Source: Naegleria gruberi (lineage: Eukaryota). Taken from it: a stretch of 64,000 nt of DNA. The position numbers and the translations under genes were made by a program. Every line of letters begins with the position of its first letter. Within the stretch, counting starts at the first letter, position 1. This document shows, in pieces, positions 1 to 64,000 of this stretch. Location of the stretch: the NCBI GenBank assembly GCA_000004985.1, contig GG738892.1, one strand, 5' to 3'. The notes beneath the pieces were generated by a model. The model did no database searches, had not been told where the DNA came from, and saw nothing but the letters and a program-made list of their open reading frames with translations.

Positions 1-2207
1 GGATGGCCCTTTGGTTTTGGATTTGGGTGAATGCAAGGAATATCGCTGCCTTCTTCAACTCTATAGATACCTTCAATATAAGCCATATCATAATTAGTAC
101 CACTCTTAATATAATGAATTTGACTTAATAAATCTTGTTTCAGCTTGACTTTAAACATGTTGGTATCCATTGTCATGTCCATAACTTCTAGATCCATTGG
201 AGTTTTGATTTGTTCTGAAATTTTCTTAGTTTCACAATAATCTGAAAGCTCAATAATTGATTCTTGAGATCCGTGAATTAAAATTAGTTTTCTAGGGTTA
301 ATCTTTTGTAAAATATTCTTGATGTCTACAGGAGAGGATCTTCCTTCAAAATCTAAATAAGCTAATTTACAAAGAATTCTTACACTGACATTTTCAGATT
401 CAATCTTAGATGGAGGTTCATAATAATCTTCTTCTTCATGAATAGTATTGTCAGCCATTATTTGTTCACTTTGATCTGCTTGAAGCAATCTAAGTTTGAA
501 ATCTTCAGGGTCAACTGACTCACCATACTCATCTTTAGAAATACCTCTTTCAATACATGGAAACATCAAATATTGTGAATGATAACGCATATTCTCAGGT
601 AGGTAAAGTCTGGCATGAGTTTGAGAATCATCATCAGCACCTCCTGTTAATTCTTCTCTGAATTGTTTCGATTTCTTCAAGTCCAAATCTTCATCGTCTT
701 CATCTCTAACGTGAATAACTCTCTTATTTCTTTCTTCTTCTTCTCTTCTTTTCTTTTCAGCTTCTTGTTTCAATTGTTGTTCTTTTTCATATTTTTCCAA
801 TTCTTCTCCTTTGAGAGCAACTCTACGATACAATGTTAAACTCATATTTTCGTCTAATCTTTCTGATTTTTTAGCTCTTAACTTGTTAATCAATTTTCTT
901 GATAAAGAGTTAGGAGCAGACCTCTCAATAAACATAACCAAATTTCTTTGATCCTCACACCACTTTACAAATAGTTCTCTAGCATATCCGTAATCTAAAG
1001 TATTTGAAGAAGCCAAAACAACCATAGGTGTATGTTTTCCAGTAGTAGCTGTTTCTTCATCTTCGTCATTCATTTGATTTTCCATCATCATTCTCATTTG
1101 TTCTTTCTTTTGTAACTTGTCCATTAATTCTTCAACATTGTGACAAACACTAAAATATTGGAATTTAAATGGATTTTCACGTTTTTCATCGAATCCCTTC
1201 ATAATTTTATCACTCATCCATTCCAGTTGATGGGATGCAAATTCTATAGTTCTGTAAGCAACATTTGTCAATAAAATCAATTCAAAATTAGCCATTTGGG
1301 GATCTCTTTTCCATCTTTCTTCCAAAAGTAACATTAATTCGAAAACTCTACCAGCTGTCTCAATTGGTACAAGAACGTTTCCTCCACCGGTTAAGGTATC
1401 TGTTATTGATTTCATAATCTTGATTGCTGGTGCCTTATCTACCCCTCCAAGATCTGAGCTTGGAATAGGTTTCACATTGTATGCATCTGTGATTAAAAGA
1501 GCTGGTTTACCACCAAGTTCTCCTAATACAGACCCATTCAAATGTCTTTCTGTTTTGATGTTAAAATCTATGGCATATACAATTTCATCTGTCTCCTTTG
1601 TTAATTTCCAAATAGTACCACCTAGTGTGTGACCGGCTAAGAATGGACAAATGACTAGTTTCTCACCTTCCATTTCTGCAACAGATCCTGATGATCCAAC
1701 AACACCACCTTCACCTTCTTCTCCATTCTCATCGGTTTCTTCAATTTGTGTTATTATTGTTGTTTGTTGTGACAATGGATATCTTTGACTATATTTTAAT
1801 TGATGAATAGAATCAAAACAAAGATCTACATCATCCAAGTCAAATGTTTCAAAATCTTGATGTTGTCTTATATTTTGGTAAGCATCATAAAGATGCATTT
1901 GGCCCATTTTAACAATAGGTAATGTTGCAAATATTTTAGCCTTCTTCTTATTTTCCAAAATACCACATTTACCAACAAGATATGGTAAAGCACCACAGTG
2001 GTAAATATCACTTTGGGAAATTAAAATAGCATCAATTTTATCCCGATAATTGTTGATAATTTCTTGAATATGTGAATCCTTTGTATTAAAATTTTCATCC
2101 CATCCACAATCCAACAAAATATAATAATCATCAACAATTAATATCGAACAAACAGGTCCTTCATTTTGTGATCCAACAAGAGGAACAAATTGAATCGAAC
2201 TGCTCAT
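1..2207 (-). CDS. CPSF2: Cleavage and polyadenylation specificity factor subunit 2 (CPSF100). It is truncated at the window edge: the ATG is at 2207 and the C-terminal end runs off position 1.
   Basis: The minus strand is continuously open from the ATG at 2207-2205 to the window start; no minus ORF is listed there because the stop lies outside the window. Spot translations give GPVCSILIVDDYYILLDCGW near the N-terminus and AEMEGEKLVICPFLAGHTLG, matching the metallo-beta-lactamase/beta-CASP regions of CPSF100. It appears to be a single exon. Confidence 0.75.
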   Translation of the reverse strand, partial: MSSSIQFVPLVGSQNEGPVCSILIVDDYYILLDCGWDENFNTKDSHIQEIINNYRDKIDAILISQSDIYHCGALPYLVGKCGILENKKKAKIFATLPIVKMGQMHLYDAYQNIRQHQDFETFDLDDVDLCFDSIHQLKYSQRYPLSQQTTIITQIEETDENGEEGEGGVVGSSGSVAEMEGEKLVICPFLAGHTLGGTIWKLTKETDEIVYAIDFNIKTERHLNGSVLGELGGKPALLITDAYNVKPIPSSDLGGVDKAPAIKIMKSITDTLTGGGNVLVPIETAGRVFELMLLLEERWKRDPQMANFELILLTNVAYRTIEFASHQLEWMSDKIMKGFDEKRENPFKFQYFSVCHNVEELMDKLQKKEQMRMMMENQMNDEDEETATTGKHTPMVVLASSNTLDYGYARELFVKWCEDQRNLVMFIERSAPNSLSRKLINKLRAKKSERLDENMSLTLYRRVALKGEELEKYEKEQQLKQEAEKKRREEEERNKRVIHVRDEDDEDLDLKKSKQFREELTGGADDDSQTHARLYLPENMRYHSQYLMFPCIERGISKDEYGESVDPEDFKLRLLQADQSEQIMADNTIHEEEDYYEPPSKIESENVSVRILCKLAYLDFEGRSSPVDIKNILQKINPRKLILIHGSQESIIELSDYCETKKISEQIKTPMDLEVMDMTMDTNMFKVKLKQDLLSQIHYIKSGTNYDMAYIEGIYRVEEGSDIPCIHPNPKPKGH

Positions 2208-2396
2208 TTTTTTTAAATTTGTATTTTAATATTTTATTAATCATGGAAATCAGAGCACTTTAAAACAATTTCAAGGAGGAACCTGTTGTCTACAGTTCTG
2301 TCTTGTTTCTTCTAGAGCAACAACAAGATAAAACCAGACTTCCTAACCCCATCTTCAAAAAACAAATTAATTTTTAATTTTTAATATTTTTAAAAA
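2208..2396. promoter_or_regulatory. Short 189-bp divergent (bidirectional) promoter region between CPSF2 (-) and CstF77 (+).
   Basis: The ATG of the minus-strand gene is at 2207 and the ATG of the plus-strand gene is at 2397. The spacer is AT-rich and contains no ORF. Confidence 0.4.
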
Positions 2397-4749
2397 ATGT
2401 CCAGAGACAGGTATGCTGATCAAGATGATGACTATGAACAATCATCGGGTGGCAAAAACGACAAGATACAAAGTGCTGAAGCAAGAATCGAACTTAATAA
2501 GTATGACACAGAAGCTTGGACCGTAAGTAACAACAATCTAAAACAAATTTTCTAACATGTCATCATTAGATTTTGTTGTCAGAAGTACAAGAAATGAGCA
2601 TCATCCAAGCAAGACCATACTATGAACGATTTTTTGAAATATATCCAGTAGCTGTAAGTAATGATATTAGTGATTAATATTAACCTTCCATCAGGCAAGA
2701 TATTGGAAAATATATGCTGAACATGAATTAAAAGCAAAGAACCATACTCTAGCTGAGGAAATATTTAAAAAGGCATTGGATGCTTGCCCTAACTTTGAAT
2801 TGTGGAGATTTTATTTGGATTATATTAGGGAACATAAAAGAAATGATGTGGATACAATTCGTAAAGCCTTCGATATTTGCAAAGAAAAGGTTGGGCTTGA
2901 TATTTCAAGCTCAACTCTATGGATTGACAACATTAAATTCATAAAAGATCTTAAAGCAACTGATCAAAATGATATTCAAAACCAAATCAATCTTTTGAGA
3001 AGTCTCTATCAAGAAGCTATTCAAATTCCTATGCATGATATCGAAAAGATTTGGAAAGATTATGAAATTTTTGAAAATGAAGTCAACCCAACCAATGGGA
3101 AATCAACTCTTCAAGAATTTGCTCCAAAGTTCAAATTGGCTCTCAATAAGTATAAGGAAAAGAAAAATATCAGAGAAAATATGGGTGGAGTAGGAGGTTT
3201 ATTATTAAATATGTTGGCGACACCACCAACAAACTCTGAGAAGGAAAGATCACAAAAACAAATCTGGAAGGATTTAATAGAACTTGAAAAGAGAAATTCA
3301 CAAAGACTAACAGCTGATGAACTCAAAAGAAGAGTTCTTTTTGTTTATAGTCAATGCTTCCTCTGTTTTAGACATCATCCTGATATTTGGTATGATGCTG
3401 CTAATTATTTGATTTCTATTCAGTGTCACGATGAAGCAACAATAGTTTTTCAACGTGGATGTAACGCATTATTACCTGTTCCAAAATCATTGGATGCCAA
3501 TCAATCACAAGAGGGAAGTATTTTACTCCATCTTGCATTTTCAGAATATTTGGAATCAAGAAAGCTCTTTGACGAAGCAGCTAAAGTTTTCAAAACTCTT
3601 ATCACATCAAAACATGACCCTCTAGTTTTTATTCAATATATCAGATTTATGAGACGTACCAAAGGAACAGAAGGAGCTAGAGAAGCATTTATTGAAGTTA
3701 AAAAATCTCCAAAATGTACATACCATGTGTGGGTTGCATCAGCTCTTCTTGAATATACTACTAACAATCAACCAGAGACTGCAAGAAAATTTTTCAAACT
3801 AGGTCAGAATCAACCATTCGGAAAAGAACCAGGTTTTATTCTTGAATACTTAAAATTCCTAGACCATCTAAATGATAAGAATAACTCTAGAGTTCTTTTT
3901 GAAACAATTCTTAATGAATTACCAAAAGAACAATCCTCTGAAATATGGAATAGATTTTTACAATTTGAATACTCAATAGGCGATTTGAATTCGATAGAAA
4001 AGGTTGAACAAAGAAAACTTGCAGCCTTTTCAGAGAATGCTGAAAATAATACACCTTCTAATAGTGGTTTCGAAAATACAGTCAACGCTACCAACAGCCT
4101 TATAAATCTCATCAATAGAAGCAAGTTTTTAGATTTATGGCCTTGTACACCTAGTGAAATGGAGTTACTCAATTTGAAAGCACAAGAAAGCGAGAAAGTG
4201 CCAACAGAAGACGATATCCATATCAAATATTCTAAATCATTTTATCGTGTTGATTACACAAAGCAAATCATGTTTACAAACACTAGACAACAAAATCAAG
4301 GCTCAGTAGATAAACTCAATAGTAATCGTACAGCACCTCCAACAGTTTCTCTCCCTCCAGAATTCAACAAATTTAGACAATACCTTAACCAAAAGAGACT
4401 TTTCCTTCCGGATTTTAAGCAAATGTGTGAATTCAAAGTTATTCCAAACCATGTCTCACAATCTAATTCATCCCTTCCCCTAGTAACAGTACATGATGAG
4501 CAAGTAATTCCTCATACAGTACTTCAGATTTTAAGGAGAATGCCTCAACAACATTTTGCTGTTATTCCTCCAGATTATGTTATTAATGCATTGATGACAA
4601 CTCCACTTCCACCCCCACCTGAATCAGATCTTAAAAGAGGTAGAAATGAATATGAAAATGTTGATTATGACCAAGAGTATGATGATGAAGGTCCAGCAGA
4701 TAGAGCCTATGATGATATTTACACAAAGAGAAGAAAGCAAAGGAAATAA
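2397..4749 (+). CDS. CSTF3: Cleavage stimulation factor 77 kDa subunit (CstF-77, Rna14 or suppressor-of-forked family, HAT repeats), 3 exons.
   Basis: Exons are 2397..2522, 2570..2653 and 2695..4749. The introns are 47 and 41 nt, both with GTAAGT donors and AG acceptors. N-terminal exons encode MSRDRYADQDD...EAWT, ILLSEVQEMSIIQARPYYERFFEIYPVA and ARYWKIYAEHELKAK, aligning with human CstF77 (DAWSILIREAQNQPI...GRFWKLYIEAEIKAK). The rest is the 657-aa ORF with HAT-repeat signatures and a proline-rich C-terminus. Confidence 0.85.
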
Positions 4750-4957
4750 ATTCTTCTTTTTAATTAAGAATCTTTATATGAAGCACCTGATTTGAACAAA
4801 CGACCCCGTAACAGCTTCAAACGTAATCTTCCATTTCCAATTCGATCACTTCCTCAACACCTTGCTCGCATTTCAATAAGGAAGCCAAAGATAGAAACAC
4901 TTCATTGGGCCGACCAGAGAAATCTTTTACCAACAATCCACCCCACAGAATAAAAAA

Positions 4958-6976
4958 ATGAAGAACACACAACTGATATTTGGTCTCTCTGCACTCCTAT
5001 GTTTTATTCTCCTCAATCAATTGTTTGTTTTCATTAAGGCTGATGTGTATATGCACAATCCTAGAGGCTCAAATGATAGGTAGGTAACATTGTTGTGAAA
5101 ACAATGTTTTATTAAAATCTTAATAATAATAGAAATTGCGAGTTCCATGCTAACAGAAATAATGCAAATAGATTGTTCGACAGTCAAAATAATGCTGCAG
5201 GTGGTGTAAGTATTGAAAATTGGAAGATAACCATAGATTTATGGATTTTATTGTTGTTGGACTATATTGTTGTAATTTTAAAACAAACAGTATGCTTGCC
5301 CAAGAATGATCGGAGGTCCAGAAGTAGTTACACCAAGAATGTAAGTTTTTATTATTGTTGAATTGTAAATATTAACTTTATTAAGGTACTATTATGTAGG
5401 AAGTGAATTACCTATTGAATGGACCTCACAACACTCATGTGGTTTCAGAAATACTTATTGTAACGTTGTTATTCAATACATGTGTAATGATACAGCTCCA
5501 AATCTCAGAGATGGTACTCCTGAGAATGAAAAGGATGCTGCCACTGACACTATTTCAGAAGCCACCAATAACAATCCAAGATATGGATTGCACGAACCAA
5601 TGGAATATTACATGAAATGTAGAACAAGAAGAAGAAACTCTGGTCTCTATATTGCTGATCAAAGACAAGAAAATTGGGGAAGACTTTTGGAAAATAGCCC
5701 TGCTGTAGAAACAAGACAAAATCCAAACGGAAATAGACACGGTTGGGAATGTCCTGAAGAAAGAGATTATTATCCTTATTGGCATCCAACTCCTTGGAAA
5801 GATATTGCCATCTTTACTTTCAATACATCCATGTGTCAATGGTATCAAGAAAATTCTGAAAATGTTCGTGGAAGAGGAGAATGCTTACAAGAAAGTGGAG
5901 CACCATCTCCTTTCAATAATGAAAAGAGTTGCATTTCTGGAGGTCATAATTGGCATGTGAGACCAGCTCATGGTGTTGATCCACCAGAATGTATAAGTGC
6001 TGATATTATCAATGTTAGAGATAACCATTTGGGTAATACTTACAATGGTCAATTGGTAAATTACAAGTGGTATATTCCAAATGATGTTCATGAAAATTGT
6101 GTTGTGAGAATTAGATATAATATTACAACTGGTGATTATCATCCATTCGAAACTGATTCCACTTTCAATTATCCAAAGTCACCTCTTAAACAAGATCCAT
6201 TTGAAAACTTTGAATATCCTTCATGGTTATCATTGGCTGTTAACACAAATCAATATGGTAGAACATTCCAAGATAGAAGTTATGTTTTCTCAATTAAGGA
6301 AAGACCATCAACTATTCCTGCTTGGGCAAAGATTTACAATTTGAATGTGAGAGGAAAGAGAGGTAACATTGTTCAAACATTCCCTTCCACTGAATATGAC
6401 TTTGTTCCAAATTTCTTGGAAGCCAGAGGAGGTGATTTTATTCATATTCAATGGACTGGTTCTGATTACAATCCACAAAGAAATCCAAATGATGCTGAAG
6501 GTGCTCCAAATACTGGTGACAGAAGCAATTTGGTACAATCAGATAATTCTGGTTTCAATTATCCAAGAAATTATACCAGAGTTACAATGTTCTTAAAAGA
6601 TGATGGTACTCCAGATCTTGATTTTATCACTAGATTGGCTTTCATTGATCAACCAATTCAAAACACTTCTGAATGTATGGATTGGAAGTCATTGTTGGAA
6701 AAGAATGGTGGTAATAAGAATAAGGCTGAACAAGATTGCAACAATTGTGCCAAGCTCAACAATGCTCCAAATGGTCCATATTTTGATGGTGGACTTCATG
6801 AATTGAAGGCAAACGGTATGTTTGCTTACATGTCAACCAGAAACAACAATTTCTCAAACAGAAGTCACAAGGGTTATTTGATTGTTACAGGTGCCAGATT
6901 TAATAATTCTGACAAGTTAAAGATGTCCATGACTTTCATTGGTTTGATTTTCATGATTATCTTGATGCTTTAAATA
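4958..6976 (+). CDS. Secreted DD3-3-family protein (Dictyostelium DD3-3-like). It has a signal peptide and a C-terminal hydrophobic tail that may be a GPI signal; 4 exons.
   Basis: Proposed exons are 4958..5079, 5133..5205, 5291..5340 and 5386..6976. The N-terminus MKNTQLIFGLSALLCFILLNQLFVFIKA looks like a signal peptide, followed by DVYMHNPRGSNDRNCEFHANRNN. This is the characteristic start of DD3-3-like proteins as I recall it. The protein is Cys- and Trp-rich and ends ...MTFIGLIFMIILML. The 5' exon structure is approximate. Confidence 0.55.
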
Positions 6977-7019
6977 TTTAACATTAATAAATTAAATATA
7001 CAAATTTTAAAAGTTTAAT

Positions 7020-7857
7020 TTAAACAAGTCTGGAATCAATATCACCATAGAGCATCTTACGAAGTTCTGGCAGCTTTTGTTCTTGACACAAATAAACACG
7101 CTTTTCTAAAGTGTTATCAATCTTAATCAAGTCATTCTTTGAGTGAACAAGAACACCACCAGCAGCGTTGGCAGCCAAGTAGTTCTTCTTTTGGACAGTG
7201 ATTTTAACATCCATGTTAGTCTTATTCTTATAAGCAGTTTGAACACTAGCCATTTGAGAGGCAACCAATTCGTAATCTTGTTCTCTGCAGTATACGTTAA
7301 GTTCGGAATCAAGGAAACGGAGAGCAGCTTGCAAGACCAAATCGTGCAAAAGCTTCTTGTACACATCCTTGTTGAGAATAGCCTTCTTAATTTGTTCCAA
7401 AGCTTCAGCAACCATATCCTTCAAAATTTCTTCCTTCAATTTCAAAATTTCCAAACGAGCAGATTTAATTTCGTTTGAGTGATCGATTTTCTTTTTTATA
7501 ATAACTTGTTGTTCCTTCTTGTTATAATCTTCTCTGATTTTCTTTTTACCATCTTCAACGAGGTTTTGTTTTTCAATGGCAAAGTCTTCTCTGGTTTGGA
7601 GTTCAATTTCATCGGCCTTTTCCTTGGCTTCACTCTTGATGAAATTAATCATTTGAGCGATTTTGGTGTCATTGCCTGTTGTTAAATATTGTTGTTAGTG
7701 GTGAAAAAGAGGATTAGAAGAATGTAACGAAGAGAGTAATGTTATTGTTATTTCATGAATAGTTGTGTAATAACAAGTTTAAAATAATACTAGTATTGGC
7801 ATCATGGATGTTGAAAAACTATTCTAACATACCTTGGGTTGGTAAAGCTCTGCTCAT
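7020..7857 (-). CDS. ATP6V1E: V-type proton ATPase subunit E, 2 exons.
   Basis: Exons on the minus strand are 7833..7857 and 7020..7675, separated by a 157-nt intron with a GTATGT donor. The protein MSRALPTQGNDTKIAQMINFIKSEAKEKADEIELQ...KLLHDLVLQAALRFL aligns with human ATP6V1E1 ([25 protein letters not shown]...). Confidence 0.85.
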
Positions 7858-8021
7858 TTTTATGTGGATATTTTTTTTGTGAGTGTTTTAAAAATTATTT
7901 TAATTTTAAAAAATATCGAAATTTTCCTCCGTCCAAAACAATTCAACATGACAAACGGAGGCAGCAAGGCCGGAGTACAAAGATTCCGTAAGATTTAAAA
8001 AATTTAATATTATTATTTTAT

Positions 8022-9233
8022 TTAATAATTGACAGCATTCTTGATCATTTCGAAACATTTGATAACACCTGGAACGTAGTACTTTTCGTGAACAAGTGGG
8101 AATGGAGTATCCAAACCACAGACACGAATAACAGGTGATTCCAAATGTAAGAAACATTTTTCTTGAACAGTGGCAGCAACTTCAGCACCAAAACCACCAG
8201 TAATTGGAGCTTCGTGACTGACAACACATCTACCAGTCTTTTGAACTGATTTGACAACTGTTTCAACATCCCATGGAACAATAGTTCTCAAATCTATTAA
8301 TTCACAATCAATACCAATTTCCTTAGCCATAGCAACAGCCTTTTCAAGGACATATAATTGACTTCCCCAACCTATAACTGTGACATCTTTACCTTCCTTT
8401 AAAACTTCAGCCTTTCCGAGTGGAATCTTATATGCTTCATTTGGAACAAGACTAACACTTGAACGATATAAAATCTTTGGTTCAAAGAAAATCACTGGAT
8501 TTCTATCTTCAATACTTGATAATAATAAACCCTTAGCTTGGACTGGATTTCTTGGAATAACAACCTTAAGACCTGGTGTATGAGCAAAATAGGCTTCTGG
8601 TGATTGAGAGTGGTAATGTCCACCATGTCCAACAGCACTACTTGGTGTACGAATTGTTAAACCTCCAACATCAAACAAATTTCCACTTCTGAAACGGTAT
8701 TTAGCAGCTTCATTGACAATTTGGTCAAATGCAGGGAAAATGTAATCAGCAAATTGAATTTCAGCAATTGCAGTATGTCCCATAGCAGCAACACCAACAC
8801 CAAATCCGATAACACCTTGTTCACACAATGGTGTGTTGAAAACACGATCCTTGCCGAATTGATCACGTAAATCGACTGTACATCTAAAAACTCCTCCAAA
8901 AGCAACATCTTCACCAAAAACCAATGCAGTAGAATCCTTTTCCATAGCTTGCTTCATAGCAATATTAATACTATTGCACAAGTTCAATTCAGTAGAATTA
9001 CTTTCGGTAATGTTGACTTCTTCTGGATTATGGTGATAGACAAGTTCGTGTTTATAATTCTTGTATTTGTTGACATCAATTTTATGATCATCTAATTTGT
9101 AAACATCTTCCTCCAATGCTGGTTTACTTTTTTGAACAAGTGATGATGAGAAGAATTTTTGTTGAGAGGAGAAGATTTTTGGTTTTAAAACACTATTAAC
9201 AGTGCGGGAAAGAGAGGAGCGTGAAAGTTTCAT
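8022..9233 (-). CDS. BCKDHB: Branched-chain 2-oxoacid dehydrogenase E1 component beta subunit, mitochondrial (transketolase-like), single exon.
   Basis: The 403-aa ORF has a basic N-terminal presequence ([19 protein letters not shown]...) and a conserved core: [36 protein letters not shown] and PWDVETV, ending [14 protein letters not shown]. Confidence 0.85.
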
Positions 9234-9475
9234 TTTTTTTTAATTTTCATTTAAATTTTCAAAAAGGCTTTGTTTTGTTGGCTCATCATGGTGTTGATAA
9301 TTTTTGTAAAACAAAGCTCAGCATTTATCTAGTAACACAAGAAGGTAATGACTTTAAAATTCTATATTTTTCAAGGTTGAAGATATTAACAAGTTGTTAG
9401 ACTGAATGAAAATGATGCTTCTAACATGGAACCCTATTAATAACACAAAACATCAAAAAATTAAATACAAAAAAA

Positions 9476-10462
9476 ATGATTTATCTCCTGGAGCAAATTT
9501 CGTACTTTCCCCTCTCATTTACGATCGTTTTGATTAATACAATTGTTTTCTTCATATTAAGTTTTGGAAGAATACCTTCGGAATTTGTCAGTTATAATTA
9601 TGATAAAATTATTGGCGAAAAACAAGTATGGAGAATTGTTACATCAACATTCTCTCATTTTAGTATAATTCATATTTTGTTTAATTTGGGATCTTTGTGG
9701 GGAATGAGACAGGTTGAATTAATTGGACAAGAGACATTGGGTTCTCATTCATTCCATTCAGTAATGGAATATTTCAAAATTACATTCTTACTCTTAGTTT
9801 TTTCAACTCTTTTTATTACAGTAACTTACTTCTGTTTGGTTAAATTTATGAAATGGGAAAATTATAGACAGGTAAATATTGTAGGATACAGTGGAGGTAT
9901 GTCAATTGGAGTTTTTAAACAAATTTTTAAATGATTTTTAGTATTATTTGGAATGATGACAATGTCAATTCTTCAAAATGGAATTTCATCTAAGGGGTCT
10001 TCAATGTTTGGATTAAATTTACCAAATATTTTAATGCCTTTCATGTCATTGATTTTAACTCAAATGTTGATTCCACAAGCAAGTTTTGTAGGGCATTTAG
10101 GAGGAATTGTTGGTGCTTTCATAACATATTATGGTATTTTAATTTGGATGCTTGATGTAGTTTTTATTGTAATCTTTTCCTTGACTGCTTTGGTGTTGTT
10201 GGCGAGTGCAGGTTGGACAATATTTAAAAATCGTAATTCGATAACTGTTCCTTCATTTATTAAGAGAGCTTGGCAAAAGATTTCTTCAGTATTTAGAAGA
10301 GGATCTAATACAATTAGAAATGGGTAAGTTTATTGATATATGAATTATAGCATTTATCAAATATATTGAACTAGTGTCATTAATCAACATCCACAAGAGC
10401 AAGAACAAGTTTTCAGTGATGAAGATGAAGAAGAGCTACCAGACAGAAGAAATAATGTATAG
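9476..10462 (+). CDS. Rhomboid-family intramembrane serine protease, 3 exons.
   Basis: Exons are 9476..9896, 9942..10323 and 10375..10462, with introns of 45 and 51 nt. The second transmembrane helix carries the rhomboid signature WRIVTSTFSHFSIIHILFNLGSLW. The catalytic GYSG is reconstituted across intron 1 (GYSGVLFGMM), and the catalytic His lies in GHLGGIVGAF. The third exon adds an acidic tail, QEQEQVFSDEDEEELPDRRNNV. Confidence 0.7.
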
Positions 10463-10832
10463 ATATCATGTCTGATTAATCTAAATCAGTTGTAAATATA
10501 TTCACATTAAACGATCTTTCAATATTTTATTCCTCAATCTTTCAATCTTGCTTGTTTGCCTTAGTCCCCATCAAAATAATAATGGATTACACAACCCCAT
10601 ATACCCTCACATTCATTCATAAACAAACAGCAGAGCAACATGCAAACTAAATTTGATCAACACTGTACGTGACCTTTTTCAAAACAAAAAAAACAAGTCC
10701 GCAACCTATAAGAGTCTATCTCCTGTGACCTGATTGTCACCAAATAATAATCATCAAATTGGTAGATGAAGTACTGCAAGTAGTACCACTTTCGAAAATT
10801 GTATCACCACAAATTCTTGTTCTTCAGTACAG

Positions 10833-12529
10833 ATGCAACAACAATTTATTGTACCTTCGGATAATGAAATTTTAGAAGCGATTGGTAGGTTATTGTGTGT
10901 TGGTTGTTGATTAATATAATTACCAATAATCGAATTGTGTGTTGGTTGTTGATTAATATAATTACCAATAATCGAATAGGTAAACCTGTCCCTGCCATGT
11001 TTATTCCAGGTGATTGCTTTCAAAATTTGAAATTACCAGGACCAAATGATTGGCTCAACCGATACAAGGAAGAAGGTCAAACATTTTACAACTTTATTTC
11101 TTCACAGGAAGAAAATCCGTAAGTATTCTCATGTCACAAATTTAATCGAGCAAAATGTTGATCTATAGTGAAGAAGAAACAGAAAAGAGAATTTATCTTG
11201 TTCCTGTTGGATCATTTGAGAAAGAAAATGCTCCTGATTTGAATGTTTTATTGGAATATATTTCTGTGTTTTTTAATTGTGGAAATGTTCAATTACTTCC
11301 ACGTATTGAATTGATTGGAGAAGATCAAGTTAAAATGGAGGAAAAACAGGTTGTTACAAATAGTAATTTACATTCTAATCACTTGTTGAGTGCAAAAACA
11401 AAAAACTCAGTTTCAGATAAAATTGCCAAACAGAGGAAACAACAGAATTCATCAAAATATATAAATGAACATAATCATTGGAATTTTACTCATGATAATG
11501 CACTTACAATACAAACTCAAGATAAATCTTTGAATGAATCAGTTTCACCTAAACAGAGAAAGAAAAAGAAACGAAAAAAGGAAAAAGTTGAAAAAAAGAA
11601 AATGTATTTAAAAATTGGAGATTCATATGAGGCAGTAACATGTAGGAAAGCATTAGACCATGATCAGATACAGTTATCAATTTCTGACGTATTGGATGTG
11701 TTAGAAATGCAAGTTTTACCTGATGATGCATTTTGCATGATTGCCTTGACACTAACTGATTTGTATATGGACGAGGATGATTTATTTGTTGTGGGATGGG
11801 CTGGGAACTTTTCTGCTCTCTTTTCATTTGCTAGATATGATCCAAATTTTACTCATACTTTGAATGGAGGTAGAACTTCAGCTTCTTCTCATCAACAAAC
11901 TGAGGAAAACAATAATTTGGGAGTTAATCAAAGAATTGATCTTATTCTGAAGAGATGTTTAAAAACTGTTGTACATGAAACGTAAGTAATTTTGAAGATA
12001 TGTCAAATATATAATTTGTTTATTCAGGTTGCATATTTTTGGACTAAGACACTGTATATTTTATTCATGCTTAATGAATGGAACTGCTTCACTGCATGAA
12101 GATGATGAGACACCAATGTTTATGTGCCCTATTTGTGAAAGGAAACTTCAATACGTTTTAAAGTTTGATGTGATAAATAGGTATAGGAAAATGTTGGACT
12201 TTTTCGAGAATTATTTATCAACTCACAATTTTGGAGAAGAGGTTCAGTGGATTAAGAAGAGAATTTCATTTCTCGAATCTATTCAACACGATAATTCAAA
12301 TGAATCAAAGTATGGAGACATTCTACTGCCAATGAGACCAGCAACGAGTGAACGAGATGTCTTTATGAGTCCAATGCACCCACCTCTCAACTCAATGAGT
12401 GAGCTCTTACTATCTCATCAACAAAATTCAAACAGAAATCGATGTCGATGTAATAATTATCTTTGTAAATATACTTCCTCAACTGGAGAAGATTCAAGTG
12501 AAACCGATACAGATGATTCTAATGAGTAA
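10833..12529 (+). CDS. AMZ: Archaemetzincin (AMZ-type zinc metalloprotease), 4 exons.
   Basis: Exons are 10833..10884, 10980..11118, 11151..11981 and 12028..12529. The HExxHxxGxxH zinc site is split by the last intron (VVHET|LHIFGLRHC), followed by the Cys motifs CIFYSCLM and CPICERKLQ. The protein aligns with human AMZ2 along its length (DDAFCMIALTLTDLY...FSFARY). The proposed intron 2 is only 32 nt. Confidence 0.8.
10893..10976. repeat. Perfect tandem duplication of a 42-bp unit (2 copies) inside intron 1 of the archaemetzincin gene.
   Basis: The unit ttgtgtgttggttgttgattaatataattaccaataatcgaa occurs twice head-to-tail. It underlies the spurious ORFs at 10754..11023 and 10895..11122. Confidence 0.7.
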
Positions 12530-12809
12530 AAACAACTTTCAATCAGAAGGGTCCTTATAATCACGGTAAATCATGCTATTAGAGCAATGTATTATTTTTT
12601 GGATTTTGTCTCATCATTAAGGTCACAAAAAGTAACATTCAAGATTGTGAGACAATTTACTCCTTCTTTTGAAATTGAAGAACAAGAAGAATAAATTTAT
12701 GGTTCACCTTCAAAAAAAAAATATTAAACGAGAGAAACCAGCAAAACTTGTTGGTTCGGAACAGAGAATTTTTGATTACTTCATCACCAATAATAAGAAT
12801 ATATAAACA

Positions 12810-13331
12810 ATGGAACAACATCAAATGTTGCAGAATTTGTTGAAGGAGAAGAAGAATCTCTCATCAACAACAGCACACGCCTTGAATTCATATAGAAAAG
12901 TATTATATGTTGGAAATTTATCACAACAAGTCACTAGAGATGTATTATACAATTTATTTATTCCATTCGGAGAAGTATTGGAAGTAACAGTGCCTGTTAA
13001 TCAAGTCAACAAGGAGGAAAAGGGATTTTCAGGTGCAAATACTAAACATCGTGGATATGCTTTTGTAGAATTTGAACTTCCAGAGGATGCCACAGATGCT
13101 CTAGAGAATTTAAATAATGGTGAATTATTTGGAAGAATTATAACAGTTAATTATTCAAAAGCTACAAATCTTTCCAGAGAAGCCTTTTCTGATCTCAATG
13201 TTCCACTGTGGAGTTTGAATGAATCATCTGAATCAAATAATAATAATACTGAATCATCGAGTGATAGCAATGAACCTAATGTTGCAGTTTTGGAAACAGA
13301 ACCATCTTTAAAAAAGACTAAACTTTCATAA
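12810..13331 (+). CDS. Stand-alone RRM protein resembling the N-terminal RRM of peptidyl-prolyl isomerase E (PPIE/Cyp33), with no cyclophilin domain.
   Basis: The 173-aa ORF contains VLYVGNLSQQVTRDVLYNLFIPFGEV...KHRGYAFVEFELPEDATDALENLNNGELFGRIITVNYSKA, which parallels human PPIE VLYVGGL...FIPFGDI...[40 protein letters not shown]. The C-terminus is an acidic, Ser-rich tail. Confidence 0.65.
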   Translation: MEQHQMLQNLLKEKKNLSSTTAHALNSYRKVLYVGNLSQQVTRDVLYNLFIPFGEVLEVTVPVNQVNKEEKGFSGANTKHRGYAFVEFELPEDATDALENLNNGELFGRIITVNYSKATNLSREAFSDLNVPLWSLNESSESNNNNTESSSDSNEPNVAVLETEPSLKKTKLS

Positions 13332-13422
13332 AATAGACCTTTTTAAATTTCCATTATTCTTGTCAACTGAGGAACAAGCCTTTTTTCAATTAAAATTAAA
13401 AATCCAAAAAAAAGAAGAAAAA

Positions 13423-15467
13423 ATGTGGATACTCGAACCGTTTGTTTCTTCATCACAAATTGCTTCGAATGCAGCAGGATCAAATTTACAAATTGTATAT
13501 ATGGTTCCGAATAGATCCTACATTGTTGGAAGAAAGCGTATGTTTATTTTCTGAGAAGAAGTAAAATTTAATAATTTGATGATGATAATAGGAGATGAAT
13601 GTGAAGTATTTGTGGATAATGATAAAAGTATTTCGAGGAAACATGCTGTGATCACTGTGGATGATTTATCCAATATCAAACAAGCATTGATTCAATTTTC
13701 TGATGATCCGATCATCAAGCCTAAACTATCAGTGGAAGACTTTTCAAAATATGGAACATTTGTTGTGAAAGGAACTGGTTCTCCAGAGAAATTAACTACA
13801 AATACCAAGACTGATCTTGATGGAAATTGGAGAATTAGATTTGGAGTTTATCAGTCAATTTATATGTATGTATAATGCAAAAATTTGCAATTTAACTTTG
13901 GAAATAGGATAAAACATGAACTGATGATTTTCTGCGTATCTAGATTAAACGAACAAGATAGAAAGAAACTGGCAACACAATGCAAGACCATTGATGCCAA
14001 ATATGCGACATGTTGGCATCACCAATGTACTCATTTAATTGTTGACGAGAAGGATTGTATTATTACTGAAAAAATTGGACTGGCATTGTGCTTAGGTATT
14101 CCTATTGTGACAATGGAATATGTCAATCAATTAGAAAAGTGTCTCACCACTAATCTTAGACAAACAGTTGAGCTACCAAACATTGAAAATTACTATGCTT
14201 CTGCTGAAAATTTTAACTGGAAAGCTTATGGATTGACATCAGCTCCTGATTTTAAACCAAATCCAAATAGGAAACAATTATTTTTTAATAAGCATTTCTC
14301 GACTATGAGTGTTGAAATGGTAAGTCTTTACTCAATACATTATATGAACTTTGAAAAGTGTCAAAAAATAATGCCAATAATTGAAAGTGCTGGTGGAACT
14401 ATTGATAATTCTGAAGAACAAATCGATGAAAAATTTGTTAATAATTACCTATCATGTCCACAGTTCGATTGTATTATAATTGTAGGTTTCATTCCTTTTA
14501 CATATTCTAAATATTTCAGGAAAATATGATAGACCCAGAAACGCTTGAAAAACTCAAATATTATGGATTCCAGTTATTTGATGAAAAGGCTATTATGGCT
14601 GCCATTCTTTTAGGTGATGCATCTAACTTGAAAACAGTTAAATTACCTAGTATTCCAGAACCTCCAAAACCATCTCCTAAAAAAGGTGTTAATGTTATGA
14701 GTGATGAAGATAGAACAGACGATGAGTTGGAAATGCCAGAAAATAACAATATTTCGTTCGAAAAGAGCCAAGAACAGAAACCTCAAGTGGAAGAGAACTT
14801 TGAGCCACCATCAAAGAAAACTAAACCTAACGAAAAAACTCAAGAAATAGAAAAACCGAAAGTAAAGGAAGAACCAAAGAAAGGTGGAGGAATTGAAATA
14901 CCTCTTTCTTTGGCAGACGATTACGAAATGGAAGAGCCAAAGAAAATTACTCCCAAGAAGGAAATCAAAATTGAAAAAAAGGAAGTTAAGAGAGAAAAAG
15001 TTGTTAAACCAACATTTGATCCTGATGAACCAACAATAACTGTAGAGTATATCGATTTGATTAAGGTTAAAGAGGAAAATAAGCCCTCACAAACTCCAAA
15101 TTCAAATTACCCACAGAATGGCTATAATGCTAAACGATTTAGAAAAGTTATATATGATGGGTCAACAATTTCTAAAGGTTTGAATGTAAATTTGGTTGCA
15201 AATTCTTCGTTGGTCGAAGACTCTGTCAATTTCGATGCTGACCTATCAACACCAACCAAACCTAAAGAAATCAAATTGGTTGCAAAAACTGAAACCATTC
15301 CAACATTGGAAAAGAAAGAAACCAAGAAGAATTCTCAGAAAAAGGAATCACAGAAAAAAGAAACTCCTCCAAAGAAAGAGTCTAACATTTTGGATGCAAT
15401 TGGGCTTGATGATGATGAAGATGATGACGATGATGAACCAACACTTCTTGGAGTAAGGAAAAGATAA
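13423..15467 (+). CDS. NBN: Nibrin/NBS1 homolog (FHA + BRCT, MRN complex subunit), 4-5 exons.
   Basis: Exons are 13423..13537, 13592..13865, 13908..14319, an optional 14359..14481 (after a possible 39-nt intron) and 14520..15467. The FHA core spans the first intron (YIVGRKR|DECEVFVDNDKSISRKHAVIT; human [25 protein letters not shown]). The BRCT domain follows (MIFCVSRLNEQDRKKLATQCKTIDAKYATCWHHQCTHLIVDEK). The C-terminus carries a KRFRKVIY motif, like human FKKFKKVTY (Mre11 binding), and ends acidic then basic (DDDEDDDDDEPTLLGVRKR), like the ATM-binding tail. Confidence 0.7.
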
Positions 15468-15470
15468 AAT

Positions 15471-16895
15471 TTATCTATTTAAATTGAAAAATTTAGATAA
15501 GGAATCAATGGTCCTTCTTCTATTCTTCTTCTTGATTACTTCATCCAGAGAGGATTCATCGTAGTCATCCTCATCTATCAGCTCTGAATGTTTTAGAGGA
15601 GAATATAATGCTTCAGCTGCCGAAACACTTCTCTTATCTCTTGTATTTCTAGAGGTGTCACTGACAATTTCCATCTTCTTAAAATCGGCAATATCTCTTA
15701 TCGACTTTCTATGAACCATCTTGATTTCTTCTGGACTAACATCATATGTCTTGAGTTCCTTAATCGACTTTACATTGACAGAATAGAAATGGAATTTTAA
15801 GGTATCATCAGAATCCTTTCCTCCCAAAAAGAAAACTTCTCCTGTTTCTTCACAATAAACAGCACTCATTCCTACAAGTTTTGGTAGGTGACTTCCAAAG
15901 AATAGATCAGTAATTCTATACCATTTTCTTTCTAAAATTTGATACATATAAATATGGGAATCAAAGTCATTATTACGCAAAATGTTCGACCCTCCAGCCA
16001 AGATGATTGCAGAATCCTTGGCAAGTGTTGTACAATGTGAAGCTCTTGCAGATGGCACTACAGTATTATCCTTTGAGAGTAATGGCCTAGACCATTCCAT
16101 AGTGTCCATATCAAGAACATAAAGAGCATTGGTGGCACTTTGTCTTTCATTTTCTTCGTCCGCTGTCAAACCACCGAATATATACACCAAATTTTGAACT
16201 ACATTACAGGTGAAACAACACAATCTGTTTGGAACTTGATTATGTGTTTCATTTTGATTTGTCTTATCTACTAATGTTACATATTTTCTCATATCTACAT
16301 TTCCTTTCGTTTCTACAACCATCCATTGATTGCTTGCAATATTATATGCATAGAGCCCAGAGAAATAAACTTGCTTTCCTTGACATCCACCATACAAATA
16401 AATATTACCCTTATAATGCCACATTTGACCACCTGAATCTAGATTAGTTCATCAAAATTCGAATTATAAACAACATACCAGCTCTAGGATCTGGACACAA
16501 TCCGTTAGTTTCAATGTGAGTCCATGAAAGAGTTTCAGTATCGAAATAATACATTCCATTATATACTGTATGATTAGATTGAGGCGTTGCTTGAGAATAA
16601 CCTCCAAATACATAAATCCTTGATCCAACGATACAAGAAGCAGTCAAGGCACGAAGAGTTGGAGCTTTACCCGAAGGTTTTTCAATTTCGGTCCAAACCT
16701 TATTGACCATATCGAATATATATACTGAATTAATTTTAGTGCTATTAATGGGTCTTTGGCCAAGAAGGACATAAAACTAACATCATAAGAGAGAATGAAA
16801 GCAACCAAACCTACCTTTGATCCAATTACCCCAGAGACATGGTAGCATAAACCACCTGTATGATTGCCTTTAGATTGAACTTCATATATTTTCAT
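15471..16895 (-). CDS. Kelch-repeat (beta-propeller) protein with a disordered basic C-terminal tail, 3 exons.
   Basis: Minus-strand exons are 16815..16895, 16479..16776 and 15471..16438, with introns of 38 and 40 nt (GTAGGT and GTATGT donors). The protein shows repeated kelch-blade signatures (GGLCYHVSGVIGSK|FYVLLGQ, IYVFGG, IYLYGG, VYIFGG, FFLGG) and W-containing strands. Its stop codon lies 3 bp from the NBS1 stop codon. Confidence 0.7.
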
Positions 16896-17717
16896 TTTTT
16901 TCTATTCTTAATTGAATTATAAATACAAATGGAGCGTGATGTTGCTTATCACTCTGAAAAAGTAAACTTCTCTACAAGTTTTTTGTAGTGTGGTTGATTG
17001 CTGCTGAAGATAATAGGAGAGATAGACGACCCGATCTTTTTGAAATACCTTGATGGTTTTGTTTGTTTTTTTATGAAGAGTTGTTTTCTTTTAAAAACAG
17101 GAGAGAATAATCCATTCATTGTTTGTGTAATTTGGTCCCTTAAGAACTTGAAGAAAACAAAGCGTCATTTTGATCCACAGCACGGTTGGTTTATTAAGAT
17201 TGTCTTGTGAAAATCAAAAGATGCTTTTTGGCATTTACTGTTCCAATTGAGGAACCGTTATGATGAATTCACAGCAAGCCAAGGTGACACAAGTTGATGT
17301 GTTAGAAACAAGTTGTCAATGAGAGATATGTGGTTATTGATGGTCATGAAAAAGTCTTTATTAAGGTAAACGCAATACCCTTCACAATAGCTGTATAACT
17401 TCATTGGAAATACATTGTATTATAAAAACAATAAGGTAGTGACACCCTTATTATGTTGACTTGTTATGTTTTCCTGACAACTACAAATGTATGTGCATGT
17501 ATTTTGAAGGAATATCAATACCAAATATCACCATCACATGATCAACACTGCTCACCACAGTAACAATTCTCTTGTTTACAAAACAACTGACAGACCAACA
17601 ACACTTATAGTTAGTGGCCAGACCTATTAACATAATACCAATAACCACTTTACATCATAAATGTCAATCTGCAATTGATTCTCGGAAGTTGTGTTCGGAA
17701 GCAATTTATTATAAAAA

Positions 17718-18293
17718 ATGTCTTCTAGTACTGATCAAACACTTCTGACTCCTGTTCAAGGAGGTGCAACAGGACCAACATGTTTGGAAAATACAAAATA
17801 CAAATGGACTCAAGATATTACTTCTATCATGATTGTTATTCCTTTTGAAAATCCTATCACCACCAAGACAGTGAAAGTTAATTTTGAAAAGAAATCTATC
17901 AAGGTTACAGTTGTCGGAATTGAACAACCAATTATTCAAGGAAAATTATGTAAAGAAGTTGATGAAGATGAATGTTATTGGCAAATTGAGGATAAAAAGG
18001 AATTAATTATTAATTTACAAAAAGTTGTTGGAATTTGGTGGGATTACGTGATTGAAGGACATCCTAAAATTAATACATCAGTGATTGATCCTCCTCAAGC
18101 AAGTATGTCTGATTTAAATCCAGAGATGAGATCTACTGTTGAAAAGATGTTATTCGATCAAGCAGCAAAAGCAACAGGAGGTAAAACATCAGAAGATAGA
18201 ATCAGAGAAGAAAATATTCGTAAACTCAAGGGTATGCATCCAAATATTGATTTTTCTGGAATGGATTTTAGCAAGGCACAATTTAACATGTAA
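17718..18293 (+). CDS. CS-domain / NudC-family protein.
   Basis: The 191-aa ORF has a p23/CS-like beta-sandwich (YKWTQDITSIMIVIPF...VKVNFEKKSIKV...ECYWQIEDKKELIINLQK). Its C-terminus resembles the NudC tail (EMRSTVEKMLFDQAAKATGGKTSEDRIREENIRKLKGMHPNIDFSGMDFSKAQFN). Confidence 0.6.
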   Translation: MSSSTDQTLLTPVQGGATGPTCLENTKYKWTQDITSIMIVIPFENPITTKTVKVNFEKKSIKVTVVGIEQPIIQGKLCKEVDEDECYWQIEDKKELIINLQKVVGIWWDYVIEGHPKINTSVIDPPQASMSDLNPEMRSTVEKMLFDQAAKATGGKTSEDRIREENIRKLKGMHPNIDFSGMDFSKAQFNM

Positions 18294-18368
18294 ATTTTGT
18301 TGTAATAAATTAAATGTAAATAATAATTAGTTTTGTGTATTAAAATACAAGTTTGTGATAGGTGTCAA

Positions 18369-19070
18369 TTACAACTTGATCCTCTTCAAATCTTGTCCTA
18401 TTTCTTCAGAGCTTAGGCCGAAATTCATGCCTTCCACAGAGCAAGGTATTCTCTTTTTCTTACTGTAAGTCTCATAGGACATGTTAATGACATTGGACCA
18501 TTTTTCACCATTTCCATAAGAGCTATTGTTGGCTCCACTTCTTCTATTTCTTGTGAGTTTTCTTCCAGGTTTTTTATCATCTTCGGTTTGAGTTGGTTCA
18601 TTCTCTCTTCTAACTGTACCAAATTGAATCAAATCATTCAACCGTTTCTCTTCCTTTTGAGTTTGAATTAACAAATTTTCATTATAATTGTTAATATCAT
18701 TTTCAAAATCTGATTTGGCTTGTTGAATATCACTACTATATATTTCTTCAATGTTTTTCATTTGCATCTCCTTGTATCTGAGAGCAAGTAATAATTTCTT
18801 TTCCTTTAAATTTTCAAACAATGTGATTTGTTCAGAATATCCAGGAACACTTTCACGAAGTGCCTTGTCTTGGTTTGGATCATCCCTTTTTGCCAAAATT
18901 TTTATTCTTTCTTGTATTGTTTTCAATTGACGTAAGAGTTCTGGATCTGTTTCATTCTTATTTTCTTCCTCTTCCACAGTGGTTTTTCTGATAAATTTTC
19001 GTCTTCCTGGTTGGGCTTCTTCCGTCAAGGTTGATGATGATGTATTGTTTTGATTTGTTTCTTCAGTCAT
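18369..19070 (-). CDS. Possible Sds3/BRMS1-like coiled-coil protein (Sin3-HDAC corepressor subunit family). The assignment is weak.
   Basis: The 233-aa ORF has an acidic N-terminus, a long coiled-coil segment (LLRQLKTIQERIKILAKR...LRYKEMQMKNIEEIYSSDIQQAKSDFENDI...KEEKRLNDL) and a basic C-terminal region. This is the general layout of the Sds3-like domain. No motif-level proof is available. Confidence 0.35.
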   Translation of the reverse strand: MTEETNQNNTSSSTLTEEAQPGRRKFIRKTTVEEEENKNETDPELLRQLKTIQERIKILAKRDDPNQDKALRESVPGYSEQITLFENLKEKKLLLALRYKEMQMKNIEEIYSSDIQQAKSDFENDINNYNENLLIQTQKEEKRLNDLIQFGTVRRENEPTQTEDDKKPGRKLTRNRRSGANNSSYGNGEKWSNVINMSYETYSKKKRIPCSVEGMNFGLSSEEIGQDLKRIKL

Positions 19071-19470
19071 TTTTTTTGTATCACAAATTTTTAACCGCCA
19101 AATTTTTAATAGGCTGCCAGCACAAGAATTAAGCTTAGAGCATCGTCATTTTGAATTAATTAATATTTTAATAATAATTAATTCCAATAATTGACTCTGA
19201 GATCGAGATGAATTCAAGAAAAGACTCTATTACGTTTATTCTGGTTGATTTTATAAACAGGAAAGTTCTGTTTTAATTACGCCCAACAAGATCAATTCAA
19301 ACTAACGCACAGGAATTGCTCAAGATTGAAAGAAGGATTTTATTGAGGTCAAAGTAGTTAGACTTCGTAAAGAGACAAGCCATTCAGTTAAAACGTTTTT
19401 CTGTTTCGTAGGTCATCGATGCTTTCATTCCAAGATAAGGTCAAAATAATATTCATTCCTAACCAATAAA

Positions 19471-20577
19471 CTATTCTAAATTTCCTTTAAAATTTTCCAA
19501 ATCATTAACTAGTGAATTCCTTATTGGATCATATACTTTTGATATTTCTTCCCAATCACTGTATTTTTCCTCTCTCTGAAAAATGTCATTAAAATACATG
19601 TCACAAACATGCCAATCCACTATTTTTCCATGATTAGCAATCTGCTTTGCGTAATGACAAATACGAAGTGTGTGAATAACTCGTTTCTTAGCTTTGAATA
19701 TGTCAACTTCTGGAGGATCCCAACCCCATTCGTGTTCATAGAGTCCTTTACAAAATTTCCATACCATGCTAGAGAATGGATTGAATGAATCAATGATTGA
19801 TTTTGGATCAATTCGATTTTTCATTTCTGGAAATTCCTCTGATAATTTAAAGGATTGTTGAATGATAAATCGTTGATATTCTTCACTCTGCTCGAGTAAA
19901 AGAGCCAACAATTCATTGAATTTGTTCTTTTTCAATTGATTTAAAAACTGTTGTTTCGAATAAATTGAAATATCCAATTCATATTTGGGTATTTTCGAAA
20001 AGGCATAGGTTACATCCCCAGTTTTCAGATTCTTCTTTTTAATAATTGATTGAGAAATCTGTTCCACACTTGTATCATCAATAATATTGCAATTAGGATT
20101 ATTATTGCTTAATAAACCCCTTCCTTTCAAATATCTTGGTAATAAAGAATCAAATGTTTCAGTACAATAATTGTCCTTCTGATTGGTAATAAAGAGCAAA
20201 TGTTCAGGCTCCTCTTCAAAATCATAAATCATCAATAAATCATAATCACTTCCTCCATTCACTTTATAGACATCTGTACAAGGTTTTCCGTACAATCGAC
20301 TTCCATACACATAAACATTTAAAATCCTATCCTTCTCCAACAAGCCATCAAATTCATCAACAATTTTTGGAACATCCAAGGTGTCATTCTTCATCAAATC
20401 CAACAAGTACTGTTTGTTTTGGCTACATCCGATTGTATCCTTTTCAAATTCACACATTTTTTCATGATGAACTTTTGCTGATTTACCACACGAAAATGCA
20501 CGATAACCATTTTTCAAAGCATTGAAAGTGTTAGGGCGTAATGTCTGGCACTTGGTGATGGAAAAGGATTTAAACAT
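19471..20577 (-). CDS. Uncharacterised protein with a Pol-beta-superfamily nucleotidyltransferase fold signature (GS...[DE]h[DE]h) and an N-terminal mitochondrial-presequence-like region.
   Basis: The 368-aa ORF contains VYVYGSRLYGKPCTDVYKVNGGSDYDLLMIY, a GS-x(n)-SDYDL minimal NTase motif, with a candidate third acidic residue in NIIDDTS. The N-terminus MFKSFSITKCQTLRPNTFNALKNGYRAFSCGKSAKV is basic, hydroxylated and lacks acidic residues. The rest has no obvious homology. Confidence 0.35.
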   Translation of the reverse strand: MFKSFSITKCQTLRPNTFNALKNGYRAFSCGKSAKVHHEKMCEFEKDTIGCSQNKQYLLDLMKNDTLDVPKIVDEFDGLLEKDRILNVYVYGSRLYGKPCTDVYKVNGGSDYDLLMIYDFEEEPEHLLFITNQKDNYCTETFDSLLPRYLKGRGLLSNNNPNCNIIDDTSVEQISQSIIKKKNLKTGDVTYAFSKIPKYELDISIYSKQQFLNQLKKNKFNELLALLLEQSEEYQRFIIQQSFKLSEEFPEMKNRIDPKSIIDSFNPFSSMVWKFCKGLYEHEWGWDPPEVDIFKAKKRVIHTLRICHYAKQIANHGKIVDWHVCDMYFNDIFQREEKYSDWEEISKVYDPIRNSLVNDLENFKGNLE

Positions 20578-20741
20578 TTTTTAATTTAATCATTTTGATA
20601 GGTTATTCAATCAGCTTAAACGAATCAGTTCATCACAATTCAAAAACCGTCACTCCACTGAAACAAATTACATAGTAAAAAAGAATAATTAATAATTATT
20701 ATAATTAAAAACAATTTGGATTGAATATTTTATTATTCAAT

Positions 20742-21086
20742 TTACAACTTGTTCCATGAGTCAATTTCGCATGAAGAAACACCTTCCATGACAGCTTCTT
20801 CTTCTTCTTCATTGTAGAAGAGGGAGACAACTCTATCCAAAGGAACAGCATCATCATTGTGGATGGTGGCAATAACCTTGAGCATCTTCAAACCATAAGC
20901 CATTTCTTCTCTTCTGATTTCACCCCATTCCAAGAATTCAATGTTGACATCTCTGATTCTCTTTTCCAAGTCAGTCAAATGTTGGTCCATTCTGACGGCC
21001 ATTTGTTCAGCGGTTTCATCATCAACATCTGGAAGATCTGGTTTGACGGAGAGGATCAATTGGGACTTGGTAATCTTTGGAGCCAT
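20742..21086 (-). CDS. Elongation factor 1-beta/delta guanine-nucleotide-exchange domain protein. It is a stand-alone GEF domain of 114 aa.
   Basis: KSQLILSVKPDLPDVDDETAEQM...LEWGEIRREEMAYGLKMLKVIATIHNDDAVPLDRVVSLFYN...SWNKL parallels the EF1B C-terminal domain (KSSILLDVKPWDDETDM...[29 protein letters not shown]...AAFNKI). No upstream coding exon is evident. Confidence 0.65.
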   Translation of the reverse strand: MAPKITKSQLILSVKPDLPDVDDETAEQMAVRMDQHLTDLEKRIRDVNIEFLEWGEIRREEMAYGLKMLKVIATIHNDDAVPLDRVVSLFYNEEEEEAVMEGVSSCEIDSWNKL

Positions 21087-21638
21087 TTTAGTTTGTGGTT
21101 TTTTTTCAGAGAAAAATTACGAACGACTACCGATATTTTACAAAAGCCACGCATGTTGTTGGCTGCTTCAACAACAATAATGAAGGAAGATGAATATTCG
21201 CTGGCTAAAAGAGAAAACTTTGTAAAGTGGTGACCACTTCGATAGGTGGTTGACCAGGATTGATAGTCGATTTTCCAAAACGAAACTACTACCAACATCA
21301 GAAATTATCTCTTCTAGACTGTTTTATTGTATAATCTTGCAAGTAAGGTAAATGCTCAACTTTGAGAATATTATTATTCACAGAGAAATAACATCATGCA
21401 GATTTTTGCAGATATTTACGTCTGTTGTTAAAATAACAATGGAACACTGCGAAGAAAACTCCTGATACACCAATAGACTTCTTTTTGCCTTCCACATTAA
21501 AAATCACTTGAAAAAAAATTCCTTCTCCGTTACCGTAGGCTTCTCTCCTTCACACCCCTTGTGTGATCAAAATTTATTTATTTTCGGATACTCTCTCAAG
21601 TGTATATAAATTATTATTATTATCAAATTTAGAGGAAT

Positions 21639-24600
21639 ATGAATCGAAATTTGAGACCATCAACACAAGTTGTTGTTGATGGTAAATTGATGGTAACATT
21701 GATTTTATTTATTTTAACATTGATTGGATGTGTGTTATCTGAAGTTGTTATTCCAATCAATCAGGCACAAGAAGGACATGTTGAAGCAGGCAATTCAGTC
21801 ATTTATAAATTTGAAAACATTCCTGAACTTGCCACTGACAACTCTACACTCTCTTTCATAGTGACTACTCTTTCCGGTGATGCTGATATTTATGTATCTA
21901 CAACAGGTGCTCCAGATTTTACTAATCCAAACACCTATCAATGGAAATCTGTTATTCAGGACGGAACTGATACTGTCACTCTCTCAAAAACAACAGAAGG
22001 ATATAAGAGTGGAGGACCATATTATGTTGCTGTGAATGGTTTCCAAGGTCCAGCCATGTACACAATTATTGGTTTACATTCTGATAATCATGTTAAAGTT
22101 GTTCAAGGTTTTCCACAAAATGTTTTTGTAGGATCCGGACAGTATGTCTATTTTTCATATGATGTGACAAGTAATGGATTATTTACAATTTCTGTCACTT
22201 CTTTATACGGAGAAGCAAATCTTTATGTTAGTACAACAAATCAAAAGCCAGATGCATCATCATATAATTATAAAAAGGAGTCACTAGGAGATGATTTCCT
22301 TTCCATTACACACTCTGGTGAAGTTCCAACCACTTACTATATTGGTATTAAAGGAGATCATAGTTCACAAACTCAATTCAGCTTACAAATAACTTCACCA
22401 GATGTTCAAGATATTATTGCTGATGGTATTCCTCTTTATGCCAGACTTTACAGCAGATCCACAACTTACTACAAATTTTTCTTATCAAAAGTTGTTCAAG
22501 ATTTGACAATTACAGCTGACAGAAGAACAATGCTTGGTGATCCAGATATTTTTGTTTCAAGACTTTACCAATATCCAAACTCATCTGCTTGTGAATGGTC
22601 TCACTCTCTTCATGGTACCAGTTCTATCCAAATTTCAGAACCTGAACATTTGTACCCAGGTTGGTTCTATATTGCTATTCACGATGATTCCGTTTTTTCT
22701 ACTGACTATGCACTTTACATTTCTTCAACTTTTGCTCACACTAGACTTTCTAATGGTCTTCCTCTTTCAAAACAATTAATAGGTTATAAGACTGATTATT
22801 ATGCATACTATGTTGAACCAAACAATCTTGGAGGATTTACTACTTTAGATATCTTTGTTACAAGTGCATCTGGAGTTCCTTTAAATGTTTATGGAAGTAC
22901 TATTAACAGATATCCAAATGAAAATTCTCATGACTTGGTTGGTACTTTTAATGGAGCCTCATTTGTATTACACAAGGATGACTCTCCATCTGGAATGTAC
23001 TATGTAGCAGTTACATCCACCACAAATAGCAATTATACCATTGTTGTATCATCTGCCAATAGATTTATTGAATTAGTTGACACAGTTCAATATTCTTATA
23101 CAGTTAATAAGAGAGATTATAGAAAATTTGTTCTCCCAATTTCAGATAATAGTGTTGATGTCAGTTTTTCCTTGTCAACTATTAGCGGTGATGCTGATAT
23201 GTACATTTCAACCAATCAATTAGTTGATAGAGCCAACTACAAATGGAAGGCAGCATCTTACGCAAGGAATGAACTTATTCATATTGCTGCAAATGATCCT
23301 TTAAGACATAGTCCTGAATTTGATGGAAGTCTTTATGTTGCCGTTTATGGTTATGCCGCATCTTCCTTTAGTATTGTGGCTTATTTACACACAGGTCAAC
23401 CAATAGAATTGGAAAGTGGAGTTCCTGTATATGGAGTATTGGAGAATGATATGTCTTCTCAAAATTACAAATATTACCTCAGTACAACCAGAGATTTGAG
23501 AATTGTTGTACAACCAGGAAGTGAGTCTCACGACCCAGATATTTATGTCAGTAGAACCAATCCTAACCCAGGACCATCTAGTTATGACTATCGTTCTATT
23601 TCAGTTGATGACGATGTAGTTAGTATCCCTTCTGCACAACCAGGCAATTATTTCATTTCTGTTTATACATTCTTCCCAAATACCTCATACATTCTCACTG
23701 TTTCAGCTGGATCAATGGAATTACGTACTTTTGGTATCCCAATTATTGATACAGTAGCAAAAGGTCAAACCAAGGACTATTATTCAATTCTTTCAACAGA
23801 AAACTTTGTTATTGGTGTTACTCTTATTGATGGTAATACAAACTTGAAAATTACTAACAATACTTTTACCAAATCTGATAATGGATATCCAGGTAATTAT
23901 GTCTCTTTGAGCGCATCTGAAATTACTGAAGTTGGTACCTGGAAAACTTCTGTTTATGGTGTAGAAGATTCAACTTACTATATTCATGCTTCTTCTTTGA
24001 GCTTCCAAGCTGAATTGAAGGTAGGTTTGCCAGTTATTGGTGAAGCTTTCTGTTGTGGAGAAACAGGTTCCCTTTTTGCTTACAATGGAATTTTGGTCAG
24101 CAATACAGATTATTTGGTTTATGTTAATTCACTGTATGGAGAGGATAGCTTTACTGCTGTCTATGTTGATCAATATCCTAATACCAATCCAACTCCAACA
24201 AGCCACAAATGGTCTGCTCAAGGAAGTGACGACTTGATTGTTAAACTCCCAGCCAATCAATTAGATGTTGTAAAATCTCTTTATATTTCTGTTTACTCAT
24301 ACAGAGGTTTAGCTAGATTCCATGTCACTTTGGAACAATCTGGAGCTCCAATATTTTTGACTTCTGATTCTCCTAATTATGTATTTGGTAATCCAGACCA
24401 ATCAGATTATTTTAAGGTAATGAGTTTAAGAAATTCAGCTGGACTTAATGCTGTTTTGGAATCTTGTAATGATTTGGAAGCAGCACCATTCTATGTTTCC
24501 AACATTAACCCACAACCAACACAAAATAATAGCTATGTTTCTCAAGCTGATGGTAAATTTAGACAAATTATAACAACAACCAAGTCTGAGACAAATACTT

Positions 24601-27600
24601 TCTATTATATTGGTACTTCCAAGTTGCAACACGCATTGCCTTATACTATGTTTGCTACAACAGGTACTGATAAGAGACCAATACCAAAGAATAATGGTGT
24701 TCTCATTCCTGGACCACTCATGTCAGTAAATAGCAAGAGAATTTCAGTTCCAAGTGTTGAAGGAGACTCTCAAGGTGTTTCTTACTTGGTTTACAAACGT
24801 ATATTAACTCCACAAGAAGACCCAGCCAATGTCAATATGCAAACATTGTGCGCAATTAAGGAAGAAGCTCAATTGGTCGGAGAAATTGCTACACCACCAT
24901 CTGGCGCAGATTTCGTTGATTATGATGTACCTGTTGGATTTAATGAAAGATCTGTAATTAACGTAATCGCCAAGAATAGCTATGGTGTTTCATCTGCTTA
25001 TAAGCCAATTTTCATTGGAATTGATAACAACGATTATCTTATTGATGGTGTTTCCCTTCTTTCATCAACCAATGAAACTAACAGATGCTCCCAATTTATT
25101 TTCACTGCCACACTTTTGGATACTGAGACTGTATCTTTTATTGTTACCCCTTTCTCTGGTGATGCCGATTTATTTATTGCTAATAAGCCACAAGCCTCTG
25201 AATCTAACTTTGTTTATGCAAGCCGTAATCACGGATTTGACATTGTTTCGTTCACTAAAGGAGATCCTAAATATTTCCCTGGCCCATACTATATTGGAGT
25301 TTGTGGATTGAATGATGGTATCACTGAATTTAGCATTATCGCTTCAACATCTAACAATCCTATTAAATTGAAGGATGGTCAACCTCAACTTATGACAACC
25401 AAGACTCTGGATTACAGCTACTTTACTTTTGACCTTGAAGGATCAGATGATTTTACCGTAACTGTCACACCATTGACCGGAGATCCAGATGCTTATTTGA
25501 GTACAAATCCTAAACCATCAACATTTAGCTTCATGTGGAGCAGTGAACAAAGTGCTGTTGAAATTATCAATGTTAAAAGCTCAGACAATCAATTCAAACC
25601 AGATGTTACATATCATTTGAGCATTTTTGCTTTCTCCGCTGATACTATTTATTCAGTTGTCATTACTAGAAATACCTCAATTTCTACTTTGATGCATGGT
25701 GTTAGTATGGGAGGTAGAGTTCAATCACCATATTCATCCTATTATAGATTCAAACTTACTCATCCAAGTAATGTTACAATCACTGTTAATCCATTGAATT
25801 CATTGGGTGATCCAGACATTTTTGTTTCAACTCACGACAATAATCAATATCCTGACTTTTTACATCATGATTTCTATGCCTTCTCCAGAAGTGTTGACAC
25901 ATTGACAATCAAGACAACTGATCAAGGGTGGAGAATGGGATGGTATTATATTGCAGTTGCAGGTTATAGAGAACAAACAGAATTTGAAATTACTGTTTCT
26001 TCTTCAGATGAAGTAATAGTTCTTGAAGATGGTGTTTCCCTTACCACTTCAAGTTATGTTGATGAATGGAAGTATTATGCTTTCTTCTATGGATTTGATG
26101 CCAACTCACTCACTTTCAGTGTTAGATTAGGTACAGGTATGAGATCTGAAATGGTTTGCAGTAAGACTAACTCACACCCATCAAGAGACAAGTATGACTT
26201 TTTGGGAGAAAACACTGGAGCTGAATTGCTTGCTGTAATTCCTGAAAAATCATCTATCGGATGGTATTATTGTGGCGTTCATACTTTCACTGCAAGTGAC
26301 TATTCAATCACTGCTTTTACAAACCAAAGAGCAAGATTATTGCAAGATGCTACTATGAGTACAAATAACAATGTTAGAGCTAAATATTATGTTTACTTTA
26401 CCTATACCTTACCTCCTTTTGTTAACATGACTGACATTAATATTGTAGCCTACATGAATCAAGGAGATGGTGATCTTTATGTTTCCACTAAGACTAATAG
26501 ACCAACAGACAAGAATTATCAATGGCATTCCACTTCGAGTGTGAATGAAAATTTGGTCATTGCCAAGAGTGATATTGGTTCTGATTCCAGAGAATTATTC
26601 ATTGGTGTTCATGGTTGGTCCAACGCTTTGTTTGACATTGTTGTTTATGGTTTGGATACTGTTTTAGATCTTAAAGAAAATAGTCCAGTTCTTGGTGATT
26701 CTCAAAGTAACAGTTATAAGAGATACTCATTCAAGCTTGAAAATAGAGGTGTTTTGAGAATTGATCTCTCAGTTTTGTCTGCTTACCCATCTGATTGTGA
26801 TTTCTTTGTTAGTATGACACCATACCCTACCAAGAATCATTACACATGGAAGAGTGACAAGTTTGGAGATGATACACTTCAAATTGATGAGGCTGAAGCT
26901 GGAACTTATTACATCTCAGTTTACACAACATTTATTGCTTCTAGCAAATTCTCTCTTACTGTTTCTTCTGCTTATTCATTGGTTAATGATGGAGGCCAAA
27001 TTCTTGACTTTGTTGATAGTGGTGCTGTAAGACGTTATAAGATTTTGATTCCAGAACAAGCTGCATCTATTAGTATTACAACAGTTGGTATCAATGGTAG
27101 AACAGTAATGTATGCTAGTAACAATGAAACTTTCCCAACCAAAGATTACTTTGTTGCCTCCTCAGATACTGTTCATGGTAATGGTATTTTAGTTCTTAAA
27201 TCTGATTCAATCTTTGCAACTGGAGTATGGACAGTTAGTGTATATGGTATAACTCCTGCCTCTTTCTACTTGTCCTATCAAACCTCTCAAGGTATTTTGA
27301 GAGCTGGTGTTCCACGTGTTGGTATTACCACTCTTACAAATACTGCTAAATACTTGTTACCAATTTCTAGTGCTCAACCATTGTCTATCAGTGCTAGAGT
27401 CTTTGATGTTGTGAATGACTGTATTATGGTTAATGCTTATCAAAATCCAAGTGTCAAGGCTAGTGCCAAGTCTGATCCTAGAATTAATAATGGTGTTCTT
27501 TTGGAATATGCCCAAATTTCTTCAACTCAACTCTTGACTGTTGAAGTTTCTGCATGCTCTAATAGAGTTCAATATGAGATTGTTGTCGCAGCTAAGGATC

Positions 27601-28694
27601 AACCAACCTATTTGTCACAAGATTACTACTCTTTGTTTGTTTCTGAGGCTAACACATTTGATATCTACAGTCCAAAATCTGCTCAAGCTTTAACTGTTCA
27701 ATATGATTCTTGTGATTCTACTTCAATTAAAGATACTCTCAAGGTTTTCATTGGTAAGAATAGAATTCCAACTTCACAAGATTTTGATCAAGTTGGTGTT
27801 GCCAGAAATAGATATTCAAGCAACATTGTAGTACAAAGTGCTGTTCCAAAAGCCAATTACTATGTTACCACTGTTGGTACATCTCCACAATTCTTCTCTC
27901 TCTTTACTACTACCTCCAGTCCTGATCCAAGACCAGAAGCTGTTCCATTCACTGTTAAGCCAACAAATACTGTTTCAAAGGATGGTAAAACTCAACAAGA
28001 ATACAGTGTTTCCATCGATGTTCCAAAGAGTAAGGACCACACCACCTTCTATAAGGTTGTTGCATATGGTTTGAGTGAAAAGCATAAAGGACAATCCGAT
28101 GAACAAGTTATGTCAAGCCTCAACTTCCACACTCTCTGCGCCATTAATTCCAAGTCAAATTTACAGACCGTTGGTTATGGAAATAGTTTGAGTTCATCAT
28201 TGACAATGTCTTTGTTTGCTGATGAAGATTACATTGTTAATATTATTACTTCATATGGTGAATCTGGTCAACTTCAACAAGTTTCTACTCCAATAATTAT
28301 CAGAAGAAATGATAGTGCTGTAAGCCCAGGTGGTATTATACTTCTCATCCTTGTTATTTTGGTTGTTTTGTATTTGTCTATTGGTTCTATTGTCAAGGTT
28401 GTTAAATATAAGGCTAGAGGAGCTGAAATTATTCCAAATACTGGATTCTGGAAAGAAGTTTTCAGCTTATTCTGGGAAGGTTGCCAATTTGTTTTCTTGT
28501 GTGAAATGTTCAGACGTCGTCAAACTTCTGAATATGACACTATGGATGAGGAAGGTGTTGCAGAGGATAACTCAATTAATAACCCAGACGCTTATCAAAA
28601 TAATGGTGAACAAGATGATGATGACGATGATATTAACCCATTTGCTCATTCCACAAGACAAACTCCAGAAAATGGCTACACAACCATTATTTAA
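21639..28694 (+). CDS. Giant (2351-aa) type-I membrane protein built from about 10-12 tandem bacterial-type pre-peptidase C-terminal (PPC)-like domains, with a C-terminal TM helix and an acidic cytoplasmic tail containing an NPF motif.
   Basis: It is a single uninterrupted ORF. An N-terminal hydrophobic segment (LMVTLILFILTLIGCVLS) is followed by a recurring GDADxYVS motif every 120-250 aa (SGDADIYVSTTG, GEANLYVSTTN, GDPDIFVS, GDADMYISTNQ, HDPDIYVS, GDADLFIANKP, GDPDAYLSTNP, GDPDIFVSTHD, GDGDLYVSTKT, SDCDFFVSMTP). The TM helix is GGIILLILVILVVLYLSIGSIV. The tail is ...EEGVAEDNSINNPDAYQNNGEQDDDDDDINPFAHS. Confidence 0.6.
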   Translation: MNRNLRPSTQVVVDGKLMVTLILFILTLIGCVLSEVVIPINQAQEGHVEAGNSVIYKFENIPELATDNSTLSFIVTTLSGDADIYVSTTGAPDFTNPNTYQWKSVIQDGTDTVTLSKTTEGYKSGGPYYVAVNGFQGPAMYTIIGLHSDNHVKVVQGFPQNVFVGSGQYVYFSYDVTSNGLFTISVTSLYGEANLYVSTTNQKPDASSYNYKKESLGDDFLSITHSGEVPTTYYIGIKGDHSSQTQFSLQITSPDVQDIIADGIPLYARLYSRSTTYYKFFLSKVVQDLTITADRRTMLGDPDIFVSRLYQYPNSSACEWSHSLHGTSSIQISEPEHLYPGWFYIAIHDDSVFSTDYALYISSTFAHTRLSNGLPLSKQLIGYKTDYYAYYVEPNNLGGFTTLDIFVTSASGVPLNVYGSTINRYPNENSHDLVGTFNGASFVLHKDDSPSGMYYVAVTSTTNSNYTIVVSSANRFIELVDTVQYSYTVNKRDYRKFVLPISDNSVDVSFSLSTISGDADMYISTNQLVDRANYKWKAASYARNELIHIAANDPLRHSPEFDGSLYVAVYGYAASSFSIVAYLHTGQPIELESGVPVYGVLENDMSSQNYKYYLSTTRDLRIVVQPGSESHDPDIYVSRTNPNPGPSSYDYRSISVDDDVVSIPSAQPGNYFISVYTFFPNTSYILTVSAGSMELRTFGIPIIDTVAKGQTKDYYSILSTENFVIGVTLIDGNTNLKITNNTFTKSDNGYPGNYVSLSASEITEVGTWKTSVYGVEDSTYYIHASSLSFQAELKVGLPVIGEAFCCGETGSLFAYNGILVSNTDYLVYVNSLYGEDSFTAVYVDQYPNTNPTPTSHKWSAQGSDDLIVKLPANQLDVVKSLYISVYSYRGLARFHVTLEQSGAPIFLTSDSPNYVFGNPDQSDYFKVMSLRNSAGLNAVLESCNDLEAAPFYVSNINPQPTQNNSYVSQADGKFRQIITTTKSETNTFYYIGTSKLQHALPYTMFATTGTDKRPIPKNNGVLIPGPLMSVNSKRISVPSVEGDSQGVSYLVYKRILTPQEDPANVNMQTLCAIKEEAQLVGEIATPPSGADFVDYDVPVGFNERSVINVIAKNSYGVSSAYKPIFIGIDNNDYLIDGVSLLSSTNETNRCSQFIFTATLLDTETVSFIVTPFSGDADLFIANKPQASESNFVYASRNHGFDIVSFTKGDPKYFPGPYYIGVCGLNDGITEFSIIASTSNNPIKLKDGQPQLMTTKTLDYSYFTFDLEGSDDFTVTVTPLTGDPDAYLSTNPKPSTFSFMWSSEQSAVEIINVKSSDNQFKPDVTYHLSIFAFSADTIYSVVITRNTSISTLMHGVSMGGRVQSPYSSYYRFKLTHPSNVTITVNPLNSLGDPDIFVSTHDNNQYPDFLHHDFYAFSRSVDTLTIKTTDQGWRMGWYYIAVAGYREQTEFEITVSSSDEVIVLEDGVSLTTSSYVDEWKYYAFFYGFDANSLTFSVRLGTGMRSEMVCSKTNSHPSRDKYDFLGENTGAELLAVIPEKSSIGWYYCGVHTFTASDYSITAFTNQRARLLQDATMSTNNNVRAKYYVYFTYTLPPFVNMTDINIVAYMNQGDGDLYVSTKTNRPTDKNYQWHSTSSVNENLVIAKSDIGSDSRELFIGVHGWSNALFDIVVYGLDTVLDLKENSPVLGDSQSNSYKRYSFKLENRGVLRIDLSVLSAYPSDCDFFVSMTPYPTKNHYTWKSDKFGDDTLQIDEAEAGTYYISVYTTFIASSKFSLTVSSAYSLVNDGGQILDFVDSGAVRRYKILIPEQAASISITTVGINGRTVMYASNNETFPTKDYFVASSDTVHGNGILVLKSDSIFATGVWTVSVYGITPASFYLSYQTSQGILRAGVPRVGITTLTNTAKYLLPISSAQPLSISARVFDVVNDCIMVNAYQNPSVKASAKSDPRINNGVLLEYAQISSTQLLTVEVSACSNRVQYEIVVAAKDQPTYLSQDYYSLFVSEANTFDIYSPKSAQALTVQYDSCDSTSIKDTLKVFIGKNRIPTSQDFDQVGVARNRYSSNIVVQSAVPKANYYVTTVGTSPQFFSLFTTTSSPDPRPEAVPFTVKPTNTVSKDGKTQQEYSVSIDVPKSKDHTTFYKVVAYGLSEKHKGQSDEQVMSSLNFHTLCAINSKSNLQTVGYGNSLSSSLTMSLFADEDYIVNIITSYGESGQLQQVSTPIIIRRNDSAVSPGGIILLILVILVVLYLSIGSIVKVVKYKARGAEIIPNTGFWKEVFSLFWEGCQFVFLCEMFRRRQTSEYDTMDEEGVAEDNSINNPDAYQNNGEQDDDDDDINPFAHSTRQTPENGYTTII

Positions 28695-28699
28695 ATAAA

Positions 28700-30780
28700 T
28701 TATTTTTTATTTAGTTCCTTTTTCAGTTCAGCACATTCCTTGGTCTTGTCCTCCAATAGTTTTTCTAGCTCTGCAACTCTGTTTTTCAGAATTTGTACTT
28801 CTGACAATGGAGATTTTGTTGCTGGACTAACTGGTGGTGTTGAAACAGATGGTGGAGTTTTTGTGGGTGTTGAACTAGGTGGTTGCCAGAAACCATTATT
28901 AAAAACATTGTTTCTTCTCTTGCCAAATATATCAGGCTCACCAAGCTCCAATACAGCATTTCCTACAACGTCTTCCCTTGTTGCTACATCAGTATGAACC
29001 ACTACAGTATCTCCTCCTAATCCCAATAATTGAGCCAATTCGTCATCCATTTCCTCTCCATTATCTCCTTCATCACTGGATCCTTTTTCTTCCTCTTCCT
29101 CAGTATCGGATTCAAAAGTTTCTGCTCGTGACATCACTTCTGGTGATGATGACGAAAATATGGATAACCATTTTTGAGTATCAGCATTTGTTGGGAATGC
29201 AAGAGTTTCTCGTGATTCTCCTTCATTTCCAACATTCAAGGTAAATGCCATCTTATGATATTCATTTTTTTGAGTTCCAGTTGGTATGAAATCAGTGTAA
29301 TATTTTTCTCTCGTAAAGTCAACCCTGCATCCAATAACATCAGCTACCTTAGTCTTCTTATGTGAAGTATAAAAAAGTAATTGTTTGTTCAAGAGTTCAG
29401 CATAAACTATTGATGGCTTTTGATATGTTTTGATATGTGCCTTTTGGTTTTTTCTAATTATGTAACCTTCTTGTTTAGTGTCTGAAATTGGTGGTTTTGG
29501 TTGTTGAACTTCTTTTTGTATCTTGCTTGAAACCAAGTCTGTACAATAACAATACACGTTATTTGTAATTTTCTCACTAAACTCTTTTGCCTCACTAATG
29601 TTGTGTAATAATAGAATTATTAACTAATTAAATATAATTAAAAAACTTACTCTAAAGATCCGAAAATAAATTGTAACTCTGGTACAAAGTAGGATTGTTT
29701 TGCTTGTTTGGCAGATGTTGGTTGACTCGATATTGTTGAATTATTTCCAACAACAGTATTATTTGATTTATCGCCCAATGAACTAGAAGAAAGCTCTGCA
29801 ACTGTGACCAGCACTCTAGAATTCACTGATTGATTAGATCCACTCGATATAGGTGTATATTTAGCACATGTAAATGGTGTAATTTTAAATGTTAAAGTAT
29901 GTTCCGATTGTTTTTTAATCAACAAACTCTTTCCTTCCTTCAACCGTAAACTACACTTTACCATATGCATTCCTTCGTTAGTATTTACAGATTTCTTCTC
30001 CACTAAAATGTAGGCCTTCCCACTATATCCAAGATAGCCATGATCAGCAGCAACAGAATTCGATGGAGAGGACAATGGAGAAACCTGCAGGTTTGGTGAG
30101 GGGCTACTTTGAGGCATTTTTAATGGTTGATTATTAATACAAGTTGATGTCGTCGCACTGCTGACGGTTGTGGAAGTGGTGTCGCTTAGTGATGAAGAGT
30201 TGTCGTTAGATGAAATCGATTGGTTAGTAGTGTTGGTGGTGACTGTTATAGTTGGTGATCGAGAGGTATTGTTGGAGAGTTGGAGATGAGGTGGTGGGAG
30301 TTGAGGCAATTTTTGATTCTTGTATTGTTGTGGGTCGTGACTTGTTTGGTTTGTGCTTTCTGGAACACTACTACAGGAACTAATTTGATCGTAACTTGAG
30401 GATTCATCCAAGTGGAGAGGAATGGTAAGCATTGGTGGATAGAGATGAATATCAGTACAACTTTTGTGCTGCCGATTGATAAGGGAATAGTGAGGTGAGA
30501 CTGCATGGTGAGAATTATTGGTTGTTGAGGCAGCAGAGTCAGATGCTGATGAGGGTGAAAAGGGAACCTTTGAGGAAGATGAGGGGGAAGATAAGGAATT
30601 ACTACTACTGCTATTACTATCACAACTCATTGGAGAGAGTGGAGAGTCAACCCAAGAATCATCATGTTGAAAACTTAAAAATTGCCTAAATCTTCCATTC
30701 ATTAATTTTCTACTTGGTGAGGGAGTTCTCCATTGAATGTGAGCATTTGAAGAATTGGACCTAGACAATTTGGCACACAT
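28700..30780 (-). CDS. Ser/Thr-rich protein with two PH-like domains and a C-terminal coiled coil, 2 exons. Function is unknown.
   Basis: Minus-strand exons are 29651..30780 and 28700..29594, separated by a 56-nt intron with a GTAAGT donor. PH-like segments include GYLGYSGKAYILVEKKS...HTLTFKI and GYIIRKNQ...KMAFTLNVGNEGESRETLAFPTNADTQKWLSIF. The C-terminus is a coiled coil (ILKNRVAELEKLLEDKTKECAELKKELNKK). Its stop codon lies 5 bp from the stop of the giant PPC gene. Confidence 0.5.
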
Positions 30781-31572
30781 GTTTGGATTCTCTGGAGAGT
30801 TTTTGCTGCAATTTTTTCTTTTAAGAGAAACGTTGTTGTTGAGGAAGCCGAACCGACAGCAACGTATAAAAGTGCCTGCAATATTTGTGCTTTTCTTCTA
30901 AACTGAGCATGCGATCCGGCATTTTACTCTCGCACATGTGTAGCCAAGTGAGAGTCGGGCAAACGTTGAGGAATCAATTGCTTACTTTCAAATGTTCCTT
31001 TTTCAAAACGATTAATAATCAACGTGCAAAAAGTTGTTAGAATTGATAGGGAACAAGGCATTTATTAAGAATGAAAGAAAAATTTGAACAATTCTCATTC
31101 AGAGCACTGAAGAAAAATGAAGCCCAGATTGGTCAATTAATATTTTAAAGGAATAAAAGTTAAAGTAAGGCTGTCCATTGTTTATTTAGAAATTTACATA
31201 TTGGGAGCATTACAACAACTGTATTTGAGGTTGGAAGCTTTTATTGAATAAATATGATTGCTGAAATGTTGATCAAAGAGCGATCCTAACTATTGATTAT
31301 TCCATTGTCATAATAATTACCATTTGATATGCTAAACAATTATACTCGTTGCATTTTGATTGTGTGAATAGATGAGATGGAAAGCAATCTTTTAAGAATG
31401 AATGGAAAATATTACAAAATTCAACATCATCACATATTTTACAGCATGGTCTGGTTTTTATTTACCCTTAATTTCCAATTAGAAAAAATATGAAATAAAT
31501 ACAATCTTTAAAAAAATCATCCCTGTATTATTAATACACTCTATAAAGACAGAAGACAATTATTTAATATTA

Positions 31573-32577
31573 TTGATGAAGACAAAAACAGAAGAGTTTC
31601 AACATGATTACAATGAAAATGATCAATTGTATTATCATGATCTTTTAAATCTAACTCCGAATGAATTCTTAGCCAAATATCATCACAATAATAGTAATAA
31701 CAATAATACAACAACAACATGCAATGAAAGTGTTAATTTACAAGTAGAACAAGAACATCCAGAAAGCAAATCCAACGTTTTTATTTCCTCCGATGTAATG
31801 TGTTATATCATCATGACCTATCTAGATTGGAAAACAATATTTACAAGTTGTTTATTGGTGAATAAGGAGTTTTTCAGAAGAATTGCCAATAATCGTCAGC
31901 TTTTTATTCAATTATTTAATGAATTATTTGTGATGGATCAGAAAATGATTGATAGTATGACAAGTAGATCGACATTTAAAAAAACTTTAACTAGTAATAA
32001 TAATTTCATTGTAAATGGAGGTATTGGAATACCAAATGAGCATTATCACATTTGGAGAGATGGTTACAATAGCTATTTATATGCAACTGGTAAGAGATTT
32101 AAGCAATCTTTACAAAAGCATCATGTCAATAATTCGATAATGACTGATGCCAAATTGAGATTAATTAGAGAAAAGTGGAATACTGCCATTTCTGGAAAAA
32201 GCCAACAAAAGAAAAATCAAGTGAGATCTAAAAGGGATGAGAATAAATCCTTGTTAAATCTCATCAAGAAGATTATTAAGGATCGATTATTTATGAGAAA
32301 GTACTTTGATGGTGATAGGTTTAAATCTAAGAGATTTGAATTTCGTGAACAGATTTATTTTGAAAAGAAACTTCAAGTTCATGATTCTCTTCTTCGTTAT
32401 ACTGATCACAAGAAGTATTTAGCTAAATTGGAGGAAGCCAAGAAATTGTACAACAATCAAGACACATTGGAGAAACAAATTGAAAGTTTAATTCATTCTG
32501 AATATGAAAAGCCAGAGATTGAGGAGATTATAATTGGAGATTTACATGACAATAGTGGACCAACTGATCTATTTCTN
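31573..32577 (+). CDS. F-box-like protein, 5' part only. The ORF runs into the assembly gap, so it is incomplete.
   Basis: An F-box-like segment ISSDVMCYIIMTYLDWKTIFTSCLLVNKEFFRRI follows a poly-N/T low-complexity N-terminus. The ORF is open up to the N run. An in-frame coding-like tail appears after the gap (33344..33460) and may belong to the same gene. Confidence 0.4.
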
Positions 32578-33343
32578 NNNNNNNNNNNNNNNNNNNNNNN
32601 NNNNNNNNNNNNNNNNNNNNNNNNNNNNNNNNNNNNNNNNNNNNNNNNNNNNNNNNNNNNNNNNNNNNNNNNNNNNNNNNNNNNNNNNNNNNNNNNNNNN
32701 NNNNNNNNNNNNNNNNNNNNNNNNNNNNNNNNNNNNNNNNNNNNNNNNNNNNNNNNNNNNNNNNNNNNNNNNNNNNNNNNNNNNNNNNNNNNNNNNNNNN
32801 NNNNNNNNNNNNNNNNNNNNNNNNNNNNNNNNNNNNNNNNNNNNNNNNNNNNNNNNNNNNNNNNNNNNNNNNNNNNNNNNNNNNNNNNNNNNNNNNNNNN
32901 NNNNNNNNNNNNNNNNNNNNNNNNNNNNNNNNNNNNNNNNNNNNNNNNNNNNNNNNNNNNNNNNNNNNNNNNNNNNNNNNNNNNNNNNNNNNNNNNNNNN
33001 NNNNNNNNNNNNNNNNNNNNNNNNNNNNNNNNNNNNNNNNNNNNNNNNNNNNNNNNNNNNNNNNNNNNNNNNNNNNNNNNNNNNNNNNNNNNNNNNNNNN
33101 NNNNNNNNNNNNNNNNNNNNNNNNNNNNNNNNNNNNNNNNNNNNNNNNNNNNNNNNNNNNNNNNNNNNNNNNNNNNNNNNNNNNNNNNNNNNNNNNNNNN
33201 NNNNNNNNNNNNNNNNNNNNNNNNNNNNNNNNNNNNNNNNNNNNNNNNNNNNNNNNNNNNNNNNNNNNNNNNNNNNNNNNNNNNNNNNNNNNNNNNNNNN
33301 NNNNNNNNNNNNNNNNNNNNNNNNNNNNNNNNNNNNNNNNNNN
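32578..33343. other. Assembly gap (766 N).
   Basis: An uninterrupted run of n characters. All ORFs in the track containing X runs are artefacts of this gap. Confidence 0.99.
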
Positions 33344-33738
33344 TACATGGACCCCTTTCACATGGAAAATATTGTGGAAATATTTGATAGACTTGGAATT
33401 GTTCTGGATGTGTATTATTATGAAAGGTATAAAATAGATGAGTATGTTTTCGATTGGTAAAATACGCAATCTATCGAAATGAAAATAATAAAACCAAATC
33501 TTTGTAACAGTATTGACAAATTTCGTTGATTACCACTGTAAAAAATCGTATATGGTAGAAGCTCACTCAACATATTCTTCATCCAAAAGGCTGGGGTTGA
33601 ATGCTGCCTTTTAGGTCATGGACTTTATTGAACTCTTGTCCATTTAAAAACTTGTTTACTCGGTAATTTATTACAGAATTCTCCTGAACAAAATAATGAG
33701 ATAGTGTAATTACATATTTTACAGTCTGGTTTGGTTTT

Positions 33739-35347
33739 TTATTGAATATGTTGGCTTTCTTGGTAAGTTGGAGTAGCACTGAATCGTTGATAACCCTTAA
33801 TTACCTTATTGATAGCATCGAGCATATCCTTTTCGGAAACTGTCTTTCTTCTTGCTCGAATAGCAAACATACCAGCTTCTGTACAAACAGATCTAATTTC
33901 AGCACCTGTAGCATTAGGACACAAACGAGCCAATAATTCATATCTGATATCCTTGTCAACGTTCATATTCTTGGCGTGAATTCTGAAAATGTTAGTTCTT
34001 GCTTCAAGATCTGGAAGACCAAATTCAATCTTACGATCCAATCTACCAGGTCTCATCAAAGCAGGATCCAGAATATCTGGTCTGTTAGTAGCCATGAGAA
34101 CCTTAATATTACCACGAGCCTCAAAACCATCCAATTGGTTGACAATTTCAAGCATAGTTCTTTGAACTTCATTGTCACCACCAGCACCATCGTCAAAACG
34201 AGTACCACCAATAGCATCAACTTCATCAAAGAAAATAATACAAGCTTTACGTTGACGAGCCATTTGGAACAATTCTCTTACCATACGAGCGCCTTCACCG
34301 ACATATTTTTGAACCAATTCAGATCCAATAACACGAATAAAGGTAGCATCGGTTCTGTTAGCAACAGCTCTAGCAAGCAATGTTTTACCAGTACCTGGTG
34401 GACCATAGAGCAAGACTAATTTTTCAATTAAAGTAAAAACTCAAATAGTGACACTTACCTCCTTTTGGTGGGTCAATACCAAGACCTTCGAATTTTTCTG
34501 GATGGAGAAGTGGTGTCTCAACAACTTCACGGATTTTATCAATTTGCTCCTTAGATCCACCAATATCATTATATGTAATATCTGGTTTTTCTTCCACAGT
34601 CATCATTGTAACACTGGCATCAATTTTTGGAGGGAGTGGAATACGAATTTGATATTTTGTACGATCAACACCAATACGCATACCTTCTTCAATATCTGTT
34701 GGTGCTACGTTTTCTCCTAATCCTACAACATATTTAGCAATTTGACGAACATTGATGAGGTACTTTGGTTCCTCTTCATCATCATCAATAATTTTTGTAC
34801 ATCTAGCAACTTGCAATGGCATTTCATGTTGAAGAGTTGCTTTATCTTGTTGAATATCCCAAAGACTTGGATTTGCCAAGCCAGTATCAGATTCCTTTAC
34901 ACCACATAATTCATTTACTTCTTGTACCATTTTCTTAAGGCCATCTTCTGTTTCTTTTCTATGATATTGTTGATTCAATAATTATAAAATTGATCCAAAT
35001 TAATCCGAACAATAAAATTGTAGCAAGTTGATCAGGTTGTAAATCATCATTTTCAGTCATTAATGTTAGTGTTATGAGTTATTGTTATTAACGAAAATAT
35101 AGTAGATATACATTATTATACAATATAAGTAATATGTTAAGATTGTACAAAATCTAAGCTACTTTGTTTTGAAGCTAGCGACTTACATTTTTCCAGAGTA
35201 TGGTCCTTGTCCATATCGTTTAATCAATTTAATTTCTTCGGCATCCAATGGATTTATAGGTGTATCTTTCTTTTCATCTTCCTTGTTATCACTTGATTCT
35301 GGTTTCTTTTCCTCTGGTTTCTTATTGTCTTGTTCTTGTTGAGACAT
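33739..35347 (-). CDS. PSMC2: 26S proteasome regulatory subunit 7 (Rpt1, AAA-ATPase), 3 exons.
   Basis: Minus-strand exons are 35187..35347, 34459..34958 and 33739..34415, with introns of 228 and 43 nt. The protein is near-identical to human PSMC2 over long stretches ([91 protein letters not shown]-terminal KFSATP). The exon junctions reproduce human YSRQIKQVEDD (ours YSGKIKETEDG) and PPKGVLL.GPPG. Confidence 0.9.
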
Positions 35348-35513
35348 TTTTTGATTTTGTGTTGTATGGTGTGTTTGAAGTTAAGTGCTAAAAATAAAAT
35401 TGTGTTTCCGTATTTTTAGTCTTCTGCATGATCCAAAGCTAACATCAGCTGATTAGAAAACAAAATGTTGATGATGGATTTGTAATAAGATTGAATTCAT
35501 TTATTGTTTGATT

Positions 35514-37801
35514 TTAATCATAGTCATTGAAACTTTGTTCCTCATTTTCAAAGGATCCAAGTATTTGCTCCAATTCTTCACTTGGCATGAATACTTCACT
35601 GCCATAAGTTGGTGGAATATTTGTCACGGTTGGAAGAAAGTTATGTTGTAAATGTTGTGGATTAATATCAGCAAAGGATGGTGGTAAATGAGTTTGATTG
35701 ATCATATTTACATCAAATGAATGTTGTTGGGATTGGATTGAATTATTTCTCATAGAAGATGCTTGAACACTGATAGTGTTACAAATTTGGGAAAGAAGTT
35801 CTGATACAGAGGGATCATTAAGCGTATTATTTGTTGGATTGATGGGAATAAATGCTTGTTGAGGTGATTGGAATTCTCCAGATGAGCTAGAACTAGTGTA
35901 CGGTGATGAGGTTGAGGAAGAGGATGAAGACATGATTTCTTCAAATCTTGGAGGTTGAGGATTAACATTTCCAAATGGTAAGTTAGGATTCATAGTTGGT
36001 GCTGTTTGAGTGTTAATTACAGGTTGTTGGGTAGGTGGTTGTTGTCTCTTTGCAATTTGGGATGTTAATTCCTCAATTGAATTGACAGTATTGGTTCCTT
36101 CTATTACTTCTGCTTGTTCTTTCATAATTATTCCACAAAACTTGTTAACTCTTCCATATCTTGTTCCTAGTATTTTCAAAGCTCTTAATCCTTTAGCTAC
36201 ATAATCGTAATAGTCAATACCCTCTGCTAAATTAACTCGTTTTCCAACTCTTATCATTCTAATTATTGACAAGTGAACTTTACAAGCGCCAGCCACAACA
36301 CTGGTTAAGGCTACAGGTACAACTGGGAATGTTTCTTTTGTAGTTTCATCAATAATCTTGTTGGCAGATACTTCAATTAAGTGACCTCGAATACCAGCCT
36401 CAATTAAAATTCTCATTCGAGAACCATGATAGACCATACTGTCAGTAATGGTGGCTAATTCTCGTTGTTCAGGAGTAAACGAAAATGTTTGATTGTGAAG
36501 AGTAAGGAATGAACAAACGCTATCTAGTAATCCAAGATAACTAATGACGTTTTGAGGAGTAATTTTCTGTTTAGCAATTGTCATATATTCCTCTGGCATT
36601 TGTCTACCAGTGGCATATCTATAAATTAATGTCAGTCTTGTACACATGAAATGTTCATCTTCAGTTGAGTGATAATTTTGTGAATCTATACTCAATCGTG
36701 TAACTGTTTTAACCTTGTCCAAATTTTTCATTTCAGGTGTCAAATTATCATGATCCAACAAGTTCTTTTCTTTGAAATAGTAATCTACATTATTTAAATA
36801 GAATCTTGCTCTACTATCATCTCCTTCTCCTGCAAAAAAGTAACTAATGTAATTAAATGTACTAACTACAAAGAAATCGTCACACTTATCGAATAGGGAT
36901 GATAAAAGTTGTTTTGAAATATTGATATCTTCCATAGCTCGTTCTCGTCTTCCTAATCGTTGTTCAACAAGGGCTTGAATAGAAAATACTAAAGCCATCA
37001 ATTCTGTATTATTATATGGATTTTCTGTAAAGAGAAAATCTTCCAAGACTTTTCTTCCAACAACAGGATGCCCTCCTGAAACAATATTGAAATAAGAATC
37101 AATAGTATTAATTTTCAAAAATTGTTTGTAGAGAGAGTAATTCTCGCTTAATAAATTATTCAATGTTGATGGAATGAGCATTGTTAATTTCTTTCTTAAT
37201 TCAAAATCTTGTTCTGGATTTGTAGGAACAGGATATGGATCTTTTCTTTGAGAGTATTTCAATCTACTTCCTTGTATTTCATTCTCCGAACTTATTAATA
37301 AATTACTTGCTTGATTTTGAGAAATTGCCAATTGATTTGTTGATGATCCTGGTGCTCCTGTATCCTTCTTCTTTTTGTTTTTACCTCCTCTAATTCTTCC
37401 TTTCTTTTTTGGTTCTCTATATATACATTCTCTTCCTCTTAGTTGGCATTCACTGCAAATTGGTAATTTCTATTTAAATAATAATAATTAATATTAATTT
37501 CAAAAGTATGCAATTTATACTTACCTTGTCACACTACACAATGATAAATTAATAATCATACAAGTTAAATTCCTTACCTTTTTATGCTAAACAATAAATA
37601 AATTAATAATCAATTAATTGATAAAATCCTTACCATACTTCTACAAGTTGCACAAGCAATAGGATGATATGAAAAATTTGGATCTCTTGGTGTATCATCA
37701 TTATCAAATTCGTCATCATCATCAAAATCATTAGCTTGTTTTCCAACAAGAGATTCTGAGCCGAAAGTTGACATCGGATTGAATTCTCCAGATGAACTCA
37801 T
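35514..37801 (-). CDS. Gal4-type Zn(II)2Cys6 binuclear-cluster transcription factor with a fungal-type middle homology region, 4 exons including two proposed 9-nt microexons.
   Basis: Minus-strand exons are 37634..37801, 37578..37586 (cataaaaag = HKK), 37525..37533 (tgtgacaag = CDK) and 35514..37469. The spliced product reads CATCRSMHKKCDKKLPICSECQLRGREC, which is exactly C-x2-C-x6-C-x6-C-x2-C-x6-C. Each microexon is flanked by an AG acceptor and a GTAAG donor. The downstream 605-aa ORF carries Gln/Pro/Ser-rich activation-like tails. Confidence 0.65.
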
Positions 37802-38261
37802 GATGTTGTTATTATTATTGTTGTTATTGAGAGTTTTTATATAAAATTTCAAAGATTCTTTTAAATGTGATTTAGTCGATCGAACAACTCCTATTCCGCA
37901 ACAATCAAGTATTAATTTTCTTTAATTTTTTGTTGTGTGTTGTTGAATATTTTCTGATTCAATTTGTCAATGATGATGTTGACGTTTGTTTTTGCTAATG
38001 TTGTGGTGATGAAGGAGATTTGGAAATTTGCCGTTGATTTTTAGCAGCAAGCTTGGCCTTCTTCTCTCTTTGCGCAAGTTTTTAAAAATTTGAATGAATG
38101 GACAAGGGAAAAATAAAAGGCAAGGTTGTTGTATAATACCTCAATGATTCCTACTCAAAATGAAGTCGTTAGATTCCTTATTAATATGATGGAAACATTC
38201 ATAATACTGTTATAAATTGAATATCTGGATTGTCAGAGTTGAGTTGTGTGAATAGGTTTAT

Positions 38262-39087
38262 TTATCCTTGAGCAACATCAGCAGCTGGTTCAGCAACTTC
38301 TTGTTCTCCAGCAACTTCAGCCATCTTGTGAGCAATCTGTTCAACAGCTTCCCAAACGAGGTGAGCTTCTTCTGGATTGGCTTCTTCATCATCAGATGGT
38401 TGTTGTTGTTGTTGGAGCAGTAACCTTGGTGACCTTGACCATCTTGTGAGCCATCTTTTCAACAGCAGACCAAGCTTGTTGAGCTGGGTTGACTGGAAGA
38501 GTAGCTTGCTTTGGAACAACAGTAGTAGCAGCAACAGTTTGTTGTTGTTGTTGTTGAGCTGGGGTAGCAATAGTAGTAGTCATAGCAACAGCTTCTTGTT
38601 TAGCAGCAGATGCAGATTGTTCCAATAAAGTCTTCATTTCTTCCAAAGCCTTCTTCATAACAGTTTGAACAACACCCTTGACTGGGAGGACAAACTTTGG
38701 TCCATTAGCTTGTTGTTCTTTAGCGAATTTTCTCATTAATTTTCTAACAAAACGAACGGAACGAGAGAATTTCTTTGACATCTTTAAAGAATCAACCCAG
38801 TTGGTGACTTCTTCAGTTCTTCCTTGTCCCTTCAAGATGAGTAAATAACGAACCATTCTAGCGAGATTAGTGATGGATTCATTCATTTCCTTCTTATCGA
38901 ATTGTCTTCTTTTAACGGAAGTGGACTTGATCAAATTCAATGACTTTAGATCAGTGAGTAAATTTCCTAAAAATACACTTGGTTGTGGTGTTTCTTCTTG
39001 TTGTTGGGCGAGAACAGATGAATGTGCTGACAACAACAAAACCATCATCAAGGTGGCAACGACAGCAAGTTTGACAAATGACTTCAT
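38262..39087 (-). CDS. Small secreted protein with two copies of an amphipathic motif (NPxxxxWxAVExxAHKMxxV). The reading frame is disrupted inside a (CAA)n/(ACA)n microsatellite.
   Basis: The N-terminus is a signal peptide, MKSFVKLAVVATLMMVLLLSAHSSVLA. Repeat copy 1 is NPAQQAWSAVEKMAHKMVKVTKV in the 38392..39087 frame. Repeat copy 2 is NPEEAHLVWEAVEQIAHKMAEVA in the 38262..38570 frame. The frame switch occurs at the ccaacaacaacaacaacc run near 38410-38440. Confidence 0.45.
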
Positions 39088-39324
39088 TTTTTAATAGGAT
39101 GATATTTTTACTCATTACAGCTTTCTGAGACAGTGATTGGCGCATTAAGTGAATGTGGTTATAATCTCTGTTTTAGTTGTTAGGATTGAAATCAATTTGA
39201 TTACAATAAGAAAAACAATAGTTTGTCAAGCTATTCGAAAGGTTTTTTTGTTTTCCAGCTTGTAGGTTTCCTTTCTCCTTTACCTGCAATAAACAAGCAA
39301 GATTCATAATGGTGAGAAAAGGAA

Positions 39325-39382
39325 ACATAGAGTAAAAAGCCAAAAATGGAGTCATAGGGAATCGAACCCTAGACCTTCTGCA

Positions 39383-39413
<31 letters not shown>

Positions 39414-39468
39414 AACCCCTACTATTTTGTTTTTTAAATATACTACTCCATTTGTTAGATTACAATGA
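39325..39468. repeat. About 145-bp segment containing tRNA-Ala, duplicated at 41466..41608 in the same orientation.
   Basis: The 73-nt tRNA is identical in both copies and both flanks are highly similar (agtaaaWagccaaaaatgg... and ...ataacccctactRttttgttWtttaaa-atatactactccatttgtta). Confidence 0.7.
39347..39419 (-). tRNA. tRNA-Ala (anticodon UGC), copy 1.
   Basis: A 73-nt cloverleaf: GGGGUUA acceptor stem with the G3:U70 alanine identity pair, D-arm GCUCAGUUGGUAGAGC, anticodon loop UUUGCAU and T-arm GGGUUCGAUUCCC. CCA is not encoded. Confidence 0.85.
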
Positions 39469-39622
39469 GCTCTGTCTCGCGTTATTGATCTAGTGTGTAC
39501 TAAAAACTTGATTATAATTTGAATAACATTGAACCTTCAAGCCAATTAGCATAAAAAATGAAACCATTTACACTTCATTCACAAGGTGGGTTTTTTCTCA
39601 TGACTATTTGATTCCAATAAGA

Positions 39623-40756
39623 ATGAAAGCAATATTTGCTGATGATATTTGTGTTGAAATATTTTCCTTCTTATCCGAAGATTGTAAATCGATGATGATT
39701 TATTCTCTTGTTTCAAATCAGTGGTTAACAATCATTCGAGAAAGGTCGAATATTTCTCTTTGCATCAACACAAGAAAAATGGTCAACCATGAATTGTTGA
39801 ATTATTTTACAAAGATAAAGTTTGCGCCATCAACATTTAATGACCTGGGATTTAACAAGATCAATACGAAACGATTAAAAGAGATTGAAATAATGTATAA
39901 TCGGCTTGGTGTTGAAGGAGCAAAATTGATTGGAAAATTGTCTCAGTTGACTATTTTAAATATCAGTAATAATCAGATTGGGGATTTAGGAGCTCAATCA
40001 ATAAGTGAATTGAAACTACTAAAGGAGCTTTTTGCTGATAACAATCAAATTGGCAATACAGGAGTCAGTTTTATAAGCCAATTGAAACAATTACTCAAAC
40101 TTTCACTGATGGGAAATTATTTTGACAATGAAGGTGTTTATTCAATTAGTAAAATGGACCAATTGACTGAACTGGATATAGGAACGAACAAAATCGATGA
40201 AAAAGGGGCTCAATATATTGGTGAAATGAAACAATTAAGGAAACTTTTCATTTCTGGAACTCAAATTGGTTCAGAAGGAGCTAAAGCCATCAGTGGATTA
40301 CCAAATTTGACCAATTTAAATATTGGATACAGTCAGATTGGGATTGAAGGTGCAAAATATGTTTGTGGAATGCATCAATTAACTCAACTTGGAATTGGAA
40401 ACAGCAGAATTGGAGTTGAAACAGCTAAACTAATTGGTCAATTGAAACATTTAACTTTTTTGGTGATTGAAGGTAATAATATAGGTGATGAGGGTGCAAA
40501 ATATATTAGTGAAGCTAAATTGAAGAAATTAGTAATTAGCAATGGAAGAATTGGTGGAGAAGGCGCTCAATATATTGCTAAATTACATCAATTAACTAAT
40601 CTTGACATTAGTTGTAATAATGTGGATACAGCAGGTGCTAGATCAATAAGTAAATTACCCAATTTGACAATACTCGATATAAGTGTCAATAAAATTGGAT
40701 CAGGAGGAGCAAGATTGATCAAAGGAATGACCCAATTGACCAAAGTCATTCAATAA
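39623..40756 (+). CDS. F-box-like / RNI-type leucine-rich-repeat protein.
   Basis: An N-terminal F-box-like segment (ICVEIFSFLSEDCKSMMIYSLVSNQWLTII) is followed by at least 10 repeats of the 24-28-aa ribonuclease-inhibitor-type LRR (LxxLxIsxNxIGxxGAxxIsxLxx). Confidence 0.65.
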   Translation: MKAIFADDICVEIFSFLSEDCKSMMIYSLVSNQWLTIIRERSNISLCINTRKMVNHELLNYFTKIKFAPSTFNDLGFNKINTKRLKEIEIMYNRLGVEGAKLIGKLSQLTILNISNNQIGDLGAQSISELKLLKELFADNNQIGNTGVSFISQLKQLLKLSLMGNYFDNEGVYSISKMDQLTELDIGTNKIDEKGAQYIGEMKQLRKLFISGTQIGSEGAKAISGLPNLTNLNIGYSQIGIEGAKYVCGMHQLTQLGIGNSRIGVETAKLIGQLKHLTFLVIEGNNIGDEGAKYISEAKLKKLVISNGRIGGEGAQYIAKLHQLTNLDISCNNVDTAGARSISKLPNLTILDISVNKIGSGGARLIKGMTQLTKVIQ

Positions 40757-41074
40757 AACAAGAGCATATGTAATTGGAAACTTTATTTATCAATATTGTT
40801 ATTCTCCATTTTCCGTTCAGTGGATTGGAAATCTTGCCATTGTGAATATAACAATGAATAAAAGCTAATTCGTATTTTTCGAAGTTATCTGTTCGGTTGT
40901 TGAATTCCCTTATTGGAAATAAGGGATTATTGGAGTTTTCAATTGCGTAAGCACAATCAATCGCTCAAAAACATTCACAACCAACGCACATTTCGAACAA
41001 CATAAACACAGTTCTACCAGAACATGTTTCTGTTTCAAATAGCATCAAAAAAATTGTTGGAAAATCATTGAAGA

Positions 41075-41398
41075 ATGTCCCAAAGAAACTATCAACTTAG
41101 AACTTACACTCTCAAAACTAAAGAAAGTGCATTACAATACAGAGATATTTGGTATGATCATGTTGAAAGTTTGAAAGTGGTTGGAATTCAAACTCATGGA
41201 ATTTTCATTCCTGTTGATTGTGAGGAGCAAGTGATTGCCTTGGTTAGTTACAATACTGATAAAACAGTTGAGGAATATACATTGGAATATATGAATAGTG
41301 AAGGATTTAAGAAAGATGTCAAGGATTTTGATATTTCAAATCTTGTCAAAGTTGAAACAAGAGAAATGACAGCTATTAAAGGATCTCCATTGCAATAA
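41075..41398 (+). CDS. NIPSNAP-family (dimeric alpha/beta-barrel) protein.
   Basis: The 107-aa ORF begins with the YQLRTYTLK signature and ends ...AIKGSPLQ, the typical NIPSNAP C-terminal SPL. Confidence 0.6.
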   Translation: MSQRNYQLRTYTLKTKESALQYRDIWYDHVESLKVVGIQTHGIFIPVDCEEQVIALVSYNTDKTVEEYTLEYMNSEGFKKDVKDFDISNLVKVETREMTAIKGSPLQ

Positions 41399-41487
41399 AA
41401 AAGAAATGACAACCAGATAACATCCAAATGTGTTAATAAACTTTGCTCAATTGAAAAGTGAATGGAAATAGAGTAAATAGCCAAAAA

Positions 41488-41523
41488 TGGAGTCATAGGG
41501 AATCGAACCCTAGACCTTCTGCA

Positions 41524-41554
<31 letters not shown>

Positions 41555-41560
41555 AACCCC
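41488..41560 (-). tRNA. tRNA-Ala (anticodon UGC), copy 2.
   Basis: Sequence identical to the copy at 39347..39419. Confidence 0.85.
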
Positions 41561-41867
41561 TACTGTTTTGTTATTTAAAATATACTACTCCATTTGTTAT
41601 TGGAGGTGAATAACTATGTCAAACTAAATCCACCTTTTTAGATTCTCCTCAATCATAGTACAACTTTGTAACAACAGTTTCGTTATGTTTCAAACTTAGA
41701 ATTGATTCAATTTCACATTAAAATAAATATCACGATTCAAATTCAAAACTCAACATGAACGTTCAATTTCAAATTCAACTTTTAACTGACACAACGCTAG
41801 CAAATTTGTTAAAATCAACTCGAAAAAAATAACTCTACCGACCATCAACACCAATCAACACACAAAA

Positions 41868-43337
41868 ATGAAATCTTTCAAAGGCTACGAGAGAGTTTGG
41901 TATCCTCCGATGAATGAAGAAAGTTCTCTGAATTATTCTTCTTCAAATCAACATGAAAAATTCCCATTTTCTTTAATATCCTATAATATTCTTGCTCAGG
42001 CACTTTGTAATAGACAGGGATCACAGAAATACTTGACCAAGTCACAAGCAAGGTGGAATATTAGAAGAAATAATTTATTGAATGAAATTTCGCATTATAA
42101 TTCCGATTTGATTTCATTACAGGAATGTGATTTTTATGATAGTTTTTGGAAATCAGAATTGGAAAGATTGGGATATGAAACATTGTATAGTCAACAATTT
42201 AATTGTGAAAAGAATTATCAACCAATGCCATATGGATTATTGACAGCTTTCAAAAAGGACAAATTTAAATTATTGGAATTTGTTGTTTTGGATTATCAGA
42301 AGGAAGCTTTAAAAGATGTCAATATTACTGATATTGAAATTTACGAAGCCAAGCTGAGTGGAAATATTGCTCTCATTAGTGTACTATCACCGATTGACCA
42401 TCCTGAGAAGGTTCTTATCCTTTCTAATACTCATCTCTATTGGAGACCAGCATGCAATTCAGTTCGTGTCAGACAAGCACTCATTCTCATGCAAACAGTT
42501 CAGAAACTGAAAGAAACCTATGATAGCCAATCGTCGTACGAATCGGTTGAGTATGTCTGTACCGGGGACTATAACACTTCTCCGAATGATCCACCCTATA
42601 TTCTCCTAACAACAAGGAACCCCTCAAATAATGAACCTTTCAAGGGCGATTACAATGCTGTAAAATTGTGGGAGGTTATCAATAATGGAACAGATGACGA
42701 ATTTATTAAGGAATTTCCTCTTGTGTTTGTTGAGGAAATCAAGTTGGTTTTGGAATCCAAGTTACAAATGGAGTCGTCATTACAACTAACCTCAAATAGT
42801 ATAACTGTGGCTGATCCATTAAACGGCCAAGATTGCACGTCAATAGACACTGTATCTCGAGAATCAACAGAGGAATGCAACCAGGGTATTAAGGATACTG
42901 TTGTTTCCCAAGAGGAGGTTGAGAGAATTTTCAAAGAGCAATACCAGCAACGAATCAGAAACATTAAGCAGTGTATTCATCAATTTTCTTTATCTCTCCC
43001 TATTATTTCCCTTTATACATTCTATAATAGTCACTGTGACAAGGAAGAAGATATTAAGGCCATGAAGGTACACGAAAGGTGGAGCAATAATGACTTACCC
43101 TATACCACATATACGCCTCATTATATTTCCACTCTGGATTATGTATTTGTTAGTGAAAATTCCACACTTTCATTAACACATCTCTTATCTGTTCCGACAC
43201 CTCAACAAATTCAAGAGGAACACTCACAACTAACTCAATTGTTGGAAGAGAAGGATTCTGGAGATAGTCTCGTTTGGATTCCAAACGATATTCACTCATC
43301 TGATCACTTTAGTTTGGGAGTAAGGATGTCCCAATAA
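41868..43337 (+). CDS. Endonuclease/exonuclease/phosphatase (EEP) family protein of the CCR4/Nocturnin/Angel/PDE12-like deadenylase type.
   Basis: The 489-aa ORF carries the N-terminal catalytic motif FSLISYNILAQ, an internal LSNTHLYW and the C-terminal SSDHFSLGV motif typical of EEP deadenylases. Confidence 0.65.
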   Translation: MKSFKGYERVWYPPMNEESSLNYSSSNQHEKFPFSLISYNILAQALCNRQGSQKYLTKSQARWNIRRNNLLNEISHYNSDLISLQECDFYDSFWKSELERLGYETLYSQQFNCEKNYQPMPYGLLTAFKKDKFKLLEFVVLDYQKEALKDVNITDIEIYEAKLSGNIALISVLSPIDHPEKVLILSNTHLYWRPACNSVRVRQALILMQTVQKLKETYDSQSSYESVEYVCTGDYNTSPNDPPYILLTTRNPSNNEPFKGDYNAVKLWEVINNGTDDEFIKEFPLVFVEEIKLVLESKLQMESSLQLTSNSITVADPLNGQDCTSIDTVSRESTEECNQGIKDTVVSQEEVERIFKEQYQQRIRNIKQCIHQFSLSLPIISLYTFYNSHCDKEEDIKAMKVHERWSNNDLPYTTYTPHYISTLDYVFVSENSTLSLTHLLSVPTPQQIQEEHSQLTQLLEEKDSGDSLVWIPNDIHSSDHFSLGVRMSQ

Positions 43338-43926
43338 GCGACATTAACCTTACCATGTTTTATCTCTCCATAGTAATAGGGTACTTTATTTGTACCAAAG
43401 GATTTGTTTACTGTATTTTTGCTTTTATTTGGACAAGTGTTTCTTCTTTATGTGTGCAGCATTCTTGCCTGCTAAGTGTGTTAAAACTGTACAGTGTTTG
43501 CGCAACCAACACCAACACCACAACAACCTCTTTTTCAATTTGCAAATGGCGTGTTTTTCAAAGTAAAACAAAACATCAATACAATAACCAATTATTTTCT
43601 CTTCTGAATCAAGACAATTTTTATACTCATAGTAATAATCCAATATCAAGACATTTTGTTGTGTGGAAACATTCAACAAGATCAAGGCAATATTATTACT
43701 ACCTCCACTACTACTATAAATTTTGTACACTATATTTATTTATTAACCAAATCCCTTAGAATCCCTTAAATTTTGTTCCCGCCCGAACTTAATAATCCCT
43801 CATATCAACCTCCCCTTTGTACTTTTAACATCAAACAACTTAATTATTTAAACTATTTTAAATAACAGACATTGTACTTCTACTACCAATATTTAACATT
43901 AAACAACCCTCAATACAACCATCAAA

Positions 43927-44646
43927 ATGGGAGCCAGCCAATCTAAAAAGAATCAACAAGCACAACAAGTTCAAACTCAACACACACCACTCCGAGAGGA
44001 ACGATCACAGAGTTTACATTCATCAAGTACTCCAATTCCTGTCAAGAGACAATCCTCAACACCTGTTGTTTCCCTGACCATGAAACGAAAGACCTCACTT
44101 TTCACAGCAAAGAGTGCAAGCCCACCTCCAACACGAGTCCAGTCAGCAACGAGAAATTCACCAATAGTTTCGGCGGCTCCTGAATGCAGAAATGAAGATG
44201 ACTTGATAATTGGTACTCCACCAAAGAAAAGAAATAGATCCTTCTCCATGCCATATAAAGTTGTTCCACTGAATGTGAGTAGTGAAGAATCCATGTGGAG
44301 AGAATTAAGGAATGCTAATAATGGTGAAATGCCAACTCGATGCCAATCAGCACATTCAATGCCACAAAGCCCAATCTTACCAACTAGTCCAACAAGCCCA
44401 GAAGGTCGTCTTCTTCGACGATTGTCAAAAGCTCACTCTAAGAGTGAACAAGATTTACCATCCATTCTCGTCACACCACCTAAAGAGATCTCCAATTTGG
44501 AACACTTATCACCTTCACAACGAAAGAAATGTCTAGCCAAAAGTCCAACAGTTTTATCTGGTCTGAAAACGCCGTACATTATCGAAACTGGTGAAAATCT
44601 TCCAAAATCTCCAATTTTTGCTAAGGGTGTTTTAATTAATGCTTAG
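43927..44646 (+). CDS. Disordered Ser/Pro-rich protein with a predicted N-myristoylation signal (MGASQSK).
   Basis: The 239-aa ORF begins MGxxxS and contains many S/TP sites and basic patches (TPPKKR). It has no recognisable domain. Confidence 0.4.
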   Translation: MGASQSKKNQQAQQVQTQHTPLREERSQSLHSSSTPIPVKRQSSTPVVSLTMKRKTSLFTAKSASPPPTRVQSATRNSPIVSAAPECRNEDDLIIGTPPKKRNRSFSMPYKVVPLNVSSEESMWRELRNANNGEMPTRCQSAHSMPQSPILPTSPTSPEGRLLRRLSKAHSKSEQDLPSILVTPPKEISNLEHLSPSQRKKCLAKSPTVLSGLKTPYIIETGENLPKSPIFAKGVLINA

Positions 44647-44698
44647 TTTTTGTGAATAAAACACTCTTGTTGTAAACTTGATTTCCAAATTGAAAAAA

Positions 44699-45194
44699 AT
44701 GAGTGATTCTCAATCTTGTGATTGTTCAAATAACTGTCAACAGTCGGAAAAGCAGCCGGAGAAGGCAAAAATTGCAATGCCATGTTACAAGAGGATAGTA
44801 TTGGAGCCTGGAAAGACATACTTGTATTGTATGTTAATTATTTAAAGAAATTTTAAATATTAAATATTATAAATAATTATTTAATTATAATTGAAAATAA
44901 AGGTACATGTGGATTTAGTAAAGAGGAGGGAGGAGCATTTTGTGATGGAACTTGTAAAACAGATGAAAATATTAAAGGATGGGAACCAAAGGAGTTTACT
45001 GTTAAGCATTTCAACACTGGAGGATATTCAATTTGTTTATGTAAAAGGTTTGTTAATTCTTTAGAATGTTTCGAATATATGTGAATGAATTGTGAATTGT
45101 GAATTTTGAATTATTATAAAAAATATATGTATCATAACATAGAACTGAAAGAGCTCCATTCTGTGATGGTTCTCATATCAATTTGGATTGGTAG
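44699..45194 (+). CDS. Two-motif CDGSH-type iron-sulfur domain protein (CISD3/Miner2-like), 3 exons.
   Basis: Exons are 44699..44828, 44903..45047 and 45143..45194, with introns of 74 and 95 nt. The product is about 108 aa. Motif 2 is canonical: CLCKRTERAPFCDGSH, matching C-x-C-x2-(S/T)-x3-P-x-C-D-G-S-H. Motif 1 is divergent, YCTCGFSKEEGGAFCDGTC, with Cys in place of the His ligand and altered spacing. Confidence 0.6.
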
Positions 45195-45342
45195 GATGAA
45201 TATTAAGGATTATAATAAACATTACGACTATTAAATATTAAACCATTAAACATTCCAATAAAATTGTTCCATTTCACACACAAGGAACAATGAAAGAACT
45301 TCAATATCGAGTTGACTCTCCTCACATTACAATCCAAAAAAA

Positions 45343-46698
45343 ATGTCATCATCACTCGTGAGTGGAGCATTTCATGACCTTCCGTTGGAGGTTGTTATTG
45401 AATTTATATTTCCCTTTCTGATGGATGGTGAGTTGGTGCATCTCCGTATTCTCTCCACTCATCTCCAACAAGTACTCCAGAGAAATATTAAAACATTAAC
45501 ATTGAATCATAATAGAGTGGCCAATTATGTATTAAAGATGAGTGATCATGAATCATTGTTTAGATTATTGGGAAAATTGGAGAATGTTCAATATTTGAAG
45601 GGAATTAAACAAATTTATAATCACGAGCTTATTGAAAAAATCATTGCATGTTTACCCAAATTGAGGGATTGTGAAGAGTATTTCTATATGGGAAGAGCAA
45701 AAATTGCTGGATTGTGTCCAGAGTATGAAATTGTTGATATTTCGGGTATTTTGTGGATGACAGATGAGGAAATTGAAAATTTAAATGTTAAAAGATTCAA
45801 GATTGGACTTGTTGGAGAATGTACAGGTCATAAGGACAGATTTTCGCAAGTCTTTAAGAAATTTCACTATTTGGAGGAGATTAGGATGGAATCAATGTAT
45901 TCTCCTTTTGTTCTTTGGAGTCTTATTAAGGAGGAAAGAGAGTTTAGGATTGAATACAATAAGAAATTATCAATGACTGAAAAACAAGATAATGGTGGAG
46001 ATTATTATCCTGAAACAATACATATCAAGATTAATGATGAAGTTAATATTGACCCAGAGTTTCAATTCAATTCTCATTTTCCGCTAAGTGTTGAAACGAG
46101 TAGAAAAGAACAACTTCAAGAGTTGGCTCCCTATTGTGAAAAGATTGATTATTATGGAAGTATTAAGGATTTGCTTTTACTGTTGAAAAATGAGGGCAAT
46201 ATTAAGCAGTTGAAGGAATTGGATCTTTCCAAAAATAATCATAATTGGATAACTCCAAGGAATACCATTCAATCAACTGTTATTGTAGGAGATGAGAAAT
46301 TATCCAATCTCACTATGGAATTGTTCAGAAAGGTTATTGTTCAATTAATGAACCGTTTGAAATCATTACAAATTGTCAAATTATCATTACCATTCACCAT
46401 TCTAGTCTTGTTTGGAAAAGACCTGAAGCCAAACATGTCTCATTATAACCTTGAAAAGCATGCAATTTTAGATTGGATTCCATTGAACTATTATGCATCT
46501 GTGGAAAATTATGGAGAAACTATTCCCAAGTTGATTTTGAAAAAGAGGACAAGCTCTCCTCAATACAAGGAGCCAACAGAATATGAAACAATTGATTTTT
46601 CCATATTGAATCCTCCCAAAGTGCAAGTAAAACCTATTGGAGATATATCGAATGATTATCAACCAACAGGTTTTGGATTACTAGATGATGTATGGTAA
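45343..46698 (+). CDS. F-box-like protein of unknown function.
   Basis: The 451-aa ORF has an N-terminal segment LPLEVVIEFIFPFLMDGELVHLRILSTHLQQVL resembling an F-box. The remainder has no recognised motifs. Confidence 0.4.
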   Translation: MSSSLVSGAFHDLPLEVVIEFIFPFLMDGELVHLRILSTHLQQVLQRNIKTLTLNHNRVANYVLKMSDHESLFRLLGKLENVQYLKGIKQIYNHELIEKIIACLPKLRDCEEYFYMGRAKIAGLCPEYEIVDISGILWMTDEEIENLNVKRFKIGLVGECTGHKDRFSQVFKKFHYLEEIRMESMYSPFVLWSLIKEEREFRIEYNKKLSMTEKQDNGGDYYPETIHIKINDEVNIDPEFQFNSHFPLSVETSRKEQLQELAPYCEKIDYYGSIKDLLLLLKNEGNIKQLKELDLSKNNHNWITPRNTIQSTVIVGDEKLSNLTMELFRKVIVQLMNRLKSLQIVKLSLPFTILVLFGKDLKPNMSHYNLEKHAILDWIPLNYYASVENYGETIPKLILKKRTSSPQYKEPTEYETIDFSILNPPKVQVKPIGDISNDYQPTGFGLLDDVW

Positions 46699-46852
46699 TT
46701 AAGTAACTTTTAAACTAAACTTCAATGAATTGCTATAGCGAACCTTAGTCTTAATGAAATCTGGATTTTTGATATTATTCTCAAGCATTAGGGAAACCAT
46801 AAATTCCTGATCGAATAACAAATTCTTACTAATGAATGCCAAACAACCTATC

Positions 46853-47353
46853 TTAACTTTTCATGAGGATTGCTTTTTCAGCAAAGGTTTTAATATTTCT
46901 CTTCTTGACAGGGAATTTTTCAAAACAATCATCATTGGTAAGCTGTATCATATCTATAATGAATTTTTCATTCTTCCAAACACTTTCTGGTAAATATTTA
47001 AATATACAAAGAAATCCATAACCACACGAAATCAATTTTCTCACAAAATATTCATCGGAAAGGTAATCCTTTGGAATTAAATTCCATTCCTTATCACCGT
47101 AGATTCCTTCTCCGTTACAAAGTAAATTTAAGGATAAATATTTGTAGTTTGAATTAGCAACAGCCCGTTTTGTGAGATTTGAATAGATTCTTTCAATCTT
47201 CTCATCAAATAGCACAATATCCAACATGATAATTACATATCCTTCATCTCGTTTAATCTTTTTAGATAGAGTTTCATTTTCAAGTAATTGGGCTTCTTGC
47301 TCTTCGTTGTTGTTTGATTCTGGATTGGTACTTCTTGTTCTCTTGTTGGTCAT
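46853..47353 (-). CDS. Hypothetical small protein (166 aa).
   Basis: An ORF with an acidic N-terminus and coding-like composition but no recognisable motif. It is called only as an ORF. Confidence 0.3.
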   Translation of the reverse strand: MTNKRTRSTNPESNNNEEQEAQLLENETLSKKIKRDEGYVIIMLDIVLFDEKIERIYSNLTKRAVANSNYKYLSLNLLCNGEGIYGDKEWNLIPKDYLSDEYFVRKLISCGYGFLCIFKYLPESVWKNEKFIIDMIQLTNDDCFEKFPVKKRNIKTFAEKAILMKS

Positions 47354-47493
47354 TTTTTTTAAACTTGTTAAGAAATGATTTACTTTCAGTAAGGCTCCTA
47401 TTAAGGAAGGCCCTGCAATGAATTTAACAAGTTGAAAATTTTAAATTGAATTTGATAAATAAATAATTTATTGTTATATTATAAATAGAGGTT

Positions 47494-48591
47494 TTACAAA
47501 AAGTTTGTTTTTGGGATGTCAGATCTTGCAATGATTAATTTGATACTATCATCCCACAATTCATTTTGAAGTCTAGTATTATAGGTATCAGGTGCTGAAT
47601 CAACAATTTCTCTTCCATCAAAATATTTTCCAGTCACACTATCAAGATTCCTATCCACAATTAATTGTTTCAAATCGCCACCAGAAACTTCCAATGTTCT
47701 AACACCACTATGAACAAATCTCAATAAAGGTAAAACATTTCTTGCAATAGATCTCAAAACCTTATTGTAATCTCTTGATAAACTTGTAGTTGGTACAAAA
47801 CCTGGATTATATAAATTGACAGTAAATTGATCTCTATAAATTTGACGAGATTGCAATCTGGTAATCAATTCATAGGCACATAAAACATTACAGAACTTGG
47901 ATGTAGTATATCTAACACTGCCAAACTTGCTGTTATCTTGATCTGTATTCGAATCAGTAGGAATGATCGCTAACTTTTCAGCAGTTTCAAATTCTGGAGC
48001 TGGCATTCCTCCAAACTTTTTTCTTCCATGAATATCACTTGATACTATTACAATTCTATTCTTGGAATTGGTTGATTTGGTAAATAATGGAAGTAACAAA
48101 TTAATTAATAAGAAGTGTCCAAGATGATTGACTCCAAACGTGGCCTCATAGCCTTCTTCTGTCAAAATTAATTTGTGTACAAAAGATACACCTGCATTGC
48201 AAACAAGTGAATGAAGAGGTGGAATTTTGGAATTGTCAATTAAGGATTTGAGTTCTGAAACAAATTGCTGAATTGATTTGAAAGAGGCCAAATCAAGTTT
48301 CAAAGCAGTAATTTGACCCTTTAGTTCAGATTCGTTTCTTTCAGGGTGTTCCTTCAAATAATCTTGAACAAACGCATCCATTTCACTATTTGATAACTCA
48401 ACACCTCTACATGCCATTACAAGATGTTTAGTTTTTCTATTCGAATCCCATTCCTCTCTCAACATTTGTCTTGCTGCTTCCAAACCAATTCCACTGTTAC
48501 AACCAGTAATAATAACACTTTTATATTCTTCTTCTTGTTGTTGACTCATTTTCTTTTTTTGTTTTGAACTGTTCAGTTGAAATTTGTCCAT
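47494..48591 (-). CDS. Short-chain dehydrogenase/reductase (retinol-dehydrogenase / WWOX-like SDR).
   Basis: The Rossmann motif VIITGCNSGIGLEAARQM, NAG at the expected position (VCNAGV), the catalytic YTTSK and a PGFVPT segment all point to an SDR. Confidence 0.75.
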   Translation of the reverse strand: MDKFQLNSSKQKKKMSQQQEEEYKSVIITGCNSGIGLEAARQMLREEWDSNRKTKHLVMACRGVELSNSEMDAFVQDYLKEHPERNESELKGQITALKLDLASFKSIQQFVSELKSLIDNSKIPPLHSLVCNAGVSFVHKLILTEEGYEATFGVNHLGHFLLINLLLPLFTKSTNSKNRIVIVSSDIHGRKKFGGMPAPEFETAEKLAIIPTDSNTDQDNSKFGSVRYTTSKFCNVLCAYELITRLQSRQIYRDQFTVNLYNPGFVPTTSLSRDYNKVLRSIARNVLPLLRFVHSGVRTLEVSGGDLKQLIVDRNLDSVTGKYFDGREIVDSAPDTYNTRLQNELWDDSIKLIIARSDIPKTNFL

Positions 48592-49141
48592 CCTCTTAAA
48601 GTAAATTCATCTGTTTCAATTTCAATGGAATGAAAATCGAGAGGACATGATGGAAATATTGGAAAATCATGTCGTGCGTACTAAACTAACATTCAACTTA
48701 TTTCAACCAATGAAATTCCTCCTCATTCGAAACTCAGTGGTTATTGGTCAGTTAAGAGTTTCATTGAATGGACAAATAGTTTGTCCACACTAATTTGAAA
48801 TACCATCAACAGTTTTTTTCAAAACCTTTTCAATTATTGGCATTCTAACACTTGAATAAATAGGCAAGAAGGAAGAATCTAAAAACAATCTGAAGAACAA
48901 CTGTAATTTGAAATTCTGTAATTAAGCTGCTGAACATGCACTCAAAAAAGCACCAACTTGGAATAGTTCATCAACATTCAACAATAGGAATGTTTTTCTT
49001 GGCCATCCATTACAAAGACCCATTGCTTGATTTTGAATAGCTAGATTTTAATACTTAGGAATTACAATAACAACATACAAGGCAGCTTTTGGAATTTGAA
49101 CTTTAAAAAAAAAAAAAGAACAAAAAACCTCTCAAAGAAAT

Positions 49142-50019
49142 ATGGATCAAATTTTCCAACAAACCAAAGACTACTTTGAACAATTAGATCAAGTCAAGGA
49201 AAAGATTCAATCATGTACTCGTGATTTGGATGAACCTTTGGCTCTCTTGCAAGGAATTTTCCACAAGATTCATCAAAATAAGTCAAATTATAAGGAACAT
49301 ATCACCGAATTGTGTTCATCATCCAATCAATACATTCAAAAATGTTCGGAATCTTTGATGAGACTCTCGGAATCAATTCCAGAAAATAGTTATTACAAGT
49401 ATTATAATATGTGGCAATATAGACTTTCCAATTTATGTTCATTGATTGCTTTAAAGCACTTTTTGACAAAGGATTTGGAAGATGATTTGGATCACGCTTT
49501 GATTACCAAAGATCAAGTTGAACAATTGTTAGGAATTGATAAGATGAAGAATTTCTATCTTCCATTAGAAGATTATTTGTAAGTATTAATTTGTCCTTTT
49601 AATAATCATCAAATCAATATTATTATTCATATCGAATTGAACGATGATATTTTACTACTATGGATTATTGATTTAACAATTGATTGATTGTAAAATTTAG
49701 ATATGGATTGTGTAATTTATTCTCAGAATTGAATAGATATTGTGTAAATTGTGTAATTAGATTGGACTTTGCCAAACCATTCCAAATTAAGGAATTTTTG
49801 ACTCAACTCTATGATGGTTTTAAATTATTGAATTTAAAGAATGACTCACTCAGAAAACGATTCGATGCTATCAAGTATGATGTAAAGAGATGTGAAGAAA
49901 TTGTCTATGATTTATCAATCAGAGGATTAAACCCAAGTGGCAAATCAGTTAATATCAGTGCTGATATTAATCCAATAACCAAAAATTTGGATGATAATAC
50001 CATGCAACAAGATCAATAA
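49142..50019 (+). CDS. TSNAX: Translin-associated factor X (TRAX), 2 exons.
   Basis: Exons are 49142..49578 and 49701..50019, separated by a 122-nt intron with a GTAAGT donor. The spliced junction LEDYL|LYGLCNLFSELNRYCVNCV...FLTQLYDGF matches human TRAX [23 protein letters not shown]...FLRQVYDGF. Confidence 0.7.
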
Positions 50020-50142
50020 ATAATTGAGCTCAAAAACTACTTTCAGATTATTCTCTCGTTGTGGTCATCCAACCAATGCATGAGAAAGATTGACATTTTA
50101 CCCACAACGTTTCTCTCATTCAGCTGTCAACACAATTAAAAA

Positions 50143-53100
50143 ATGAGCAACGATCAACAAGCAAACGTCGATATAACCATCACGTAAGTCATCATCACAC
50201 AATCATCTCCTTCTCATCATTAAATTATTGCTGTTAATCAATATACACAACAACAAAATAGCGAACTTTTAATTGAATATGAAGTCCTTGTTCATTCACA
50301 TTCTCTTGTAGCAATAGAGTCAAGTGTTAGAGGTGAAATTGTAGAAAAATATCGACATGTAAGTTATTGTTGTGTGTTTATTTGAATTATAATAGTAAAT
50401 TGTAAAATTGTGTGATTTGGCATTGTGTTGTATTGCTATACACACAAACGATTAGAATCAAGAATATAAAACCAAGAATATTAATTTCCAATATAACTTG
50501 GAAAGTTTGAAATGCATTCTGTCTCGCCTTTCAAAGAATAAGGCCAATCTGTTGAAAATTTTGGACATGATGGCTGATATCATCAATTCGTATACATTAC
50601 TTAAGGATTTGAACAGTAAGAAGAAGATTGTAATACCAGAAAAGAAGGAAGTAGATTATATTGATAACAATGTAATGAGTCATATGAGATTATGTTTACA
50701 ATCATATAAGGAAAATTTGTAAGTAACTTGGTCAAATCATTGAGCTAACAACTCTCATGTTAATTGGTTGGTGGACCAAACTCTCTATGATAACACTACT
50801 ACACACAGAGATAAACAAAATAACCAAGGAAAATTGATAATTCCAGACAAAATTCACAAGATTTGTTACGATAGAATTTATAATGATATTTTTATTGAAG
50901 AGTGTGGAAAACTTCTCGGAGAAATTTCAAGCTTCCAAATGGACAGTGTTTTACAAATTGTCTTGACAAGTTTTGAAAAAGTTGGTAAATCACAAAATGA
51001 GGCCAAAAACTTTCAACCACTTCAAAAAATTACAAAACATTTAGATTTCTGTTTTGCTGATGAAGAACGTACTCATGGAACTCTTGCTTACCTTGATGCT
51101 ATTCGTACTAAACTTCCAAATATGAAAAAGGGTAAGAAGGATCTCATGCCATTCATTTGTGAAACTTTAATTCATATTTTTGAGGAAATTCTCACTGGAC
51201 AATACATGTTTGATGAAATTCAATTACTTGAGAATAGTCAACATTGGGAAAAGCGTAAGAAGGAATTTAAATCACTTAATAATGAATTGAGTAATAGATT
51301 TTGGGGATGTTTCCAAGAAATCTATGATAATTTGTTGAAGATGGCTTCAAAGAAAGAAGCTTCATCATTTGATCTTGTAAATTGTATGGCAATGATGACT
51401 TGTCGTGCAAAGGAGGACATTTACTTCCAAAATGTTCCAGAACTCATCAAATTGTACACTGCCGGTCTCAAAGATAAGAAGGAAAAATTCGATTTCTTCA
51501 AATCAATCAAATCATTTGTAACATATGTACCTAATGAATATGTTACAAAAGATCTGGAAAAGTTCAGTAACTTTATTAAATCTGTTTCAGATCAAATTTT
51601 CAATAAGAAGGTGGTACTCAATGAATACAGACAAGATGCTGAAACATTCCTTGTTGAATATGCCAAGAAACAACTTCATAGAACATGGCCTAAACTCATG
51701 GAAGAAATTTTGAAACCAGAAAACCAAAAAGTTTACACTAACGAACACAGAGCTGTTGCATTGTCATGTATTGCTAGAGTTGCAAGACTATTCCCTGATG
51801 AAATTGCAAAGCAAAACTACTTGTTGGGAGTTGTTTGTACAAATATCATTTTAGATGAAAAGATGAGAACTGATGTTACTCTATTGAGAAATGTTCTTAA
51901 ATGTTTCCCTCGGGTCAGACATACATCTGAAGAAAAGATGAATGAAATTAGAAATATCATTGGTACTCATTGCTTATTACATCCTGATAGAACTGTTTCT
52001 AGAAATGCTGCTGAGGCTCTTGTTTCCTCTGTTGAAATGGAACCAGGTAAAATCCTTGATGTTGTCGAAAAATTCAGAGATGTTTTGATTAAGGTTAATG
52101 AAATTACTCCAGAAAATGCTTACAAATTGTTGAAGGATTTATTCCTTGTTTTGGAAACATTTATTCATAAGGTTCAAGAATCGGAAAAACTTATTATTGG
52201 ATTAGACATTCAAGGATACAACTCTCTTAGAAAGAAGGTTGAAGGAATGTTACTTTTGTATATTATTCATACTGCCCCTACTGTCAGAAATCAAGCTGTC
52301 AAGACTCTTAAACAATTGTCTAGACCAGAACTTAAAGCAATCACTAAGGAAATTTCATCAAATTGTACTTATCTGATTGATGACGGCATGCTTACTTCCC
52401 CAAAGAATGACAGTTCTGAATGGTTACCTTGCGTAGAAGAAATGTGCAAGAATCACGTTGATGATGCCATCACTAAGGCATGGGAAGAATTGATAAAGCG
52501 TTGGAGTACTGGTGTTTCCAGACTCGATAAGATTGATCTCCTCTCGAATCATTTGAGATTCCTCTGTGCTGCAGCTAGACCAACACTCGCCTCAAAGGCA
52601 GAACCATTCTTCAATGAATTACTCCAATTGTTAACTAAGAATTGCCCTCATAACGAAATTAAGACAGCAGTTTTGGGAGCTTTAGAATTGGTCCATCCAA
52701 CAAGCATGTACATGATCCTCTCACAAATAAGATCCATTGATGTAGCCAGAACCTACATCAAGAAGGAGCATAGAATTGAAAGCTCCGATCCTGCTTACGA
52801 ACAACACATTATTTCCTTGCTAAAGAGATTAATTACCAAGTCCATCTCAAATGTTTCATCCATTTCACCAACTGATTTCCTCTTTGTCAAGCAAGGAATT
52901 GCTGTTAGAGATTTCTTTGATGAACTCATTTCTAATTGGACAACCAAGGATAGAATTGATGTTAGAGACATTACAGGTTCTTTCCTCAATAATATTGACA
53001 CTTGGAAAGACGCTGCTGAAATTATTGCAACTTACCTCAAGCATTTGAATACCATCAGTAAGCAAACTGCTCTCGAAAAGGGAACAGATATTTCTGATCA

Positions 53101-56100
53101 AGCTGTTACATACAGTAATATGTTCAAAAAGCACACTGTCAATCAATCTTTGGTGTATCTCTTCAAATTCTTGCATTATGACCACATTGGACTTTATTGC
53201 CAAGAAGCTGCTAATGGTATTCAACACATTTGTTCATTTGGAATGATTGAAGATGAAAAGTTTATCAATGACATTTTGAGATATTGTGAACAAGTTATTG
53301 TTCGTAAGAAAGATGAAGTTGACGTTATTCCAGTCATGTCAGAATTTTTGAGAAATAATCCTCAAACTCTCAGAACCTTCATTATCAACTCATACTATGA
53401 ATCCTTCAATAGATATATCAAGGAAGAACTCGATACTCAAGACGAATCTGAAGATAAATCAAAGAAATCCAGTAAAGGAACCAAGAAGGAAGTTGAAGCT
53501 ATGCTTGAATTAAAGGAAGAAAAGAAAGAAGAAAGAAAGAAATTCACTGAAAGAATTCCAAATATTTGCAGAGCATATCTCTCTGCCATTGTAAAGGTTA
53601 TGGAAGATCACCTTGATCATTGGATTCAAGAACAATACACCACTTTGGGAGGCATGTTCTATATTGCACTTGTCCACTCATGCACCAGAGGTAACATTTC
53701 ACTCAGAGATAAGGCTCATGAATTGATTAATATTGTAATCAAATCAGATACCTCTGAAGGAAATATCAATTATGGAACAACCTATCACTGTACAAGTGTT
53801 GGTGATGAATGTGTCTTTAAAAAGACTATTTACAACTTTTCAGAATATGTTTCAAAGACTGCTCCTTTGATTACTGCTGATTTGTTTACTGAAGCTGATA
53901 AGACTGTTGATTTGTTGGATGGTGTTAATAAGGAAAATACTTTGAGAATTCTCACACCATGGTCTTACAATTTCGGTCTCTATGTCAAGACATGTTTGGA
54001 TTCTGCAAATACTTCTGATGCTGCCTACAAGATGAAAGATTTCACTTCTCAAAGACTTTTGAAGATTATCTTTACTATTACTGAAAAACTCCACGGTGAT
54101 GAAGATTCACAAACCGACGATTATCCAATGACTAATAATTTGAATAAGCACTATTTGGAAAGAATTTGGTACAACCTTATCAAATCATCAGAAGTTTGTA
54201 AATGGGTTATTCCAGAAGTTGTCAAGTTTATTGTTGAAAATTATGATTATTCATTCTCAAATAATACTCAACCTGTCAACACAACCCATACCTTGTTGAG
54301 AGCTGTCTTTGTTTATATTTGTAGAGATGAAAAGAGCTTGCCGCTCATCCTTGAAAACCTTGTCTATTATTTGAGAGATTACAAGGAAAAGGTACCTGAA
54401 ACTAAGAAGGAAGTTGCCAAATATCTCGTCGAAAGAGGTTTACAGGAACCTGTTGATGCTGAATTCACTAGTCTAGAATTCAGTGCTCTCCAACTCTTGG
54501 TTGATATTACCTATGAACATGATGTTGCACTCATTCCTCATTTACCAAAACTCTTCATGAATACCATTGTTCTCTTCAACTCTTGTCAAAATACTAGAAC
54601 ATTTATTGAACCTAAACTCATCTTGGAAAATATCCTTCAATCACTTGCATTGAGAATGAGAGATTTGAATACTTCTACCATTCACTATGTTGAAAAACTT
54701 ACTCAATTCCTCATTGAAAATTTGAGAAAGTCCTCTCAACAAAAGCTTACACGTGTTCGTTCATTCATTGTTCAATGGACAGAATATGTATCAAAGAAGC
54801 ACAGACCAGATTTGGCTGAAGCTATTTCTGAAATGGCTCTCAATTGGGCTTTACAAACAAAGGACAATAAGATTTCACTCGAATCTTACTATGTTTTTGA
54901 AGCTTTGAACAAGAACTTCTCATGTGATGTCATTGAAAAGTTAGTGATTGGTTTCTTTGATGCTGTCAGAGTTAGAGATGATGCCAAGATTTCTATCATT
55001 ATGGATATTTTCTTCAATATTCCATCTGATAAGTTGGCTCCTCCTCGTGTATCTAAATTATTGTTCCAAGTCGTCTTTTGGCTCTTCTTCTCCTGGAATA
55101 AGACTCACTTTGCTCGTGGTTTGAAATACATGCTCAAGTTGCAAGGACTCACCCAATATGATAATATTGATGAATCCGTACTCAATTCATCCATGTACAA
55201 TGTATGGAAGGGTTACACAGGTGAAGAAACTGTTGATGTTAGCGTCTCTAGAGTTATTTTCAAGGGAATATTCGATACTGAAACATTTGCTGAAACCTTT
55301 GATCTCTTGAATAATTTGGTTGTCAGATTTGAATCATACATGACCAAACAAAGCAATATGATGATTGCAACTATTTTGGTTGTTCAAGGTATTCTATACC
55401 TTTCTGGTGACTTCTCAAAGAAGGCTCAATTGCAAAAGTTGTTGGATAGAAACGAAGGTTTGGTGGATTTCAAGAATGCTTTCAATACTCTTGAACAATC
55501 CTTCACTCAAGTCAAGGCCAATTTGGTAACAAATGAGGAAGTTATCTCAGAATTGACAGAATATAACAAGTGTATGACTCAGTTTACCACTGACTTTGCA
55601 TCTGCCTATCAAAAGATATTCTCAAATAAGAGTGGCAGCTTTATTAATTGGGTATTGGTTTCCCTCACCAAAAATTCTAACATCAAGTGGTCTCTTGCCT
55701 CTGTTCTTCTTACTAGCAAATTGCTCCCAGTCATTTTCCAACCTGGTTTGTGGTCTATTGAAGAAATTAGCAGTGTCTCTTGTATTGCTAAGGAATGCAT
55801 GTCAGATGTTAAGCTTGTTTCATATTTGAGAAATCCACTCCTCCACAATTCTGCCAAGGATATTACTGAATTTATTGCCTTCCATGCTCATGAAAAGCAA
55901 AAGAAATACACCAAGAAGGAGGTTGAAACTGTTTTCCCATACTTGGAACCAACTCTTGGATTCTTGAAAAGTGTTCGTTCAGAGAAACCATCCAATAATG
56001 AATCATTCGTTGGAACAAACACTGTTGAAAAGGATATTACTCGTAGTGAAATTTTGTGTCGTATGTGGTATCAAACATTTAGTCTCCAAATTGATCCTGC

Positions 56101-56389
56101 ATCCAACAATGAAGAAGCATCACTCCTCACTTCAATTCTCGAATTCAAATCTGAAACTCATGCCACTGAATCAAATATTTCTCCTGTCATTGCAAACTAT
56201 GCCAAAGTCATTTCACAAAGAAAGACCAAACCACTCTCTGATATTCCAGAATCGGATGCTCCACCAACTGTAACCCAGGTAAATGATATTAATATTGATG
56301 ATGTTGAAGATGAAGTAGAAGAAGCAATTATTATTCCACCACCTCCAGAATCTGATAGTGAGGATGAAGAAAGTGAGAAAACTCAATAA
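50143..56389 (+). CDS. Very large (about 1975-aa) all-alpha HEAT/ARM-like repeat protein of unresolved identity, 4 exons.
   Basis: Exons are 50143..50183, 50262..50358, 50456..50718 and 50809..56389. The last acceptor is ambiguous, with an alternative at 50875. Helical-repeat-like composition runs along the whole 1873-aa main ORF, and the C-terminus is acidic with a Ser-rich tail (IIIPPPPESDSEDEESEKTQ). No diagnostic motif was recognised by eye. Confidence 0.5.
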
Positions 56390-56442
56390 ATAATTTAATC
56401 TTGTTTCAAAGATGAATCTTAATCCTATTCTTATTCTTTCTT

Positions 56443-57686
56443 CTATGTCAATACAGACGCTGACTGCGGTCTATGAGGAACAGTGTATCTGTTCTGGTTT
56501 GAGTTGTAAGAAGATTGAGGTCTAATCCGTAATTTAGAGTTATCTACTCTTGATGCTGCAATATCTGGAGGGGGAGTAAACTCACTCCTTCCAGATAATC
56601 TTGCAGAAGTTGGGCGAGCAATACTATCTGACAACTCTTTTCTAGTATTGGACGATGTTGTTGATTGTTTGAATGTTTTGTTTGGAATTGGTGGGGTGTT
56701 AAAGCTGTAAGGGGATTTGCTTGAAGATATGGATTCGATTTTGCTTACTTGTGAAATATTAGAAGCTATCTCATCCAAATCAAGACTGGATCTAGTTTTT
56801 TCGGGTGAATTATATACAACTCTCTCATTTGCAGGATTATTCACTGAGATCGAGATGAAATTATTGTTTGTACTTTTACCAACTCTGGCACTCATAGGTC
56901 TAACTGGCAAAGAAACACTTGCTGCCTTCTTTCTTAGAGAAATAGACGCCGAAGATGGTCTGACTAGGTTTGTAGGTATCGAAGGAATATTATTTACAGA
57001 AGAATTGGATGTGTAGCTTTGTCTGGATGATAGAGAAGCTGGAAGTTCCTTAGGTTCAATGTTTTCAGAATTAATTGCTGATGATCCTGATATCATTAGG
57101 GTAGAAGGGAAAGTATTCTTTCGTTTGTGTTTTGGATTAGTAAAATGTTGATCAGGATTAAATTTAGAGTTTTGTAGAGCTTGAGTTGTTGCGTTTGCCT
57201 TATTCATAACTTTTTCCCGTATTGATCCAAATTTAAAATCTGAAGCAAAACTACTATATAATGGTACAGATGGATCATCAAGACCTGATCGCTCATTAAA
57301 CATATAATACCAATATTTAACTTCCGAGAGTGAGGTTTGGCCAAATGATGTTGATTGTCCTCCACTGTCAACTCCGTTAACCTTAATTCTGTTCGGATGA
57401 TCGGGAAGGTATTTTTGTTGTTCTCTTTTTAGCACAATAGGGCTTCTCCCTTGAACTTTTTCTGTTGTTGTTGAATTCTTAGATTTGACTTGATTTTTCT
57501 TCATTCCTCCTTCTCTGTATTCATACATAAATACTATTTTGATATTAATTAAATTATTTACCTTAGGTAAGAAAAGGGAAGGTTTGCTCCTTCAAATCTT
57601 TCATCGGGAGGAAAGGGAAGAATATTACGAACATTATCACCATTAATCATTGCCGAACGCCTAGCGTGATTACTTTTTGGTGACAT
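56443..57686 (-). CDS. Ser/Thr-rich low-complexity protein, 2 exons. Function is unknown.
   Basis: Minus-strand exons are 57562..57686 (MSPKSNHARRSAMINGDNVRNILPFPPDERFEGANLPFSYL) and 56443..57514, separated by a 47-nt intron with a GTAAAT donor. The rest is S/T/N-rich and disordered. Confidence 0.4.
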
Positions 57687-58003
57687 TGGTCTTCCCTTAC
57701 TAGCATCTTTTATAAATTCCTTCTTTCGATACTTTTAATTGTCGTTGATGATCTTGGTGATGATGTGATGTAACCTACCTCCAGCAATTCTGTCCTAGTT
57801 TTGGCCGTTTGATTGTTTTCTGGCCGTTTTTCATCCATTTTTTTTAAAGTAGTTGTTTGGCGGGAGTTTTTATCTCTCAACGTTAATCAGAATCCTTAAC
57901 CATAAAATTATTTTATCAAAACTTTCCTTATTAATGATTTGGAAGTCAACAAGTGAATTGGCCATTAATAAAAGTTTTAAATAATTTATTTAGGATTTAT
58001 AAT

Positions 58004-60532
58004 TTAATCATCGTTCTTACCAAAGGTTTCAAAGCTGAATGGACGGAAGAGAGAACCAGTACCCTTGAAGAACTTGTTTTGGAATTCGACCCAAGTCAAT
58101 CTCAAAGCGTGCAAGAAAGCAGACAAAGATTCCATGACAAGCAAGACACCAATGGTCATACCGAACCAGAGAGCGAAAACAAAGAAAACACCAACACCAC
58201 TGTGTACAACGGCAGTTTCAACTTCTGGCATGCTTTCAAGTTGGTTAAGAATGAGACCAATGGTCATTTGCCAAAAGACTTCAGCAAGCTGAGCGTGAGC
58301 AAGTGACAAGGCCCACAAACGCAAGTATGAGGCAGTGTTAGAAACAGTACCCAAAACATATTCAATAGTGTGAATAAGTTGCTTAATGAACAATTCAGAG
58401 AATGGTTCCATTTCAGCATGACCTTCACCATGAGTATGAGCAACGTTATCGTGACCATCAGTACCATCCAAAATAGCAACGTGGTGGGATTCATCACTGT
58501 TAGAATTGACAACTTCAGCATCATCAACCTTACGGTGCTTGAACTTTCTCTTTTGTTTGAGGTATTCAGCAATTGGCTTTGGAATCAAGAGAATTGGAAC
58601 TGAGATAGCAGTAATAAGCAATAAAGCCATTTGAGCATAAGATTGTCTAGCTTGAGCTTCAGCAACGTCACCACCATAGTAGAACATTGGAGGTTGAGAC
58701 ATCTTCCAAGGACTCAAGAAATAATCAGTCATCATTGGCAAGATTTGAGGAGGATCAAATTTACCGCTGTGAACTTCATCACCCCAGTTAACACACCACT
58801 TGTAGACGATCAAAACACACATATAACCGAAAGTACACCACAAAATGAGGACTTCAGGAATGAATTCAACAAAGATATCCAAAAAGTGGCCGAATTGAAT
58901 CATGTTAGCCAAAGCAAAGAAGAGACCAATACTCATGTGACCGACACCGAAAATGACGGACATCTTCATCTTAATAGAGTTATAGAACAACAACTTGTTT
59001 GAGGTATGGAACCAAGCTGGATCAACACCAAATGGATAAGTTCTACCAATCTTTTCACCAACGTGTTCAGAGTTGAATTCATAAGCAGATGGGAAAATAT
59101 CGACAGCCAAACCTAAACCGTCATTGTAGAGGAAACCAGTATAAATAGAGAACAAGCCCATCAACACTAAAATATATCTACCTTGGAAGACCATGGCAAG
59201 CAATTCACTGTTTTCAGCGATTGGCTTCAACTTCTTTTCAAAGACAACCATAGCAATGGCAGCAGCAGCCAAGAGAATACCGTGACCAAAGTCACCAAAC
59301 ATAACAGCGAAGAGGAAAGGGAAAAGAATGACAGCAGCAACAGCAGGGTTCATTTCCTTGTAATCTGGAATACCATATGAGTTGACAATTTGTTGGAAAA
59401 CGTCAGTAAACTTGTTGGTTTCAAAGTAAGTTGGAGGAGTTTCAGTAGGTTGTACAATATCACAAATGGATGGAACTTGAGCATTGGAAGCAAGTCTAGC
59501 TTCTTCCATTTCTCTCTTGACATTTTCAAAGTTCTTTTCAGCAGCCCAACCAACAGCAACAACTGAACCCTTAATGTCATAGTTGAAAAGATTGAGTGTG
59601 TGGAAAATAGCCTTTTCCTTGTGGACTCTTTCCTTCCATCTTGGGAGGTTGACAGAAATCTTACTCAAAATATCAACAACACGAAGCTTTGAGCTTTCAA
59701 TAGTAGTATCTAATTCGTTAATCTTTTGTTGAACAGATCTTTGAGCACCAGCAACATCATCTTCTGGGAAATCGTGAATAGAAGCACCCAAAGCTTCACA
59801 GACCTTCTTGACCTTTTCCTTTGCAGAGGAGGCACCAAAGAAAACAGTGAAAACACTCTTTTCAATAGATTTACCACTCTTGGCATCAAAAAGTGGAGTT
59901 GGAATTTCAACCATTCTTGGTACAACGTTACCACGAGTACTACGATAAATCAACATCAAGAAGGTGGAAATCTTTTCACGTGGAATGACACCAGTCAAAT
60001 AACCAAGGGAAGAACCTCTAGAAACCATCAAACCACTTTCGCTATCACCAGAGTAACTTTCTTCGTCACCCTTGAAAAATTGGGCGGCCAAGTTGAGGAC
60101 ATAGCTATATTCTTCAGCCTTGTTCTTTTCAGCAACCATTTGATCCAAATTTCCAGACAAATCACGGAGTTCCTTTTCATGTTGAGAAAAGTCTCTTTCA
60201 AAACTGTCCAAAACATTGCCGTATTCATTAGTTTCTTCATCATTAAAATCGGCTCCTTCAGAGAATTTAACTTCAGACTTTTCAATTTGGTCTTCAAAGA
60301 AACGAATAATTCTGTCCAATTCTTCGCAACGCTTGACTTCGTTAGCGAATTGTCTTTGGAAAGCGTTCAAATGGGAAGACAAATCTTTAAATTCGACATA
60401 GCCCAATTCACCCAAACGTTCAACAGTTTGGTGAGCAGCTTCACGTTGCATGGTCATTTCGAGAAGGACCATGTTCTCGCTACGCCACATTGATGAGCCT
60501 TTTGTTCCCGCGATAAGATGGGAAGTAGCCAT
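58004..60532 (-). CDS. ATP6V0A: V-type proton ATPase 116-kDa subunit a (V0 sector).
   Basis: The 842-aa single-exon ORF has the N-terminus MWRSENMVLLEMTMQREAAHQTVERLGELGYVEFKDL (human [41 protein letters not shown]). Its C-terminal half has multiple TM helices, including the conserved RLWALSLAHAQL arginine-containing helix. Confidence 0.9.
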   Translation of the reverse strand: MATSHLIAGTKGSSMWRSENMVLLEMTMQREAAHQTVERLGELGYVEFKDLSSHLNAFQRQFANEVKRCEELDRIIRFFEDQIEKSEVKFSEGADFNDEETNEYGNVLDSFERDFSQHEKELRDLSGNLDQMVAEKNKAEEYSYVLNLAAQFFKGDEESYSGDSESGLMVSRGSSLGYLTGVIPREKISTFLMLIYRSTRGNVVPRMVEIPTPLFDAKSGKSIEKSVFTVFFGASSAKEKVKKVCEALGASIHDFPEDDVAGAQRSVQQKINELDTTIESSKLRVVDILSKISVNLPRWKERVHKEKAIFHTLNLFNYDIKGSVVAVGWAAEKNFENVKREMEEARLASNAQVPSICDIVQPTETPPTYFETNKFTDVFQQIVNSYGIPDYKEMNPAVAAVILFPFLFAVMFGDFGHGILLAAAAIAMVVFEKKLKPIAENSELLAMVFQGRYILVLMGLFSIYTGFLYNDGLGLAVDIFPSAYEFNSEHVGEKIGRTYPFGVDPAWFHTSNKLLFYNSIKMKMSVIFGVGHMSIGLFFALANMIQFGHFLDIFVEFIPEVLILWCTFGYMCVLIVYKWCVNWGDEVHSGKFDPPQILPMMTDYFLSPWKMSQPPMFYYGGDVAEAQARQSYAQMALLLITAISVPILLIPKPIAEYLKQKRKFKHRKVDDAEVVNSNSDESHHVAILDGTDGHDNVAHTHGEGHAEMEPFSELFIKQLIHTIEYVLGTVSNTASYLRLWALSLAHAQLAEVFWQMTIGLILNQLESMPEVETAVVHSGVGVFFVFALWFGMTIGVLLVMESLSAFLHALRLTWVEFQNKFFKGTGSLFRPFSFETFGKNDD

Positions 60533-60775
60533 ATTGTTGTTTGTATTTTTTTTAGATAAGAAAAAATATTTTATTATTTTTTATTGTAAACGGAGTTGGA
60601 TCATGTTTAGAAAAGCTGCCTGTTTTTGTGTCTCCGGCCCTTGCTAATAATAAAAATCTAATACTTTTCCAAATACTTTCAATTAATCAGTGGATGGCTC
60701 CATTGAAATTGTTTTAAATCTTAGTACTGTAGATAATTCAACAATTTGACATGTTTTGATGGAGTAACAGGTCAA

Positions 60776-61606
60776 TCATTGTCTATTTCTTCTAAGCCAA
60801 TCGTTTTGTGGAATGGCAAGTGGATTGAGATTCTTATCCACCTCTGCAATATGTTGCAATGAACGATGATAAACATAGGCAGTGATTGGATTTTGAGAAG
60901 ATTTTTCAATTAGCACACATTCATCTGAATTAGTTTCCATTACTTTCTTATCATAGGTTTCTTTACAGACTGGATAGGCATGCACTGCAGTTCTATCGTA
61001 CACTAATTATATTTCAATCACATCCATTCCATTAAAAATCATCCAATAATATTTGAACAAACTTACTCGATGGATATTCCTCAATTTCATCAGCAACAAT
61101 TAACAATTTCTTCAAAATTCTCTTGCACAGGTTCACTCACTGAAATAATATATCCGTAAATTCTATCATTCGGATCGGAAGTGAAAACAGCAACCGGATC
61201 TTTTCAATTATTAAATATTCAATATATTTAACTTTAAAAACCTACAATCGGAAAAGTACATTTTAACTCCCTCTATAAATCCAAACTCTGCCAATGCTTT
61301 ATAGGAATCTGGATTATTGAATGAATGTGTCCAAGCTGCCTTTGAGTCGTCATCAGGTCTCAAAGTTCCATACACGAATAAATTCACAACATTTTGTCCA
61401 TTTGGTTGTGCTGACATTTTTTCAAAGAATTTAAAATCTTTAACAAATTGACTGGGAAAATAAGATTTAAATAGTAAATGATTGTTATCTGGATTATTAG
61501 GATTGTTTTCAAGATGTTGAAGTCCTTCATTATTTGTTAATTTGTTGGGAAACTCTAAGATGTGAAAGAATGCAATAGCAAGAGCAAAACAAGTAAAAAA
61601 CTTCAT
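60776..61606 (-). CDS. Gamma-glutamyl cyclotransferase-like (AIG2/GGACT-fold) protein with an N-terminal signal peptide, 3-4 exons. One junction is problematic.
   Basis: Minus-strand exons are 61243..61606, 61141..61199, 61067..61121 and 60776..61002. The protein has the signature LFVYGTLRPDDD and parallels human GGACT (PYPLVIAG / DYPVAVFT; LRFLDDFE / LLIVADEIEE; YQRTV / YDRTA). Joining 61141..61199 to 61067..61121 needs either a 19-nt GTGAGT...AG intron (61122..61140) or a 1-nt frameshift at an aaa run near 61107-61109. Confidence 0.55.
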
Positions 61607-61889
61607 CAACTTACAAATTGAAGAGTTGAGAGATGCTTTTAATGTTAAAATTACAATAGAGGGTCTACCAATGAAGATTTTCTTCAAATTGAAACTTTAC
61701 AATAATTCCAACTCAATCTCAATTAGATTCCAACATATTTAAATGTATTCAACCTCTCCAGAATAACGTGTCCCAAAATCACGTAACCATTTCATTGGTT
61801 CCTTCATGAAACGTGAAACCTCTTACAAAAACTCAATTATTTAAAAACGTGACAATAAAAAACTGAAACGTGATTTCCATAAGAAAAAA

Positions 61890-64000
61890 ATGCTGTCATT
61901 GAAAACAAGCCAATCCGAAACTTTTTCTCCAACGTTGCCTCCTTCGGCTTCAGACTCCTCCTCCTTATCATCCATGTTGCCAGATATTGAAAACTGGAGT
62001 AATATGGATGTGAGTATGATTCTTGTCAATTCGGGAGAAGTTTGGGTGGTTAGGGATCAAAGTGAATGGACAAAGTTGATCAATGGAATACACGGTGAAG
62101 AAAAAAAGTGTTTGGTTGTATTGGATTCGAATGGAAAGTCTGTAAAGAAGGTGAGTGACAATTGATCAATATATTTAAAGGGTTTAATGTGTTTAGTTTG
62201 ATCAATCAACAATTAATTATTTGATTTGTAAAGGAAAGTTAGAAGATAAAGAAAATTCATCAAGTGAAGTAATGAGGGGATTGGAATTATTTAATGAATA
62301 TGTACAGTACTCTATCAGGAAATTTGAGAACTCGAGAATTAACTTGAACTCCAGATTGGAAACCCTTCAGAAAATGAATTTCAAAGAGAAATATCATAAC
62401 TTTAAATTGGAACAATCATTGAATGTTGATTTCTCAAAAATTGTTAATGAAATGCAGGAAAAGCTAAGGCTTGTAAGAGAAAAAACCAGACTGATTGTTG
62501 TGGAAATGAATTCTTTTCTAGCTCCAAACTTGAGAAAGTCTATTGATGGTTTATCAATTCAAGAGAGGATTGAGTACTTTGATAATCTTATCAATAATTT
62601 CACACAAATTAAGAAACTGTTCAAAAATCCATTTGACGACATGACAAAAAGATTGTTTGATGAATTATTGCTATTTGATGGGTTTGAACCTTATTATCGT
62701 CTTACATTACAAGAATGTTCTAGAATTAATAATGTAAAGAGAGAGCTTGAGAATTATTTACAACAAGCACGAGAAGAGGAACAGGAAAATCAAGCACAAT
62801 TCAAAGAATTCATAGGTATAGAGAAATTCAAGTATGTGCTAAAGATTGCTCCAAGTATTGTGGACTACATCTCAAACGAGACAAACTCCTCCATGGAGGA
62901 TGTAGTAGAAATGGCTTCTTCCATCCAATCTGTTACAAACATTCAAGGAGAAAACACACTTTATTCTTTAGAAGAAGAGGAAATGGATGAAGATCAACAA
63001 TTAAAAGACCAAGAAATACAAGATTTGAGATCACAAATTGAAGGTTTAAACAATCGAATTGCCGAATTGAACAACCAGGTTAATGGGTGTGATGTAAAGA
63101 ATAACTCATTAATTATTGGGAATGTTGAGTTTACTAAAATGTTTGAAAAAGAGATGCAAGACATGACAGACAAATTTAACAAAGAAATTGAATGTTTGAA
63201 AATGGAGAAGGAAGAAATCGAGAAAAATATGAAGGAGGAGAAGGAAAATATGTTACAACAACTTGAAATTGAGAAGCAACAACGCCAAGATTATGAAAAA
63301 CAGATCAAGGCATTACGTGATGATGTCGAATATTTGAAAAACGAGAAAAAGAATGAAAATAATAAGGCCAACAAAGAGATAACTGGATTGAATGAGCAAT
63401 TGAAAACTGAGAAAGAACAAATTTCCAAGTTAATGAAGCAACTATCCTTCCTTAAAGAAGAATCTGAAACAGAAGAGGCTAAATATAATGCAAATATTAA
63501 GGAACAAAAGGAAAAGTATCAAACATTGTTGACAGATCTAAACGAAATTCAGCAGAAGTTGGAGTCCAGCAAAGGAGAATGTACTGCTGTTAAATCTCAG
63601 TTGGAAGAAAATGCTGGAAAGTATTGTGAAAATATATCAAACCTTGAAGGTTTAATTGTAATGTTGAAGGATGAAATAAGGAATGATACACAAAACTATA
63701 ACGAATACCAGCAAAAATATTTTGACTCTAAAATTCTCTTGGAATCATTAGAAGTAAAACTATCTGAAAGGGTTGAAGAATTGAAAAAAGTGTATGATAT
63801 TAACAGTAATTTAGAATACCAATTAGGAGAAAGTAACCACGAAAAGGAGAAATTAATGGAAGATTTCAAAATATTACAGGATCAATTAGATATGAAACTC
63901 AGCATGTGTGTGGCAGAAAATTTAAATCTGGAAGAAAAGCTTAAAAATTTGGAAAATGAAAAGGAGCAATTATTGATAAGCTCATTTGTGGATCCACCAA
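61890..64000 (+). CDS. Long coiled-coil protein, 3' partial (runs off the window end), at least 2 exons.
   Basis: Exons are 61890..62150 and 62239..64000 or beyond, separated by an 88-nt intron with a GTGAGT donor. The second exon is open to the window end and is dominated by heptad-like E/K/L/Q-rich sequence (LKMEKEEIEKNMKEEKENMLQQLEIEKQQRQDYEKQIKAL...). Confidence 0.5.

Follow-up and report, generated by a model that had tools for sequence, protein, structure and literature searches.

A candidate RlaP-like RNA-end nucleotidyltransferase encoded by a single-exon gene of Naegleria gruberi

The RlaP family of nucleotidyltransferases (NTases; Pfam PF10127) was reportedly defined by Burroughs and Aravind in 2016. 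Among its members, only PfRlaP and PaRlaP have been studied biochemically (PMC12776372): RlaP adds 1-2 NMP to the 3'-OH of RNA, prefers Mn2+, and restores the aminoacylation of over-trimmed tRNA (PMC12776372). N. gruberi possesses 13 ATP-dependent RNA ligases and 2 RtcB proteins (PMC4408790). Here, we describe a gene from a 64,000-nt window of the N. gruberi genome (the whole stretch of DNA that was analyzed), the product of which is, with modest confidence and as judged from sequence and model comparisons, probably a divergent eukaryotic NTase that belongs, within the Pol-beta superfamily, to a compact RlaP-like branch and is predicted to add nucleotides to RNA 3' ends.

The gene (19471-20577, minus strand) runs unbroken from ATG to stop as a complete single-exon CDS of 368 aa plus stop, and its product aligns end to end with orthologues from N. 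fowleri (46% identity), Willaertia magna and metagenomic data. The initial annotation had regarded the protein as an orphan in which nothing beyond an NTase signature was recognizable, a description that no longer applies: besides these orthologues, an exhaustive profile search returned 438 relatives (E ≤ 1e-3), and a helix carrying K298, H302 and R305 is recognizable in the C-terminal domain. Among the relatives are proteins of ~200 aa from large and jumbo phages (Bacillus phage G, Tsamsa-like Bacillus phages, Lak phages and further jumbo phages), together with giant-virus, other-amoeba and euglenozoan proteins; members were also found on eukaryote-like contigs and in Balamuthia, Luapelamoeba, Rhizamoeba and Entosiphon. 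This compact branch has a patchy distribution that takes in free-living amoebae (Heterolobosea, Amoebozoa), a euglenozoan and giant viruses, and it is mostly missed by current Pfam and PHROG models. The model phrog_388 matches some family members in their N-terminal part and gave no match to the window protein. A homologue search seeded with the family alignment returned 7 proteins; the family statistics given below were taken over 61 aligned members.

The catalytic core comprises residues 81-118 (20224..20337, minus strand), in which a strand-GS element (G92, S93) is followed by S110-D111-x-D113. The Pol-beta signature claimed in the initial annotation, VYVYGSRLYGKPCTDVYKVNGGSDYDLLMIY, is present, and every one of the 61 aligned family members has G92, S93, D111 and D113. 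Pfam Polbeta (PF18765) matched residues 81-135 of the window protein with E = 2.4e-4 and 21.6 bits, under its gathering cut-off of 26.9, and neither NTP_transf_2 nor Polbeta matched above its gathering score; across the family, 51 of the 61 members give such a Pfam match at E < 0.01. The PF18765 E-value, the 438 relatives and the NTase fold seen in a confident AlphaFold model together indicate that the signature did not match by chance.

Between the DxD strand and the strand carrying the third carboxylate lies a lineage-specific insertion (residues 119-198; 19984..20223, minus strand), which is far shorter in Willaertia and has a different form in N. fowleri. It contains NIIDDTS (residues 164-170), which had been noted as a later acidic cluster. 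The motif is not conserved, being gapped in 59 of the 61 family members (over residues 164-168) and missing from the N. fowleri and Willaertia orthologues, and was rejected as the third acidic motif; it sits in a Naegleria-specific insertion and is not catalytic. The third carboxylate is instead D202 (in ELDISIY), which all four heterolobosean sequences share and which lies in a segment (residues 199-249, comprising this strand and the next helices; 19831..19983, minus strand) with the RlaP-type motif D-x3-YS-x2-F...LE-x-L. Across the family, this column holds D or E in 39/61 members and Asn in 21/61, and thus not every family member need be active. The protein ends in a helical-bundle domain (residues 250-368; 19474..19830, minus strand), within which the helix K298-x3-H302-x2-R305 (nt 19663-19686) and Q312 are invariant in the family. 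The near-invariant Leu-Arg pair at family positions 261-262 (R in 57/61) is replaced by Ile-Ile in the window protein.

AlphaFold, run with the 61-sequence alignment, returned a model with pLDDT 83.5 and pTM 0.82 in which the NTase domain leads into a helical bundle; an earlier run with the four heterolobosean sequences alone reached only pLDDT 40 and was replaced. Ahead of the core, two helices (H49-63 and H69-75; pLDDT 85-98) occupy residues 49-80 (20338..20433, minus strand), a segment that is conserved across the heterolobosean orthologues. The model and its Foldseek matches display the alpha-beta-alpha-beta-alpha-beta arrangement of the NTase fold, and the minimal NTase fold that had been proposed is upheld by both profile searches and structure prediction. 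The best PDB matches in Foldseek were ANT(4') (E 4.7e-4, probability 1.00), the NTase-like protein 3c18, TUT4 and Tam41, the nearest solved folds being kanamycin, lincosamide and streptomycin nucleotidyltransferases. In BFVD, the best matches were Klosneuvirus and Terrestrivirus NTases and phage NTases, including that of Shigella phage pSs-1. A phmmer search of PDB sequences gave nothing useful, and the NCBIfam search gave nothing except one spurious weak match.

Profile-profile comparison identifies RlaP/PF10127 as the nearest characterized family. Against this assignment, the PF10127 HMM did not match the window protein even at E ≤ 10. It does match 17 of the 61 family members, about a quarter, at E < 0.01, and some of these exceed its gathering score of 23 bits (P0033, 28.2; P0009, 23.9). 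The family profile aligned with T4 NrdC.11 at 96.2% probability in hhalign, and with a 9-sequence RlaP profile at 97.3% (E 2.6e-11), the 189 aligned columns extending across the two domains. That profile was assembled from phage records sampled over identity bands, because a homologue search with T4 NrdC.11 gave only near-identical T4-like proteins. In these alignments D111, D113 and D202 fall on D22, D24 and D62 of T4 NrdC.11, which places all three aspartates of RlaP in the window protein, and K298, H302 and R305 fall on RlaP's own invariant K/H/R. When the two halves were compared separately with RlaP, the N-terminal half gave E 2.2e-9 and the C-terminal half P 3.3e-4, against 0.17-0.43 for mismatched-domain controls; for the segment of residues 199-249 by itself, the alignment with T4-type RlaP had E = 2.2e-9. 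By itself, the C-terminal half reached 38% probability, a modest to moderate match. At equal database size, the family HMM scored RlaP proteins at 32-42 bits, the best PDB chain at 29.6 and KNTase at 18.

The genomic company kept by some family members would fit a role in RNA repair. In two Bacillus phages (PJN02 and Nate), genes for an RNA ligase, for a polynucleotide kinase or AAA ATPase, and for a DNA ligase lie within ~2 kb of the family member; this arrangement was seen in one phage lineage only and is absent around gp109 of Bacillus phage G and in Stenotrophomonas phage RAS14. One family member is fused to a YqeY/GatB-tail domain (42.8 bits), a domain that binds tRNA, and one jumbo phage carries a GatB-domain gene 1.2 kb downstream of its family member. 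Giant-virus structural relatives among the BFVD matches are fused to endonuclease V or exonuclease modules. The 64,000-nt window contains no RNA-repair gene, and gene neighborhood is uninformative for this eukaryotic gene. For the Naegleria enzyme, we propose that G92-S93, D111, D113 and D202 of the minimal NTase domain would bind two divalent metals and an NTP, with the invariant K298/H302/R305/Q312 helix of the following bundle facing the cleft, where by homology with RlaP the 3'-OH end of an RNA is most likely bound. One or a few nucleotides would most likely be added to that end without a template, in a reaction that is likely to depend on Mn2+, and broken RNAs, such as tRNAs, would be trim-repaired in this way ahead of ligation, in a lineage with an unusually large set of RNA ligases.

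Several other activities were weighed against RNA-end repair. The protein had been likened to the Cid1/TUTase, OAS/cGAS-Mab21 and RNA-editing TUTase families, with the suggestion that it could be either a mitochondrial RNA-tailing enzyme or a signaling NTase. Cid1/TUTases, mtPAP and the RNA-editing TUTases do have the Pol-beta minimal NTase core in common with it and add to RNA 3' ends template-independently, but their C-terminal domain differs: the window protein has no PAP_assoc (PF03828) match after its NTase core at E ≤ 10 and no PAP-central match, its helical bundle is of another type (neither PAP- nor OAS-like), and TUT4 and mtPAP are only weak fold matches in Foldseek (E 0.015-0.04). 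With cGAS/OAS/Mab21 and the bacterial CD-NTases it likewise shares the Pol-beta core alone, having no Mab21-type C-terminal domain. Pfam searches at E ≤ 10 found no Mab-21, OAS1_C, CD-NTase or SMODS-type match, and PADLOC identified no CBASS cyclase and assigned the window protein to no defense system. The families named are not the nearest relatives, and signaling finds no support. "RNA-tailing" would describe the chemistry roughly correctly, because RlaP adds 1-2 NMP to an RNA 3'-OH (PMC12776372). As the shared minimal NTase core explains all such matches, a signaling or oligonucleotide-synthesizing NTase (CD-NTase, OAS or HalB-like), or a processive RNA-tailing TUTase or poly(A) polymerase, is very unlikely. 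A small-molecule NTase of the aminoglycoside/lincosamide type (ANT(4')/KNTase, ANT(3'')(9), LinB), which would hold an antibiotic-like or metabolite substrate between the two domains and adenylylate one of its hydroxyls, draws on the best solved-structure matches and on a common NTase-plus-helical-bundle architecture. At the sequence level, however, only the generic NTase core is shared with these enzymes, whose substrates are antibiotics; TM-scores are low (0.27-0.37), and the ANT profile similarity is weak and confined to the N-terminal 50-70 residues (E 0.001-0.02), whereas the RlaP alignment covers both domains. The family occurs mainly in phages and giant viruses, with some members adjoining RNA ligase or kinase genes or fused to YqeY or nucleases, all of which makes drug resistance a poor fit and leaves this alternative unlikely. 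A further alternative is a fused MNT-HEPN-like module in a conflict or toxin-antitoxin-like role, with an NTase that would AMPylate a protein, in the way MntA modifies HepT, or a helical domain with RNase activity. The C-terminal domain does not present an R-x4-6-H motif on a four-helix up-down bundle, and with that motif missing and an unspecific fold resemblance, the HEPN RNase reading was rejected; a module of this kind is very unlikely.

The remaining alternatives concern the history of the gene and its N-terminal extension (residues 1-48; 20434..20577, minus strand), which is particular to this gene, basic and predicted to be disordered (pLDDT < 50 at residues 4-48). Its composition is presequence-like, with 5 K/R and 0 D/E in the first 30 residues and no acidic residue through position 38, the earliest being residue 39; an R-3-type motif, R26-A-F|S29, can be read from the sequence, and the N-terminal composition ranks in the top 3 of 34 window ORFs, alongside the bona fide mitochondrial E1-beta. 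The extension is missing from every homologue examined: those of N. fowleri and Willaertia, P0003 and the other eukaryotic homologues start later or carry acidic residues within their first 5-17 positions. Residues 1-48 are a possible mitochondrial presequence that is not conserved in orthologues. A doubtful reading, which would mean eukaryotic organellar use of a phage RNA-repair enzyme, takes the gene for a paralogue, restricted to Naegleria, of a phage-derived RlaP-like RNA-end NTase. Having gained this presequence, it would provide the mitochondrion with RNA 3'-end repair or tailing of its own, and a second copy (of the P0003/N. fowleri type) would be cytosolic. A different history would make it a decaying or neofunctionalized, fast-evolving copy with no nucleotidyl-transfer role, the true orthologue of the N. 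fowleri gene lying elsewhere in the genome. P0003, a second heterolobosean homologue, does come from the same sequencing run as the near-identical P0001 and has a downstream neighbor in common with the N. fowleri locus, with which the window locus shows no synteny; the window protein, at 42-46% identity, has also diverged further, and its near-invariant R262 is gone. The 64,000-nt window itself holds no paralogue. Against decay, a second strain (98.8% identity across 4.25 kb) also carries the ORF intact, all metal-binding residues and the K/H/R/Q helix are kept, and the three amino-acid differences between the strains, two of them in the N-terminal extension (residues 23 and 48), all fall outside the catalytic domains. 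The strain comparison yielded 3 synonymous and 3 non-synonymous substitutions, too few for dN/dS. Loss of nucleotidyl transfer in this copy is, in our assessment, improbable.

Read as a eukaryotic RlaP-like RNA-end NTase, an unannotated "orphan" becomes a testable enzyme, and an end-filling activity of this kind would supply a missing partner for Naegleria's RNA-ligase-rich toolkit. The practical gain is modest, consisting of an annotation, a candidate for biochemistry and a family alignment that serves as a profile able to recognize members. Among known proteins, gp109 of Bacillus phage G and gp167 of Bacillus phage Nate were assigned to this family by a direct profile search and have the two domains and the invariant residues in common with the Naegleria protein; they are ~200 aa long and, unlike it, have neither the N-terminal extension nor the insertion. 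Such compact phage NTases are annotated merely as "nucleotidyltransferase" or "hypothetical" and are uncharacterized. The likeness to RlaP extends over the whole architecture, both families combining an N-terminal minimal NTase (GS, DxD and third Asp) and the D-x3-YS-x2-F...LE-x-L segment with a C-terminal helical domain bearing K-x3-H-x2-R, and both being abundant in large phages. T4-type RlaP differs in a ~100-residue insertion in its helical domain, which the compact ~200-aa family lacks, whereas the Naegleria protein departs from RlaP in its extra 80-residue insertion within the NTase domain, its 48-residue basic N-terminal extension and the replacement of the family's conserved R262.

The 368-residue ORF that the initial annotation had placed at 19471–20577 was confirmed at the same coordinates, uninterrupted and on the minus strand, and the peptide quoted there for its Pol-beta signature was found in the translation. 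The window is AT-rich (GC about 33%) and, as is evident from its gene content, plainly eukaryotic nuclear DNA: the ORF is neighbored by genes for a CS-domain protein, a protein with an EF-1 guanine-nucleotide-exchange (EF1_GNE) domain and a Man-6-P-receptor-like protein of 2351 residues, with CstF-77/Suf, V-ATPase subunits, proteasome Rpt1 and RRM, BRCT and LRR proteins farther away. Metagenomic contigs carry a 99% identical protein, with the EF1_GNE gene upstream as in the window, and match the window DNA with 98.8% identity over 4.25 kb; the gene is unbroken in both strains compared.

Several other features of the window were recorded. The receptor-like neighbor is a single ORF at 21639–28694 (plus strand), with repeated UPF0669/PPC-like modules, a Man-6-P-receptor/ATG27-like region and a C-terminal membrane anchor, and looks like a giant sorting-receptor-type protein. 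An assembly gap of 767 N at 32577–33343 accounts for a low-GC bin and spurious long ORFs at 31.5–33.5 kb. Beside it, Rpt1 is divided between two adjacent minus-strand ORFs (33739–34978; PRS7_OB part at 34424–34978, AAA part at 33739–34413), a split that points to a short intron or to a shift of frame. Two tRNA-Ala(TGC) genes (39347–39419 and 41488–41560, both minus) lie about 2.1 kb apart, with the ORF of an LRR protein (39608–40756) between them.

Searched alone, the protein reached only E 2.4e-4 and 21.6 bits against Pfam Polbeta, below the cut-off of 26.9, and had no match among PDB sequences or in NCBIfam. Its closest homologues include those of Willaertia magna and Naegleria fowleri (46% identity for the latter), which, together with the 99% identical metagenomic protein, mark the source of the window as a Naegleria-type heterolobosean. 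An exhaustive search of 1.84 billion representatives, using a profile built from four heterolobosean sequences, returned 438 proteins at E ≤ 1e-3 (50 at E ≤ 1e-10), the majority about 200 residues long. These relatives have in common an N-terminal block, "LNxYxYGSRxYGT...SDxD", and a C-terminal block, "GKKSLFHSLRIxxFGIQIAKxGKIxD". Across a 61-sequence family alignment G92, S93, D111, D113, K298 and R305 (numbering of the window protein) are invariant, and conservation reaches 90% or more at Y96, G97, S110, H302, Q312 and I319. The description of the protein as an orphan, with nothing recognizable past GS/DxD, is therefore superseded by the two blocks common to its 438 relatives and by D202. 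This residue, within ELDISIY, is the third carboxylate; the segment NIIDDTS (164–170), taken initially as the later acidic cluster, is a gap in 59 of the 61 sequences and lies inside an insertion that varies even among Naegleria species.

AlphaFold returned a pLDDT of only 40 with the four-sequence alignment, and of 83.5 (pTM 0.82) with the 61-sequence alignment. In the model, residues 4–48 are of low confidence and are followed by two helices, the NTase sheet bears GS, DxD and D202, a beta-rich excursion is inserted at about residues 119–198, and a helical bundle forms the C-terminus (H258–281, H290–316, H326–333 and H342–367). The best Foldseek match in the PDB was ANT(4') kanamycin nucleotidyltransferase (E 4.7e-4, probability 1.00), in an alignment that spans both domains yet has a TM of just 0.28–0.37; the NTase-like protein 3c18, TbTUT4, Tam41 and mtPAP followed in that order. 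Among the viral models of BFVD, Klosneuvirus and Terrestrivirus giant-virus NTases matched best, and phage NTases, including that of Shigella phage pSs-1, were also matched. Foldseek hit descriptions, the sole source for these Klosneuvirus-group fusions (A0A5K0U7I7, A0A3G4ZN96 and A0A3G4ZV07), join the NTase module to endonuclease V in Yasminevirus, an exonuclease in Terrestrivirus and a small-RNA-degrading nuclease in Dasosvirus.

The window protein had no match to the Pfam model of RlaP (PF10127), an RNA-end nucleotidyltransferase family; 17 of the 61 family members match it at E < 0.01, a few of them above the gathering score. T4 NrdC.11, a bona fide RlaP (PMC12776372), scores 46.6 bits against that model and was aligned with the family profile by hhalign at 96.2% probability. 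Against an RlaP profile of nine sequences from T4-like, Vibrio, Aeromonas, Acinetobacter, Cronobacter and Bacillus phages, the family profile gave 97.3% (E 2.6e-11, 189 columns). This alignment begins at the GS motif, takes in D202 and the "YS..F...LE.L..P" helix behind it, and reaches the C-terminal helix, where it pairs the invariant K298/H302/R305 of the family with the invariant K243/H247/R250 of RlaP. With halved alignments, the third-Asp segment alone gave E 2.2e-9 and the C-terminal domain alone P 3.3e-4 (38% probability); mismatched-half controls gave 0.17–0.43. Scored against the family HMM with the PDB database size imposed throughout, RlaP proteins reached 32–42 bits, compared with 29.6 for the best PDB chain (an MNT), 21.9 for ANT(3'') and 18 for KNTase, all three confined to the first 50–70 residues. 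On these scores, and because the PDB matches stop so early, RlaP is the closest characterized family, in a relationship that spans both domains. As the formal Pfam membership test failed, the window protein is termed RlaP-like and not a member of RlaP.

The same data bear on the other readings considered. ANT/LinB-type enzymes, which act on small molecules, provide the best matches among solved folds, but their sequence similarity is weak and does not go beyond the core. Against an MNT-HEPN-like reading, as a protein AMPylase or an RNase, stand the missing R-x4-6-H motif and the non-specific match of the helical bundle. A signaling NTase or processive TUTase, in keeping with the Cid1/TUTase and OAS/cGAS-Mab21 relatives named initially, is disfavored, as the PAP_assoc, Mab21, OAS and CD-NTase models all gave no match. 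A decaying paralogue is at odds with the unbroken ORF and its retained catalytic residues. The initial annotation had made a real observation and partly misread it: the NTase fold is upheld by profile searches, the AlphaFold model and Foldseek, and the interpretation placed upon it was right in part only.

The family is found in both phages and eukaryotes. A tblastn search of annotated phages with a 205-residue member gave 65 records, including Bacillus phage G (gp109), Tsamsa/Nate/PJN02-type Bacillus phages, Lak megaphages, Salicola SCTP-2 and Stenotrophomonas and Xanthomonas jumbo phages, where the genes are annotated "nucleotidyltransferase" or "hypothetical"; one metagenomic member is also carried on a phage-like contig. 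In Bacillus phages PJN02 and Nate, genes for RNA ligase, polynucleotide kinase or AAA ATPase, endonuclease and DNA ligase lie less than about 2 kb away, and in phage G a tRNA cluster and a macro-domain gene lie within a few kb. The member in Stenotrophomonas phage RAS14 adjoins NadM, with a GatB/YqeY-domain gene 1.2 kb downstream (locus L020, 7788–8219), and in the ENA metagenome protein P0042 the NTase is directly fused to a YqeY/GatB-tail domain (42.8 bits). YqeY/GatB-tail domains bind tRNA, and this fusion, together with the nearby RAS14 gene, hints at a tRNA substrate. Separately, the NTase of Bacillus phage vB_BauM_KLEB27-3 (locus L015, 1–2232), recovered by the T4 NrdC.11 search, is flanked by two metallophosphoesterase genes, one immediately upstream and the other two genes downstream, as would fit an RNA-end-healing cassette. 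The eukaryotes with named members are Balamuthia mandrillaris, Luapelamoeba hula, Rhizamoeba saxonica and Entosiphon sulcatum, the last with a 618-residue transcript product (P0033) that holds the whole NTase-plus-helical module in two tandem copies. P0005, P0009 and P0153, which are closest to the heterolobosean proteins, are encoded on contigs that also carry kinases, PI-PLC, RGS, homeobox and further eukaryotic genes, and a rough neighbor-joining tree, without support values, groups the heterolobosean clade with such eukaryote-context sequences, away from most 200-residue phage-type proteins.

The evidence on the mitochondrial-like N-terminus is divided. Residues 1–38 contain seven K/R and no D/E (five and none in the first 30), the earliest acidic residue being at position 39, and R26-A-F|S29 matches, by eye, the R-3 processing pattern. 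The window has 34 ATG-ORFs of 150 residues or more, and only three of them have such a basic, acid-free N-terminus; one of the three encodes 2-oxoacid dehydrogenase E1-beta, a classical enzyme of the matrix. E1-beta (8022–9233, minus strand; 403 residues, Transket_pyr plus Transketolase_C) provides an internal control; its extension of about 80 residues, basic and acid-free over the first 40, is likely a true mitochondrial presequence. Composition, candidate processing site and rank among the window ORFs speak for a presequence in the window protein, whereas two observations speak against it: the extension is absent from the homologues of N. fowleri, Willaertia, P0003 (a second heterolobosean protein) and other eukaryotes, and, of the three residues that differ between the strains, two lie in it. 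The window gene may be a divergent paralogue, as a retargeted copy would look, because P0003 and P0001, the near-identical metagenomic homologue, come from the same sequencing run (ERR1078381) and because the P0003 locus, not the window locus, shares a downstream neighbor with N. fowleri (L002 1840–1989 and L001 8054–8203; 62% identity over 50 residues). The window locus has no neighbor in common with either. A single organism may encode both P0003 and P0001 as paralogues; a sample containing two organisms would account for the pattern equally well.

RlaP, as characterized from two Pseudomonas species, extends RNA 3'-OH ends by one or two NMPs from any NTP, and also from dNTP, prefers Mn2+ and is inactive on DNA and protein; its crystal structure shows an NTase and a helical domain with a cleft between them, and it restores aminoacylation of tRNA short of an extra anticodon-loop nucleotide lost before ligation (PMC12776372). 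In jumbo phages its distribution follows that of RNA ligases (PMC7824862). By homology, the most likely mechanism of the Naegleria protein is RlaP-like: D111, D113 and D202 would bind the NTP along with two metals, the triphosphate or the RNA end would be held by the K298/H302/R305/Q312 face of the helical bundle, and a few nucleotides would be added to RNA 3' ends. Such an activity fits a lineage rich in RNA ligases, with 13 ATP-dependent enzymes and two RtcB in the Naegleria proteome (PMC4408790). Caution is warranted for this mechanism by R262, near-invariant in the family and Ile in the window protein. The protein, useful for annotation and a reasonable biochemical target, represents an already known kind of enzyme in a divergent eukaryotic form rather than a new class.

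What the first reader, a model, noticed from the sequence alone, without database searches (positions are those of the whole stretch)
37525..37586. Two consecutive 9-nt microexons complete a Zn(II)2Cys6 binuclear cluster
Between the first exon (ending ...CATCRSM) and the main exon (starting KLPICSECQLRGREC) lie two 9-nt segments, cataaaaag and tgtgacaag. Each is bounded by an AG acceptor and a GTAAG donor. Including both gives CATCRSMHKKCDKKLPICSECQLRGREC, which is exactly the Gal4-type spacing C-x2-C-x6-C-x6-C-x2-C-x6-C. Skipping either one destroys the spacing or a Cys ligand. Consecutive 3-codon microexons are rare and are usually missed by gene finders.
Basis: seen in the sequence. Interest (0 to 1): 0.6.

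Follow-up and report, generated by a model that had tools for sequence, protein, structure and literature searches.

The report
Two 9-nt exons complete zinc cluster
Two 9-base exons on the minus strand of this Naegleria gruberi window do complete a Gal4-type zinc-cluster DNA-binding domain, but the public annotation already has exactly this gene model; the new detail is that the first mini-exon comes from a species-specific intron that looks like a copy of its neighbour.

Summary
On the minus strand, exon 1 (37801-37634) ends CATCRSM. It is followed by a 47-nt intron, cataaaaag (HKK, 37586-37578), a 44-nt intron, tgtgacaag (CDK, 37533-37525), a 55-nt intron, and then the main exon (KLPICSEC...). 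Of 207 possible GT..AG paths, only this one gives the six-Cys motif. The Pfam Zn_clus score is 40 bits with both microexons and 18-24 bits if either or both are skipped.

The window is from Naegleria gruberi NEG-M, which is not a fungus. The exact 713-aa product is already in GenBank as XP_002673234.1 (NAEGRDRAFT_71642), so gene finders did not miss these exons.

Three orthologues (N. lovaniensis, an N. fowleri-like assembly and a metagenome relative) keep the CDK microexon at the same position and phase. All their differences in the 18 nt are synonymous, and their introns cannot be aligned. In all three, HKK is fused to exon 1, so the intron before HKK is specific to N. gruberi and was most parsimoniously gained.

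That intron matches its neighbour at 37 of 47 positions, including an exact 15-mer (p<2e-4), which suggests a local intron copy. I could not obtain direct RNA evidence. The finding is correct but already annotated, so interest is modest.

The parts
37634..37801 (-). Exon 1 (ATG at 37801; 56 codons, ending ...PIACATCRSM). It encodes Cys50 and Cys53 of the zinc cluster.
   Evidence: Reading through the donor gives a stop after 7 codons (VRILSIN*), as seen in the ORF-style call P0049.
37587..37633 (-). Intron 1 (47 nt, GTAAGG...TTTAG, phase 0). It is specific to N. gruberi and is probably a copy of intron 2.
   Evidence: It is absent at this position in L001, L002 and L003. The tree places N. gruberi as sister to L003, so one gain explains the pattern better than two losses. 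It matches intron 2 at 37 of 47 aligned positions.
37578..37586 (-). Microexon A, cataaaaag = His57-Lys58-Lys59. It restores the x6 spacing between Cys53 and Cys60.
   Evidence: The same three codons (caY aaR aag) are fused to exon 1 in the three orthologues.
37534..37577 (-). Intron 2 (44 nt, GTAAGG...TGTAG, phase 0), at the position conserved in all four orthologues.
37525..37533 (-). Microexon B, tgtgacaag = Cys60-Asp61-Lys62. It carries the third zinc ligand and is conserved as a 9-nt exon in all four orthologues.
   Evidence: It is included in the annotated N. lovaniensis protein and in the transcript-hinted N. fowleri models.
37470..37524 (-). Intron 3 (55 nt, GTAAGT...AATAG, phase 0), at a conserved position. 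A N. fowleri paralogue also has an intron here.
35514..37469 (-). Main exon (KLPICSECQLRGREC... through the TAA stop). It encodes Cys67, Cys70 and Cys77, the basic PKKKGRIRGGKNKKKK stretch, a Cep3-like helical domain (residues ~165-540) and a low-complexity tail.
37598..37612 (-). Copy 1 of the exact 15-mer TGATTATTAATTTAT, 11 nt upstream of the 3' splice site of intron 1. It contains a TTAAT motif that I take to be branch-site-like.
37544..37558 (-). Copy 2 of the same 15-mer, 10 nt upstream of the 3' splice site of intron 2.
   Evidence: These are the only two exact copies in the 64-kb window.

Best explanation
The region is the 5' part of Naegleria gruberi gene NAEGRDRAFT_71642 (XP_002673234.1, UniProt D2VRM9). 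This is one of about 78 Zn2Cys6 (Gal4-type) transcription-factor genes in this amoeba. Its DNA-binding domain is encoded in four pieces: exon 1 (Cys1 and Cys2), a 9-nt exon (HKK spacer), a 9-nt exon (Cys3-Asp-Lys) and the main exon (Cys4 to Cys6). All three introns are tiny (44-55 nt), phase 0 and have strong AAG|GTAAG-type donors. I infer that they are recognised by intron definition and removed constitutively, probably one after another, since a 9-nt exon leaves little room for splicing factors to sit on both its sides at once. Both microexons must be included to make a functional six-Cys cluster. The CDK microexon is old, being shared by the N. gruberi, N. lovaniensis and N. fowleri lineages. 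The HKK microexon is young. It arose when an extra intron appeared between Met56 and His57 in the N. gruberi lineage, without changing the coding sequence. That intron is most likely a copy of the neighbouring intron 2, inserted 9 nt upstream. What is shown: the sequence, the motif completion, the conservation, the identity to the public model, the lineage specificity of intron 1 and the similarity between the two introns. What is inferred: that both microexons are actually spliced in vivo, the order of splicing, and how the intron was copied.
For: Anatomy and the single 713-aa open frame. Pfam Zn_clus scores 40 bits with both microexons, against 24, 20.6 and 18 bits when A, B or both are skipped. 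It is the only one of 207 splice paths that gives the motif. The exact protein is in GenBank and UniProt as an N. gruberi protein, and four other window ORFs also match N. gruberi NEG-M proteins exactly. Orthologue DNA from N. lovaniensis (L001), an N. fowleri-like assembly (L002) and a metagenome relative (L003) keeps TGY GAY AAG as a 9-nt exon between two introns. The 18 nt match at 15-17 positions with only synonymous differences, while intron lengths vary (41-70 and 44-61 nt) and the introns cannot be aligned. The N. lovaniensis annotated protein and the N. fowleri Augustus models built with Trinity transcript hints contain ...MHKKCDKKLPICSEC. An independent assembly is identical. The AlphaFold2 model is confident over residues 41-80, pLDDT 87-96, and the PDB profile search hits the Gal4, Lac9, Put3, Hap1, Ppr1, Leu3 and Cep3 zinc clusters. 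For intron 1: it is present only in N. gruberi; the tree is ((N. gruberi, L003) at 85% bootstrap, (N. lovaniensis, L002)), so one gain against two losses. Intron 1 against intron 2 gives 37 of 47 identical columns, 1 of 20,000 end-fixed shuffles and 0 of 20,000 Markov-generated introns reach the observed score, and the shared 15-mer exceeds the null maximum of 13. In a second shuffle test, this pair gave z = 4.8 and none of 5,000 shuffles reached its score, while every between-species intron pair gave z <= 1.8.
Against: I could not reach any RNA-seq, EST or cDNA sequence of N. gruberi spanning 37469-37634. Two protein searches and two metagenome scans found no intronless copy. I do not know how the GenBank model was derived, so it may not be independent experimental evidence. 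The intron-gain polarity rests on four taxa and an NJ tree rooted with distant paralogues. The similarity between introns 1 and 2 was judged against shuffles and only about 16 intron-like sequences from the same window. A shared functional element, such as a branch site or splicing enhancer needed next to microexons, or gene conversion, could contribute to it.
Confidence: 0.9

Rival explanations
1. The microexons are alternatively spliced on purpose. All junctions are phase 0 and both exons are 9 nt, so skipping A, B or both stays in frame. That would give isoforms with a crippled zinc cluster (wrong spacing or missing Cys3) but an intact helical domain. Such isoforms might act as non-DNA-binding or dominant-negative regulators.
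For: All skipped variants remain open in frame. The skip variants score at or below the Pfam cut-off, so they would be functionally different. The donor of the new intron (ATG|GTAAGG) matches the consensus less well than the two AAG|GTAAG donors. The plant microexon study reports that introns flanking microexons tend to be detained and spliced after transcription.
Against: There is no transcript evidence for any isoform. The N. fowleri annotation allowed evidence-based alternative transcripts (--alternatives-from-evidence). In the table passages I retrieved, the orthologue appears only as .t1 with the complete domain, and the paralogue's several listed transcripts all carry the complete domain. 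The purely synonymous conservation pattern is what constitutive coding exons would show.
Confidence: 0.1
2. The four-exon model is a homology-driven artefact. The real mRNA uses another path, for example exon 1 joined directly to the main exon, or intron retention, and the protein has a degenerate five-Cys cluster or the gene is decaying.
For: Direct joining of 37634 to 37469 is in frame. At least three public gene models in this family have errors in this very region. How the GenBank model was derived is unknown.
Against: Retention of intron 1 gives a stop after 7 codons. Both 9-mers have canonical AG acceptors and GTAAG donors. The encoded HKK-CDK is conserved with synonymous-only changes across four species whose introns have diverged beyond alignment. 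95 of 162 retrieved family proteins show the same ...H[KR][KR]CD[KR]xLP... segment in a complete cluster. The rest of the protein is 68-70% identical to its orthologues, so the gene is under purifying selection.
Confidence: 0.03
3. About the extra intron only: intron 1 is ancestral and was lost in the other lineages, and its likeness to intron 2 reflects shared splicing signals or gene conversion rather than a recent copy.
For: The shared 15-mer lies 10-11 nt from each 3' splice site and contains a TTAAT motif that I take to be branch-site-like, so function could constrain it. Taxon sampling is thin (four orthologues), and 15% of bootstrap replicates give a different topology.
Against: Both recovered topologies need two losses against one gain. 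None of the paralogues examined has an intron at the Met|His position. The similarity runs end to end over the whole intron (37 of 47), not just the putative branch site. Intron 3 of the same gene is no more like introns 1 and 2 than shuffled sequence is (z = -0.3 and 1.1), and no other intron-like sequence in the window aligns as well.
Confidence: 0.3

Closest known systems
Gal4-type Zn(II)2Cys6 binuclear-cluster transcription factors (Pfam PF00172; Gal4, Lac9, Put3, Hap1, Ppr1, Leu3)
   Same: It has six Cys with C-x2-C-x6-C-x6-C-x2-C-x6-C spacing. The Pfam hit is above the cut-off. A profile of the family hits the solved Gal4, Lac9 and Put3 DNA-binding domains. A basic stretch follows the cluster.
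   Different: The host is a heterolobosean amoeba, not a fungus. This was already known: Zn_clus is the largest transcription-factor family in Naegleria, with 78 genes in N. gruberi (Herman et al. 2021, PMC8296547, Table S3). The model shows no helix directly after the cluster where Gal4 has its coiled-coil dimerisation element (that feature of Gal4 is from my own knowledge); residues 88-146 are low confidence.
Cep3 (CBF3 subunit B) and the fungal 'middle homology domain' that pairs with Zn2C6 (CeGAL family, PMC10141177)
   Different: None of the 70 family members scanned matches Pfam Fungal_trans or any other middle-homology family by sequence. Sequence identity to Cep3 is 7-10%.
Conserved 9-nt microexons inside the AP2 DNA-binding domain of plant transcription factors (Yu et al. 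2022, PMC8831610)
   Same: These are also 9-nt coding microexons inside a DNA-binding domain that are conserved in position and phase across species. Adjacent microexons are reported there too, for example 5 nt and 12 nt in peptidase M1 genes. They are often misannotated.
   Different: The kingdom and the domain differ. Here the flanking introns are very short (44-55 nt), and one of the two microexons is lineage-specific.
Short exons inside fungal Zn2C6 domains that cause mispredicted genes (Rhizopus I1CF81, an exon coding for 2 amino acids; CeGAL paper, PMC10141177)
   Same: A very short exon inside the zinc-cluster coding region causes loss of a Cys in automatic models. The same error occurs in N. 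fowleri FDP41_010721, which skips a 12-nt QCDK exon.
   Different: In the window gene itself the public model is correct.
Intron gain by intron transposition or copying of an existing intron (reviewed by Yenerall & Zhou 2012, PMC3443670; cases in Mycosphaerella and Oikopleura)
   Same: The new intron is specific to one lineage, is inserted precisely without altering the coding sequence, and is significantly similar over its full length to another intron.
   Different: The donor intron is only 9 nt away in the same gene. It does not fit the classic AGGT tandem exon duplication, because the new intron copies the neighbouring intron and not adjacent exon sequence. A tandem duplication of [HKK + intron] would need an additional exact 9-nt deletion. 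The mechanism is not established.

Membership tests
Zn(II)2Cys6 binuclear cluster domain (Pfam PF00172, Gal4 type) | Six cysteines spaced C-x2-C-x6-C-x5-12-C-x2-C-x6-8-C | tested here: met
   Cys are at residues 50, 53, 60, 67, 70 and 77 of the spliced product. This is the only one of 207 splice paths that gives the motif.
Zn(II)2Cys6 binuclear cluster domain (Pfam PF00172, Gal4 type) | Score above the Pfam gathering threshold for Zn_clus | tested here: met
   The full protein scores 34.7 bits and the domain segment 40 bits, against a cut-off of 21. Skipping microexon B or both microexons falls below the cut-off.
Zn(II)2Cys6 binuclear cluster domain (Pfam PF00172, Gal4 type) | Sequence similarity to experimentally solved Zn2Cys6 DNA-binding domains | tested here: met
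   The family profile hits Gal4 (E 5.7e-7), Lac9, Put3, Rsc3, Hap1, Ppr1, Cep3 and Leu3.
Zn(II)2Cys6 binuclear cluster domain (Pfam PF00172, Gal4 type) | Binds two Zn(II) ions and DNA (CGG-type half sites) | not testable with these tools
   This needs biochemistry.
Fungal Zn2C6 + middle homology domain transcription factors (CeGAL / Fungal_trans) | Sequence match to Fungal_trans (PF04082) or a related middle-homology family | tested here: not met
   The window protein has no such hit at E <= 1. None of the 70 family members has one at E <= 0.01.
Fungal Zn2C6 + middle homology domain transcription factors (CeGAL / Fungal_trans) | Helical domain with the Cep3-type or Upc2-type fold downstream of the zinc cluster | tested here: met
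   [not shown]
Coding microexon (<=15 nt internal exon) | Internal exon of 15 nt or less, bounded by a canonical AG acceptor and GT donor, that keeps the reading frame | tested here: met
   Both exons are 9 nt and phase 0: TTTAG|cataaaaag|GTAAGG and TGTAG|tgtgacaag|GTAAGT.
Coding microexon (<=15 nt internal exon) | Position, size and phase conserved in orthologues | tested here: met
   This is met for microexon B (CDK) in all four orthologues. It is not met for microexon A (HKK), which is fused to exon 1 in the other three.
Coding microexon (<=15 nt internal exon) | Inclusion shown in mature mRNA (split reads or cDNA) | not testable with these tools
   No N. gruberi transcript sequence was reachable. 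The only support is indirect: N. fowleri models built with Trinity transcript hints include the CDK exon and a paralogue's 12-nt QCDK exon.
Intron gain by copying an existing intron (intron transposition-like) | The intron is present in one lineage only, with gain as the parsimonious polarity | tested here: met
   The intron is found only in N. gruberi. Both recovered tree topologies require one gain against two losses. It is absent at that position in the five paralogues examined.
Intron gain by copying an existing intron (intron transposition-like) | The new intron is significantly similar to a donor intron | tested here: met
   37 of 47 columns are identical. 1 of 20,000 end-fixed shuffles and 0 of 20,000 Markov-generated introns reach the observed score. 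In a second shuffle test z was 4.8, while between-species intron pairs gave z <= 1.8. The background set of real introns was small.
Intron gain by tandem genomic duplication of an AGGT-containing exon segment | The new intron is a copy of the immediately adjacent exonic sequence, in register | tested here: not met
   By reading, intron 1 aligns with intron 2 at an offset of 54-56 nt, not with the adjacent exon. A tandem duplication of [HKK + intron 2] would leave a second HKK copy, and none is present.

The most novel reading that the evidence does not exclude
Intron 1 (37633-37587) is a recent, precise copy of the neighbouring intron 2, inserted 9 nt upstream in the same gene of the N. gruberi lineage. 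This would be a clean and datable case of spliceosomal intron gain by intron copying (transposition-like or templated repair) in a deep-branching eukaryote. It would also have created a new 9-nt microexon inside a DNA-binding domain without changing the protein.
Probability: 0.5. Interest if true: 0.5.

Novelty: already known. Interest (0 to 1): 0.3.

Why it matters
The splice model matters mainly as a quality check. It shows that a 64-kb raw-sequence read can recover a very hard gene structure, but the same structure has been in GenBank since the N. gruberi genome annotation, and zinc-cluster factors are already known to be the largest transcription-factor family in Naegleria. Three side results could matter more.

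1. One of the two microexons was created by a lineage-specific intron that looks like a copy of its neighbour. Well-documented recent intron gains with an identifiable source are scarce: a 2012 review counted 14 intron-transposition cases (PMC3443670).
2. The same short stretch of the zinc cluster is split at at least six different positions among Naegleria paralogues. Several public models of N. fowleri and N. lovaniensis lose a Cys ligand because a tiny exon is skipped or a false intron is called. Counts of this transcription-factor family based on domain hits are therefore probably too low.
3. The helical domain has the Cep3-type fold. The pairing of a zinc cluster with a middle-homology-like domain, described as fungal-specific, therefore also occurs in Heterolobosea.

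Tried and rejected
- I looked for direct transcript evidence and found none. The full-length protein search returned only genomic or annotated proteins. A second search with the N-terminal 89 aa found only P0049. P0008 covers only the C-terminus. P0049 and P0157 are exon 1 read through into the intron on genomic contigs, not transcripts.
- A scan of metagenome contigs for an intronless ATGCAYAARAARTGYGAYAARAARYTNCC found nothing. The search for related loci on metagenome contigs with the orthologue alignment found nothing confirmed by tblastn.
- Literature searches for Naegleria plus microexon, and Naegleria plus Zn2Cys6, found nothing relevant. The N. gruberi genome paper (doi 10.1016/j.cell.2010.01.032) is not held, so I could not establish how model 71642 was built.
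- I rejected a fungal origin: exact matches to N. gruberi proteins.
- I rejected an assembly artefact: an independent assembly is identical.
- I rejected a dispersed introner-like family as the source of intron 1: the 15-mer occurs exactly only in the two introns in this window, and near matches are at chance level. One 64-kb window cannot exclude copies elsewhere in the genome.
- I rejected classic AGGT tandem duplication: the new intron does not copy adjacent exon sequence.
- I checked whether the N. gruberi introns resemble the sister lineage's intron at the conserved position, and they do not (z = -0.4 and 0.3).
Full report
**1. The observation.** The feature lies on the minus strand.
- An ATG at 37801 opens a 168-nt exon that ends ...CCT ATT GCT TGT GCA ACT TGT AGA AGT ATG (PIACATCRSM) at 37634.
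- Next comes a 47-nt intron (GTAAGG...TTTAG), then cataaaaag (37586-37578, His-Lys-Lys).
- Next comes a 44-nt intron (GTAAGG...TGTAG), then tgtgacaag (37533-37525, Cys-Asp-Lys).
- Next comes a 55-nt intron (GTAAGT...AATAG), and the main exon starts at 37469 with AAA TTA CCA ATT TGC AGT GAA TGC.

All junctions are phase 0. The spliced product is one open frame of 713 aa ending at a TAA; the exon runs to 35514 including the stop.

**2. Is it more than chance?** I enumerated every GT..AG path from the exon 1 donor to acceptors at or near the main exon, allowing introns of at least 30 nt and up to three internal exons. There were 207 paths, 60 stayed open locally, and exactly one gave the complete six-Cys motif.

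Pfam Zn_clus (PF00172, cut-off 21 bits) scores the domain segment as follows:

| Variant | Score (bits) |
|---|---|
| Both microexons included | 40 |
| HKK skipped | 24 |
| CDK skipped | 20.6 |
| Both skipped | 18 |

Reading through the first donor hits a stop after seven codons. This is visible in an ORF-style call on an independent contig (P0049...CRSMVRILSIN).

**3. What the locus is.** The protein's only close relatives are from Naegleria. An exact-sequence look-up shows that the 713-aa product, including both microexons, is GenBank EFC40490.1 / XP_002673234.1 (NAEGRDRAFT_71642, UniProt D2VRM9, 'predicted protein [Naegleria gruberi]'). Four other ORFs in the window also match N. gruberi NEG-M proteins exactly, on a 342,059-nt scaffold.
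- The window is therefore N. gruberi NEG-M, a heterolobosean amoeba with 33% GC, and not a fungus.
- The public annotation already uses this four-exon structure, so the remark that gene finders usually miss such exons does not apply to this gene.
- Zn_clus is already documented as the largest transcription-factor family in Naegleria: 78 genes in N. gruberi and 56-58 in N. fowleri (Herman et al. 2021, PMC8296547, Table S3).

**4. Comparative evidence for the splice model.** I fetched the orthologous DNA from N. lovaniensis (L001), from an N. fowleri-like Logan assembly (L002) and from a JGI metagenome relative (L003). The L002 peptide IACSSCRCMHKKCDKKLPICSEC equals the published N. fowleri models g3031 and g8450.

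All three have TGY GAY AAG as a 9-nt exon between an AG acceptor and a GTAAGT donor, followed by an intron and then AAA YTR CCN (KLP...).
- Across the four species the 18 nt encoding HKK-CDK match at 15-17 positions, and every difference is synonymous.
- The flanking introns vary in length (41-70 and 44-61 nt) and are no more alike than shuffled sequences, with z <= 1.8. This is the signature of coding exons under purifying selection.
- The annotated N. lovaniensis protein contains CRSMHKKCDKKLPICSEC.
- The N. fowleri models, built with Augustus using Trinity transcripts as hints, contain CRCMHKKCDKKLPICSEC.
- An independent environmental N. gruberi assembly (L006) is identical to the window across the whole region.

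In all three other species the HKK codons are fused to exon 1 (...ATG CAC AAR AAG|GT). They have one microexon, not two. The intron between Met56 and His57 exists only in N. gruberi.

A neighbour-joining tree over 340 ungapped columns, rooted with paralogues, gives ((N. gruberi, L003), (N. lovaniensis, L002)). The N. gruberi + L003 pair has 85% bootstrap support. The only alternative recovered (15%) also requires two losses against one gain. None of the five paralogues whose DNA I inspected has an intron at that position. The second microexon (CDK) is therefore old, and the first (HKK) is a recent by-product of an intron gain that left the coding sequence untouched.

**6. The new intron looks like its neighbour.** Introns 1 and 2 align end to end with 37 of 47 identical columns. 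They share an exact 15-mer, TGATTATTAATTTAT, placed 11 and 10 nt from their 3' splice sites.
- With the splice-site ends held fixed, 1 of 20,000 shuffles reaches the observed global score.
- None of 20,000 Markov-generated intron-like sequences does.
- The longest shared word in that null was 13 nt.
- Among 17 intron-like GTAAG...YAG segments in the window (these two and 15 others), the two introns are each other's best match: score 25, against next-best scores of 19 and 11.
- The 15-mer occurs exactly only in these two places in the 64 kb.
- As controls, intron 3 of the same gene and all orthologous intron pairs, including the close N. lovaniensis / N. fowleri-like pair, are not significantly similar.

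The simplest reading is a recent copy of intron 2 inserted 9 nt upstream. It does not fit classic AGGT tandem exon duplication. A tandem duplication of [HKK + intron 2] would need an additional exact 9-nt deletion. Reverse splicing followed by reverse transcription, or templated repair, are possible routes (mechanisms as reviewed in PMC3443670), but nothing here discriminates between them. A shared functional element or gene conversion remains a rival explanation.

**7. Family context.** An exhaustive HMMER search found 279 relatives at E <= 1e-3.

Genomic DNA of paralogues shows that this ~10-codon stretch is split in several different ways:

| Split | Phase | Where seen |
|---|---|---|
| HK\|QCDK\|K (a 12-nt microexon) | 0 | N. 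fowleri, L004 |
| inside the Arg codon before KCDK | 2 | N. lovaniensis, L005 |
| inside the Asp codon after Cys3 | 1 | L007, L008 |
| none | - | second gene in L004 |

Public models err here.
- NCBI FDP41_010721 skips the 12-nt exon. It reads CRKMHKKLPSC and has no Pfam hit, whereas the transcript-hinted models read CRKMHKQCDKKLPSC.
- C9374_007813 splices out the second half of the cluster.

The same problem is documented for fungal Zn2C6 genes, including a two-codon exon in Rhizopus (PMC10141177).

**8. The protein.** AlphaFold2 with a 70-sequence family alignment gives a confident zinc-cluster segment (residues 41-80, pLDDT 87-96) and a confident all-helical domain (residues ~165-540, pLDDT above 90). 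These are separated and followed by disordered low-complexity regions.
- By sequence, neither the window protein nor any of the 70 family members scanned matches a Pfam middle-homology family.
- The family profile hits the Gal4, Lac9, Put3, Hap1, Ppr1, Leu3, Cep3 and Rsc3 zinc clusters in the PDB.
- The protein therefore works like a Gal4-type regulator with a Cep3-like helical domain. It is a member of the Zn_clus family. Membership in the fungal middle-homology family is supported by fold only.

**9. How it most likely works (inferred).** With introns of 44-55 nt, splice sites are probably paired across introns (intron definition), so a very short exon is not the obstacle it would be under exon definition. 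This is general knowledge about splicing, not something tested here. Both microexons end in AAG and are followed by GTAAG, which gives strong U1 complementarity. Because only 9 nt separate an acceptor from the next donor, the three introns are probably removed one after another rather than at the same time. Plant microexons show a related tendency toward detained flanking introns (PMC8831610). Constitutive inclusion is the expected outcome, because only the full product has a working cluster. In-frame skipping isoforms are possible in principle but have no support.

**10. Novelty and verdict.** The observation and interpretation are correct, but the exact gene model is already public, and zinc-cluster factors in Naegleria are already described. 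I found no paper discussing microexons in Naegleria. The added value from this check is the lineage-specific origin of the first microexon through an intron that resembles its neighbour, the variety of intron positions in this hotspot with the resulting misannotations in sister species, and the Cep3-like fold of the C-terminal domain. Direct RNA evidence for N. gruberi is the one missing piece.

Noticed in passing
L004:2274-2285 (N. fowleri VFQX01000007.1, gene FDP41_010721): The NCBI model (P0005) skips a 12-nt microexon, caatgcgataag (Gln-Cys-Asp-Lys), that lies between ...CRKMHK|gtaagt and ttcag|KLPSCNRC. The model therefore reads CRKMHKKLPSC, lacks the third Cys and has no Pfam Zn_clus hit. 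The transcript-hinted models of Herman et al. 2021 (g10989, g10885) include it.
   Followed up: yes
L005:184-560 (N. lovaniensis PYSW02000031.1, gene C9374_007813): This paralogue encodes KCDKKLPSCSECIDKGKECCYRTPKKKGR contiguously after a single phase-2 intron. The NCBI model (P0006) calls an intron inside it (...CSE|YAPSEQ...) and removes the second half of the zinc cluster. The reading frame further downstream also needs re-examination.
   Followed up: partly
L001:3001-5256 (N. lovaniensis gene C9374_000095, the orthologue): The annotated protein P0004 has the correct N-terminus with the CDK microexon. However, it lacks about 50 conserved residues of the helical domain (MAWYFRYKREGDD where the orthologues have MALVFSIQALVEQRFG...YFAGEGDD). 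This is probably a falsely called intron.
   Followed up: no
[not shown]
   Followed up: partly
L007:1170-1225 and L008:1480-1530 (metagenome ERZ27315067 paralogues); L004:4914-4990: Intron positions in the first half of the zinc cluster differ among paralogues. L007 and L008 have a phase-1 intron inside the Asp codon after Cys3 (introns of about 38-47 nt). The second N. fowleri gene in L004 has no intron there. Together with the other cases this makes at least six different arrangements within about 10 codons.
   Followed up: partly
window 39347-39419 and 41488-41560, minus strand: There are two tRNA-Ala(TGC) genes with identical Rfam scores about 2.1 kb apart, on either side of an ORF at 39608-40756(+).
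   Followed up: no
window 32001-34000: GC content drops to 0.198 here, against about 0.33 elsewhere. The dip overlaps a 604-aa ORF at 31573-33387(+), which probably encodes a low-complexity, AT-rich coding region.
   Followed up: no
window 34500-35350, minus strand; L001:5348-7006; L002:5154-6844; L006:2643-4251: Gene order is conserved. The proteasome ATPase Rpt1/PRS7 gene (Pfam OB_PRS7 + AAA) lies immediately downstream of the zinc-cluster gene in N. gruberi, N. lovaniensis and the N. fowleri-like assembly. The DNA polymerase epsilon B and PRKCSH genes lie upstream in the latter two.
   Followed up: no
window 37370-37415, minus strand (residues 82-97): A basic motif, PKKKGR[IT][RK]G[GS]KN(KKKK), directly follows the sixth Cys. 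It is invariant in the four orthologues and recurs in several paralogues. It could be a nuclear localisation signal or an AT-hook-like DNA contact.
   Followed up: no

What the first reader, a model, noticed from the sequence alone, without database searches (positions are those of the whole stretch)
61067..61243. GGCT-like gene needs either a 19-nt intron or a +1 frameshift
Two coding segments of the AIG2/GGACT-like gene (...DRIYGYIIS and LLIVADEIEEYPS) lie in different frames. They can be joined in two ways. One is removal of a 19-nt GTGAGTGAACCTGTGCAAG element at 61122..61140, which has a consensus GTGAGT donor and an AG acceptor. It gives a product the same length as human GGACT in this region. 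The other is a 1-nt slip in an AAA run (61107-61109). A 19-nt spliceosomal intron would be extraordinarily short. The alternative is an assembly indel or a pseudogene.
Basis: seen in the sequence. Interest (0 to 1): 0.5.

Follow-up and report, generated by a model that had tools for sequence, protein, structure and literature searches.

The report
One-base frameshift, not a tiny intron
The proposed 19-base intron in this Naegleria gruberi gene is ordinary protein-coding sequence, and the reading-frame break is one surplus base a few codons downstream, either a sequencing error or a very recent mutation.

Summary
The window is Naegleria gruberi NEG-M. The gene (minus strand, 61417-60776) is the annotated AIG2/GGACT-like gene NAEGRDRAFT_71655.

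The intron reading is not supported. N. lovaniensis, N. fowleri and two metagenome Naegleria-type sequences read the same stretch in one frame as coding sequence: GYIISVSEPEGENFEKLLKFADEIEEYP, against N. gruberi GYIISVSEPVQENFEE|LLIVADEIEEYP. N. lovaniensis has the same GTG AGT (Val-Ser) codons, so the "consensus donor" is conserved codons.

The exon between the two conserved real introns is 132 nt in N. lovaniensis, 129 nt in the metagenome species and 133 nt in N. gruberi. That is one surplus base, located within GAAA at 61110-61107.

Removing 19 nt, or the 31 nt used by the public model XP_002673240.1, gives a loop shorter than in all 21 homologues examined. Thirteen different GT..AG removals restore the frame, so a bridging GT-AG is expected by chance.

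No independent N. gruberi data were reachable, so an assembly error and a real recent frameshift allele cannot be told apart. The finding is ordinary and of low interest. The useful by-product is that the public gene model is probably wrong.

The parts
60776..61417 (-). AIG2/GGACT-like gene of Naegleria gruberi NEG-M (NAEGRDRAFT_71655, XP_002673240.1, UniProt D2VRP2), from ATG to the TGA stop
   Evidence: Pfam PF06094 scores 40-44 bits. The public protein P0001 is identical to the 31-nt-spliced translation.
61246..61417 (-). Exon 1 (172 nt), encoding MSAQPNG...VYGTLRPDDDS...KMYFSD plus the first base of a Tyr codon
   Evidence: It aligns with the orthologs.
61200..61245 (-). Real intron 1, 46 nt, GTAGGT...AAAAG, G+C 0.15, phase 1. 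Its position is conserved in N. lovaniensis (52 nt) and in the metagenome species (36 nt).
61067..61199 (-). A single middle exon of 133 nt that carries one surplus nucleotide. The orthologous exon is 132 nt in N. lovaniensis and 129 nt in the metagenome species.
   Evidence: codon-by-codon display of the three species
61122..61140 (-). The disputed 19-nt element GTGAGTGAACCTGTGCAAG. It is coding sequence: GTG AGT GAA CCT GTG CAA G = Val-Ser-Glu-Pro-Val-Gln plus the first base of a Glu codon. It is not an intron.
   Evidence: N. lovaniensis has GTG AGT GAA CCC GAA GGC G at the same place and reads it as VSEPEG. N. fowleri reads VSEPEG. The metagenome species reads VSNPEV. G+C is 0.53.
61110..61140 (-). 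The 31-nt pseudo-intron used by the public gene model to bridge the frame break. It deletes the conserved residues VSEPVQENFE.
   Evidence: P0001 equals candidate B. The resulting loop of 9 residues compares with 17-22 in all homologues.
61107..61110 (-). Site of the surplus nucleotide. The four bases GAAA stand where the orthologs have one codon (AAG Lys in N. lovaniensis, AAC Asn in the metagenome species). Deleting one A gives ...NFEELLIV.... Deleting the G gives ...NFEKLLIV..., which is closer to NFEKLLKF.
61090..61092 (-). The TGA stop reached if the sequence is translated as it stands. The product is then 93 aa and lacks the ADEIEEYP segment and everything after it.
61003..61066 (-). Real intron 2 (labelled intron 3 in the analysis), 64 nt, GTAAGT...TTAG, G+C 0.23, phase 1. 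Its position is conserved in N. lovaniensis (83 nt) and in the metagenome species (91 nt).
60776..61002 (-). Last exon, still open and conserved in the correct frame (YDR..., YVYHR, NDWLRRNR)
58004..60532 (-). V-ATPase subunit a gene (EFC40495.1), the downstream neighbour. It serves as the synteny anchor showing that the compared loci are orthologous.

Best explanation
The 19-nt element is ordinary coding sequence inside a single 133-nt middle exon. It encodes Val-Ser-Glu-Pro-Val-Gln.

The two halves of the gene are out of frame because the sequence carries one surplus nucleotide within GAAA at 61110-61107, in the context GAAGAAATTG. The ancestral exon, still found in the other Naegleria lineages, is 132 nt and encodes ...GYIISVSEPxxENFE(K/E)LLxxADEIEEYP....

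Shown: the element is homologous to coding sequence in the orthologs, the surplus base lies within four positions, and the rest of the gene is intact.

Inferred: the intended product is a 176-aa GGACT-like protein. The surplus base is either a consensus error in the draft assembly or a very recent frameshift allele of strain NEG-M. I put these at roughly 55:45 and the tools cannot separate them. If the base is real, translation stops at TGA 61092-61090. The resulting 93-aa fragment lacks the ADEIEEYP segment, which in GGACT family enzymes carries the catalytic Glu (from memory, not tested here).

The 31-nt intron in the public model XP_002673240.1 is a gene-predictor device that steps over the frame break.
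For: 1. Organism and gene are identified. P0001, 'predicted protein [Naegleria gruberi]', equals the 31-nt-spliced translation. The neighbouring V-ATPase ORF is an exact match to EFC40495.1 of strain NEG-M.

2. Orthologs read the stretch in one frame. N. lovaniensis C9374_000086 reads RIYGYIISVSEPEGENFEKLLKFADEIEEYPEEYDR; its genome was annotated with RNA-seq-guided BRAKER1 (PMC6125883). N. fowleri FDP41_003238 is identical in this stretch, as is the ENA metagenome ORF P0083. A third Naegleria-level lineage, found in three metagenome assemblies (L001-L003), reads RIFGYILSVSNPEVNFPNFLQVADEIEAYPT.

3. The loci are syntenic, with the V-ATPase a gene immediately downstream on the same strand.

4. 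At the DNA level, N. lovaniensis has the same TCA GTG AGT GAA CC at the 'donor', with a synonymous CCT/CCC change. The exon lengths are 133, 132 and 129 nt.

5. The frameshift-corrected product has 19 residues between the conserved Gly and AD.IE, identical to N. lovaniensis and N. fowleri and within the 17-22 range of 18 other homologues. The 19-nt splice gives 13 and the 31-nt splice gives 9.

6. The two real introns have conserved positions, are 36-91 nt long in the three species and are AT-rich in N. gruberi (G+C 0.15 and 0.23). The element has G+C 0.53. The median N. lovaniensis intron is 80 bp.

7. Thirteen GT..AG removals restore the frame.
Against: No N. gruberi reads, ESTs or second assembly could be reached, so splicing of the element is not directly excluded.

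GT[AG]AGT hexamers are uncommon inside long open frames of this window (5 in 42.5 kb, and none in the V-ATPase gene). A strong donor-like site in coding sequence is therefore somewhat unusual, although N. lovaniensis carries the same one.

Pfam scores do not discriminate between the candidates: 44.4 bits (19-nt splice), 43.7 (frameshift-corrected) and 39.7 (31-nt splice).

The gene downstream of the break is fully intact. That fits an assembly error or a very recent mutation, but it would also fit a rescue mechanism.
Confidence: 0.9

Rival explanations
1. A genuine 19-nt spliceosomal intron (61140-61122, GTGAGT...CAAG) is removed from the mRNA and gives a 170-aa protein reading ...GYIISRILKKLLIVADEIEEYPS....
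For: It has a GTGAGT donor and an AG acceptor. Its removal restores the frame. It gives the highest Pfam score by a margin of 0.7 bits.
Against: The element is homologous to codons that are translated in N. lovaniensis, N. fowleri and two metagenome lineages. The product would replace the conserved VSEPxxENFE with the out-of-frame residues RILKK. Its loop of 13 residues is shorter than in all 21 homologues (17-22). Its G+C of 0.53 compares with 0.15 and 0.23 for the flanking introns. The verified introns of this gene in three species are 36-91 nt, and the plausible introns in the window are roughly 38 nt and above. From general knowledge, introns this short are known only where the whole intron population is tiny: Stentor, the Bigelowiella nucleomorph and Paramecium.
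Confidence: 0.02
2. The public annotation is right. A 31-nt intron (61140-61110, GTGAGT...GAAG) is spliced out and gives the 166-aa protein XP_002673240.1.
For: It is the deposited model. It has GT-AG ends and restores the frame.
Against: The objections to the 19-nt intron all apply. It also deletes ten residues that are conserved across Naegleria (VSEPVQENFE). It leaves a 9-residue loop, the shortest of all, and has the lowest Pfam score, 39.7 bits. It is 5-7 nt shorter than the shortest conserved or plausible intron seen (36 nt in the metagenome ortholog, about 38 nt in this window). From general knowledge, tiny bridging introns are a familiar by-product of gene predictors that meet a frameshift.
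Confidence: 0.03
3. The surplus base is real and the ribosome shifts +1 somewhere in the 47-nt overlap of the two frames (61136-61090). One possible site is the stop UGC-UGA-U, read as UGC-[U]-GAU in an antizyme-like way. This would make a full-length protein.
For: Any +1 shift inside the overlap gives a product of ortholog length. The downstream frame is intact. The frame-0 stop context UGA-U superficially resembles the antizyme shift site (from memory).
Against: None of the orthologs needs a shift, so there is no conserved recoding site. The residues that match the orthologs (LLIVA against LLKFA and FLQVA) are in the +1 frame already from 61106. This places the event at 61107-61110 and not at the stop. 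No slippery motif or stimulatory element is evident. To my knowledge, programmed +1 frameshifting has not been described in Naegleria.
Confidence: 0.02

Closest known systems
Frameshift-bridging pseudo-introns in automated eukaryotic gene models (draft-assembly indel or young frameshift allele)
   Same: A single-base frame break sits in an otherwise intact, conserved gene. The deposited model steps over it with a GT-AG 'intron' shorter than any conserved or plausible intron seen here, and this removes conserved residues.
   Different: Nothing material differs. It remains open only whether the surplus base is in the DNA of the strain or only in the consensus.
Ultrashort spliceosomal introns (Stentor 15-16 nt, Bigelowiella natans nucleomorph 18-21 nt, Paramecium about 20-30 nt; from general knowledge)
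   Same: The length is 19 nt, with GT...AG ends and a strong GTGAGT 5' site.
   Different: In those organisms the whole intron population is tiny. Here the neighbouring and orthologous introns are 36-91 nt and AT-rich. This element is comparatively GC-rich (0.53) and homologous to translated codons in sister species.
Programmed +1 ribosomal frameshifting (antizyme, Euplotes, yeast Ty1/EST3/ABP140; from general knowledge)
   Same: A +1 frame change is needed to make the full-length protein, and the frame-0 stop is UGA followed by U.
   Different: The frame break is not conserved in any ortholog. No recognisable shift site lies at the position where the frames actually switch.
GGACT / AIG2-like gamma-glutamyl(amine) cyclotransferase family (Pfam PF06094)
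   Same: The gene product matches the family profile over its whole length and has the N-terminal YGTLR motif and the D/E-rich ...ADEIEEYP... segment.
   Different: It belongs to a protist subgroup with the motif FVYGTLRPDDDS(G/K)A.WT. This subgroup is also found in dictyostelids and in many environmental eukaryote contigs. The activity is untested.

Membership tests
Spliceosomal intron (19-nt or 31-nt element) | GT...AG termini with a donor consensus | tested here: met
   The 19-nt element is GTGAGT...CAAG and the 31-nt element is GTGAGT...GAAG. However, 13 GT..AG removals restore the frame, and the same GTGAGT occurs as Val-Ser codons in N. lovaniensis.
Spliceosomal intron (19-nt or 31-nt element) | The sequence is not part of the coding sequence of orthologs (no codon-level homology) | tested here: not met
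   The element aligns codon for codon with translated sequence: VSEPEG in N. lovaniensis and N. fowleri, VSNPEV in the metagenome species.
Spliceosomal intron (19-nt or 31-nt element) | Length and composition within the range of the organism's introns | tested here: not met
   The two flanking introns are 46 and 64 nt with G+C 0.15 and 0.23. The orthologous introns are 36-91 nt. The element is 19 nt with G+C 0.53, or 31 nt with G+C 0.42. A rough survey of the window gives plausible introns of about 38 nt and above. The N. lovaniensis median is 80 bp.
Spliceosomal intron (19-nt or 31-nt element) | Removal from mature mRNA | not testable with these tools
   No N. gruberi transcript or read data could be reached. 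Exact look-ups of all candidate products found only the deposited model.
Programmed +1 ribosomal frameshift site | The frame break is conserved in orthologs | tested here: not met
   All four orthologous sequences are in a single frame.
Programmed +1 ribosomal frameshift site | A slippery or hungry-codon shift site at the point where the frames switch | tested here: inconclusive
   The switch is at GAA-GAA-A-TTG (61113-61104), which matches no shift motif I know. A UGC-UGA-U stop lies 15 nt downstream.
GGACT / AIG2-like (PF06094) | Profile match above Pfam's gathering score | tested here: met
   The three candidate products score 39.7-44.4 bits against a cut-off of 22.8. The orthologs carry PF06094.
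GGACT / AIG2-like (PF06094) | Conserved N-terminal YGTL(R/K) motif and an acidic segment with the catalytic Glu | tested here: met
   VYGTLRPDD and ADEIEEYP are present and invariant across the Naegleria orthologs. The catalytic role of the Glu comes from knowledge of the family and was not tested.
Pseudogene (long-dead) | Multiple disabling lesions and loss of conservation downstream | tested here: not met
   There is only one lesion. The 93 codons after it stay open in the correct frame and keep the conserved motifs.

The most novel reading that the evidence does not exclude
The surplus base is real in strain NEG-M, and the gene is rescued by 'intronization'. In this reading the pre-existing Val-Ser codons GTGAGT have been recruited as a 5' splice site, and a 19- or 31-nt micro-intron is spliced from at least part of the transcripts. 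It would be the shortest intron in an organism whose other introns, as far as seen here, are about 36 nt or longer, and a freshly born intron caught in the act.
Probability: 0.04. Interest if true: 0.75.

Novelty: not a real feature. Interest (0 to 1): 0.1.

Why it matters
As an intron the feature is not real, so nothing follows for splicing biology.

The practical value is curatorial. The deposited N. gruberi protein (XP_002673240.1, D2VRP2, also copied into EukProt) lacks ten conserved residues because a 31-nt pseudo-intron was used to step over a single-base frame break. The correct product is most likely the 176-aa sequence given here.

The case also shows that a consensus-looking GTGAGT...AG pair next to a frame break is weak evidence for a micro-intron. 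Thirteen GT-AG removals restore the frame in this one exon.

Tried and rejected
1. Independent N. gruberi evidence. I made exact look-ups of the 19-nt-spliced, frameshift-corrected (two variants) and truncated products, of the unspliced exon-1 and exon-4 ORFs with several start codons, and of the V-ATPase neighbour. Only the two deposited NCBI models exist in the collection, so an assembly error and a real mutation could not be separated.

2. The first word-index homologue search returned only the N. gruberi model and one metagenome ORF. It missed N. lovaniensis and N. fowleri, which the exhaustive search and a profile search then found. Absence is therefore weak evidence.

4. Pfam scoring of the three candidate products does not discriminate between them.

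5. Solved structures gave only marginal hits to mouse GGACT (E 0.1-0.2), too weak to settle the loop length.

6. The ORF-joining survey of window introns is noisy. Many donors have several possible acceptors, so it gives only a rough lower range of about 38-40 nt.

7. The 2010 N. gruberi genome paper is not held. I therefore do not quote its coverage, error rate or intron statistics.

8. Branch-point inspection of the six orthologous introns gave no clear consensus against which to test the element.

9. Nuclear insertion/deletion RNA editing was considered and dismissed. Nothing points to it and I know of no precedent in Heterolobosea.

Full report
**What is there.** The finding lies on the minus strand of a 33% G+C eukaryotic window. 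A homologue search with the spliced translation returned 'predicted protein [Naegleria gruberi]' (P0001, 166 aa). This is EFC40496.1 / XP_002673240.1 / NAEGRDRAFT_71655 / UniProt D2VRP2. The neighbouring 842-aa ORF (58004-60532, minus strand) is an exact match to the V-ATPase subunit a of N. gruberi strain NEG-M. The window is therefore the published N. gruberi NEG-M assembly.

**Gene structure**:
- ATG at 61417
- exon 1, 61417-61246
- intron 1, 61245-61200 (46 nt, GTAGGT..AAAAG)
- exon 2, from 61199
- the disputed stretch
- exon 3, to 61067
- a second intron, 61066-61003 (64 nt, GTAAGT..TTAG)
- last exon, 61002-60776

The product matches Pfam GGACT/AIG2-like (PF06094) at 40-44 bits against a cut-off of 22.8.

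**Check of the observation.** GTGAGTGAACCTGTGCAAG lies at 61140-61122 and the AAA run at 61109-61107. ...DRIYGYIIS and (R)ILKKLLIVADEIEEYPS are in different frames. Read straight through, the first frame gives VSEPVQENFEEIVNCC and stops at TGA 61092-61090. Removing the 19 nt, or skipping one base at 61107, each restores an open frame to the stop codon.

A 31-nt removal (61140-61110, GTGAGT...GAAG) also works, and it is exactly what the deposited N. gruberi protein uses. In all, 13 different GT..AG removals within this exon restore the frame. A frame-restoring GT-AG pair is therefore what chance gives.

**What the orthologs say.** An exhaustive profile-free search with P0001 found P0003. This is the N. 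lovaniensis protein C9374_000086, from a genome annotated with RNA-seq-guided BRAKER1 (PMC6125883). A profile search added N. fowleri FDP41_003238 and an ENA metagenome ORF. The first search had already found a metagenome ORF, P0002, present in three assemblies (L001-L003).

In N. lovaniensis (L022) and in the metagenome species (L001-L003) the V-ATPase a gene lies immediately downstream on the same strand, as in the window. No genomic context was retrieved for the N. fowleri protein or for P0083. The V-ATPase proteins of N. gruberi, N. lovaniensis and the metagenome species are 77-79% identical pairwise, so these are three lineages at a comparable distance from one another.

All of these sequences read the disputed stretch in one frame:

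| Source | Sequence |
|---|---|
| N. lovaniensis, N. fowleri, P0083 | RIYGYIISVSEPEGENFEKLLKFADEIEEYPE |
| metagenome species | RIFGYILSVSNPEVNFPNFLQVADEIEAYPT |
| N. gruberi, one base skipped | RIYGYIISVSEPVQENFEELLIVADEIEEYPS |

At the DNA level:

| Species | Codons |
|---|---|
| N. lovaniensis | TCA GTG AGT GAA CCC GAA GGC GAA AAT TTT GAA AAG TTA TTG AAA TTT GCT GAC |
| N. gruberi | TCA GTG AGT GAA CCT GTG CAA GAG AAT TTT GAA GAA A TTG TTA ATT GTT GCT GAT |

The 'consensus donor' GTGAGT is the conserved Val-Ser codon pair, and CCT/CCC is a synonymous difference. The exon bounded by the two conserved introns is 132 nt in N. lovaniensis, 129 nt in the metagenome species and 133 nt in N. gruberi. 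The first frame matches the orthologs through AAT TTT GAA (to 61111). The second frame matches from TTG (61106). The surplus base is therefore one of the four bases GAAA at 61110-61107.

**Family-level check.** Seventeen more distant homologues were recovered from metagenome and metatranscriptome contigs (L004-L020). I aligned them with the candidates. The number of residues between the conserved Gly of the strand and the AD.IE motif is 17-22 in all of them. It is 18 in the metagenome ortholog and 19 in N. lovaniensis and N. fowleri. The frameshift-corrected N. gruberi product also has 19, the 19-nt splice gives 13 and the 31-nt splice gives 9. Both splice products fall outside the family range.

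**Intron properties.** The two real introns of the gene keep their positions and phase in all three species. Their lengths are 46/52/36 nt and 64/83/91 nt, and they diverge freely in sequence. In N. gruberi their G+C is 0.15 and 0.23, against 0.29-0.37 for the exons. The 19-nt element has G+C 0.53 and the 31-nt element 0.42. A rough ORF-joining survey of the window suggests plausible introns of about 38-90 nt (noisy). The reported median for N. lovaniensis is 80 bp.

**Interpretation.** The element is coding sequence, and the frame break is a one-base surplus relative to the ancestral exon. The rest of the gene is intact. The 93 codons after the break remain open in the correct frame and keep conserved motifs such as YDR, YVYHR and DWLRRNR. 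The lesion is therefore either absent from the organism, as a consensus error of the draft assembly, or very recent, as a frameshift allele of a heterozygous, long-cultured laboratory strain. Naegleria is described as mainly a heterozygous diploid (PMC9928731).

I could not separate these two cases. No N. gruberi reads, transcripts or second assembly are reachable with these tools. I put them at roughly 55:45. If the base is real, the as-is product is a 93-aa fragment lacking the ADEIEEYP segment.

**Rivals.**
- **19-nt or 31-nt intron.** Either would have to be cut out of sequence that sister species translate. It would be shorter than every conserved or plausible intron seen here (36 nt and above), and it would yield a protein with an abnormally short loop. 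I give the two together about 5%.
- **Programmed +1 frameshift.** It has no conserved site, no orthologous precedent and no recognisable shift motif where the frames switch. A UGC-UGA-U stop 15 nt downstream is only a superficial antizyme-like resemblance. I give this about 2%.
- **Old pseudogene.** This is excluded by the intact downstream frame.

**Comparison with what is known.** This is the familiar situation of a frameshift in a draft eukaryotic assembly that a gene predictor has bridged with a tiny GT-AG 'intron'. It resembles true ultrashort introns (Stentor, the Bigelowiella nucleomorph, Paramecium; general knowledge) only in length and termini.

**Verdict.** Interest is low. The one useful outcome is that the public model XP_002673240.1 / D2VRP2 is probably wrong by a 10-residue deletion. 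The likely true product is MSAQPNG...GYIISVSEPVQENFE(E/K)LLIVADEIEEYPSMYDR...RRNRQ, 176 aa.

Noticed in passing
window 61418-61687 (minus strand): The reading frame of the GGACT-like gene stays open for about 90 codons upstream of the annotated ATG. An in-frame ATG near 61606 would add a hydrophobic N-terminus, MKFFTCFALAIAFFHILEF.... The N. lovaniensis and metagenome orthologs have in-frame stops 15 and 3 codons upstream of their ATG, and Pfam finds nothing. This is either chance or an N-terminal extension (signal anchor?) specific to N. gruberi.
   Followed up: partly
window 61110-61140 (minus strand): The deposited N. gruberi protein XP_002673240.1 / D2VRP2 (also in EukProt) is built with a 31-nt 'intron' that deletes ten residues conserved across Naegleria. 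The model probably needs correction.
   Followed up: yes
window 58004-61417; L001 3001-6328; L022 3001-6386: The adjacency of the GGACT-like gene and the V-ATPase subunit a gene, on the same strand, is conserved in three Naegleria-level lineages. The upstream neighbour differs. It is a Ras/protein-kinase gene in N. lovaniensis and the metagenome species. In N. gruberi it is a divergently transcribed gene of unknown function starting near 61890 on the plus strand, with no Pfam hit over 62197-63999.
   Followed up: partly
window 60491-60532 (minus strand): The N. gruberi V-ATPase a model starts 14 residues (MATSHLIAGTKGSS) upstream of the point where both orthologs start (MWRSENMV / MSIWRSENMV). 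The true start may be Met15.
   Followed up: no
L004-L020 (metagenome/metatranscriptome contigs): A protist subgroup of GGACT-like proteins shares the motif FVYGTLRPDDDSGA.WT. Its members often have long Ser/Ala-rich N-terminal extensions. The subgroup is also represented in dictyostelids.
   Followed up: no
window 32001-36000: G+C dips to 0.27 here, against 0.31-0.38 in the rest of the window. This was not examined.
   Followed up: no
window, long open frames on both strands: Donor-like hexamers GT[AG]AGT are scarce inside open frames of at least 300 codons: 5 in 42.5 kb, and none in the 2.5-kb V-ATPase gene. This hints at selection against cryptic 5' splice sites in coding sequence.
   Followed up: no
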